From: Zygnema circumcarinatum SAG 698-1b
Lineage: Eukaryota > Plantae > Zygnematophyceae
Length of the DNA: 64,000 nt
Reading direction: 5' to 3'
Assembly (NCBI GenBank): GCA_037447605.1
Contig: CM074806.1
Coordinates: forward strand, 3,844,001-3,908,000
Shown: positions 1-64,000 of the stretch, piece by piece
Position numbering within the stretch: position 1 is the stretch's first letter
Layout of the letters: every line of letters begins with the position of its first letter
The notes under the pieces: generated by a model
Seen by the model: only the letters and a program-made list of their open reading frames with translations
The model's database searches: none
Told to the model about the DNA's origin: nothing
Program-made: the position numbers and the translations under genes

Positions 1-3000
1 ACTGGCCTGTTGGGGGTGCAGAGGGTTATTGAAAAGGAGCGAAAAGGTGACTATCTTGGGAAGACAGTACAGGTGAAAGTTTTATCTGTCGCTGAGGTTG
101 GATGAAATGTTGAACTTAGCCAAACACGAGGCAGCCTTTCCACTTTGTTTTTAAAAAAAATGTCAGTGGCGTATGTGACAGGTGGTTCCACACATAACTG
201 ACGCCATACAGGACTGGATTGAGCGTGTGGCTCGAGTATCGGTAGATGGTTCAGGGGAGTCGGCGGACGTGTGTATTATTGAGCTTGGTGGCACTATTGG
301 TATGTTGTCGGTCACAGAGAGGGGAAACATTGCTGTGCTGCTAGGGAGATTATGTCAACACGGTCTAGAATGAGGTTCATTGCACTTTAATGAGAAAGTT
401 ACTACTTTCGTGAACTCAATTAATTGGAAGTTGTGCAATCATGCCAGGTGAATTGCAATAGCAGTGATCGAGACAGGCCTTTAAAGTTATATGGATTCTC
501 CTGTATCAAAGGCATTTTGCACGACAACGATGCATGCTGAAATTTCACAATTTTGTTTACTGGACTGTTGGTTGGCATCAGGTGACATTGAATCTATGCC
601 ATTTGTGGAGGCACTCCGTCAGTTTCAGTTTCGAGTAGGTGAGTAGCCATCCAAAACGGATCCTTTAGCCTCTTGCTTATGTGATCAGCAAGTTGACTAA
701 AGTGGAACAGTTCCTTGGTTATCGCAGGCTCGGACAGCTTTTGTCTGGTGCATGTCAGCCTTGTACCAGTGCTTGGAGTGGTGGGCGAGCAGGTGCTGAC
801 TCTGAATCCCAAACTTACAGTTTTTTAGGCTGATTGTAGACATTCGTGGCACCTCAGAGCTGCAGTGTTTTTTATATTTTCCATAGAGACGGATCCCTTG
901 CCCAGAATTTTGTTCTGTCAAATTCAGGTTACTTTGTGCCTATGGATTTTTTTTTGGATGTGAAATCTGCCTCGTGCCTTGCCTTCGATTACGAATTTCA
1001 GTGGAAGGAGAATGTGGAAAATGCATGCATGGTGGCCCGATCGCTAACAGATTTGGACACTGAGGGAATGCAGAAGACAAAGCCCAGTCAACACAGTGTG
1101 AGAGAGCTGCGAGCGCTTGGGCTTACCCCTCACATCCTCGCTTGCCGCAGTGCGCAGGTGGGCACTGGAGAGTTTTCTAGCATGGGAGGAGCTTGCTGAA
1201 TGCAGGTCTGCAGGTGCATCATGCAATGCATTCGCTCTGTAGCACAGTGTGCTCGATTTTGTAGAACTCTGTGCACCTTGAACTTTAAACATTTACTGAA
1301 AGGGAGGGCAGGCACTACATTGTCGATATTAATTCAAGGTTGTCAGATTAGACTGTTTCCTCGTTTGTTAAAATGGATTCAATGCCTTGTATAGCTAATT
1401 TATGGCATCCATTACGAATGCGATGGCGAAAACACCGTGTCTCATTGAATGTGACTTTGTACAAGTACTTAGTTTGATTAGCTCCGTCTGACATTTTACA
1501 TCGAGGCCTTCCTTTTGGGGTTGATGGAGGTGCAGCCACTGCAGCAGGCAACTAAGGAAAAGTTAGCGCAGTTCTGCCATGTTCCGGTGGGTAGGATGGA
1601 GGATCCTATTGAGGCCTATTCCTTCGGCTGTGTAATTTTGCAAACTGAAGCATTTGAAGCCGGTCAGAAGGCATCTGAGAATTGCAACTGGGATGATGGA
1701 TTTTAGTTCACATTTTGCGGGTTTGCAGGCACACCATGTCCTCAACCTTCATGATGTCAGCAACATCTGGCATGTTCCATTGCTGCTCGAGGTATATGGC
1801 GTTCCACGCTCTAACATTAACGCTTAAGGACACGACTTTGAAGCTGCACATTGAGAAGGCTCGCACAGGAATTCGTTTTGTAAAGGAAAAAAGGGGTCAA
1901 CGGAGTGCAGGCACAGGGAGGCCATACAGCTATTTTGAAGCAGCTTAATTTGAGGTGAGATACAACTTCCGCATTGTTGATAGTTAGCAGCCTGACCCTA
2001 CTTGTGAGACTGAGAGTAAAACGAGTATGCCCATCAGGAATGAATGAGCTGAATAGGAATCGGGGGAAACGTGCAGCACTTCAGCAGTGCCTGCTATGGA
2101 TGAGTGGCGTGCTCGCGCTGAGAGATGGGACCGATTAACCATTTCGGTAAGTCACTTGAATCTCAGTTAAACAGGCAGCTAATGCTGCTGAAAGATGCAC
2201 ACCTTCATACTTAAGTGCAAAGCGGGTTTCTTAAAGTTGAGTGGGATTGGGGTTCGCATCGCCTCAGAGACGGTTGTTTGATGTGCGTTTGCAGGTGCAC
2301 ATTGCGATGGTTGGCAAGTATACAGGTCTACAGGACTCTTATCTTTCTGTGCTGAAGGTAAACCACCTCCACTCTTGCATTTCTTTCCTCCTCCGCCAGA
2401 ACTTTTTAGCTAAATGGGTGGGTGGTGGAGTTGGATTGGGATGGAGTACTGGTCCTCTAGTCTGTAATTTGGAGGACGAAGCAAAAAAGGACTATATGTT
2501 AACGGTTTTGGGCCCATTGTGAGACTGCAGGCTCTCCAACATGCATGTGTGGCTTGTTCTCGGAAGCTAGTAGTCGACTGGGTTGCAGCGGAAGACCTGG
2601 AAGATACACCTAAAAAGGTACGGAGCATGCTGAAGCTATTGGGTATCTTTAGAGCCTATGATGTTCCTTAGTGGCTCTATTGCCAGAAGGACTAACTCAC
2701 TCTACGTCGGATGGCAGGATCCCGAAATTTACAAGAAAGCCTGGGAGACATTGAAGGTGAGCTGTCAAGCTTCCCTTTCTGTTGCTAGCTTATTCTCCTA
2801 CGGTCTTGTTTTTTGGAGCATAGCCTGCTAATCAAGTACCAATTTGCTGATGGTGGTGCAGGCAGCTGACGGAATATTGGTGCCTGGAGGTTTTGGGGAT
2901 CGTGGCATTGCGGGGAAAATCTTAGCAGCCAATCATGCACGTGTGAACAATGTGCCATACCTCGGAATTTGCCTCGGAATGCAGGTAGCAGTGATAGACT

Positions 3001-4266
3001 ATGCGCGCACTGTGTTGGGTCTGGCAGATGCCGACAGTGCTGAGTTCAATCAAGCCACGCCCACCCCTGTTGTGGTATTCATGCCAGAGGTAAATTTGTC
3101 TATGCCGGCAGTTCAGTTTCTGCTGCTAAACGACTTTGTATAATAAAAAGTACATGGAAGGAAAGCTTATTTCTGCCAGTCTCGACTGGTGGCTGATGTG
3201 TTGTGGTCCTATTTCCTGCAGGGCTCAAAAACGCACATGGGAGGGACTATGCGGTTGGGAGCACGCACCACTCTGCTCAAGACGGCGGATTGCATCACTG
3301 CAAAACTGTACCTCCTGAAACCATGAACCGCCTGCAATTGAGGCAATCTCACCTCTAGGTACAGGAAATGGGAATTTACTGGTGCAGGTGGGGCTGTATG
3401 CTGCAGATATCAACGAGAGGTTGCAATAAACGAGCGCCACCGACATCGTTTTGAGGTACTATTTTTCTGCAGTTGGCAGTTGGCACTCCAGCTGTGTGAA
3501 TTTTCTTGAAATGAGAAGTTATGTTGAGGTCAATTCTGGTCTGCTGGTGTAGAGTGGTCTTAGTAGCACCTTGTGTAGAAAGGGTGAGGTTAACTTTTCT
3601 CACTCTTTCTCTCCTTCAGGTCAATCCGGAGATGGTGGAGACCCTGGAAGAGGCAGGCTTGAAGTTTGTTGGCAGGGATGAAAGTGGAGACCGTATGGAG
3701 GTAATGAGATAAGTTGTGGAAAGCAAAGAGAGGTCTTTTGCTACAAACGAACGTGCAGTTGTGTTCGTAGATTCGTGGTGCACACCTGAAGGGATGAACC
3801 TTCGCCGGAGTGGCTTTTCCCTTTGAGTTTAATCATGTAGTTGTTGGATGCAGGTGGTGGAGCTGCCCGGGCATCCGTACTTTGTTGGAGTGCAGTTTCA
3901 TCCAGAGTTCAAGTCGAGACCTGGCAAGCCATCGCCTACCTTTTTGGGTGAGTTCAGATTGCACTCCGTACTAAGCAGTTTCGGTATGGCACTGAATTTG
4001 GCAAAATGGAAACTGCGAGCGAAAGGCTGGGCTATGAGAGTGTTCAGAGCTCATTGCTTGTGTGATGTTGTGATATTGCAGGTCTAATATTAGCGGCCTC
4101 GGGTCAGTTAGATGGGTATATGAGCACATATACGACGGAACATGGAGTGGTGTCTCCTGCGAAAAGAGCCAGAAAAGACTTCGTCACAGATACAGGAAAC
4201 GGGCGTGCATTATGGGAGGCCAAGGTGGTGCACAAAAATGAAGACTTGCCAGACGAGATTATTTAG
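1..4266 (+). CDS. CTPS: CTP synthase, multi-exon; the 5' end lies upstream of the window
   Basis: Spliced peptides [74 protein letters not shown] (glutaminase Cys), [11 protein letters not shown] and [21 protein letters not shown]. Last exon [11 protein letters not shown]... ends at TAG 4264-4266. Confidence 0.97.
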
Positions 4267-5388
4267 TATGCAGAGTGTCCATGACAATATTAATGACTTG
4301 TAATTGCAATCTCTGAAACCGCGATCAAGGCCGTGGGATCCTCCCCAATGCTCGCTTATTGCGTTGGCGGTTCAATCAACGGGTTAGAAAGGGTTTTATG
4401 GCTATTCGTAATGACCTCCATGGCTGCCATCCTGCGAAGTGCTCCGTTTCAAGATAGACTCGCGGCCAGCACATGATTGAGGCAGGCAGCCATGGCAGGG
4501 ACTGTACTGTGACTCCACCAGTTCCTTGGATTACCTTCTTTGATAGTAAACTGCCGAGTGATACTGAGGCAGAAGGCCAAAATTGACGGGATGGAGGAGA
4601 GAGCAAAGGTCGTTAGGTCAAACTTTCCCAGACTTCTCGTCAAGTGTAGGTCGGGGAAGGGGGATAAGGTTGCGTTGCTAAGTGCTTTTGAGGCAGATAA
4701 TGTGACTGCAATCAGCCTTACAGAAATCTTCAAGCAGGTGGTTCCTAAAGGTCTCCCATAAGCTACATACGCCTCATTCCAGAATTGCTCTGGGGGTTGG
4801 AAACCCACGGTTTAGGGCAAATGGAGTAGTTCCTTCCAAGTTTGAGCACAAGGGGTCGGGGCATTAGCTTTGCGTTAGTGCTTGTATTTACTCCTTGTTA
4901 TTTCAAATCAATTTTGTCGAGGGCACATTTTCCATGTCTCCATGGTTGATCTAGAACACGCCTGTTGAAAGCAGCTGCATGTATACATGCAGCTCCATGC
5001 ACTCGCACTAATGGCCGTATGACAACCTGGGCGCTTTCCTTTTCTTGGTTATCTCCAAGTACATGGAATGAACCAACTTGTTAAGACATCAAATTTAAAG
5101 CATTCCCAGAGCTAACAAAAAACACGAAGACAAAGAAGAAGAAAAAAAATGAAGCAATCTTCTATCAATGTGAGAATGACCCTCATACAACCCATAAGCA
5201 TCCATCTCCTTCACCAAAAATGAGAAAAGCCCTCCGTTCGACCTCCGTTCAACCTCCGTTCAATCCTTAAAAGGTTCAACGGATTTCGTGAAACAGCGAC
5301 AGCGAACCCGAGCACCTTTTTCCCTCGCCCTCCCTCTCCCTCTCATATCCGCTCCTCGGAGCTCTCCTCCCCTCCCTCCCCCCCCGCC

Positions 5389-8015
5389 ATGGCTGCGCCG
5401 ACGGCGCTGTCTTTGGCGCCACAGGCAGCCATTGGGGCCTCCCCTCGGCTTCTCCGGCCGCAGAGGCGGACACGTGTCCTGCAAGAGCAATGCCGCACGT
5501 GGCGCCCGCCCTGTGCTTCTGCCTATGGAGATGCCGGAACGCAAGGAAACAACGCAGGGTGAGAGCGGGGGCTTGGGCAGGGAGGGCTCTAATTCTAAAA
5601 TCTCTGCAGATATTGGAGAGGGAGCGAAAGGAGTTTTGGGTAGTGATGTATGCGGCCTATGGCTGGAGCTTGATGAGGGCGGGACTGGCCATGGCGGTGC
5701 AGTGTGAGCAACGTAGACGAGAGCAGCGAGAGCGCTCTGGCGAGCAGCAACTTTTGCATTATTGAGGGCCGCGACACGGTGCAGGACTTTGCTCGCCTGC
5801 AGCTGCAGGAGATTCGAGACAACATAAGCAGTCGGCGCAACCGCATCTTTCTGCTCATGGAGGAGGTACTGCCCTCACTGCTCTCACGCCCCGTCTTCTC
5901 TACGGAGAATTTGGGTTTCAGGTTTGGCAGACCTGGTCCTTTTGTCCTACTTTCTGCCGCTGGCTTCCACTATTGTTATCTTGGAGAACTTTTGGTTAGT
6001 CTCCGCGTCCCCACATTTCTTCTTTTGTGGAATTCACATTCTCTTTCTCCGCTCGTTCTCCGGTTAGGCCTCTAGCTCTGTTCGCCTCTCGCTGCCGCCC
6101 TCATCTCTGCCCCACTCTCTCCTTTCCTGTCTCTCTCACTTCCCTCTTTCCGTCCTCTCTCTTTCACACATACTCTTACATAGACACACGGAAGTTGAAT
6201 CTTAAGGCTTTAATGATCACATGAACATATATTGGAAGTAGGCACATTCGTTCCTTGCATGGAATGCGATTGCAGGTGAGACGCCTTCGCATCCAGCAGC
6301 GCATAAAGAATGCGGAGAAAAGCGTGTTGGAAGGCGAAGAAGAGGAAATGCCAGAGTATCCGTCCTCAATTCCTTTTCTTCCTCCTCTGGTGAGTGAGGA
6401 TCCTACACTCTTCATTCGTCACATTCTTTTGAAAGGATTGAAGGGGTTTCTTTTTTTTTTCTTTCCCTGGCACCTGAAGATTTTTAAGAACTGATCAATT
6501 GCGACCTATCTGTTTGCCTTTTATGACTAAATGTGCACAGACAACCGATACCCTGAAACAATACTATGCGGGGTACTTTTCACTTATTGCCGGAATTATT
6601 GCATTTGGTGGCTTTCTTGCACCAACAGTGAGCTCCTTTCTCCCCGCCTTTCCTCCAAAATGTTGCTAAGCTATTGACTAGCTTGAACCTTATGTCTAAG
6701 AGGACCTCTCAGTTAAAGACGTGGAGCGCGTGCCATAATGTGTACTTCATTGAATGTAAAATTTATGGAAAACTAGGAGCTTGGTGCATGGGGTAGTTGG
6801 AGCTTCGGTTAGGGCTTGGCGGAACTTCATATGAGGACTTCATCCGTGGTCTTCATCTTCCGCTACAACTCAGGTGCGAGTCCACCTCTCATTCCTGCCC
6901 CCTTGTTCGGTATAATGAATGTGAAGCCGATTATACTCAGTGATTTTTAGAGCAGGTTGCAGAAGTGTGCTCACCTTATGACGTTTCAGTTCGCAAAAAT
7001 GGGAGCAGCAGATCTTGAATCTTCCACAGTGGTGGATATCTCTGCTGATCAAGGCGTGTTGCGAGAGGGCCAGCCAGGTGGACCCAATCGTGGCTTCCTT
7101 CTCGGGGGGAGCAGTCGGAGTACTCTCTGCTCTAATGGTGGTGGAGATGAACAATGTGAAACAACAAGAGCACAAGCGCTGCAAGTACTGTCATGGAACC
7201 GGTAACTGTCTATTCTTGTAGCTCCACCTCATGCGTCTTTCACCATTGTCACGGAATTTGAGCGAGAATTCGGGATGTCTCTGGTGGGCAGGATATTTGG
7301 CCTGTGCACGCTGCTCTGGCACAGGTGCTGTGATGGCAGCCATTGAAGCTCGCTCTGATTTAATATCTCTGCAAAGCGATGCGGCGCCTCGCCGCGTGCA
7401 GGCCTCCACGCGATGCCCTAATTGTGCCGGCTCTGCAAAAGTGAGGGGTCTGCCCAAGCTTAGACCTACCTTGAGATGGGTCCTTTCACCCCTTCGCTTT
7501 GTTGAGAGGAGGGTGGTTGTTGAAGCGAGAGGTTTCAGACTTGTGCATTTTGGTTGAGGTTGAGTGTGAGGGAACGTGCGGCTCAATGGTCCACATTCTT
7601 AATGAATGTCGATTGGGAGTGGATTTGAGAACCTAGAATGGGGATGGAGAAGGGCAAGGGAGGAGTCCATTAGAGTCCTCTCACAGAGTTGAATTAGCGA
7701 GAATTGTAAATGAGACGAGCCCTGCGGATACTGCTGCGCACCTGATACCTAAGCAAAGCAAACAAGCGCTGGAAGAGTTGCGAACGGAGGAGAGTCAGGG
7801 AAGAAGTGCTAAAATGCATTATTGTTGCAGTTCATTTTCTTCAGAGAAAATGTTAGGGAAGCCCGTGCCAAGGCTACGAGTACCGAGCTGGAACATGATG
7901 AGGTTAGAATTGATGGAGGGTGGGTTTGGGGTAACAGGTGATGTGTCCCACGTGCCTCTGCACCGGCATGGCTCTCGCCACCGAGCATGACCCTCGAATT
8001 GATCCTTTCGACTAA
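5389..8015 (+). CDS. OR: ORANGE (OR) DnaJ-like cysteine-rich plastid chaperone
   Basis: GCCATGG at 5389 followed by a transit-peptide-like exon. Peptides NFCIIEGRDTVQDFARLQLQEIRDNISSRRNRIFLLMEEVRRLRIQQRIKN, VDPIVASFSGGAVGVLSALMVVEMNNVKQQEHKRCKYCHGTG, ACARCSGTG, RCPNCAGSAK. Last exon VMCPTCLCTGMALATEHDPRIDPFD* at 7938-8015. Confidence 0.96.
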
Positions 8016-8919
8016 CATGCCCATGTGCAGCGCTTCGTTAGTGTCTGCTGCACTCTCACAATAGCAGCGGGGACTCCCTTCGGGCGAGAGGAAAGGAAGG
8101 CATTGGAGATGTCAAGCACTGCTCGCCGCCGTTTGTTCTCGAAGCACCACTTCCTTCAGCAGCGCACTTTTGAGGTGTAAAGTTTCGTGATGCGTGTCTA
8201 CTTCCACTGCACGCTCTGCGCGAGATGGACGGACAGTGTCTCTAGGGCAGGGCATGAAATTGTTTTTTTTGGTTTTGTCTGGCGGCACTACTTAGGGCGC
8301 AGTGTGAGCCGCACATGGGGTTGTGCCATAGGGGGCGGAGTGTCTCGTGTGTAAGTGCATTGGTTTCTGCTGTGTTGCGCAGAGCTTTACAGCAAACAGC
8401 TTTTACATTATTGTCCCTATCTGTGTAATTTGTAGAACTATATACAATTCATTATGGACATGCAACTTTATAACTGAGACCTTCATGTCATGCTTTTTGA
8501 GGCCATTTACCAGCTCTTGGCATCTGTCACGCCTCGATAGACATCAACAATTTGAATTTTCATCAGCTCTCGACTATACATTCGGAGCACAGCTCTTTGC
8601 ATTTACGAACAGAGTACTATACAATATAGTCATCCCTTAAATCTCCTTGCCTTTCCCTACATCTGAAAATCTTTCAGGAGGGATTTTTGTACTGGCAAGA
8701 GAACACCCAAATCTGAAGCCATAATATGACCACTTTCATGCCACACATCTCTACTTTACAAAACGTCCACGGCAGGAGTCAACCCGAGTCACGGGAACCC
8801 TAATCTCTTCCTTTGCAGAAAGACGACGAGACTGAATATGACAGAGAATATCTTTTCTCAACTTGAAGGATAGCAGCCGTGTGAACATGCTGCGAATGCT
8901 CTGAACGATCAGTTTGCGC

Positions 8920-10433
8920 CTAAACGTGGCCTCGGCCTCCACACGTGGGGCACATCAAGCTTCCAGAGCCTCCGCATCCTGCAAGCCACCACATAAACAG
9001 AGTTAACATGAATTAGTGGCAGAATTCAAGCTTAAATGTCTGGAATTTTTACAAAGTAAATCACATAACACAGCAAACGACAACAGTATTGATGAAATGA
9101 ATGCAAAATAGAAACCTTCATACTGAGACTGACGAAGGTGGAGCTAAACACTCACCCATGCAGCGAACCTTCACAATTATTCCTTGGCTCTCCAGAATGG
9201 GCTCCACATAAAGACCAGAAGCACTACAAGTCGCACATTCTACTACTCCCACACATTTGCATTTGGAACACGGAGGATTATTCCCAATCGCCCGGACTGC
9301 CATAGTAGAAACTGCCCGGGGTTTCTCTATGACTTCAGAGGGCACTGTGGTGTCACAATAATAAAGTCTCTCCAATTTACTTCGATACCGCACAGATTCT
9401 GAAGGAGTGGGATTTCCCCCAGGCCGATTTGCCTGCAATCAGTCCAAACATGTTAAACAGTAAACTTAAAGTCTGACGTAGAACCGACCCAATCACTGAG
9501 TAGATTCTCCTATTAGTGTGAAGGGCAAAGACAGAACAGAGACCGCAGTCAACTCAGTACGGCAAAAAGGTGCTCTACCAAGAATGCAAAAGGATGCCTA
9601 AAAGCAGTTTCCACCTGCTTTGCAATGTGTCCATTAGACGAACATATAATTGTGCCTATTCCTCTAAGTTGCACGATAGCATAAATAAAGTCGCACAAAT
9701 CCAAGAATTTGCCAACACGTCTACGTTCCCTAGTCATGCCAGTCGTCCATGGGTCTGAAACGAAGTACAGCTTATAGTGAAAATTCCACTGTATAGCAAT
9801 CACGTCGCAGAATATTTCACATCAAATTTATCAGAAAGTGGGAAAAACCAACTGCACTTCGCCTTGAGCATCCATAGAGCAATAGTACTCCTTCCCTTGT
9901 CCTTAGGCAATACCTCTCCCTATCCTATGCATACAGCCTCAAGTACTTGACGCCTTTGCACAAACGTTCAGCCTGCATTCATTTGGTACCGTCGCTCAAA
10001 GCATAATTAGGGTTACAAACAAATCAAACTCGGAATCCTGGTCCTGCCTTTGGCCATCCAGCCCCACACCGCTCATTCTCTTCTCCCCTCCCACTTCTCT
10101 CCTCATTATCTCTCCCAAACACTGCTAAGCACTTACTTCCACTCCCAATCCCCCCTCCCACAAACTTCACTTACCAGTTCCCAGCATCCCCATTAACACA
10201 CCCTGTAGCGAAATTCTGCACTAGCCACTAGAACGTCAATACACCCCTTTAAATCTTACATTAATCCCAAAAATGTGAAGTAAAGATGCGAATACCTCGG
10301 TGTCGGACACGCTTTCGCTGCTGCACCGCCATGGCCGCGAGGAACAAGGAGAGGCCCTTGCTAAGGCTCTCGCTCCCGCCCGCTGGTCGAACAGCACCTT
10401 GCTGAAAGGGAGATTTGGTGCCGCCATGGCCAT
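8920..10433 (-). CDS. Small plastid DnaJ-type zinc-finger protein (Tsip1/At5g17840-like), 3 exons, about 157 aa
   Basis: Exons 10433-10296, 9432-9156 and 8978-8920 total 474 nt in frame. Peptide PPCSKCKCVGVVECATCSASGLYVEPILESQGIIVKVRCMGCGGSGSLMCPTCGGRGHV* has four CxxC motifs. Subfamily assignment is from memory. Confidence 0.85.
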
Positions 10434-10780
10434 GGCCGCCTGCAGGACGGAAGGGAGTCGGAGGGAGAACGACAGATACTGAGGAGCTTCTTTTTATGGG
10501 CGTGTATAGCGGCTGCCACGTGGCAGCACGACGGCCGTCTTCGCTGTGCTACGTGGCGGGGGCCAATTGGCGCAGCGCGCGTGGATCACGGAAGGAAAGT
10601 GTAGATCCATCAAAGGAGTTTTACATCATGTAGATTCTGTGGATCCACAGAGGACTCAGGGACCTTCGAGGTTGATCCGTTTTCTTATTTTTTATCAGTC
10701 GCTGACTCGCTGCCCCCCAAAAAACAGCTTAGAGAGTGACTCAAAATCAACACCACATGAAGCATGCATGTTTAGGATTT

Positions 10781-10812
10781 TTAGGGTCTTTAGGGTTTTT
10801 TAGGGTTTGAGC
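10781..10812. promoter_or_regulatory. Telo-box-like cluster (TAGGGTTT) upstream of the Tsip1-like gene
   Basis: tttaggatttttagggtctttagggttttttagggtttg, which contains AAACCCTA twice on the minus strand, about 350 bp upstream of ATG 10433. Confidence 0.5.
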
Positions 10813-10934
10813 CCTAGTGAGGCATGTCTGAGGGCAGAACCCAACCAGAACTGAGATCGATAAAAGGACATGAAAGTTACATTTTTCACATACTATGCCT
10901 TGCTTTATCTAAACTGCACATCACGGTAGGATCT

Positions 10935-13177
10935 TCACAACACAAGTCTCTCCTTTTGCCGCATTTCTTCACATATTTTCAGCACGTCTTGAGCCAACCG
11001 TTTCGTGTATGGCCTATCCCCCTTGAAGGAGAGCAGCATTCTCGGCTCCACGTGGCACTCTTCAGCTCCATCTTCCGGCGCTCCCCCGCTCTCATCTGCA
11101 TCAGTTCCTGCAGAATCTGTAGCTTGAAGGTCCCGATACACCTCGATATCGGAATCGGAATCACTGAAATCTTGTACGATTGAACTTTTAGGGTTGACTG
11201 CCTGCAGCTCGTCCTGCTGCTGCATGCTGACTGCTCGGCCTGAAATCTCAGCAGTCAAAGCTTCCAAGAGCGGCCCTTCAATCCTGAGAGTGGATAAGTC
11301 GACAATGACAATGTCATCCAAGCCCGAGTTCCCCTGCACCTCGACATGCGTAGAAACTTAAAACGAGGGACTCAAATCACTTCAAATATTCAATTCACAA
11401 ACCAGTAAGCTGAAGACATTGCTCATGGATGTTCATCGGTGAAGAAAAAGGTCTGTCAACCTCGATGCAGATGTATGCTGTGAATGTAATTAAATCTACC
11501 GCTTGGACAACAGAGGAGGCACAAAGCGGGAGTGCAGGTCCGTACTTGCTCGATTCGAATATTAGGATGGCCGACAGCATCGCAAAAGTTGCGGTACGAG
11601 TTGACGAGAGGGTAGATCCTCGTGCGGGCCTTCAGGACCACGTATCCTCTTTTTCTTGCCAAGTCAAAGGCCTGCCCTCCACACCCTCCACAATGTTGGA
11701 TTCAACCTTTAGGTTGATGCACAGCTTGGAGCAATATGTAGAATCAGCTTGCAGAACACGTTGTTGCATGGAGAGCCCAGCTTAGCTAGGTCTTGACTCA
11801 CCTTCAGGCCTATCCATCTGCGTTGCAACATAACCAGCCAGATCACAGTAACTAATAAAAGTAAAGCTTATAGGTAAAAATACAGGAAAAGTCACCTTTT
11901 ACTTTCATGTCTACAGGAAACTTGATTAGACAGGCGACCTGACTGTCCCCACCTTGCGTTCATCCGCAGTGAGACGATGCGGAACCCTTCGGCTCCCAAT
12001 TTTGGATTTGGAGGGCAGCCCTCGTGAGAGTCTCTCCACGTCATCTAGTGAAGGCCTGCCAGGCCGTGATTACAATCATCAAAATCTGCTACAGCAGCAC
12101 CTAAAATCCAAGAAAAAAAAAAAATTGACAATCTCTTCAAATTCAGTGTTACTGGAATGTAATCATAATCAAGTTCATGATTTGCATCCTGAAAGGATTC
12201 CGAGCTACACCTCATTGATGGCAAATGGTCAGATTGAATTTCATCGAGAAGGATGCGGAAGCTAGTTGCTTTCCAGAACTTCCAAGCCTTAATGAGGTTA
12301 AGCTAGTAGGTCCATTTGTACCTTTCTAAAACCTTCACAAGTATTAGGTCAACGGACAGTCACTGTCACTATGAGCCATCACTACCACTCCCCGATATTC
12401 CCCATATTTCATACATCCAAATAAACTTCAATGAACATTAACAAAAAACTTTAACGCAATGACATATAACTCTAAATCATTGTAAATTGGATATGTGCCC
12501 GCCGAAAATAGAATATCTACCATTAAGTTTATTCATCACCTCTCCCCCCGCTTCTAATTTCTGCAACTAACAATGCTCTTTTCACTAGAATAAAGGCAAA
12601 ACATACAGTTATAGTGCAAGCATACTTTCAGCAGACCACAAGAAAATAACCTTGTGCGTAGGACGCAATGCGCAGCTCTCACCTGGCCGTGTAGTCCGGG
12701 CCAAGGGGCTTCGAACTTTTACATTTCACCAAACACCGTCCCTCGTGCAGGCGCCCCAAATTTCGTCCACGACTTCTTCCAAAAGCGCTCTCCCTCAACC
12801 AATGCTTTCTGAACTCAAGCACTACACAATTTTCCGAAGCAGGGCCTACAGGTGCTGCCAAGGAAGTAAAAGCACGTGAAATTGTGGTAGTAGAGCGAAA
12901 GGCCGATGAATTCAGAAGTTCTTTTGCATACAAAGAGCATACATTTGAAAACTGTACAGCCCTCAAGTTCCAAGACGCATGCCGATTGAATAATTGGAAG
13001 CTATCTCCTGCCATAAGCGCCGCTCCGACGCGCATATCTGCCCTTTAACGTTAACCTAAATATTAACTCTTTACCCTTATTTCTTCTTGGTAGGAAAACA
13101 CGGCCTTGACGTCTGTACGAGGTCTCGACTGCGACGCGGCAATGCAGAGGCCGAGGGGCGAGCCAAGCGGACGCCAT
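10935..13177 (-). CDS. Uncharacterised protein with a plastid-transit-like N-terminus
   Basis: GCCATGG at 13177. Canonical splicing joins RPSLDDVERLSRGLPSKSKIGSRRVPHRLTADERK / AFDLARKRGYVVLKARTRIYPLVNSYRNFCDAVGHPNIRIEQ / GNSGLDDIVIVDLSTLR... to a stop at 10935. The N-terminal exon structure is uncertain. Confidence 0.75.
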
Positions 13178-14251
13178 GGCGAGCAGAGGGAGGGGTGTGG
13201 CTGTGAGCGTGCCAAGCGGCTTCTGCGGAAAGGGCATTCACATGCGCATAAATTCTACCAACGGGATTTGCCGCTGTTAACTACAACAAAAATTACAACT
13301 GGAAATTAACCCTAATGAAACCGCGCGTTGTCTGCCTCGGTGAGGAAGGGACGAACATGGAGCGGTATGAGCTTGCGGGCGAGAGGCCTGGACGGCGCAG
13401 CGAGAGCAGGTACCATAGTAAAAGCAGAGGGCTTTCTTGGGAGGGGGATTTCCGGGAGACACAGACAGTGGAGTCTCTTACAGTAATGGCTCCAAGCTTT
13501 ATGGGCTTCGTCAGGAAGGTGCTCGTTTAGGCTTGGTGAGGAAAGTAGAGGGCGCATAAGAGGGGAGGGTGAGTCCATTCTAAACGCTACGGAGGTTTTG
13601 TGAAGAGAGAAAGATGACCACTGCGACGGTGAGGATCTCGTTCCTGGGACAGTAAACACCTCAGGCTTTCGATCTACATCTGATCTGAATCCGATGAAAA
13701 GTTTGCTTTTTTTTCAACAGTACAGAATTCAAAAAATGTTTCCCAATGTTGCACGCGACTTCTAAAGAAAAAGGCGGCCGAGTCAGATTCCATGCTATCA
13801 TGCGCAGTTTTGAAGCTTAAGTTGTAAAAACAGGCTAAAATTTACAAACAAAAAAAAAAAAAAACAACACTGCCTAATATGCCAAGTGATGAGTTTCCCA
13901 ACTCTGGCAATCCGTCACTGATAAATGAACAAGCGGCTTAACCCCTCCTTATCTTTGCTACACGCAGATGTCGACCTTCTGAATCGCACGAGACAACAAT
14001 CGAAGGCACTCCTAGTCGTTAGGACTTCAGTTAAAAGAAACCGTGAACCTTTGGATACATCCCGACGACAATTCATGAATGAGGTCTCGCTTTTTCCCAG
14101 TCTCATATAATCGTCGATTTTGACAAGCACATGTAGTGCCGTTGAAACGGGGGCAATGCAGCCACACTGAGTGGCATATGAAGCCATCACGTTATAGGGC
14201 GACAACGCCAAGCTTCACCTCACACACGGCAGTGCGTTACAGTTTACCGCC

Positions 14252-20768
<6,517 letters not shown>

Positions 20769-20857
20769 CCTCCCTCCTCCCAGAGCCGCCCCCTGGAACT
20801 GACCTGCAGTCAACGCCCTTTCTTCCCCACCTCCTGCCTGCCCAATCCCCCAAGCCC

Positions 20858-20893
20858 TCCCTCCCTCCCTCCCTCCCTCCCTCCCTCCCTCCT
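20858..20893. repeat. (CCCT)n tetranucleotide tract, read as (GGGA)n on the PCCB sense strand
   Basis: Direct repeat run about 100 nt upstream of the probable PCCB ATG. Confidence 0.9.
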
Positions 20894-22290
20894 CCTGCAG
20901 AACAGGCCTGAGAGGCTCTTGCTCCCTTGCAGCCTCTCGCCCGACTGCAGGACGACGGACCGAGCGCGGGTCGGTGCGGCTCCAGGGCACTGCCACGCTG
21001 GACAACGCCGCCACGTGTGATCACGATATTCGGTTATGGCGAATGAAAGAGAGCCACGTGGCGACGCCGACATTCCACAAGGACGGTGGGACGCCAATGG
21101 CGAGCCGGCGCGCTATGCTGACTCACGGGGGGAGGGAGACTGACCGTGCTGACGCGGCAGGGGGGGGAGTTGGGTGATGATGGAGCCATCTAAATCGTAT
21201 CGCATACGATATATCGAGATATTGAAAAATGTCCTCACTTTTTGTTTTTTTATTTTTTCATGCTTTCATGATACTATGATAGTTGTGCTAGCCGAAAAAT
21301 GAAGAAGTACAGGAGTTGGCATTGACAAACCAAAGTAAAATTAGCAAAATTGACCCCATTATGCACGTAGAAAACTGATTCCTGCAATCGGACATCTTGC
21401 CACAACCATGAAAACAACTCCTATTTGTGTAGGCAGCGCATGCTCCAGGCTTGTCCTCGTAATGTTTGTAGCCTTAAGTACTCCCAGTTTGACTCTTCAC
21501 ATGCAGGTGCACACAGAACGGTACACGGTGAAGCATTTCAACCAGTCTTCAAATGGATCAAGCACAGGTGTACAATGCAAAGGGGGATAAGCGCTCCCCT
21601 CCCCCCCCCTCCTGATCGTAGGTTTCTCCAGACTGGGAATTAGCTGAGGCAGATAGTATACCGAGGGACACAAGGAGGAACCGCTCCAAGATGTAGAGTT
21701 GACTAACACCTCAGAAATACATAAGAAGTTGTAGGTTACAGGAAATCAACCATCAAACACAACAAAAATAGTTGTGATGGTGTCTGGACAGAGTCCACAC
21801 GCGTAGCCTGCACCACTACAGCGCAGCTACTTACAAGAATCTCTTACACCACTTACTGTCTGCTTGCTCCCTTTTCCTCCCCCTTCTTCTCCCTCCCTCC
21901 ACTTTCTTTCTCTTACACCAGGAGCTCCGCAGGCATCGATCGAAAACCTCCTATGCAGTTTATTGACAAGCAGAGCAATGCTTTGAGAGAGAGCGAGAGA
22001 AAGAAAGAGAGAGCGAGAGGGAGCTAGCGAGGGAGGGAGAGAGAGAGATCCTGCCACGAGAGGATCCCTGCCTAGAACAATTCTTGAAGTCCAATAGGCG
22101 TATAGGACATGGCACGCTTGGCTGGCCCGCACTACCCCATACAGTGTACATAGAAACCGCTACTGGAAGGGCCGGTCTATTGTGATTTTGCCCAGTGGGC
22201 TGCAAATGAATGAATGCCGCCGGTGCTGATGGTCTTCTCACTGTCGGAGAGAGCCCTCAGTCGAAGCGCGTTCAGGGGAGAGCGGCTCTC

Positions 22291-25200
22291 TCATGAAGTG
22301 GAAGGGGCCTTCAGGGGCAGCACTTCCTCTTTGGAAACCTCAACAACAGCCCTTGCACCCAATTTCTGCACAAGCCAACCTCAGTAATTCTTTAGAAATC
22401 AAAGTCAAATCCTCCGCCAGCTGCCAGCCTACATGGGCTCATTAAGTTTTGGCATATTCTATGTCGGCAGCCACTTACATATAACGATAAACATTATCCT
22501 GGTGTCCGCAAAGAGTCTACATGTGAAGTGAGCTATAACATGACATTGGCGGGATTGACTTCAAACAGGTATAGGCAAGTCTGATGTTATTCCTTTCATG
22601 GAACTGACAACAGGTCCCTATAAGCTACTGGAAAATCATAGCCACTTCCACCTCGTCTCCGCGTTCGAATAAAAGAAATCAATCGATGCAAGGTGAGATA
22701 GTACTATAAGAAACATAGAATGAAAACAAACACATACACTGAAACACAATTACAAATATGAGGTTCTTCTCAAGTTAGAGCATTTGGACTCCAACATCAT
22801 TTATTCAGATAATTCGGTACAGTACTTCGATATTTTCCACCCCATGCTTCTTGCAGCTTTCTTTGCCTTCCATTCTGCTCGCTTCTTTATGCCGCAAACT
22901 GCGCAGTGAAGACACGAAAAATGTAGTAACCGCCACGACATCATTGGTGGTATGAGGTGCAGAGGACCAAACCTGACGAACATAACCGTAGAGAGTGCAT
23001 CCCAGGATGGTGATGGAGCAGCCCAAAATGTTCAGTACAGACATAGGATTACGGAAGAGAAACCTGGTCCATAGAAACAGTACAGCCCCCGAATTGCCAA
23101 TTCTCGATCAGTAGAAAGATGTGATTAGTATCGAAATGCCATTTCATACAGCCTCCGATGAAAATGTGCAAGTTTGTATAAACCACAGGAGCGGATGACA
23201 GAGCTTTGAGTAGAACAATGATGAATAGAGGAAAGAAATAGGAAGCGCGTTGTAATGCTTTGTAACTTTACAATTCACAACTGTGCATCCTTATCCAGAA
23301 GACTGACGCACGGTTTCCTGCACATTTGAGCACTTCAGACTCAAACCAGAAATTCTACTGATACAAGCAACCAGTGATCAGATCTCCCAGATGCTTACTG
23401 ATGCAAGATGTTCCGGATCAGTGCTCAGTGCACAGCCTCCCATATGAGCATGAAAGATGACACAAAGCGTTTGCACAAGTTTCCTGAGTTCATACCAAGA
23501 AGCTGCGATAGCCACAGCGGTTTTCATGTTACCGGCCACATTGAAAGTGAGAGCAGAAGTTGTCTGAATGACATAGAAGATGGAGTAATTCAGCGAAAAT
23601 GCCAGTACTCCGCTCACGAATAATATAGACAACGGTTGGATAAGTGCCTGCTGATCCAACGCCCACTTCTGAACTCCAAATCCTTCCGCCAGAAGGGCTG
23701 GGAAAATAAGCAGCATGGTAGCGTATGGCGCCATATAGTAAACCTGCAAAAGTACTGGCAGTTAGTAGATCAAACCACAGAACGAACATTTACAAACGCA
23801 AAATGAGATAAATCAATTTCAAAAGAGCAGACAATGCCGGATACTCCAAGTGGTGCGCCTAAAGAGGAGTGACAAAATAAGGATATTTGCTGCACAGGAT
23901 GGAAGTTCCAGCAAAGACGCTAAGAACCCATCGAAGTGGCAAGCCATGCATCAAAACGACATTGCAATATATAACTATACACGGAAGATGATTATGGAAA
24001 AGACTCACAGTGTTCAAGCTGTCAAAACTGTATTTTCCATGAAGTAGGGTCTCTGCGAGAATAGTCTGCCGAGAAAGTTACGAGTCAGTAATTGGTTGAG
24101 GGGCACGTCCCATTAACAGTAAGTGCTTCTCCTATATTAAGTGTTCAGTTCCCACTTCAGTGGCATGGCATTGGCAACGAGCTGAAGTGTGCAAGGTCAG
24201 ACCTGCCTTGCATGGCCGCCTGGAATATTTAAGTCTGGAATAATTACCTTAGTGGAGGTGACAAAACAACCCGCCATGGCCGCGATAAAACCCTTCCAGA
24301 CAAAGCTCAACTCAGTAACACTTGTCAATACAATGCCTCCCACAACAGGAAGCAAGGATAAATAAATCCGGTAGTCGAACAACCTGCCCCAAACGACCCT
24401 CTGCAAAAAGACTGCAGCAGAAATAAACATCGAGTCGGTTACACGTACATTGCCAGTTGTCGCCAAAGCTAGCAAATAGCTACATGTCCTGAAACCGCAG
24501 GCATGCACTGTGAAACAACAGAGAAACCAATATGCAAGAACTGATCTGGGCACCGTATTTTGCATAATTAAAGAAGAAAAACGATCCAAAGAAAAGTCTT
24601 TTGAGGCCGAGCATTCAAAGACTCTACGAATTGTTCACTCCAAAAGGAACGAGGTGTCTCATCAATCTCAACACGGTTTGAAATTGACCTATAGGCCTTT
24701 ACTTACTAGTTGTTGCAGGAGTAAGTGACTTGACGGTCTGCATGAAGGAGACTGGTATAGAGGACAGGCTAACATTGCCCAAGACAATATTGGTGCAGAA
24801 CACAACCGCCATCGGAAAAATTCGTGTCCATTTGTCGGCTGACTTAACTTCCACTAACGGTCGCAACTGCACAAAGATAGAAAATCATCAGAAAAAAATT
24901 CAGCGAAATTGGATGCCTGCACCGACAGCAAGGTAGAATTGAGTGGTAACCTGAAGACTTAAACTCAATTGTCATTTTAATTTCAACGCAGGGCTACAAT
25001 GTTTATGAGCGGTTTCAGCTAATCCAAGTTATTGCTTCCGACTTCGTCTCAGCAAGACACGGCGAAGGAGGAAAACAAAGAGTAGCTTCGAGGCACCTTC
25101 AGTATTCGAAGACAAAAGTATGCTCCAAGCGTGGAAATAATGAAATGAATAGTGCTCAGAGTCAGAGGAAACTCGAATTTCAACTCTGCGGTTACAAAGA

Positions 25201-25656
25201 AAGACACACCCCTATATTATCGATCACTTCACACAATCTTGACATTACCAATATTTTTTCAAGGTAAAGGCATTGATCGGACGTTGGAATAGATTAAGCT
25301 CGTCTGAAGATCTACCAGGCATTAAAGACGTTATCTTTACTGCTGTGGATCTACATTCTGAGAAAGAGGATTTCTGTCATAACAGGGAGCTAGCGAGGCA
25401 ACAAAGACAGTTCAGCTGATCTGCCACACCTCTCACATCCTTCGCCACCCTTCAACATTCTCCGCACCAGTAACTCACGTTGAAAGATGTACTTGTTCAG
25501 GATGACAGTTGCCACGTTGAAAAACCACCACTGCCCGATCGATATTATCTGCACAACGGCATTGGAGACCCGAATGAAGGCAAACACCGTCTGATCAGGA
25601 TCCGCCTTCTTGCCGTCAGGCTCCGTGCGAGCGTTTAGCAGCTTCGCTGTCTCCAT
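22291..25656 (-). CDS. Golgi nucleotide-sugar transporter of the TPT/DMT family (UDP-GalT1/GONST5-like)
   Basis: Peptides QWWFFNVATVILNKYIFQ, LLPVVGGIVLTSVTELSF, VYYMAPYATMLL, SGVLAFSLNYSIFYVIQTTSALTFNVAGNMK, GCSITILGCTLYGYVRQ. The putative last exon KLGARAVVEVSKEEVLPLKAPSTS* (22365-22291) is less certain. An in-frame upstream ATG exists at 25728. Confidence 0.9.
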
Positions 25657-25741
25657 GGCGTCCGTTGACTGCGCAGACGGTCCTCTCGGGCGGTGTAAGA
25701 AATGTCCTTCCGAGGAGATGTGGGACATGTCCTGTGCAACC

Positions 25742-25813
25742 CCCTAACCCTAACCCTAACCCTAACCCTAACTCTAACTCTAACCCTAACCCCAACCCTA
25801 ACCCTAACCCTAA
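25742..25813. repeat. Interstitial telomere-like (CCCTAA)n/(TTAGGG)n tract, about 12 units with CTCTAA and CCCCAA variants
   Basis: Read directly: ccctaaccctaaccctaaccctaaccctaactctaactctaaccctaaccccaaccctaaccctaaccctaaa. Confidence 0.95.
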
Positions 25814-26054
25814 ATGCCGGCCTCCCCGTGCTCTCCTCCTGCTCTGCCCTCCATGGCGCCTCCTGCTACGCACAGCGCCCAGGAAAAAAAAAGAGGGAGG
25901 GAAGGCCGCATTAAAAGGTACCTCCTTAAGGTTAAACCAATCACGTCTTGCAACGTGTGACTAATTTAATACGTGGCATACTGTGATTGAACGTTGGATG
26001 GAGTCCCGTCAAAGTCAAAAAGAACGGAGGCACCTGAAGAGAGACGTATATATA

Positions 26055-26988
26055 GGGTAGTGATATTTCCACCCCTTTTTTGGATCCAAACACCCCTTCC
26101 CGGCCGGGCAGATTTCAAAAGGGATTAAAAACGGAAAATGCTTTTTTCACACCTTTTTGGAATCGATACCCACCTTCTTCCGTCGGCTGATTTTATTTTT
26201 GCTAACCAAGGAAAATGATACCCCGTCACCGCATTTTGAATACTGTATCCCGCCTACCTGAATTTTTTGAGGGAAAGAAATATCTGCCTGCCCGAATCCG
26301 CTCGGAGCGGAAGATCCGTTCGCCACGAGATCGTTCGCGGGTGTCCGTCTTTCACACGTGTGTGTCAATCGCAGCTGTCGATTCCCTCGCAGATCGCACC
26401 ACTGCAGATCACCGTTCGATCTGCAGCCGGCCTTGATCTCAGCGAATGGAAAGCGCCCACGAGTCCCGTCAAAGCCGGATCGCACTTGCGAGTGCGCGCG
26501 TACCTCGGCCCGAGATCTTGTTCTATTGTCAGCTCCCAGCCAATCAAAATTTGCCACGTGTTAAATTTTTGACGTGGAAAATTTTGATTGGTCCAAATTC
26601 TCAATGTACAAAATTTTTGGTACGACCGTACGATATTTGTACGGACAAATTTTTGAGACGACTTTGGGGGGATATGTGGGCCCGTGCCATTCGCTGTGAC
26701 CGAGCCCGGCTGCAGATGAAATAGTGATCTGCCTCGTTGCGATCTGCGAGGGAATCGACGGCTGCGATTGACCGCACGCGTGAAAAAAATTCAGGTAAGC
26801 GGGATATTCAAATGGAGTGAAGGGTTATAATTTTCCTTGTTTCGCAAAAATACAATCTGCCGATGGAGGGTGGGTATCGATTCCAAAAAGGTGTGAAAAA
26901 AGCATTTTCCGTTTTTAATCCTTTTTGAAATCTGCCCGGCCGGGAAGGGGTGTTTGGATCCAAAAAAGGGGTGGAAATATCACTACCC
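26055..26988. mobile_element. Non-autonomous foldback/MITE-like element with long inverted arms
   Basis: 26055-26174 is the reverse complement of 26869-26988 with 1 mismatch in 120 bp. Imperfect pairing continues inward to about 26460/26676. TATATATA flanks both ends (26047-26054 and 26989-26996). No transposase ORF is present. Confidence 0.85.
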
Positions 26989-27350
26989 TATATATAATAT
27001 GTTTTCCGGGCGGAAAGGAGACATTTTTCGGGATTCTGTCCGAATCAGAATTTTATCTGCCGGAAAATCTGAGATTCTCGACTGCTTATTGGTGGATGTT
27101 TTCAACGGGCAGGTTCGGCTGTTTTTTCAGAGGAAAGAAAATCTGAAAATTGTTTCCGCCGCCAGTTACCAGATTTCATTCCGTACAATTTCGTACTGTA
27201 CTATATCCTATCCGTACATCACGATATTCGTACATACTGTAAGTACAGTACTGTTTTTTGTTCTGTACGGACATGTCTTCATGTTAAGGAGGCAGGAGTG
27301 TTTTGGGGAGGAGACTTCAAACATTGAGTTCCAAAATTTCAGGGTCTCAG

Positions 27351-27375
27351 AAGAGAGAGAGAGAGCGGGAATGCG

Positions 27376-27428
<53 letters not shown>
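27351..27428. repeat. (GA)n microsatellite in the leader of the MATH gene
   Basis: Direct GA dinucleotide run about 100 nt upstream of ATG 27530. Confidence 0.95.
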
Positions 27429-27431
<3 letters not shown>

Positions 27432-27529
27432 AGAAAGGGAAGGAGTACAGGCAGGCAGGCTCAGAGGGCACTGGAAGGTAGGAGAGAGGGCGTTAGGGTG
27501 TAGGGTTATTGGCTGGGCTGTGCGGTGCA

Positions 27530-29774
27530 ATGGCGGAAATTCTGAAACCTAATGCAGATACTCCAGCGGAGGATAGCGTGGTTAATGGCACATTCAGGTG
27601 GACCATCATAAATTTTTCCCGCATGGAAGCAGGGAAAAGGCATTATTCTGATGTGTTTCATATTGGACGAACGAAATGGTCAGTGAGCCTAGACAGAACG
27701 AAGCCTCTGATCCACCTGCATGTTCTTCGCAAGGGCCTTAGCAGCAGTAAGTTCTTTCTGCAGCATGATACTGGAGGTCGTTCAAACGGCATTGTTGCGT
27801 CCTGATGAACAATGTGCAATTTAAATTCCTCCTTTGCATCTCCTCACATTTATATTCTGTGTTTGTTTGCATTTGTATTGGGAGGAGAAGATTAGATGGT
27901 CGTTCCAGAGCAGCATTAAGTGGCTTTAATCTCTTGAAACTTGGAGCTATATGCTGGGATGTGGGATGTTCATTCGATTGAGCAGTAGTAGAACTATGGG
28001 GGTTGTGATTCAGGAGCCGAAAAGTGGCTCATTTTGGCAGCAATCAAAAGAAGAAAAGCGAGGTAAACCACTAACTGGGCAGCACTGTATTCTGCAGGCA
28101 AGTGCTGCTTCTTGGCCGGACCGACATAGGAGACCTCTCTATGTATCTTCGGAATGCTGAAAATCTCGACTTTGGCTGGAGCAGGCATGCCAAGTTCTCG
28201 TTGCGGATCATCAGCCAGCTGCGGCCTGAACTCAGCCACAAGAAAGGTGTGCTTCCTGCAAGCTGCAAAGCCAAAATCGTTGCGGTGAAATTGTTTAGGA
28301 GAGTCCATTAAAGGCTTGGTTATCAAATTGGTCGAAGGGGTTTGCTCTACCGTGATACTGTTACGCCATGTCCTCCGTTTCGCGCAGGAACTGAGAAGCC
28401 TGCCCTCTGACAATGCCTTGGCTTTTCTGGAGCTACAAAACTTCAACACTGATTGTTCTGAGGCTACAGCATTGCGCACTTCTATCATTCCTCACATTCG
28501 TCTTTTCTCGTACTGCCATGTACCATGCAGATGCATCCTACAAGTACCATAAGCGAGTCACGGACTGGGGCTTTAAGTCGTATATCTCCTTCAAAGCCCT
28601 GATGAACCCTGAAAAGGGATTCCTTTTGAAGGACACGCTGATCATTGAAGCGGAGGTCTACGTTTCCAAAATTGTGGGCCTCCTTAAGCCATTGTCGGCT
28701 GAGGCGATAGCCCCTGTGAGTGATACTGGGCAGGCAGCTGGTTTTGGTCGCCTCCAGGCAGAAGGGTCAGCTGAGTTTTCCAACCCGCAGCAGCTGGCTT
28801 TAGGAGCGGCGCCGACTTACGTCTCGTCTGCATTGGGCTCAGATAACACTGAAATGCTCCCATCTATCCTTCCAACAATCTTCAAATCGTCAGATGCTTT
28901 AGGGTGGTCGGACAGATCTATTCAAGCAATGTTGGAGAACAAGAGAAGGGCCGGCGAGGAAAAGGTGAGGAGCATTCAGAAGAACGCAGACAAATTAACA
29001 GCTGAAGTTGAAGCCTGTGAGAAAAAGCTGGAAGCTGCAAAGCAAGGGCTGCATGCTTCTCAGCAAGCAGCACAGGCAGTTCTGCAAGAGCTTGCGGCTG
29101 CGAAGAAGTCTTCAGCTGAAGATTATCAGAGGGCGCTGAAGGCCATTGCTGCTCAGCGGAAGAAGGTCGAGCAAGAGTTTAGGCTCCTTCAGAGTCTTAT
29201 AATGCCTACTGATTCGCTCACTTCTATGGAGCGTGGCTGCGAGGCTAGCATGGGCGTGCCTGGAGGCACAGATGCACAAACGGGCGACGGCGTGGGAGAA
29301 AGCACAGAACGAAGTGGAGACATAGAGGCTTGTATAGGCGAGGGTATTGCTGCTCCCAGAGGAGAGGACAATCGAGAAGGAGAGGGAATAGATTTTACTG
29401 GACCGGGTATCCATGTTGGCTCTGTTGATGGCAGAGATGGTGACAGAAGTGGAGTGGATGAGAGTTTGGAAGACAGACCTCTTGCCTTCCTGGCTGCAGA
29501 AATGGCTGCGTTTCCAAGTCGGACTGCAGATGGACAGATTCCTGATGCAAGGGAGAGGGAACTCGAGGGCGACCTTCTGCTAACTGAGGGTACTTCACTA
29601 GGACGACTTACGGTAGGATCTTTACAATGGTGGCAAAATGTGGCCGACGTGGCTGCCGAGCTTATGGTTCAGGTAAGCTCAGGCACTTTGAAAAGATCAA
29701 GGGATGTGGAGGAGCAGTTGGAAAAGTTCGAAAATGAGGCTAAGAGACTGAAGTATCAGCAGGACCAGCTGTAG
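27530..29774 (+). CDS. MATH/TRAF-domain protein with C-terminal coiled coil and acidic region
   Basis: Exons 27530-27678, 28098-28246 and 28531-29774 give GTFRWTIINFS...YSDVFHIGRTKWQVLL...LSMYL...AKFSLRII...DWGFKSYISFKALMNPEKGFLLKDTLIIEAEV (MATH fold), followed by heptad-rich K/E/A/Q sequence. Confidence 0.88.
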
Positions 29775-30984
29775 TGTTGGAGGCGTTTCCCATTACAAGG
29801 GGTTTATATGGCCGTTGAGCGAAAGGCCGACTGCAACGGAAGCAGTGCGTACTTCGCCGTCTCCCCGCTGGACATACATAAGCTTGAAAAACACTTTTGG
29901 GCATCATGTAGGTTTGCATAGGTACTTAGATTCGAAAACCTTGGACTTAAATGAGGGATTAGTTTCGCAGACTGAGGATCTAATAAGGGATTAATATACT
30001 AAAAAGGATGAAGTTCCAAACAAGGAAGCTTTCATTTTTCCCTATTTTATTGTTCATAACCTGATGCGTACCGACGGTGCATATGGAGCTCCATGTGCGT
30101 TCTTGTTTGAATGATATACGCGGAATGCCACGGAAGTTCATTTTCGTTCTGCAGAAAGGTGTTTCTTGAGGATCTTCAAAACTGTACCTTGTGAGCGCCA
30201 ACTCCCTTCCAATCTCCACAGCCCACTTCACTTCACACCATCCGTCCAGGCGTCGATCCATTGATCCCATGCTGGCGACACACGTTGTCCTCTCTCTAAA
30301 TGGCCCGTCCGTGGGGATAAATCAGTGGCCCCTCACAGAAGACATTGAGTTACGGGGGGAGCGCATCCGCCTCTTGTGTGACACATTTGTCGACACATGT
30401 GGCACATTCTTGTGTGTAGCATGTGACAAAGCACATGTTTCACATGCGTACGTGTTCCAGAAGACTAAATTGTGCACAACAATAGATTAGTCCAAGGAAC
30501 CGTGTCAGTGAACAAACAAATTCACTTGTAAACACCACGCGAGGTTTGAAGCCCCACCCTCAGTACTATTGACTACTTCATCCTCAGGCCAATTAGCGGT
30601 GACGAAGTTACGGATAATGTAGAGAGGAGCCTTTCAGAAAAGGACCCTTTAGTGGGGTAGTGGCGTGGATCCCAATCGTGACATCAACGAACAAACAGTT
30701 CCACAGAGGTGGCGGACAGCTGAGCTCACTCAAGTCAAGCTGCCGCTGCTAAAAGCAGTCACTGCACAAATGACAGGCGGAAGCACGGTTACCATTTGAG
30801 CCTCTCTCTGAAAGCAGCTACCACTAAACCTAATACCTAAGACACTAAAAAGGGCTAGAAACTGGCGACAAAGGGAGTGGCGTTTGCAGCACTTTCTATC
30901 ACAAGGTACTTGCTACGTGACTATATCAGAGGTCCCTCTAGAATGACAGCCTGGAGGATATTCTCGCGATGAACTGATGCCTGG

Positions 30985-33357
30985 TTAGCGCCAGCTCGCA
31001 CGGAGGAGCACCGCCAAGACTGTGCCTGTACAGATGTTGATGACGTTGACCACATCGTTGGTCATCTGAACACGTCCACAAGGGCGATCTAGGTAAAGGG
31101 AACCATCTTCCTCAAACAAGAAATAGCAACGAAAAGTCGATCTTCAGACATCCTAAACTTCTGTACAGGATGTCTGAACTCTATGCATAAAATTTTATGT
31201 TATATGAGGTGGCACAGACACACCGGTTCCTTTACTTGCGTGCTCCGTTCTCTGAGAGACTAAACTTTAAGTTCTTTTCCTTGATACATTCTTTGCATAA
31301 TGATGCAAAAGATTGACACATGCTCGGGAATACAGTACCAGCAGTATTGAGTAAGCTTATCAAACTCCATTTGCATTAAGTGGGATGGATATAACAGCGA
31401 TCCCCAACTCCCTTACCCATTCATATCCAGGTTTGTCCTGAAGCGTGGCTCCCACAATGCTCTCGCCATAGTTTGCAATTTGTGAAGCAACAATGCACGC
31501 TACTGCACCCAGCAAATCAACCTGCCACATACCATGCGAATGCCAGCTTTTCCCATCAGATATTGTTATTGAAGCTAAATGAGGTGTTCGCTTTTGACCT
31601 TTAGTTCGTGATGCTAATGGTTCCATGCAATGCACACTTCACTTCAGACCATTCCAAAGCTCGAGATGCTTGCAGAAAGAGGTTACATCCCATACGACAA
31701 GGGAAAGCAAGTCTCGAGAATTGATGCTAAGCTAGGGCTGACCTGGAAGAGGCAATCTGAAAGCATACCAGGCCAAGCAGAGCAGCAACTGAGGTGAGAA
31801 TGCAGGCGCCCAGAAGGCCTGCCACGGTACCCTCGAGGCTCACAGCTCCTTCTGTGCCACGAGGCACTTTGGCAAGCGTAGTGACCAAGTACCTAAATAA
31901 ACAGAAGAGCATGCAAGCAGGCAGGCTCAGTATCTGATATTAGCATTGACAGTAGACACATACTTTTAAACTCCTATCCATAAACAAACTATTGCAGAAT
32001 AAAGAATCATGAATATACAAATCGGGGTTTCCAACTGCTCCCTCAAATTCATCGTTACTGGCTTCACGTGTGAGGCAAACGTTCAAACTGGGAAGCGATC
32101 TTATAAGAAAATCAAAGTCAAACAGCCATGACATGACAAGTCTATGATATGAGAGATAAAGGCGTACAAGAGTCACAAGAGCAAGACACGGGCAGAGAAA
32201 GCTCACGTAGTGCGGCCAAAAGCTTTGCCAATCTCACTGGCAGTCGTGTCACTGAGCTTGGTGCTGAAGCTGGCAACAAAACCCAAGCGGAGTAATAACT
32301 GTGCGGATTCTGACTGCAGTCCCTTCAAAGGGAGACATGCGGCCAGCGCACAAAGTAGCCCCGCCACACCTGACCCAACCACACTGCCAGGGCCTCGTCT
32401 CCCACTGCGTTTCTCTGCTATTCCTTCAGCCTCCTTTTGCTTCAAGCGAACTTTTGTTACAGCTGAGCCCTGCAAAACCAGATTCCTTTGTCAAACTAGC
32501 TTGTACGGCCAATGCCCTCGTAGGATTAGAACACACAAGGAGCCAATAAACCTATTTTGACAGGAGAAGCCCTCTTCAGCAGAAGTCGCATAATGCCTTC
32601 CGTCATCAGAGACCGTCGGCGCAAGTCTGAGATGTCTCGCCGAGGCGAATCAAGTGTAAACTTTTTACTGACTAAAAAAAGTTCACTCTACCAATTTCCA
32701 CCAGCTGCTGTGACAAGGCTTGTACTCGCCTGCTTCCAGTTGCAAGAGAGCTGCCCTACTCAGCCGGGCCTAGAGCGCAAAGCAAAGCGCTTGGATGCCT
32801 CAAAACGCCCCAGCATCCGAGCAGTGGCTGTCGGCAATGGAGCTCACGAGCACAAAGTAAAGAGCCACTATGGCGAACCCGCCTCCTCCAAATGCTCGCC
32901 ATGTAGCAGTTCCCAGCAGGAAGGCTGCCGCCACTGCAGGTCCCGTCAGCCCCGCCCTCAGCAGCGGGGCTCCCACTACAAAGATGCAGGCGTTCACAAG
33001 CGCAGCTGTAGTCCAAGTGGAGGGCTGCGCTTGCAAGGCCACGGCTGCATCATGTAGAAACCTCGCCTGCACCTTCAGGGCTCTGCAACCAGAACGATGA
33101 TTTACGCTTTGAAGAGCCTGATTCCGCTTCAAAATCTCCACGGCATTCCCTGTAAAGCCTCGAACCCAGCCAGGCTCCTTGCGCCACATCCTCCTCTGCC
33201 CAGGAGCGGCGCCATTGCCGCTTTCCTTCCATAAACTGGACGAGATGGAGGGCTGAGAGATTATCGTCCGAGAGCAGAAGCCATGGCGTTTGCTAGACGA
33301 GGGAGATGCAGGGAAGGCGGTGAGCACGACAGCCTGCTGCCCGCCAAGCCCGGCCAT
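30985..33357 (-). CDS. VTE6: Phytyl-phosphate kinase VTE6 (TMEM19/DUF92 family), plastid
   Basis: Peptides GTATWRAFGGGGFAIVALYFVL, KQKEAEGIAEKRSGRRGPGSVVGS, LGFVASFSTKLSDTTASEIGKAFGRTTYLVTT, VPRGTEGAVSLEGT, ASQIANYGESIVGATLQ, TNDVVNVINI. GCCATGGCC start at 33357. Confidence 0.92.
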
Positions 33358-34455
33358 GGCGCCCCCGCCCGCAGCGCTGCCCTCCTTCCTGCAGAGCGAG
33401 TCCCCCATGGCGAGGGGAAGGCTCCTGGATGCCACGTCGGACAGCTTTGCATGTGTGAGGGCGTCTTCACATTGGTCTGTTTCCTTCTGACGTGGTTCAA
33501 CTTTGCCATGTCATTTCACACGTGTAAACTGTTGGACCGTTTAGAGACTGGGAGGTTGAATGGACATCTGGAAATTTCGGTCTCGCCTTCGTACCCGAAT
33601 AGGAAAATGGGGTATACTAACAGAATCTAATTAACCAATTAGAAACCGACACGTGGCATACAAAACTGCGTCAACGTCTCGGGCAGACCAAACATTTTAC
33701 GGGCAGCCTCGAGCACCCCAGCATGCGTTGTGATTGGTGCCACGTGGACGACAGGTCACGCTCTCTCATTGGCCCTAACTTCCTGAAAAGCTGGCGCCCC
33801 TCGGGCTTTCATCCGCCTTCCAACCGGCTGGCTCGCTCGTGCGGACGGTTGGAGGCCAGCAGTTGAACACTCGCTCGTTGGACACTCCGTTCAATACAAC
33901 ATCTTTCTGCCTCCGTTCGGAGGACCTACAGCCTCAGTACATGCAGATGTCGCCTGCGTGGGTTTTAGGTCGAGCTAGGAGGGGGGTGTGGCACTGATCT
34001 CACGATGGCGATGCTGCCAACAAATCCTGGGAGCAATGCAATGTACAGTCAACAACCGCCATTATTCTAATTCCTAATAGCAAATTAGAATGAATTTTGG
34101 ATGTGATCATGCATTGAAGGTCAGGGTTCCATGCACAGTTACTTTGAAGTTTTCTGGATAGGAACTGATCTAAGGTTAAAAGCAGGGGAGTTGCTTTTCG
34201 TCCACTGTAGAAGCCGGTCAGTAATGAAGGTTGCCCTTTTTTCAAAGTGTGAAGGTATGTGAAGCGCAAAATTAGTTTGCTCGAAACATCAGCAGAACTA
34301 CAGAACCAAAAACGAAATGTCTACGACACGAGGCAGAGCTCATTTATTACTTTTAAAGATTAAAACAGAAGAGCATGGAGATATATGGAGCAATGGGAGA
34401 GAAAATTCGAATAGGGAGCAGCTTCTTGTCAAAATAAATTTCAGCGGAAATGGCC

Positions 34456-37400
34456 TCATGAAGCAAATTGATGTCGGCAAGTCCTCACATAGTGCTCAAG
34501 GGAGTGAGCTTCCACACTCCCCCCTTGTACACAAACGCTCCGAATCCCCAAATCGAGGACAATCTGAGAGCAAAAAAGAGAAGGAGGGCATGCAACGAAG
34601 TCAGTGAACGACTGATCGAACTGAAATTTCCCAACCCTAAATGCTGGCGATGGGTACAGTTTACAAATACTCATTTGGAAGAAGAAAGTAAAGGTCAAGA
34701 ATTTCAGACTGCTTATGTCCTCCGGAATGAGTGCTCGGATTGGTGTTAAAAGCACACACCTGACCACTAATGGCGACTGCTCGTGTGTGCGATGATTGCT
34801 CTCCGCCTACCAGCGCGGCTGCAGCCTCCTCCTACACACACATGCCAAACCGGATAGTTAATGGTGCTCCTAGCAATTTTCTTTTGAGCTTAGGTCCTTT
34901 GAGACCAGTTCCTCGTGGTTCCCCATGCAGATTTTGTCCATGTACATTTGATGGCCTCGCCATCGTGAGATCAATGCCACTCCCATTTATCGATAGTTAA
35001 CAGTGAAGTTTCTCAGATTTTAAGAACGCACTATGAAGCCCAAATCAGAATGCGCAATCACTGCAATCTATGTGCAAAAAGCCTTTGCTACACCAAAAAA
35101 ACTGCCCACATTTTCCGCCTGTCAAGGAGCCAAAACTGGGAGGACCAGCCCCATAGCCACCTTTCCCTTTGTTTGTGTAAGTTTGTCCAACCTGTGTGTT
35201 ATTCCTCTCTGACGAATGTGTGCAGGCCTCTCCCCCTCGCAAGTAAACCAAAACTCCTTTCCCCACCCTCCGGATCTCGTTTATTGCTCCGCGGAGGTCA
35301 TCTTGGCAAGAGCATGAGGTCATGCCAAAAACGTCTCCAGTAACGCACTCGCGATGTACAAACACGTGCACATCATCAGCCCCTTCAACTGCTCCCTGCT
35401 CACACCAGCCCCAGTCATCTACACTAATGTTAGAGGCAGTTTCTGACAGTCATCGCTAAGCTAGTTGAACCTTTCCTGAGGAAAGACCCTTCATTTCTAT
35501 CCTCAAATCGAGGAAACCTTCAGCAAAGAGCCCCTTGGCAATAAACCATCCCCCCATGACTATTGTCCTTTCGAAAGCATCATAACGTGAGATTGAACCG
35601 CTGGGTCAACTTAACCTGACGCTATACAGGCAATGCACTGGAGAGAAGGGACAGAGAACCCACCAAACTCAGAGCAAAGTGTTGTGTACTGTCCAGCATA
35701 GACGTATAGGATTGCGAGCGGAATTGGCCACCATTATATGAATGTGTAGCTACGACACCCTTCTCCAGTACACTTTCACGTTCCAAACGATACCTGCAGC
35801 AATTCATGCAAACAAATGTCAGACGGTTTTTCATGAACGAATATAAGGACAAGTGTTAAAAGCAACACACAGATGCAGACGGCGCCTGCACCATGCACAT
35901 CAAACACGAGGCTATGCTGTAGGCACAATACCAACCCAACACATTAAATACCAGCAGCTTGCAAAAAGAAACATTCTTCATCAACATTCCCAGCACAAGG
36001 ATGGGATGGGATTTTTCTCTGGACACCACTCCCGATGTTTGCAGGTTATAGACACAAAGCATTGCAGTCTTGGAGTAAATGGTCAGTACGGTAGTAAACG
36101 TGGAAGTTTAGTGGCGAACTCGACAGATGCGCAGAAGCTATAACACTTAATTCTTTAACGGTCAAACGCATCCAGAAGTTCCCCTCTCCCAGCTGGTCCA
36201 CAAGCACTTTCAAATTCCTCAACCGAAAAGCAGCCCACAGACCTAAACTTACAAAACTGTAGTGCATCGTCATCCAATCGCCCCAACAAGCAGGCACACG
36301 AGAACCACGAACGGAACCTTTGCAATACGGCAGGACCTCACACTGTATGAGATCGGCAATCGATACGAGGCAGAGATTGTGGTCTGCTGCAAGCTTGCTA
36401 AGCTGCGGCATGCGCGCCATGGTCCCGTCCTTATTAACGACTTCGCAAAGCACGCCAACAGGTGGCAGGCCGGCCAATACCGCGAGGTCAACTGCAGCTT
36501 CTGTGTGTCCTGCCCTCTGTAGCACGCCCCCTGATCACCTTTACCAGCCCCACCATTGGTGTTAAGAAAGGTCAACATTCGCTTAAATGGCAGCTGTCTG
36601 GCCAAAATACTGCACCAATTCAACTGGTAAATGGCAAACGCAGCGCGACTTAGCTAAAACCTGCCACGATCAACGTCAAAAGGGCCCACAACTGCCCAAC
36701 ATCCAATTCACTTTAAGCAGCGGGGCAAGAGAAGCTTACAGGGTTTGGCACTTAGGGGAAAAACATGTCCGGGACGACGAAAATGGTGAGGGCGAGAATG
36801 TTCTGAAGCCATGGCTCGAATTGTGCGGGCACGCTCCTCCGCTGATAGGCCGCTACTGCAACCCTCCAGCAGATCCTGTGGACCCTCAACGCATTCCTTT
36901 CTGCCCAATCATTTCTACTTTACGCGAGCTGCATTCTCTAAGATTCATTACCAGGAACTCTGCATAAGCTTAGTCCCATAACTCCTGAGCATAACATTGA
37001 TAAAAGCGTGTCCTCGTCCCAGGAGGGAATAATGCACGCACCACGGGAATAGTGAAAGCGGTCCGGTGAGCGTCACTGTTAGACTTTGGGGGAACCATTA
37101 ATGGGAACCGCAACCGCTCCAACACGGCCGGCGCTGCAGAGCAGCAGACAAGGCCACTGCAGTGCTGCAACATGAAGGACATGGCCTCTGTTGTGGCCAT
37201 GGCTCCTGCCATGATGAGATCACCCTCATTTTCACGGTCCTCGTCATCGACCACCAACACTAGCTGAACATACAGAAAACCAAAAGTCAATGATTGAACT
37301 GACAATACGAGGGCTTGAAGTGACAAGTCGCTGGCCGGTCTCATTAGTGACTTTTTGGAGCATTCCACACTTTTCAAGGCAAGAAGATAGTGTCGACGCC

Positions 37401-38459
37401 AAACCCATGCTATGGGAACTGGTCGCCTGTTAGTCATTGACAGCATTTCTATACCTCACATTAATGTATTGAACGAAAAAAAACTCGGAATGCGTCATTT
37501 TATCAATGGTTTTATAAATTTGTAACGCCTAATCAAACTCCGCAACATTCCACGTGCTTCTGGTGAACGTTACGTAGGGCAGGTTGACAGAAAAAATCAG
37601 ACCTGAACGGCCTCGGTATTTTTCAATTCCATTTAAATTTGCACAATTGCACTTTACTGCAAAAGCAGTGCCCAGTTCAGCGAAAACCAGTAAATCAATT
37701 TCATAAAAAAATGAAGCTTATGCTGTACCAGTGCCTCAAAGTAGCTCAAAAAGTTACTGTAAGAAATGGAACCGCAGTTCTTTAAATTCTAAAACATTCT
37801 TTGATGAGAATTAAAAGTAGTGTGAGTCTTTGCCCTTGCAGAGATATATGCTAGAAAACACGTACATGAAATAAATGGGTAACGAAGAATATAAAGTCAT
37901 AGTATTCAAATAGAGAACACATTTCAAGAGCTCGACTGTGAAACTCCTGCCTGGAACAAAAACATTTCCTAATCCATTGCCAGCTCTGCCATTAAAGAAT
38001 GAAAGATTAATTATTAGTTTCTCACTATCTTGTGCAGCTAAATTCAACAGCCAGTAACGAGTGACGTCCTCAAAGACACCTTCCCAATACCCTCCCATGA
38101 TTCTCTAAGGCATGAAGCTCGTATATACAGAGTTACTGCTGAACAATGTGAAAAGCAGACGACATTAGACCCAACATTTGCCGACCTCGCACCTTGCCTT
38201 TCCGTACAGCCTCCACCGCGTCACTGACGGCCGACAGCCCCGAGAAGCTCTCCAAGCCCTGCGCCGCTCCGACCTGCAGCGCTGCGCGCGGAGGTCTGCA
38301 GGAGCGACCGCCCTCCGTACTCTGCACTCCCCTCGCAGAGCCTCCTCCCCAAGAGCGGCAGCGGATTCCAACGTGGCAGCTCGCGCGCGCAGGGCGCAGG
38401 CCGACCGCCCGTTCGGGAAGCGAAGCAGACACGGCCGCCGCCTGCTGCACCGCCGCCAT
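34456..38459 (-). CDS. RIBA: RibBA-type protein: intact DHBP synthase plus a degenerate GTP cyclohydrolase II domain, plastid
   Basis: DHBPS motifs [50 protein letters not shown]-like [35 protein letters not shown]. Confidence 0.9.
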
Positions 38460-39586
38460 GGCTGGTGCGGCGCTTGAGCCAAATCGTTAAAAGGGATAGC
38501 CGGAGGGGGAGGTTCCGCTTTATGTGCGCGGGCGGACCCATGAGCCCATGCCATGCATGACCCATCATGCCATGTCGTGCCGGTTTTGTATAAAATAAAT
38601 AAGTGAACCGTTATGGACACCGGGCTTGGTAGCGCGAGCCTGTGACCCGAGCGGGGGTAGCGAAGTTGGATCTGAGCCTGTCTGGCGGGGCCCGTGGTGG
38701 CGTGCCGATGGCCCGTCCACCCCAAGCCGGGGGTCGCCAGGGACACGCCATCGTAGGTTGGCGCGGCCCGGGCGGTAGAGAAGGGGGCACCGCGTGAGGC
38801 GGGCGACCGAGCAGCGCAAACCTCTCGCCCTCGGCGGTGGGGGGATCACGGGCCTGAGCGTCACTTGCGGATCACCCTGTCAGACACGTGCGCCAGGGAC
38901 TCCTAGCGAATATCACACAACCTTTTGGACACCACGCAATTAAAATGTTAAGGCGCCCCCTAGGGCGCGCCGGGCCGCACGGTCCCTCTCCGAACCGTGG
39001 TGCCCTGGCATATGCATGTTTTTTTTGTATGGGGGGAAGCGAGGAGGAACATAGGCCGCGAGAGTTCCGAGGGGAAGGCGCGCTGCTTGGTCCCCTTCAG
39101 TGGCCGAGTTGGTCACGATCGGGTAGGAATGGTGTGACGGCGAGAGTTCGATACCAGCGGCTGCACATTTTTAAAAATGACGAACTGCACGTGATGGCCT
39201 GCAGTCAACTGTCATGGACAAGTTCCAATCTCCACATGTCCTGTCACCTGTTAGCGTAAGTCACCAACAGTGCCGTACATGTACGGTGCTCATCAACAAG
39301 AACGTACGGCATAGGTGTACGGAAAACAGAAGCTGAACCCTCGTAAAGGAGAGCTGTACGGATCAGCTGAACCCCTGGGCCTCTTGCAGCCTTCAGCGAA
39401 CGCTTGGCTAGCTCAGTGTTTGCATGCCGGGGGCGTTACAAGGCAAGGTTAAAGGATGCGCAGGAAAGCTGAACTGGATGTATGATGGTGTAGCTTCTAC
39501 TAAGCGAGGATCAGGCTTGGATCAAGCTTTTGCAAAGCATAGCTATCTGGGCTTAAGCTGCAGGAGGTGGGCACAAGAGCAGCAGG

Positions 39587-42500
39587 ATGGAGCAGCTGGA
39601 AGCTCTGCTTTCTCATTTCCTGATGCCTGATAACGCCACTCGCCGCCAGGCGGAGGAGGCCATCAAGCATCTGGCGAGAGATCCAGCAATTGTGCCGGCG
39701 TTACTGTGTTTAGTCAGGACTTCGCATTCTGATGGGACCCGCCAACTGGCTGCTGTCATCATGCGGAAGAAAATAACCGGCCACTGGATGAAGCTGCCGC
39801 CTGAGGTGAAGGAGAATGTGAAGGCGTCGTTGCTGGAATCCGTGGCCACTGAACCAAGGTTTGGGAACTCGTTAGCTTGACCTCATCTTCCGCTTCCTAG
39901 CACTTACTCGTTCTTGTTACTTTAGTGTAAACCTTCCAGCCATACTCCTCGCCATGGTTGCGCTGCGATAGGCTGTGGACTTTTACTCCGAAATGTGTTC
40001 ATGTTTGACATGCCAATAGTATTGCTTAATAGGTAAGAAAGGGTATCAGATCAGCCCCATACGACCATCGTTGATACAGTAGAGTAGTGAATTTGATATG
40101 TTTAAGGTTATAGAGGATGCCTGTGCTCTTGATATTATATGGCCGTGAAGTTGTCTTGGAATTGCAAGTAAGCAGTGGATATGCAAATTCTGCCATTTCT
40201 TATATTCTTTCATCGACCTCAAGCTAATGTCTTTATTCCTAAAGACGCAAAGTCTCAGTGAGGGAATATGTGACGTCTGTGAGGTCCGGCTTGTAAAAAA
40301 ATTGAGTCTTAGATCCTTTCTGTCGAAAGTAAGCATGCTTTATTCCGTTTTTCCATATGTGGGATAGTCTGAGCTTTGGACATCAATTTATGCCGTGACC
40401 CCACTTCTGAACTTGCAGTGCGCCAGTCAGACGAGCCTCCGCTGATGTAGTCAGTGTGATCGCCAAGCACACAGTACCAGCTGGAGAATGGCCCGCTCTT
40501 CTGCAGTTTTTGTTTCAATGCAGTCAAAGTCCCGGTGAAGACCATCGTGAGGTGTGGTCTCTTTCCTTTGTACGGTGTGAAGCTATATCATTGGAGCTTG
40601 CTTATGCGGTTATCGTTTGCCAATAGGAACGAACAGAGTTTGCTTAGGTTCGCATGTAGCCACATACATTTTCACTTGGCTCGTGACAACCACTCCTCTT
40701 AAACCTGGCTTCAGGCTTGAAGGAGTTAAACTTGTTGTCAATGGAAAAGCGTGTGATATTGACAAAGCAACGACTATACAACACAAGTAGACTATCGCTT
40801 TTTGAAGCCTAGAAATGCCTATGCTGTCGGAGCAGTGCAGGTGGCCCTCATTTTGTTCAGCTCGCTTACAGAAACCATTGGAGACATTCTCCGACCTCAT
40901 TTTACCACACTACATGCAATTTTTGTGAGCGGGCTACGAGATCAGCACAGTATCAAAGTGCGTGTTGCTGCTGTCAAGTAAGCGGTTGATTCTACTCCTT
41001 GCTCATTTTTTTGTCAAAATTCGTTATGACATTGTACGATTTAGAATGGAGTAAAATTCGAGAGGATAATTGGTAATGAACTTCGAGTGTTGGTTGTTGC
41101 AATGTCCCTCTGGTCATGTGCCGTCAATCAAGCGATCCCTATCCAAATGCAGACATAAAATGCTTCCATCATGGCAAAAGTTGTCCTTTGCTGAACTTTT
41201 TTTCTGATCCAGCTGAAAGCGCGGGATTTGGGAAGGATGCAGAGCTGTTGGTGCTCTAGTGGATTATCTGGAGTCAGAGCAGGAAGTGGTGAGATTTGCA
41301 GTAGCACCCTTTTCTGTGCAAAGCATAATTGGTTTGCCTCAACTAGTGCATTTTCATGCAGATGGAAGCACCGGTAGCCAGAAGTGACCTACTTCAACAA
41401 GCTACAAGTTTTTTGTTTATGGGCATCCAGCAGACAAACCTTCCATGCTTAATGGTATTCTTAACATTGTTTATGTGGATCAATCAATTTGCTTTTGTTG
41501 AGGCTTTGGAGTGGAGGGTTGTTGATTTTGGTGTTTGCAGGCAGTGTTCCGTGAGCTGGTGGGACCGATCCTTGACGTGGCTCGCGTCTGCCTCCTCAAT
41601 GGCGATGAAACTGTTGCTGTGAAGACATGTGAGATACTCGATGAGTTCATGGAGTTGCCTGGAGCTACAGTTGGACCCGTCTTGTCATCCATTGTACAGT
41701 TTTCGTTGGAACTGACAGCAAACACGTCCTTGGAGCTCACCACACGCCGTCAGGTAACTGACGTTTCTCTTCCCTCATTTCCAAGTTTGACACATTAGAG
41801 AAGCTACAATTGACTGTAGTCTTATTCTCATTTTTGGAGTTAATTGCCAGTGCAGGCAGCAGAGATTGTGGCGTGGATGGCACAATGGAAACCAAAAGCC
41901 TTAGTGAAAGAAAAACTTGTTGTGCCCATTCTCAGCACTCTTTGCCCTCTTCTGGCTTCCCCCGATAATGTCGACTCCATGGAAGATCTTTCTGTACCCA
42001 AGTTTATTGCTCAAGTGATTGACGCCATGGCCATGGGACTCCCAAAGAAGCACATTTTCCCGCCTGTATTGGAATTTTCTCGCTCGAAGGCAGGCAGCAG
42101 CCGGTCTGCAGAGCGAGAAGCAGCGATGATGGCTTTGGCCGCCGTCACCGAAGGATGCAGGTGTGACTTTCATTATTTGTTTCGTTTGTTTCATAATACC
42201 GTTGGAAATGTTCACTAGGGTGTTGTATGAAATGGGAAAAATTCATGGGCGGAAAGCGGCTGTCTTTAGCAGGCATTTTCTGGCTGCATCGATTTACTTT
42301 ACTTGCTGTTTGAAGTAACCACTTAAGTTGATTTCTGCACGACAGAAACAGACAAAGGAAGCAGCATTGCTACAACTATAGGAAGCTTGTGCAAATTAGA
42401 GGGAGTGATTTGTGATTATTGGGAGTTTGACAGTCGTAATTGTACTCAAGATGACTTGAATATGAGTTGCTGATGTATTTGTGAGTGCAGTGAATCTGTG

Positions 42501-45500
42501 CGCAAGCGACTGCCAGAGATTTTGAATTTGCTTCTGCCTGCCATGCGAGACGAAGCACAAGAAGTGCGAGGGGCTGCTTGCTTTGCTGTAGGGCAGCTTG
42601 CCGAGTATGTGCAACCTGAAACAGCTGATTATTTTGAACAAATTTTACCAGCGATCTTCTCAGTCCTGAACGATGCCTCCTCTGTGGTTCAGGTGAGTAA
42701 TTTGAAGCTTCCCCCCGGACTGAGTTATTACTAAGGTACTCATGGGAGTAGCCTATCATTATGCATTTATGCTGTCTTTATCCTGAGCTGTGTACTTTGC
42801 CTGCTTGTCGTTTCTTTATCAACTATGTTTTGTGCCAGTTCTCTTTGCTCGTAAATTGCTGGAGACATGAGACCCTCTTTGCTTGACGAGTGCAGGAGAA
42901 AGCTTATTATGCCTTGGCTGCCTTCTGCGAGAACCTGGAAGATGAGATATTGCCGTACCTCGATCAGCTTATGCGCATGTTGCTCCAAGCTTTGCAGAGT
43001 AGTCAAAGAGATTTACAGGAGATTTGCCTGGTGGGTTGCTGCCTTTGGTCAATAGTCATTGTACATTATATAAATAATTGCATGATATGTGATTGCGTAT
43101 TTAAATGAGAAGCTACATGGTTAAATGGCTGCTTTGCGTGTCGCTCGGAAGTTAAGCGTTGGTCAAGAAAAGTCAGTTGTGGAACATCTAGTCCTTTTTA
43201 TGCAATGCAGGCTCTACAAGACTTTGGACTACCTGGTCCATGCAGTTGGTGTGAACAGGCTATCTTACTGGAAGTCACACTATTCCTCTTGTGGTGGTAA
43301 TTTGTGCCTGCAGTCTGCAATTGGATCCGCAGCTGCAGCAGCTGAAAAGGACTTCCAGCCGTACGCCGAGGGCCTATTAACGCTTATGCGACCCGTTATG
43401 GAGTCTAAGATGGAGCAGGATCTATCCGTGCGCGCGAAGGTGACTCATTCAAATGCCGAGCTTGAATGTACTTTCTGGCAGATTTAAGGGCATGCGGGAA
43501 AATTGGTTGGACACTGCTGAATGTAAGCAGGTACCGACAGAGAGACCATATTGAAAGATTCTCTAGGCACACGTATAGAACAATCCTTGTCTACACAATG
43601 GTGGTAGTGAATTCTAAAACATTGCAGCTTGTTTGAGCATCTGCATCCATGACCTGTCCAGTAACTGTCACTGGCCTCCATTCAACCAGTCATTTATGGT
43701 TATTTATTTTCAAGAATCTCTCATTTAGTGAATTTGGTGAAAGCGGGTGCTGACGCGGAACTGAGGGGAATGACAGGCACTGGAGTTGGTGGGCATTGTG
43801 GGCTTGGCCTGTGGACGAGAAGGAGTGCAGCACCACTTGCCTTATTTCCTTGAGGCAGCCATTCAGGTTGATTTTTGTACAACGCGTTGCTTACCGACTT
43901 TCATGAAGCTTTCATCCATTGTGAACGGTCTTCATTTGTTGATTGAAAACAAGATGCTGATTGCTATGGCCAGAAGAATAAGAATTGAGTTTGATTGAGT
44001 TTGAACCTGCGAATCACCCGAGGGAAGCTTGTGATCATGTTTGGTGCTTTGGGTTCTTGGCTGTTCTTTGCTGCAGGGTTTCTCGTTGGACCACAGTGAG
44101 CTTCGGGAATACAGCCATGGTTTCTTCGGGCAAATGAGTCAACTTCTTGGAGCCGATTTTGCACAAGTATGGTCAGTTGCTATTAGTGGTTTTTACGCGC
44201 AGGAGTTTTTTTCAGCACCCTAGTCAGTCGGCTGTTCTTCTATCTGAAGGAGCACCTCCCTATTCCATCCTTATGGCCTGCTCTTGCTCATTATCTTTTC
44301 CCATCTTTTTATCTGTATTGTGTGCCTTGCTCACAGTTTTTGCCCCGAGTCGTCCCTCTTGCCATAGCAAGTTGTGAGCTTGATGATGGCACGGTGTTGG
44401 ACTTTGCCGATCCGGATGAGGATAAAGTGGATACCGGATTGGGTGGTTTATCATCTGATGAGAGTGAAGAAGAGGATGAGAAGCGACTGAGAAGTGTGAG
44501 CATTCGGACAGGCGTGCTGGATGAGAAGTCAGCAGCTACACAAGCACTTGGGCTCTACGCACAACATACTAAAGCAGCGTTTACACCGTGTGCTCCTGCC
44601 CTTTCCCATTGTTTTTGTTTAGGCTCTTCAGGTTTTGCATTGCGCTGGAGGTTTGAAGGCACTCGTTTTCTGCTTTCTATGTGCATGACTACAGAATCAC
44701 CGACCCTGTCTATTTTGATTTTTACGAATTAATCACATAACAAAAACAAAGAAAGAAATCTCTCGGCTGATTAAGGAAACTACTGCCTTGCATTGTCGGT
44801 CCGATGAACTTCAGAGGCAAAAAGCTGCTCCTTTCCTTGTTCAAGAGTGTTCTCTCTTCATTGCTTTCTCCATTCTTGTTTCTGAACCTGTATCACATCG
44901 TGACCGCCACCTGCAGTTATCTAGAACAAACGCTTAGCATTATGGAGAAACATGCGGGATATTTCCACGAGGATGTGCGGCTGCAGGCTATGCTCGCGCT
45001 TCAGCGTGAGTGGCTCGCCGACTACTTTGTCGTCCGATTCACATGATTCTGCTGCTGATTCTGATTCTTTCTGCTGTGCTGTTAGTACTTTTGGGTGCGT
45101 GAGTTGCAAACCGCTGCAGTGCGCTGTGGCTGAAGTGGTCTATCCTCACGCTACATTACTCCTAGAAGGGAGCCCTACCTGAGCTCTATCCCTCTTTTTG
45201 ACATAGGAGGGTTTAGTGACACATGGAAGGCACATTCTCGTTCAGCATTTGAATGCTTATATCTAGCTGGCGTATCGGCCAAAGCTTTACGTTGGGTTTA
45301 GTATTGTTTCAACAATTATAGATCATGAAGCCATTTGGGATCTGGGATTTGGAAACTTTGATTGCACAGATATGGTAACAGCTGCGGAGGAGGCTTATCA
45401 GTTGGATTCTCCTGCAAATGGAGGGCCTATTGTAAGTCTTATTCTTTTTATTCGTCGTACAACTTCTCCTTCTTGGTGCAATGTCTCACAACTAGTGGAG

Positions 45501-48500
45501 GGATGTCAAGCTCTTCTGGAACATGACTTTGGTATGACCGTCTTAGGAAATGAAAGAAGTAGACACAGTTCTTGCATGGCTATTTTTTTCTATTTTTTTC
45601 ACCGAGTCAATGCACTACACCGATTCAATACACTCACTGCTGAACTCCTTCTCCTGGAGTTGCAGGCATTGGCGCCGGAGGTTCGACATGTATACGGTAT
45701 CCCCAATTGTGCCCGTCTTGTGAAGGCTTAAGTTTACACGTGTCTCGTGGGATCACTGTGCATTTGCTGCTTGGAGCTGTACTGGTCGATGCCGAAAAAC
45801 TTGTCTATTGCAGTAGGAGGCCCTTGTTAAAAATGACGAAATGCGTTTGGCAATCCCTTTCCTCTCCTTTTACATGTCCATGAAACTAAGTTGTTGTGAA
45901 GTCAGTAGCTCATTCTGCCAAACCGAGTCGACATGATTGTGAAGATCGATGCAATCATTGATTCTGTGTAGCATGGCCTTGCTTGGTGAATATCAGGAAA
46001 AGCAATGAACTTGTATCTTCGCGCGGTGAATGATGACGAAGACCAGGATACGGTCTCACAGGCCTGCACCAGCTTGGCCTTTTTGGTGAAGAAATACGGC
46101 AGCGTTCCTTTGGAACCTTGTAAGTGATGGGTATCTAGTTCTCAATTTGTTGGTCTAAACAAATGCGTAACTGTACGCGACAAGCTTTGCTAATCCTGCA
46201 CAGCCTGCATTTCCATGGAGAAGGCTGTGTTTTGTGTTCCTGGATGAGCAGAAGAAATGCTATGCTGATTTTTTGTACTTTTTGGGTTCTAATGGCTGCA
46301 GATCTGCAGAAACTCTGCGAAACTACGTTGGCTTTGCTGAAAGCAGAAACTCTCTGCCAGCAGAGTGCTGATAGTGAAGAGGAGGGACAGGGTTATGGAG
46401 GGGAAGATGAGGATGACGACGGTGATGAAGTGCATGAAAACATTCTTATGGATGCTGGGACAGATCTCCTACCTGCCATTGCTGAAGTCATGGGAGGGGC
46501 GTTTGATTCGTATTTCCGGACGTTTTTCCCAGAACTGAAGAAGATTGCGGTGCGCTTGCTGCCACGTGAGCACATTCAGAGCATGGCAGCTGGAAGGATC
46601 TAAATCTTTCCAACACGGCATTGGACATACTAAGCATCTAGGGAATATCTGGAGGAAGCGCCCTCTAGGCTTGTGGCTGGTAGTAAGAACAAATTTAGCT
46701 GAGAAATAGTCCACGAGTTAGCCTTCGTTGCTGAATTTGACCTTTACCGCATGTCCGTACATCTTGCTTCCCCTACCAGTGTTGATAGTTATGTTTTTTC
46801 TGGGCTTAATAAAGAGGTCTTGATCTTATTTCCTTTGCTCGTATATTTTAGAAACGTGAAGTAGTACGTATCTAGATTGTAAACCAGGTACGAGTGCAGC
46901 CGCATGAGGATCACTCCGTACCTTCGCACCCTGACCGCACCTCTAATTGTCAATGGGATGCAGGAAACGTCTCGTCATGCGGGAGATCGGAGCATGGCGA
47001 TTGGGTGTATTGCAGAAGTCGCGAAATATTTGGGGCCGCCGGTCTCAGCATATGTTGATGTCAGCCAACTTACCCACGCCTTAAACCGCAGTTGTTATGG
47101 CTGTGATGATGGTGGATCAATGATATGATGATGAATGATGATCGATGGATGACTTAGACAATATTCCTGTCGCGAAAGAAGAAGACTGATTCTTTTGTTT
47201 CTGGTTGGGCCAGGCACTTATGGCAGTGGTCATTCAAGAGATTGGAAGTACGCATGCGCCATGTCGCCGCAATGCTGCTTTCTGTGCTGGAATTCTATGC
47301 TGGCACGGAGGAGATACTGCAGTACCGTATCTGCCCAGTTGACTCCGTAGTGATAGAGGATTACCACCATTGCGTGCTGCACTACCATGAATGGTCAATT
47401 GGACGTTCTGACTCCCATTCTCCCTCACATCATGACAGTCGTGTTCACTTTTGTGATTGGCATGTTGTGTTAACAGCTGCTCTAACGTTGGTTTGGAGCA
47501 AGGAGCCATTTTGTCGCTTTACGTTTCCGCTTAACTCCTTAACGAGCAAATTTCAGATATTATGGACGACTGCTCATGGCCCTGCATCCTTTGTTTGGAC
47601 AAGGCGAAGATGCGGGTGTGCGAGACAACGGTACTGGGGCGGTAGCCCGGATGATTGCTGCACACCCTGAAGCAGTCCCACTGGCAAAGGTGCTTACATC
47701 CTACGTAGCTTGTTTGCTTCGTCAGTAGGGGCTGCTTAATTACCCATCTGAACCTGATTCAACAAGCTCTGTAGGGTTGGCTTTTGGAGACTCGGCAAAC
47801 TTGATTGTCATGTCTGTCAATAAGCTGTCTGAAATCATTCAGCTCGTAAAAGATGCATAGTGAGAGCCGTCTAATGGGCGCTCTAGCAAGTAGATACGAC
47901 TGTGAGCTGGTCTATTTTTCACCGATTTGAAACTTGAGCACTTTACAAGGATTTGATTTGTCTGGTTGTTGCAGGTCCTGCCAATATTCATTGCCTCTTT
48001 GCCGCTCAAGGAGGACTTGGACGAAGCTTCACCCGTATATGGCTGCCTCTGCTCCCTCATCAATGGGGACCATCCTGAGGTTTGGCTCCTTTACCTGCAA
48101 CTGCACATGGTGTTACCACTTGTGAATACTTGGCAAGATTCAGACTGTACCATACCCTGAATGGAGAAGATCTAGATGTGAGTAGCTCTGTCAGAGTCAG
48201 CGATGGTGCCAACTCTGTATCTGTGGTATAATGAAGGACCTCAATAGCAAACCCTTTCCTCCTCCAAGGTACTGTCAATTGGAAGAATGAAGGATGAAGA
48301 ATGCACTGATGATGCACTGATGGATGGAGGATGCACTGGAGAAAAAAAAGAGATTTAGATCTATGTTCAATGTGTTTGTGGCATACACATCATATTCCCC
48401 ATATACATATTACATTACATTACATTATTATATATACATATTCATATTCATTTTCATATGCACCCCAGAGCTTGCATGTCCGCATGCACCCCAGGGCACT

Positions 48501-48989
48501 CATTCTCCTATTCAACCTAAAGCTTCCTTCTCAGCATACACTCCATAACCTCCCTACTCCATGTAGCCCCATGGCTCCCAGCCCCATGCACCCTTAAGCT
48601 CCTTTCTCCATAATCGCTAAAGCTTTCATTCCACCGTGCACTCTTAGCTTCCTTTGCAACACACTCTCTATCAAGCGGCTGTCTTAATCAAACATGGCTT
48701 CCAAAACTTGCATGAAAGTTATGGATTCCAGGCACTAAGAAGAAGAAGAAGAAGTTTTTGTGATGAACTATTTTGGTGGTGTTGCTGGCTACAGATCCGT
48801 CCACACATTCCCGGGCTAGTGCCTCTATTAGCACATGTGGCAGCACTTCCTGAGACTCCATCAGAGCCAAGAGACGTCATTGTGCGAACAATTGCGGAGC
48901 TGCGAGCAAAGCATCCGGCGGAGATGGAAGCCATAATTGGAGGCCTCCCGCCGTCTGATGCGGCCGCATTGGGCCCAGCCTTGCATTAG
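39587..48989 (+). CDS. IPO4: Importin-4 / Kap123-type karyopherin beta, many exons
   Basis: Peptides FLMPDNATRRQAEEAIK, RQLAAVIMRKKITGHW, VRGAACFAVGQLAEY, EKAYYALAAFCENL, SELREYSHGFF, SIRTGVLDEKSAATQALGLYA, YFHEDVRLQA and VRDNGTGAVARMI, colinear with plant IMB4 as I recall it. Confidence 0.95.
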
Positions 48990-50556
48990 AAATCCCAGGT
49001 ACGAATGTCTCTTAGAGAGAGCCTTCAGGTTCACTGTTCCCTGTTTCAATGTCTTAGTAATTACAATGGGAGTACGTTGTCAGCCATGGAACCTATAGTG
49101 GAACCCGAAAATTTTGAAGTGCTTCGCCGAATTTTCCCTCTATTGGGGTTCCGAAAATGATGATCCCCATTTGCAAGTTTGTCTTGTTTTGTATGACTAT
49201 TCGTTAAGTATGAGGTCATTGATGCTGACTGGCATAATAAGGAGCACGAGGGAGTTGGCGTTCAAGCGTCCTTGTCTTATTTTGGCAGTGAGGCATCTGT
49301 ATTCGCTGATCTTTCAGCCTCAGTATCGAATTGCTCTTTTCTAGGAGTAACCCGTTCCCTGAAGGAGGTATTTGGTCATCTTTTCCTCTCGCCTCTTGAA
49401 TGTGAGTTTTTCCATGCGTTTTGGATTCGTCCATTGCAGCAGGCTCCATGTGTCCATTCAAAAAGGGATGCTTTGAGCATGAACTCTTGTATGAGTGAAT
49501 AGTGCCTTAGCCCATGTCTACGCTTCATGGTCGGTCACAATTGAGCACAAAAGCCGGAAAAAGCTCTTGGGACCTAAGTCAAGGCCTTTTTCGAATGCCA
49601 AGTATAGTCAAGCGTCGACCAACAGCGATTTACCACGTATGCGATCTTCAGGCTGAAACCAAGATCTTATGCGTGTTGCATCATATTCATACAACAAAGG
49701 AGAGCCCACTCATTACATTTGAAATTTTAATTCCATTGGCCTCCAGACAGAATATCTCGTATTGAAACGTGTTAATTTTTTTAAGAGCCCAAACTTTTCC
49801 TAACAACTGTTTCTTCTAGTTCTATTTACTAACAGAAATGAAAATCCGAAACAAAATCAGCTCTCCAAGTAGAATTGTTCATTCTACTTTCCTTCAGAGA
49901 TTACATTAACTAAACGCAAAATGTTTCTGAAAAGTCCGGACACGTTCATCACTGGCAAAAGCTTTCTCAAACATGGGCGGATAGAAAAAAATGGTCTAAA
50001 TGACAATGAAAAAAATTCAGTCAAGAGAAGAGAAATGTTACGTCAACCGTGAACTCTCGCCATTTCAGAGGATGAAGGGGATTACACCTTACACAACTGC
50101 TTTCCCTTATCCTCACATAAGACAAAAACCTAAATTGGGACAGCCCACTAGCAGCCTGTTTGTCCTGATGCCGTCTACTTGCCTTTGCGCAGAACCGCCT
50201 TCCAGTGAAATCAATTTGCCAGACCAAATTTTCAGCTTTCCCATACCTAAACTCCTTCCTGGTTTTACGAGCACCTCAACTAGAGTATCGCTGTGGCTTT
50301 GGTGTATGCTTTCTTTGATGAAAAAGCCTTCAGCTTGACAAACCTAATTGTGAATTTGGGGGGACAAAATTGAGTTGCAAAATCGTGTAAAGCCGATAAA
50401 ATTTGGCCAAGGATTTTGAGGCCAACAAAAAAGGAGTCCCAGCCTTTACAGTGCTTTGCCCAGCGCGAGACACTATGTGTAGGTTACATTATTGGAGTGC
50501 CACTTTCTCGCTGACAAGGGCGGTGCAGTACCTCGTGCGAGGCTCGATTGCAGATT

Positions 50557-53443
50557 TCATAAGTCAACTTCCGAGTCCTCCGCTTCATCGTCTGAAGCTC
50601 CAGGATCGGCAGATTTCGATTTCATAATTTTTTCAAGGCTGTCGATATCTGCTAGCCCTGTGAGGGACTCAATTTTGATGTTCTCTGCATCCTCACTGCA
50701 CAGCCCCACAAAATCCCAAACATCAGGCTCCTACCATCACCAGCAGCCCCCCTGCGTCTCAGAACAGATGACAAGCATTGCCGATAGGAAGAAAAGGGGC
50801 CCTTACTCTGTGATGCCAAAAATGACTTTAAGCCTTAGCTCGTCATGGACGCTGCTCGAGCAGAAGTCTTCGAGCTGCACATGTGGAAAGGAATAACTAC
50901 TTAGCATAATTCCTTCCATCCAGCATTACCAAAAGGGCGCATAACAGCATGCCATACGTTGAATCAGGGTTAAATTTACAGCCAAGACAAGGAACGGTAG
51001 ATGCACACCTGAGAGAGGTAGAGCAGCTTGGTAAAGATTGCTTGCACCGAAGCTTTCCTTTTGATGCCCTTCTCAGTCATTCCCGACGTGTCCATCACAA
51101 TAGGCCCTGCACACAAGGATAGAACTGTCAACTGCCATGAATAAAAAACAAGCAATCTTGATGGCCTGCCACATAGTGTCCGTGCAAATCAGCGATTTAC
51201 TTGTAGTGTTCAAATGCCAAGAACAATGGCCTTCACGTAAACTCGTTCACTTAACACCACCAGCTTAACAAAGTGCTCCATACTGCTTCTCCAGATTCTG
51301 CCCAGACGAGCTCGCTCACCCTTTGCCTTCACAACCCGTTGTGAGACGTCATTCAGTATTTCTGCCACATCCTTGTCTTCCAGACCCGAGAGTTTTCTCA
51401 AGTGCACTAGGTCCGCCACCAGCTCTGGGTCGAAGGGCCGCTCATTCAGTGCGTATCTTATATACTTGCGCAAAACTTCATCTCTCGTAAAGCCACACTG
51501 CATCCAGTTCCTACTTTACTGTAAGCTCTATTGTTCTCGTCCAGAAGTGCTCCCAGCCAATAGAACAACAACAATCTGCAAGCTCTCGCTAAGCCGGTTT
51601 ACTTGGCTTAATGCCAGCATATGCTCATCAAGGCATGCTGCTTGGCAGTCGGCATTGAGTTTTTCTTTCCTCACTCCCCTCACATACTGCAAAGTAGCAC
51701 TCACACTCCTTTCCAGCTTGCTTAGCTCGTCGACAGTGAAGGCTGCTCTCCTGTCCGGAAAAAACTCGTCGAGCGACTCACAAAGCAAAGCGTTTTTTCC
51801 TATCTGTACATGATAACCACAAATCACAACTCAATCATAATTAATTGGCTGGATAGTATAAAACAATGAACGGTGATTTCAAACGAACCATAGTATATAC
51901 GGATGATCATGTCAAGAATGCTTATCTAGCAGCACTGGTGCTCTCTTCTTAAGTGTGCTCTGCCAGAATGATTCTGCAAGAAGCTACCTTCATAATTGCA
52001 CGAGACTTATTTTTGTTCGTTTTTCACTCCTCGTCTCCTTAGGTACAAAACTAAGCTTCTGATCTCTTGCGTCAGAAACTTCACTTGAACGATTCATTGG
52101 CATGGAATGACTGCTGAAAATCCTTCCTCCTCCCTCGAAAACAAAAAATCGGAAAAAAAATCCAAAATGCCACTCTCTACGTCGTTTTTGTTTTATTCCC
52201 CTCCTAAAACACCAGCCCCTTTCACCTTGCCACAGAAAAAATGGCCTAAATGAAAGGGCAAATGCCCATTGATGTATCATTGACCTTAAGAACTAAAAAA
52301 AGAAAAAGACTTGAGACTAGCGCCTCTTTAGTGTGTACTTGAAATGTACACCTTAAAGCCGAAGATAAGGTACTGAACATGGTTAAAAAGGAGAACTGCA
52401 AATGCAGCAAGTAGTCTTTGGACGCCGAAAAACCTTAGCTCACGAGTGAGTCGTGAAACCATAAAAAGGAAAATAATCCAGGCAACTGTGTGATCAAGTT
52501 GAAACCAAACAAGCGCGACGGAAGGAGAGACGTGAGTGGCATGCATGGGATTCCATAGGGTAAAGGTGCTAAAGGAAGCGAGGAATCGTTTGAAAGTGGT
52601 GACTTGACTTAACTTAACTTGACTTGGAACTACGACAACGAAGCCACGAACAAGCCTTGAAGCATTTTCTCCTTCCCCCCCTCTCCCCCCCCTTCATTTA
52701 CTTCTCTCTCATCTCTCATCTCCCGTCCCCCCTCTCCCTCTCCCTCCCGCCCCACTTCTTCACCTTCGTCTCCCCCACTCCCCCTTCTCCCTTTCTCCAG
52801 CCACTCCCTCATTTGCATATCCATCCGGCTGCACCCACCCGCCCACCTGCCGTCGCCGCTTTGCTTTTGGAGTGTTGTATTTTTGCACGAGCCGAACCAG
52901 AGACCACACGAAGGTGACGGCCAGATAGCCAACTGGCACTGCCACAAGCCATGGAATCTCCGACGACCCAACCCGAGGTCCAGGCACCGCCTCCATGGCA
53001 CCTGCAGCGTAGTCATAGACATCTCCCAGTTTCTCCTCCAGCCATGACTCTTCCTCCTCATACTCCTCCTCGTCCTTCAAGCTCTCCGGCTCCTCTACGT
53101 TTCCACTCGGTACAGCCGCACTTGCCGACGTGCGAAACTTGCTGCTATCCTTCACTCCCTCTCCCGAGGAGGACGACTCCCCTTCAGCCTTCCCCGCCTC
53201 TCCTCCCCGAGAGAAGCGGCTCTCTTTAGCGCTTCGCACTACCAAGTGATGAGAGTGGCTCCGCTTTGCTGAAAGAAGGGCAAGGCGTTGTGAGCGAGGG
53301 AGGAGAGGCAAGCAGCGGAAAGCTTTAAGAGGAGTGAAGCAGGCCGTGCAGCTGCCGTGGAGGCTCCTGCCACTTTCTACATTGCTCAAGAAGGGAACTG
53401 CAGCTGCTGCAGTGCAGGAGCGCAGCTGCAGGAGGGAAGCCAT
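50557..53443 (-). CDS. Conserved plastid-targeted helical protein of unknown function, with one TM segment
   Basis: Transit-like N-terminus from GCCATGG at 53443. Peptides PGPRVGSSEIPWLVAVPVGYLAVTFVWSLVRLVQKYNTPKAKRRRQ, GFTRDEVLRKYIRYALNERPFDPELVADLVHLRKLSGL, PIVMDTSGMTEKGIKRKASVQAIFTKLLYLS. Acidic C-terminus ends at 50557. Confidence 0.85.
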
Positions 53444-53982
53444 GGCCGCCGCCAGCACAACCCTAACCAGGGTCGCCCTCTCCCCCACCCTCTCCTCCCA
53501 AAAGGGGAGGCACCCCCTAGCATAGAAAGATAGTTCAGTTCAGAACCCGTCACGCATAACAGCGCGCAATTTCTCCCATAGATCGCTGACTTTTTGAATT
53601 GACCGTACGGACTGTACAGCTTGAGACACTCAGAAAACTGTTGAGAGCGAAAGCCACTCACGCCTTGCCATGTCAGCATAGTATTCCACGTGGCACTTTC
53701 CAACTGGCTGAAATCTTAACAAAGTAGCCTCACTAGGTCGGTGCCGCTCCTTCCGCCATCTGCGGAGGATCCCCCGCCTCTGAGCCGTCGATCTCCCGTC
53801 CCAGCGAATCGCAGCCGTCCGATGACCGAAGATCTGGCGCCAGTCGCGGCGGCGTCCGTTTCGTTCCTTTAAAGTGGATGATGGGAGGGAGAGGGGGAAA
53901 GGTTCGCCCTATTTTTTGGTCGCCTTGAGCTTGGGTTGCTCTTGAAGGGTCATTTCAAGGGGGTGATTTGCGCATTGCAGAC

Positions 53983-55239
53983 ATGGCTGCGCGCTTCTCG
54001 CGCTCGGAGGCTCCGGTCATGGCTGCCCTTGTGATGCTGGGGCTGGTGCTGTTGGCAGCGGGGTGCCTTCCGACAGGTGGGAGATGGATGGATTTGGTGG
54101 AGGTTTGGATGACTGATTTTGGTGCTTTGGGGAGAGATAGAGAGAATAGGACGTTAGGATTCTAAGTGGATGAAGGCTTCGTGGTTGGAGAAAGGAAGAG
54201 GGAGACGCGTGGAGGAGGGGAGGCAGGAAAACAGGGGTTGTGCAGGATGGTTGATTGATGGGAGGAAGGAAAACTCGTTTTGGAAAGTGTCATTGTATTT
54301 CTGCAGTCGTTTTCAGGGTTGAATGTCGCGTAGGAGTGTGTTTTTTTTAATATGCTACTCTATTTGGGTTGTGGAGGTTCCAAATGAGGCATGTGTGGTT
54401 TCTGAAGCTCTCGTGCTCATCCTTGTACGTGGATTATGTTTCCAACTCTTCCATGGCCGTGACTTCTGTTTTTCGGCACTTGCAAGTGCTTTCTTTTGAT
54501 TCTTGCCCACAAACTTAGGTCGCGATAGTTGCCAGGAAAACTGTGCGGTGCAGATGCGATATGACTGCATGGAGGGTTGATCCATACAATGAAGAATGGC
54601 TGATTGAAGATTCTTTGGGCATGTGCGTTCAGGATTGGCAAGGTTTTGGCCCCTTCACGGGCTTAATTTCCAGGCGGAAGGAGGCAGTGATCTGGCGGCT
54701 ACAGAGAGTCAGCACCCCCTGAACTCGAAGCTTATGAGAGGTCATATGGATGTGTTGTATGCCCATCAGCGTGGGGCAGACAAGAAAGATGCTCACAGCG
54801 AAGAGGATGATGGTAAGCTGAAGCCTGATGGCCAATGGCAATGGCATGTTGCCCCATTTATCCTTAGTGTTGAAAAGAAGTGAATTTTCTGTCTCCAGTT
54901 GCAGGGCAGGGTCCTTTTTCTCGTGGTGGTTAGCTTCCCGACTGTGCTTTTGAGCACGGTCCATTGACACCGTGCAACCTCTCGGATTGGAGGGCTGAAT
55001 AATAAACAGTAATGTGACGCCCTGAGGTTTTTGTCCAGGAAATGCCTTTTCTCTGCTTGTCAATCAAAGACGAGTACGAGATTGCCTAGAAGGTAGAAGT
55101 GAAGGGAAATTTGTGGTCTCCATGTGACTGGCTGGGGTTTTTTTTTTTTGTTGCAGATGAGACGACTATGGCAGATGGCAAGTCTGCTCTTCTCGTTGAC
55201 CGTGCTTTCGTCTCTGCAAGGATTGCGCCCAGAGAATGA
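53983..55239 (+). CDS. Putative small secreted protein or prepropeptide (about 100-118 aa), no recognised family
   Basis: Exon 1 at 53983-54076 encodes a signal-peptide-like MAARFSRSEAPVMAALVMLGLVLLAAGCLPT with a GT donor. A phase-compatible 180-nt exon 54633-54812 has a GTAAGC donor. Terminal exon is either 54905-54933 or 55157-55239. No homology recognised. Confidence 0.55.
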
Positions 55240-56249
55240 GTCCATAGTTCGTGGTCATGTTTACTAACGCAGCTCATCGGTGGTTGTGGGCATCATTATT
55301 ATGTATACTACTAAGAATTTTCTACCAACCCATTATGTCAAGCCCCTCTACCAGCAGGGATTGAATAAAAGGTTCTTGTAGCTGTGACTGACCTCGTTAA
55401 ATAGCACAATACAATACAGTGGTCTCAAATAGCAGAGGGACTCATCCACTGATGAGAAGTACCAGAGCTGCTGATCACCGGCTATTCGAAGTACTATATT
55501 CAAATGGGCAGAGCACAGGATCCTTTGCTAGGAATCCGTCTTTTGAACAGAGTCTGAAAGCCTCAAGGCATGCTGTCCATGCGGCAGGCCCTTTGTAACA
55601 ATAGAAATTTGCTGCCCGGCTGAACCTCTCAGTTGCAGGCGCAGTGTCTTATTAGTGCTTCACTCAACTGCAAGAAGGCGACCATTCAAAGTTCAACAAT
55701 GGCGTCACGTGGTTGTTTTCTGCTAGAGTGCATGTGAGCTTCACGATTTTCTGATAAATGGTTTTTATGATGCTGCTGTTGGTGAATGTGAATACCACCA
55801 CCATCCGTGATTTATTTTGTGACTTATCTAACTTGCATCCTGCCGCACTCATGGTATCGCAATGTGTGGGAGCTGAATTTAGGGAGCGACGAGAGGTGAA
55901 TAAGAATGTGAATTGTGTTTCTAAGAGGTGCGCAGTAAGAGAGGTTTTCAGGGTTTTAAAGAGGAAAACACGAAAATATGTTACGTTGGAACTTAGACCA
56001 ATCATTGCTACAGTGTTTGCTGACCACAAATTTATTAGCTTGTCCTAAGCAATAACCGGGCAATCCCCATAAGGACCATTTTTGCAATATAGGGCTAAGC
56101 AATGCAATCTATGATACGTGCCTTTGTTTGTTGGCTTTAACATTTGCCATGATCGGCCTTCAAGGTTAAAACCATGGCCTAAAAATTAACGGCCACCTGG
56201 AAATGGCAACAGCGGGAGCTTCTGTTGTGCTCAAACCATCTGCCAGACC

Positions 56250-59200
56250 TCATGATGTGTGAAAGAGGGGGTCTCTGTTCACATCCTTATACAGGAAGTA
56301 TCGCGAGCGGTCTTTGCCCAGGGCGGCATACCTGCATCCCCCTCATGCACAACGGAAAATTTCAGTCTCAAATGACTACTAATCTGAATGGCCAAGGACT
56401 TGCTTCTGTCTCGGGAAAGAACATGGGAACAGAGGAAGTGAACTTACCACTGTGGCACAAACGGTGCCATCCAGATCGCATCTCCGGCCTGCACCGGGTA
56501 CCTGAAATTGTTCCCAGAGCGTCTCTCACCAGTTAACACACATGACAACGACGATTGAAGTTAGCATGGTATCAGTGACGGAAAAATGTACAGACTGTTA
56601 CCATTTATCTGCGAGGCGATAGATCCCTCGGCCCTCCAAGAGGATGAGTCCATGCTGGTTGTAATGCACCTCCTGCACATAGAAAGATGTGCAAAAATGT
56701 TGAGTCAGTTAGGTGATAACTGACAACCTGTTTCAACATAGCAGCACGTTGTCCTGTAGGTGAAGAGAGGAATGCAGCTAACACACATACCTTGACATTT
56801 AGATATTCCCCAGGTTGGAAGTCCATAATCTGCATGAAACACCATCAACATGACAGACTAGAGATCACGTTCACAAACTCGGAAAGAGAATAAAACGACC
56901 TGAGAGGCAAGATGATGGACGGATCCTTCATATGATTAGCGGAAAGCGAGGCTGCCATGTTTCATCAATTTCTGACGCATTTTGCATGGGAGAGAATAGC
57001 CCATACATGGATATTGAAGTCATACGCTGGCCCTGTTGGCAACAGCTTTCGTAACGCAAAGACCTGTTGATCGAAGAAAAAACAAATCATTCATAAAAAC
57101 TAGAGCTCAGTCCATACAAGAGAGCCAATTGATGCGCGTGATCGCCCCCATACATTTAGGAGGCTTTTGTTTTTTCAAGAAGATTCATCAATCCGTTGGA
57201 CGACTACACGCACCTCTCCTGGCACATCAATCAGAGGCCGTTCACTCGTCATTCCCAGGGCCACTTCCGGAACTGCACCATCGGAAGCTCCTTTTGCGTA
57301 TCTGTAACAGGGTCAAAAGATTATGCAAGGTCAAGTGACAGCATCCTACCCTGTGAACGGAACAAACACAAACCACATCCATGAATGAGGAATAATTCAA
57401 GTGGAGAGGGACCCAGGGGGGGGCATATCTGATGCCTTACATGCGCTCTACAACAATTAAGCTTGCTCCATACGTTGATGTCAACTGATGCTCCACACCT
57501 GGTGGTACGTATGCATAACCATCCACCTGCGCAAGATGTTTTCGGTCTTTGCTCGTTCAGTTTGGTAGAAAGAAAGGTAACGACAATATGCAGGGTTAAT
57601 ATAACACGACTCAGAACAACGACATGCAGTACTTGCAACTCCATACATCATGAGCAAAACCGTGAAGTACCTTCAGCTGCTGTTCGATCAAAGAGCCAAC
57701 GCTGAAGTGAACCTCCCCTTTCACAACAAACGCCAGTCTGCATAGCAGAGAACATGCTCTAGGGCACTTTGTCATGGACATTTTTCAGTTCAGGCAATGG
57801 AAGAAGTTTTGCATTTCAGTTCTGCAGTAAAATGGGCGTCGGCAAGAAACCATTGCAAAAAATGAATCTGCAGAATCCCTCATTCTCACCTCTCCACTCC
57901 AGGACTCGGAGATGCTGAAGATGAATTGCCTGCACAGACAATCTACTCGTATGTGAAACACTTTTCTTCTGTAAACTGCAAGGAGTGTCTCAATTTGATG
58001 CAGACGAAGCTTAAAGAGAACAAAACAACGTTTGAAAGAATTAGGCATTCAATTGACCCACCCGCCATGCTGGCAATGTACATCACAAAGTGGGCTCCCA
58101 TAGCAGGTGTTATGATGTACGCTCCCAGAGTGTTGCTCCTGTGTAGCAGCAGAAAGCAGCAAAATGAGTTTGACTTCAAAAAGCTTAGAAAATCAACATA
58201 TCATTCTTCAAAGAGTGTCACCACAAAACCGAGTCAAAGCCTCTCACCATCCTGACAGAGGCCCATAGACGTGGCTCTCTGCAGTAACCAGCGCATGGTC
58301 CCGCTCGTACACACTGCGGGTGAAGCCCGGGAGGTCTGTGATTGGCAGAATCAGTAAACTTTTGTGATTGACCCTTATTAACCAGTCTTTACTGGCCACG
58401 CATGATTATCGACCTGCGTATTCAGCAACTCAACAACATATAGGCACGCATTCCCAAACTAACCTATTTTCTCTTCGCGTCATCTCACCAATTGATCCCG
58501 CTAGTTGCGGCATTCAGATGCAAGCAAACTAACAATGAACCGAGCAGATACACATCAGACTCAAAACCCTTGTTGCACAGTGAATCTGAGATTCACGGAA
58601 CGATTGCGATTAAGCTCACCACTTAAGTGAATGGGTTTCAAAGTTGGTTCGGTGACTTTCTCGTACTGAAAAGGTGTAGCTCTCCCGAAGACGTCCTCCT
58701 GCGCCGCTCCTGCAGCGATACAAGAAACAAGATAAGCATGCTTTCAATGGCGTAGATGCACAAAGCTACATTTTACTACCATACACTACTTCAAAGTCTT
58801 TCCGCATCATTGGTAGCGACAAGTATCAGTAGCAGGCTTCCAATAACGGCAATGCTGTGGACAATAAGAATCGTCTACTTCACCGTTCAATACTGACGTT
58901 ATGCATTATAGCAATGACTGAAATAAAGATAGTTTATCTATGTGGCGACGTATTTGTCTACATAGTAAAGTTTCCCTTGTCAGCCGCCAGTGATATAATC
59001 TGGTCTGCTCGACGTCTACAAAACCAGCTAATACCACCTTAAAAATCCTCTAAGAAAGTGAACATTGCTCTCAGTAATTTGAAGGGTACAGCTGTCATTC
59101 GATACTAAAGTAATTTATATACACAACAGCTTCATATTTTGTGCAAAGCCGTCCAACGACCTTCAGCCGCTATGTGCCATCCGTTTCTACAGAGACAGGT

Positions 59201-59819
59201 CGAAGCAAAAAATACAAAAGTGAAGCAAGGAGAGACTGTGTTGCAACGTTCTGTATTTCCGAACATAACATCGGCATGAATCTAAATTGCTCCCAAGAAT
59301 TTGTAACAGTGTGTATGTTCATGCAAGGAAAAATCCTAACGCCGGATTACAGCAGTGCATTGGTTTACCCATACCAATGCATGCAATGAGAAGGCCACCT
59401 TATCTTGCGATAGAGAAAATGCGCTTGTCAAATTTTAAAATAGCGATTTTTTTTTTTCCATATCTTACGTTGCTTAAATCAGGTTTCCGCTTGCTCTCCC
59501 TTTCCTGACTAAATGATATCTTAGAGCCCGCATAGACCCCTCTTCTCTTTTCTCACAAAATGCTGGCCAACATACACCCCCAAATACTGTCTCTCAGTCC
59601 ATATCATGCGTCGCAATGCAGCGGAGATGCAAGCCAGCGCCGTCTATCTGCAAGCCAAGAACCAGGCCCTTTCCAAGCTCCAGATTCCAGCCAAGGGGAG
59701 AAAGTACCTTCCAATAGAATCCCACTTGACAGCTCCGCATGCACCTGCAATAAGGAAGCGAAGAGGAGGCTCCAAAGGCCGACCAAGACCGCCCGCGGGC
59801 AAGAGCTCCAGGCCGCCAT
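56250..59819 (-). CDS. UGlyAH: (S)-ureidoglycine aminohydrolase (cupin), with signal peptide
   Basis: Signal peptide MAAWSSCPRAVLVGLWSLLFASLLQVHA. Peptides DLPGFTRSVYERDHALVTAESHVYGPL, NTLGAYIITPAMGAHFVMY, IMDFQPGEYLNVK. Last exon YAALGKDRSRYFLYKDVNRDPLFHTS* stops at 56250. Confidence 0.95.
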
Positions 59820-59879
59820 GGCTGCCTGAGCGAGCTCGCAGGGACGGAGGGAGGGAGGCCAATGGAGGGGCCCTTAGCA

Positions 59880-60245
59880 AAAAAAGGCGTGACGTTACGG
59901 TAACGCGAGTGCTACACAGCGCGCCCTTGCACGTGTCAAAACGTCTCTTGATTGGCGGGAGTATCTTCACACTTGTGAAGGAACGCGACTATTTGGCGCG
60001 TGGCCATGACGCCGTGACGCCGGTTCGCACGTGCGAAAAGGAAAACTGGATTTGTGACGTTGCTCCGTTTATCCAATTACCAGTCCACACGTGTACATAT
60101 ATACACGTGTCGAGTCACCATTGGGAGCTGCTCTAGTACTGCAGCGAAAAAAGCGAGCGCTGAGATCAACGCCCTTAGAAGCACAAGTCAATCAGAGACC
60201 GCCACGTGTACAATTTGCTGATGTGGCGGGCTGTGATTGGGTCAG
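59880..60245. promoter_or_regulatory. Bidirectional promoter between UGlyAH and UAH with clustered G-boxes and TGACG motifs
   Basis: CACGTG at 59930, 60028, 60088, 60104 and 60203. TGACG near 59890, 60007, 60015 and 60055. GATTGG (reverse CCAAT) near 59950 and 60235. Confidence 0.65.
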
Positions 60246-61531
60246 CCTGGACAGCACTAATTAACCTGTTGAGGCCATTTTTCTTGGAAGCAGCTGCAAG
60301 AGAGGGAGGGGAGGGAGCTTTTAGGGGAGGAATGTATGCAGCTTTGAGCGATTGATGAAGGCTCGGCAGTAGTATTGGCTAGCCGCTATTTGAAGAATCT
60401 GTGGGCCAGATATTCGGCGTGAAAGGTGTGTGTTTCATTGTCAGTCTTGTTGTCACGAATTGGCATTTCATCTCGTTTTTTTTTTTTGTAAAGCCAGCTG
60501 TCGGACCAGAGCTCATGAATTGCTGCTTTTTTTTTTGCATTGATGTGGAACAGGTGCCTATTGATGAAAGATAATCTTGTGGCACCTCAAATTATGCATT
60601 ATGGAGAGAAGTTTGTGCACGTGATGCATATCAATCTATCATGTTTTCAAAATTTCAAGTTTTGAATCACATAAGCTTCTCGCTGCATTTCTTTCATTTT
60701 TTTCATCAAATTGCTTTCGTTCTCAGCTAGAATTCTCAGACCCTGGTTTGTAATGAAATGCTTTTCATCTTCAGGCTCCACATTGCTGTCAAAAGCACCT
60801 ATTTTCTCTTTACTTTTGTGCATCATTTAAGATACCTTTTCTACAAATTTTATCTCTCAACATCCTAGCTCTAGTTTTGGAGCACCGCAGTAGACCCAGG
60901 AGTCTATCTCCTATAGTAATTTGAGTTATTTCATGGTCTAATCTCCCAGTTTTATGCAGTCTCAGAAATGATGGTACATTCTTCGTGAACATTAAAATAA
61001 TTGTCTTGCATGTAGTTTTTTGAATAGTAGTGGAACGAATTCTTGAAAGGGCCTTCATGTGTGAGCCACTCAGATAAGATTGGAAATGTTTCAATGTTTC
61101 ATTGCATGAAGAATGCTGACAGATTTGAAGTCTGGTAAGCTCAAAGTAACTAAGTATTGAACCGTGAATGCGCATTGAGTTATACGCACCTCATGGAGTG
61201 CAAGACATGCAATAGAAATTTCCACTGTGCACTCTATTCTGGATTGTTGTTTCTCTCCCGCCCTCCCGCCCTCCCGCCCTCCCTCCTTCCTTTTCCATTC
61301 TCCCGCTCGTTTCTCCTTACTTTTTTGCGGCTCCACCTTGACTCCATAGTTTGTTTGGAAGGACAATTTTCAATAAACCTGACAATAGGTACGCAATGAT
61401 CGCACAGCATCTTCTGTCAGACATGCACCTTGCCTTGTCCCGCTCATTTAAATGGCGAGCATTCCTTATCAATATCCTGCATCCTGCGTGTGTCAGGAAT
61501 CGCAAGTTTCTGGAGGGAGCCAGCCTGCAGA

Positions 61532-63950
61532 ATGGCATCTTTCCTGCAACCCGTCGCCTTTAACCTGGGAGTCCTTGCAGTAGTACTTGGGATGCTCCTC
61601 TTTTCGTTAGGCCTCCTTAAAGAGGGCACTGAAACTCTGGATTTATCCCCTACGTCGTCCTCATCAATGAAAACAGCGGAGGAGGTTAAAGCATCGATAG
61701 GACCAACAAAGGTAGCAAACAAAGTGAAGGCACCAGAAGTGCCGTTGAAGGTAGCTGAGGGCGTAGTGCGAAAGGTACCTTTCCTGGATGTGCAGGTGGA
61801 CATTGATTTGCTTCAAGATCAGGTGCTCACGTCTAGCCCTGCTATGTACATGCATATTTTTTTTTTCCTTTGCGCAAGGGTGTTGTCTGTCTCTCGGTCT
61901 AGAGTTCTCTGCTGCAGAATTCTCATAACAAAGAAAATTGTATCTTCAAGATATTCAGGCGATTGAGGAGCCCATCAGTATTGTTTTGCAGATTGATAAG
62001 CTTGGGAAACTTTCAGACCATGAACCGCCATCAGTAACTCGTATCTTATTCACCACCACGGATTTGGCCGGACGAAGGTGCTTCAAGAGAAACACTCCAC
62101 CTGTGAAATTTACGGCAATTCATAGTCATGGCTGAAGCCATATGACTATCTATGAATGATTATGTCTATCACAATACCATGCAGACAATTCCATCCAGTT
62201 TGGGTTTCCTTTCCTTATCCTGTCATCGTGTTAGTGACCTAGAAAGTGAAATTTTTCGCAACCGGTCCTCCTGCAGGCTTTCGTCGCCATACACTCAATA
62301 ACAACTCACGTATGCCTTCCACACTTGTTTGGTGCTGTGGTAGTGATGGTGGCTGTGCTGTGCTGTCTTGAGTCTGCAGATATGTCCGTTCACTCATGAT
62401 TGGTGCAGGATTGGATGTTCATGAGGATACCATTGGAAACATTTATGGCCGTTGGTAAGTTATCCCACTGAAAACAGTGTCAATGAGAGGAGGAAGCGGT
62501 CGCTCTTTGCAAGTTACGTGATAACTGAAAAACAGCAGTAAATATCCATTTTTTTCTCAATATATGTTTTCTTCTCTTTATTCGTTGAGATGCTTTAAAC
62601 ACACTATACAGCATGGTGCCAGGGTGGGTGAAGAGCCTGCGCTGCCGCGAGTGCTGACGGGGTCACACACAGATGCTATCCCACATGCTGGGAAGTACGA
62701 TGGTGTGCTCGGGGTGCTTGGTGCAATAGAAGCCATTTCTGCCCTCAAAAGGTTAGCCTTCCCCTTACATGTTTGAGCACTGAATGCACCAGAGTGCGTT
62801 CTTCTGTGCTTAGAGCATTTCAACACACTTATTTCTGCGGTATGTTTTGTGGCATCTGGTGACCACAGGGCTGGCTTCAAACCAAAGCGCAGCATTGAGG
62901 TCGTCATGTTTACATCAGAGGAACCAACACGATTTGGCTATGGCTGCCTTGGAAGGTGGGGCGTCTAGACACATCCTGCATGCAGGTGTCATCATGTCGC
63001 AACTACCGTCCCTGAGATTTCCCTGAGACACAACAATCAAAGATTGTTGCAACAGTTGAGATGTGTGAACTTTCTCTTGCGTTTTTGCCTTCAGCCGCTC
63101 TCTCCTCCGACCTCTGTGCTTGTTTCTACTGCAAAACCGGTTGTGCAGCTGCTCGAGATAACTCTGATGAAAGGCTTTTATGCGTGTGGTTGTCCATATG
63201 GTTATTTCAGCCGCATGATGGCGAACCAGGAAGGGTTCGCTGATAAATTGAGAACAGTAAAGGACAAAAACAACATTTCATTTGTGGAGGCAGCAGCAGA
63301 AGCACACCATCCGGAAGCTATTGACAATCTGGATAGTGTCATCATACAGCCCGGCACTCTATCAGCCTTCGTGGAACTGCACATTGAACAGGGCCCACTG
63401 CTAGAAGCGGAAGGTGGGCCCCATCATCATGCTTCCTTTGTAGTGTGGTGCTTTGTTGATGTATGGCTGCCCCAACCTGCCACTCAACCTTGCACTGATT
63501 TGAGGCGATGGTGTTGTTGAGGAAGTGGGGCAGGCGTTCCCATCGGTGTTGTCACTGCAATTGCAGCACCCGCAGCTCTTATTGTAGAGATGAAAGGAGG
63601 AGGTGGGCATGCGGGTGGTGTTCTGATGGAGCAGAGGTAGCGCTGCTCCTTTTCTTTCCTTTTTAACTTCTCCGAGAATCGTGACACATGCTTCCTGATT
63701 CTTGCTGTAACAACCACCATCCTGGAACTTTTTGTTTTGTTATATTGTTGTAGGTGATGGTGGCGTTGTTTGGATGCAGATTTCATGTTTTCGCATCCCA
63801 TTGTGTCTCGGTTCCGTTCTTGCTCATTTCTGTATCCTATTTTTTTTCCGTTCCAGAAACGATGCCGGATTGGCAGCTGCTGAACTAGCACTAGCAGTTG
63901 AGAGCCATGTATTGGCTACTGGTTCACGAGATACAGTAGGGACTACAGGT
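61532..63950 (+). CDS. UAH: Ureidoglycolate amidohydrolase (M20 family); the 3' end runs beyond the window
   Basis: N-terminal hydrophobic segment. Peptides IDKLGKLSDHEPPSVTRILF, TGSHTDAIPHAGKYDGVLGVLGAIEAI, FTSEEPTRFGYGCLG, FVELHIEQGPLLE, GVVTAIAAPA, GGHAGGVLM, NDAGLAAAELALAVE, DTVGTTG. Confidence 0.95.
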
Positions 63951-64000
63951 GAGAAGCATTGTGCAAGAGCAAGGCGTATTTGAGGACCTCTTTCATATAC

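Follow-up and report, generated by a model that had tools for sequence, protein, structure and literature searches.

What does it mean that, in a streptophyte alga, the genes for two consecutive enzymes of ureide catabolism lie head to head, and do they share a promoter? In the ureide pathway of the endoplasmic reticulum (ER), allantoate is converted to ureidoglycine, ureidoglycine to ureidoglycolate, and ureidoglycolate to glyoxylate and NH3, with UGlyAH and UAH as the second and third enzymes. Linked plant pathway genes are known mostly from specialised metabolism, and those for recycling nitrogen in primary metabolism are regarded as scattered. An earlier, sequence-only reading of the 64,000 nucleotides analysed here (the window) described the pair as an operon-like cluster around one promoter. 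We examined the identity of both genes, the region between them and their linkage in other genomes.

The minus-strand partner was reconstructed from spliced RNA contigs as follows:

56093..59894, minus strand: UGlyAH gene, predicted (S)-ureidoglycine aminohydrolase (a bicupin), 13 exons
59819 (ATG) down to 56250 (stop), minus strand: UGlyAH coding sequence, 316 aa
59707-~59872/59894, 58620-58708, 58247-58335, 58061-58137, 57890-57928, 57669-57737, 57441-57524, minus strand: UGlyAH exons 1-7
57212-57301, 57007-57061, 56790-56829, 56599-56671, 56445-56498, ~56093-56328, minus strand: UGlyAH exons 8-13

All 12 splice joints were recovered in each of the four RNA runs, and the translation is in frame. 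The exon piece 58244-58399(-) matched the Arabidopsis UGlyAH entry 4e2q in the PDB (E 8.7e-12), one exon is ~79% identical to Arabidopsis UGlyAH, and the spliced product is 68% identical to its Physcomitrium orthologue and groups with the streptophyte UGlyAHs in sequence comparison. The protein belongs to the Cupin_2 family, and alignment found its motifs KEVHYNQHG and FVPQWYAALG to be the same in Brassica, moss and liverwort orthologues. We take the metal site to be the E-x-H-x3-H and Gln of the C-terminal cupin, with residue roles as reportedly given in the AtUGlyAH structure paper. These comparisons support a predicted (S)-ureidoglycine aminohydrolase, orthologous to the characterised plant UGlyAH.

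The plus-strand partner begins with a non-coding exon and continues beyond the window:

60316..60423, plus strand: UAH exon 1, non-coding 5'UTR; the joint 60423->61495 is present in 4/4 RNA runs
60424..61494, plus strand: UAH 5'UTR intron, 1071 nt, GT..AG, from RNA contigs
61495..64000, plus strand: UAH (predicted ureidoglycolate amidohydrolase, M20) exons 2-9, running past the window end
61532-61822 (ATG at 61532), 61992-62077, 62380-62454, 62623-62751, 62869-62955, 63211-63413, 63534-63636, 63857-63948, plus strand: UAH coding exons

Exon 1 carries three short upstream ATGs, and the 5'UTR intron holds a low-complexity repeat (61247-61295). Exon 2 and the first part of exon 3 are backed by RNA contigs. 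Every intron has GT..AG borders; the in-frame product is a partial one of 355 aa, cut short by the window end behind exon 9 (63948), with ~140 C-terminal residues lying beyond. The piece 63191-63400(+) matched the AtUAH entry 4pxb in the PDB with an E value of 2.3e-10, versus 0.008 for a carbamoylase, and among the matches listed for the exon search the named proteins were all UAH. By BLASTP, the partial product has 63% identity with AtUAH (270 aa aligned), 65-66% with moss and Chara UAH, and 60-66% across streptophyte UAHs. The paralogues UAH and AAH share only ~40% identity, a value far below that range. The Peptidase_M20 motifs GSHTDA, FTSEEPTRFG, ELHIEQGP and GGHAG are kept in the alignment. 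Accordance with these proteins supports a predicted UAH, nearer to the characterised UAH than to other M20 amidohydrolases.

The locus is thus a real divergent nuclear pair of two consecutive ureide enzymes, and both genes are intact up to the window end, spliced and expressed. The start codons at 59819 and 61532 are those given by the sequence-only reading, and its two identities agree with the 4e2q and 4pxb matches; as it had stated, the two folds (Cupin_2 and Peptidase_M20) have no relation to each other; and the hydrophobic N-termini that it had pointed out are present in both translations, that of UGlyAH being signal-peptide-like and the two being consistent with ER targeting.

The description as an operon-like cluster held for a two-gene pair and no further. 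The genes are monocistronic, on opposite strands and with separate spliced transcripts, so that an operon was rejected. Neither Pfam searches of open reading frames (ORFs) nor tblastn detected a third ureide gene in the window (AAH, allantoinase, uricase or a transporter, the genes that the sequence-only reading had suggested looking for in the flanks), and the search ends at position 64000. A metabolic gene cluster, with three or more non-homologous pathway genes, was accordingly rejected within the window. Likewise, tblastn with 369 UAH and UGlyAH proteins found no second M20 or cupin gene in the 64 kb. The Pfam families on window ORFs were only DHBP synthase, TPT, CTP synthase, carboxyl transferase, MATH and importin-like HEAT; this search covered 50 ORFs of >=110 aa, plus 86 ORFs of >=70 aa in 40-56 kb, a scope from which genes with small exons could escape.

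The region between the two genes had been taken to span 59820-61531 (~1.7 kb) with no gene inside. No protein-coding gene lies there, but the non-coding first exon of UAH does, and the start-to-start gap is therefore ~420 bp. The 5' ends of the RNA contigs fall at 59858-59894 for UGlyAH and at 60316-60351 for UAH, delimiting these features:

59895..60315, no strand assigned: inter-start region, candidate bidirectional promoter, ~420 bp, GC 0.52
59930, 60028, 60088, 60104, 60203: palindromic G-boxes CACGTG in the gap, four of them CACGTGT
59890, 60007, 60015, 60055: four TGACG motifs, the one at 59890 just inside the longest UGlyAH 5' end

In plants and algae, a bidirectional pair is divergent with <1 kb between its starts; a palindromic element, the G-box for instance, can work both ways. 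By the contig 5' ends, the orientation and spacing of the algal pair are of this kind. The five G-boxes in the gap compare with 0.24 expected, at least five occurred in 0/20,000 dinucleotide shuffles, and the cluster is the densest within the 64-kb window; a sixth G-box lies at 60618, in the UAH 5'UTR intron. Weak transcripts were also seen at 60010-60313, and may mark a distal UAH start ~120 bp from UGlyAH.

Both genes are expressed in 4/4 RNA runs. Their assembler depths were 142-719 for one and 37-120 for the other, with a ratio of 2.3-6.0, from four unnormalised values only. Shared regulation of UGlyAH and UAH is plausible.

To learn how far the linkage extends, relatives were surveyed, as the sequence-only reading had suggested, and conserved linkage was found; its absence, which that reading had named among the refuting observations, is thus not borne out. 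The same head-to-head pair is present in two mosses of the Bryopsida, Physcomitrium patens and Ceratodon purpureus. In Physcomitrium a minus-strand Cupin_2 gene encoding 317 aa ends 719 bp short of the plus-strand UAH, and in Ceratodon the arrangement is the same, with a gap of 1251 bp; the moss UGlyAH was confirmed exon by exon (tblastn, tblastx). The head-to-head pair is absent from Sphagnum, three liverworts (Marchantia, Riccia and Calypogeia), the lycophyte Diphasiastrum, Arabidopsis, Chara and Closterium. UAH of Arabidopsis is bordered by patatin and MFS genes and has no cupin gene within 10 kb, which bears out the earlier statement that the Arabidopsis genes are unlinked; presumably they lie on different chromosomes. 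In about a dozen angiosperms UGlyAH and UAH were on contigs differing in size, and were taken as unlinked. Of 33 metagenome loci with a plant-like UGlyAH, none had UAH nearby except a bacterial-type operon (contig L037); the plant-like, intron-containing contigs among them that lack the pair amount to about a dozen distinct ones. The survey drew on lists of the best 120 matches, which angiosperms filled before hornworts, ferns, Takakia, Klebsormidium, Zygnema or Mesotaenium were reached; the Spirogloea UAH has no recorded contig. Linkage is patchy among streptophytes, not general, and its absence from most lineages indicates that the pathway does not need it.

In the liverworts UAH has another conserved head-to-head partner, an Asparaginase_2 gene, which implies that the upstream neighbour of UAH was replaced in evolution. 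A CMP/dCMP-deaminase gene lies 3 kb upstream of UGlyAH in Marchantia; it was considered as a guanosine deaminase, an enzyme of purine catabolism, and rejected, the tRNA adenosine deaminase TadA giving the better fit (3e-34 vs 6e-20).

We estimate, for ~20,000 genes, that the chance of a specific divergent upstream neighbour is of the order of 1e-5 to 1e-4 per lineage. The mosses provide an independent test, and recurrence there at such odds indicates that the pairing is not random: probably, UGlyAH and UAH are not together by chance. Pure chance adjacency, arising twice independently and without selection, is very improbable: a whole-genome scan does yield some related neighbours (~0.2 consecutive-enzyme pairs per genome, our own rough estimate) but the same pair in the same orientation was met in an independently examined lineage, and there in two mosses.

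The reading that we favour, and consider somewhat probable, is that the head-to-head pair is a two-gene unit with one bidirectional promoter, and that this coupling lies behind the survival or double origin of the adjacency. The ~420-bp gap would act as a single promoter in which orientation-independent G-boxes, bound by bZIP or bHLH factors, drive both genes. Such joint drive could keep the two enzymes of labile intermediates in step, and might be the reason why the adjacency lasted from a common ancestor or arose twice. Against a single promoter, short divergent gaps are common in a compact genome (~one gene per 5 kb), and 420 bp has room for two separate core promoters. The wider proposition, that the pair is a selected streptophyte regulatory unit, older than land plants or assembled twice, for passing on unstable ureidoglycine and ureidoglycolate, we advance tentatively, as possible rather than probable.

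Conservation of promoter sequence was sought between the alga and the two mosses: no k-mer of >=9 is common to all three, and blastn returned chance-level matches only. CACGTG occurs once in the Physcomitrium gap and not at all in that of Ceratodon, so the G-box cluster is particular to the alga and has no moss counterpart. This difference in promoter sequence and motif content would suit neutral inherited adjacency, in which the genes were neighbours in an early streptophyte and stayed unbroken in the alga and Bryopsida, uncoupled and each with its own core promoter; so would the patchy distribution with its many unlinked lineages and the varying UGlyAH/UAH expression ratio. We regard this account as rather unlikely. 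When the window from 30 to 64 kb was compared with the moss loci by tblastx, only UGlyAH and UAH matched, so that no wider syntenic block, and no slow-rearranging one, is evident in those 34 kb. Moreover, if the alga falls outside the land plants, two lineages would have had to keep the adjacency over several hundred million years while at least five lost it, and that this should befall precisely two consecutive enzymes is an unlikely coincidence.

Those same losses give some parsimony, as two gains versus at least five losses if the alga is outside the embryophytes, to convergent assembly, that is, gene relocation in the alga and in Bryopsida selected for co-regulation, comparable with the yeast DAL cluster. 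The differing algal and moss promoters and the liverwort Asparaginase_2 partner, which makes the upstream neighbour of UAH replaceable, point the same way. We nevertheless judge convergence improbable: the identical orientation and UGlyAH exon structure suit common descent equally, the trees place the alga among streptophytes at a weakly supported position (86/67, long branch), and the count of gains and losses comes from a survey of mosses, liverworts, a lycophyte, angiosperms, Chara and Closterium.

A two-gene unit with one bidirectional promoter would differ in several respects from known systems. Most bidirectional pairs, to our knowledge, join functionally unrelated genes, whereas the algal partners are consecutive enzymes and their pairing recurs in mosses. 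The Chlamydomonas nitrate cluster is a case of primary nitrogen-metabolism genes co-located in a green-lineage genome. The Arabidopsis ureide pathway genes AAH, UGlyAH and UAH, reportedly treated by Werner and colleagues in 2010, encode orthologous enzymes and, unlike the algal pair, are dispersed in the genome. A literature search for the pair, its head-to-head arrangement, synteny and mosses found no description of it. If the pair is indeed a selected streptophyte unit, it would be the first case in the plant lineage of two genes of primary nitrogen catabolism whose linkage is deeply conserved. The alga and moss pair offers a small, tractable case for asking whether selection for co-expression keeps plant genes adjacent; Physcomitrium lends itself to separating the two genes, and the G-box block, as a defined element, to mutation.

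A 2026 review of how purine-catabolism genes are organised lists, in its section 11, clusters from bacteria and yeast only (PMC13751858). The Saccharomyces DAL cluster comprises eukaryotic allantoin-degradation genes that were relocated together, with an order that affects expression and with some divergent neighbours (Wong and Wolfe 2005, as relayed in PMC13751858). It has six genes and follows the urea-releasing route of allantoicase and ureidoglycolate lyase; the algal pair has two, on the ammonia-releasing amidohydrolase route, and relocation is only a candidate here. In bacteria, genes for consecutive ureide enzymes are physically linked and nitrogen-regulated, according to the same section of the review (PMC13751858). 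The E. coli all cluster (with allC and allE/ylbA), the B. subtilis puc cluster and the Klebsiella hpx cluster likewise link a cupin UGlyAH to an M20 amidohydrolase, whereas the algal pair is eukaryotic, intron-rich and monocistronic, consists of two genes only on opposite strands, and has no regulator, transporter or polycistronic mRNA. Metagenome contig L037 has this bacterial form: 12 bp after an intron-less UGlyAH gene comes an M20 gene that runs in the same direction.

The window DNA is eukaryotic and intron-rich, with a GC content of ~0.46. An exon-sized segment at 58244-58399 (minus strand) matches the Arabidopsis (S)-ureidoglycine aminohydrolase (UGlyAH; PDB 4e2q, E = 8.7e-12), and 63191-63400 (plus strand) matches the Arabidopsis ureidoglycolate amidohydrolase (UAH; 4pxb, E = 2.3e-10), the next match being a bacterial carbamoylase (0.008). 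Transcript evidence for both genes came from spliced contigs of four public RNA runs from the same organism. Structure matches and RNA contigs together confirmed the divergent pair described in the sequence-only reading, including both gene identities and the start codons at 59819 and 61532. The features are:

5' ends 59858-59894, ATG 59819, stop codon ending at 56250, minus strand: UGlyAH, 13 exons, from spliced RNA contigs
59930, 60028, 60088, 60104 and 60203, between the transcription starts: five G-boxes (CACGTG), four of them CACGTGT
60316-60423, plus strand: non-coding UAH exon 1, joined to 61495 in spliced RNA contigs
between 60423 and 61495, plus strand: UAH 5'UTR intron, 1071 nt, GT..AG, from spliced RNA contigs
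ATG 61532, leaving the window after 63948, plus strand: coding part of UAH, exons 2-9, from reading frames and GT..AG sites

The spliced UGlyAH product is in frame, 316 aa long and signal-peptide-like at its N-terminus, and the catalytic motifs KEVHYNQHG and VPQWYAALG are kept in the alignment. Its transcript ends at ~56093 in one run (X1); the contig extends at least 670 nt beyond 55900, past that end, in three of the four runs, reflecting either a long 3'UTR or overlap with the transcript of the next gene. Exons 2-9 of UAH give a partial product of 355 aa, in which alignment shows the catalytic motifs GSHTDA...GKYDG, FTSEEPTRFG, ELHIEQGP and GGHAG to be conserved. This fragment is 63% identical to Arabidopsis, 65% to moss and 66% to Chara UAH; identity level and match lists, from a comparison set without plant AAH, point to UAH rather than its paralogue AAH. 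A representative search with one exon returned Spirogloea as the closest full-length UAH.

The start codons lie 1.7 kb apart, and this span had been taken as the promoter. Their positions stood but the span did not: since UAH has a non-coding 5'UTR exon, the transcription starts are separated by only ~420 bp (59895-60315). At 60010-60313 there are weak contigs (depth 5-11), which could reflect a distal UAH start even nearer UGlyAH, or background. The five G-boxes of this gap compare with a mean of 0.24 in dinucleotide-preserving shuffles of a 443-bp stretch, none of 20,000 shuffles reaching five, and nowhere else in the 64 kb does a 350-bp stretch hold as many. Four TGACG motifs lie beside and inside the gap. 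The G-box can be used in both directions because it is a palindrome, so that the cluster suits a putative bidirectional promoter, and the region is plausible as a shared promoter of UGlyAH and UAH. Both genes are expressed in all four runs: assembler depth ranged from 142 to 719 for UGlyAH and from 37 to 120 for UAH, values that speak to expression and not to co-regulation. Between the alga and the mosses, neither sequence nor motif content of the promoter is conserved. The single CACGTG of the entire 22-kb Physcomitrium locus (L002 9548) is located between UGlyAH and UAH; being one site, it is only a hint.

The 145-nt UAH 5'UTR (60316-60423 plus 61495-61531) carries three upstream ATGs with tiny uORFs of 3-7 codons, and translational control through these is possible. 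Low-depth RNA inside the 5'UTR intron, at 60591-61246 in run X2 and 60895-61052 in run X3, may come from precursor RNA not yet spliced or from a minor transcript of the intron; a low-complexity repeat occupies 61247-61295 of the same intron.

The first interpretation, an operon-like cluster co-regulated for nitrogen recycling, is partly supported overall. An operon is rejected, as the two genes are transcribed separately, from opposite strands. Nor was a cluster borne out: the 64-kb window contains no second M20 or cupin gene, and Pfam scans of its long ORFs, which small-exon genes may escape and which stop with the window at 64000, detected no ureide-pathway gene. They returned the unrelated DHBP synthase, TPT, CTP synthase, carboxyl transferase, MATH and an importin-like HEAT protein. 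The pair itself is real, tightly spaced and non-random; its nitrogen-dependent co-regulation is a hypothesis.

Conserved linkage in relatives had been set as a test beforehand, and the UGlyAH-UAH pair was found in mosses. UAH proteins were collected by a one-exon representative search followed by two homologue searches, UGlyAH proteins were reached via a moss cDNA contig from a metagenome scan, and neighbourhoods were inspected with 10-kb flanks. In Physcomitrium patens, a 317-aa cupin gene (minus) ends 719 bp ahead of UAH (plus), head-to-head as in the window; Ceratodon purpureus has the same arrangement with a gap of 1251 bp. UGlyAH was matched exon by exon in both loci (tblastn, tblastx). 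Among the genomes surveyed, the synteny is limited to these mosses: within the flanks, UGlyAH is not adjacent to UAH in Marchantia (checked from both genes), Riccia, Calypogeia, Diphasiastrum, Chara or Closterium, and Arabidopsis UAH is flanked by patatin and MFS genes, with no adjacent UGlyAH. Checked from both genes, the two are also not adjacent in Sphagnum jensenii, where UGlyAH lies on a 28.9-Mb chromosome, head-to-head with Raf1, and UAH on one of 17-18 Mb. In about a dozen angiosperms they are on contigs differing in length (longest contig reported per protein). Plant-like UGlyAH was present at 33 metagenome loci, many of them with 4-10 kb of upstream flank, and UAH was absent from all except the bacterial-type L037. 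UGlyAH and UAH are all that 34 kb of the window shares with the moss loci; therefore, within the sequence available, conservation does not extend to a larger block around the pair.

Pure chance as the source of the pairing is very unlikely under a single or a double origin, because the probability that a given gene has one particular other gene as its divergent upstream neighbour is of order 1e-5 to 1e-4 (our own estimate, for ~20,000 genes) and the moss result is an independent test. In the UAH tree, the window sequence falls outside the land-plant clade; its branch is long and shares a polytomy with those of Spirogloea and Chara (support 86/67). In the UGlyAH tree, it belongs to none of the tracheophyte, Bryopsida, Sphagnum and liverwort groups but to a polytomy at the base. 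If this placement is right, a single origin requires five losses or more and a double origin two separate gains, as counted over the lineages that the searches reached, which did not include hornworts, Takakia, ferns and further streptophyte algae.

Compact genomes of plants and algae have many divergent gene pairs that share a short promoter, and UGlyAH-UAH, a bidirectional pair with related functions, is of this known kind. It differs from ordinary divergent pairs in that its two enzymes catalyse successive steps with unstable intermediates and in that the pairing recurs. For experiments, Physcomitrium is a clear choice. Physical linkage of ureide genes is long familiar from bacteria and from the DAL cluster of yeast, and these are the only cases listed in a 2026 review on how purine-catabolism genes are arranged in genomes (PMC13751858, section 11). 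The literature searched, whose coverage was incomplete, yielded no description of UGlyAH paired with UAH in a plant or moss, which is absence of evidence. L037 is a high-GC contig from a soil metagenome; at 1276-3038 it carries an intron-less UGlyAH and, 12 bp further on in the same direction, a gene for an M20 amidohydrolase that shares 52% identity with Chara UAH. Here the enzyme pair of the alga takes its bacterial form, an operon.

Moss UAH (L002, L006, L008) gives only four tblastn segments, which corresponds to some three introns, and Chara UAH has no introns; liverwort UAH gives 10-11 segments, and the algal gene (61532-63948) has at least eight coding exons within its first 355 aa. The exon structure of UGlyAH is the same in the alga and the mosses. 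These gene structures suggest that UAH has lost introns in mosses and Chara, with the UGlyAH structure retained in alga and mosses.

In the window, a 453-aa uninterrupted ORF at 28413-29774 shows a weak MATH match that narrowly misses the Pfam cutoff (E = 2.6e-07), and its protein-atlas neighbours are streptophyte MATH proteins. UAH of Marchantia (L001 5250-9287) and Riccia (L007 5506-9346) stands head-to-head, in place of UGlyAH, with a directly adjoining Asparaginase_2-family gene, whose 454-473-aa product is also amide-hydrolysing. This neighbourhood is conserved across Marchantiopsida; in Calypogeia (L009 1-152) the Asparaginase_2 gene lies ~10 kb from UAH, with one gene inserted between them.
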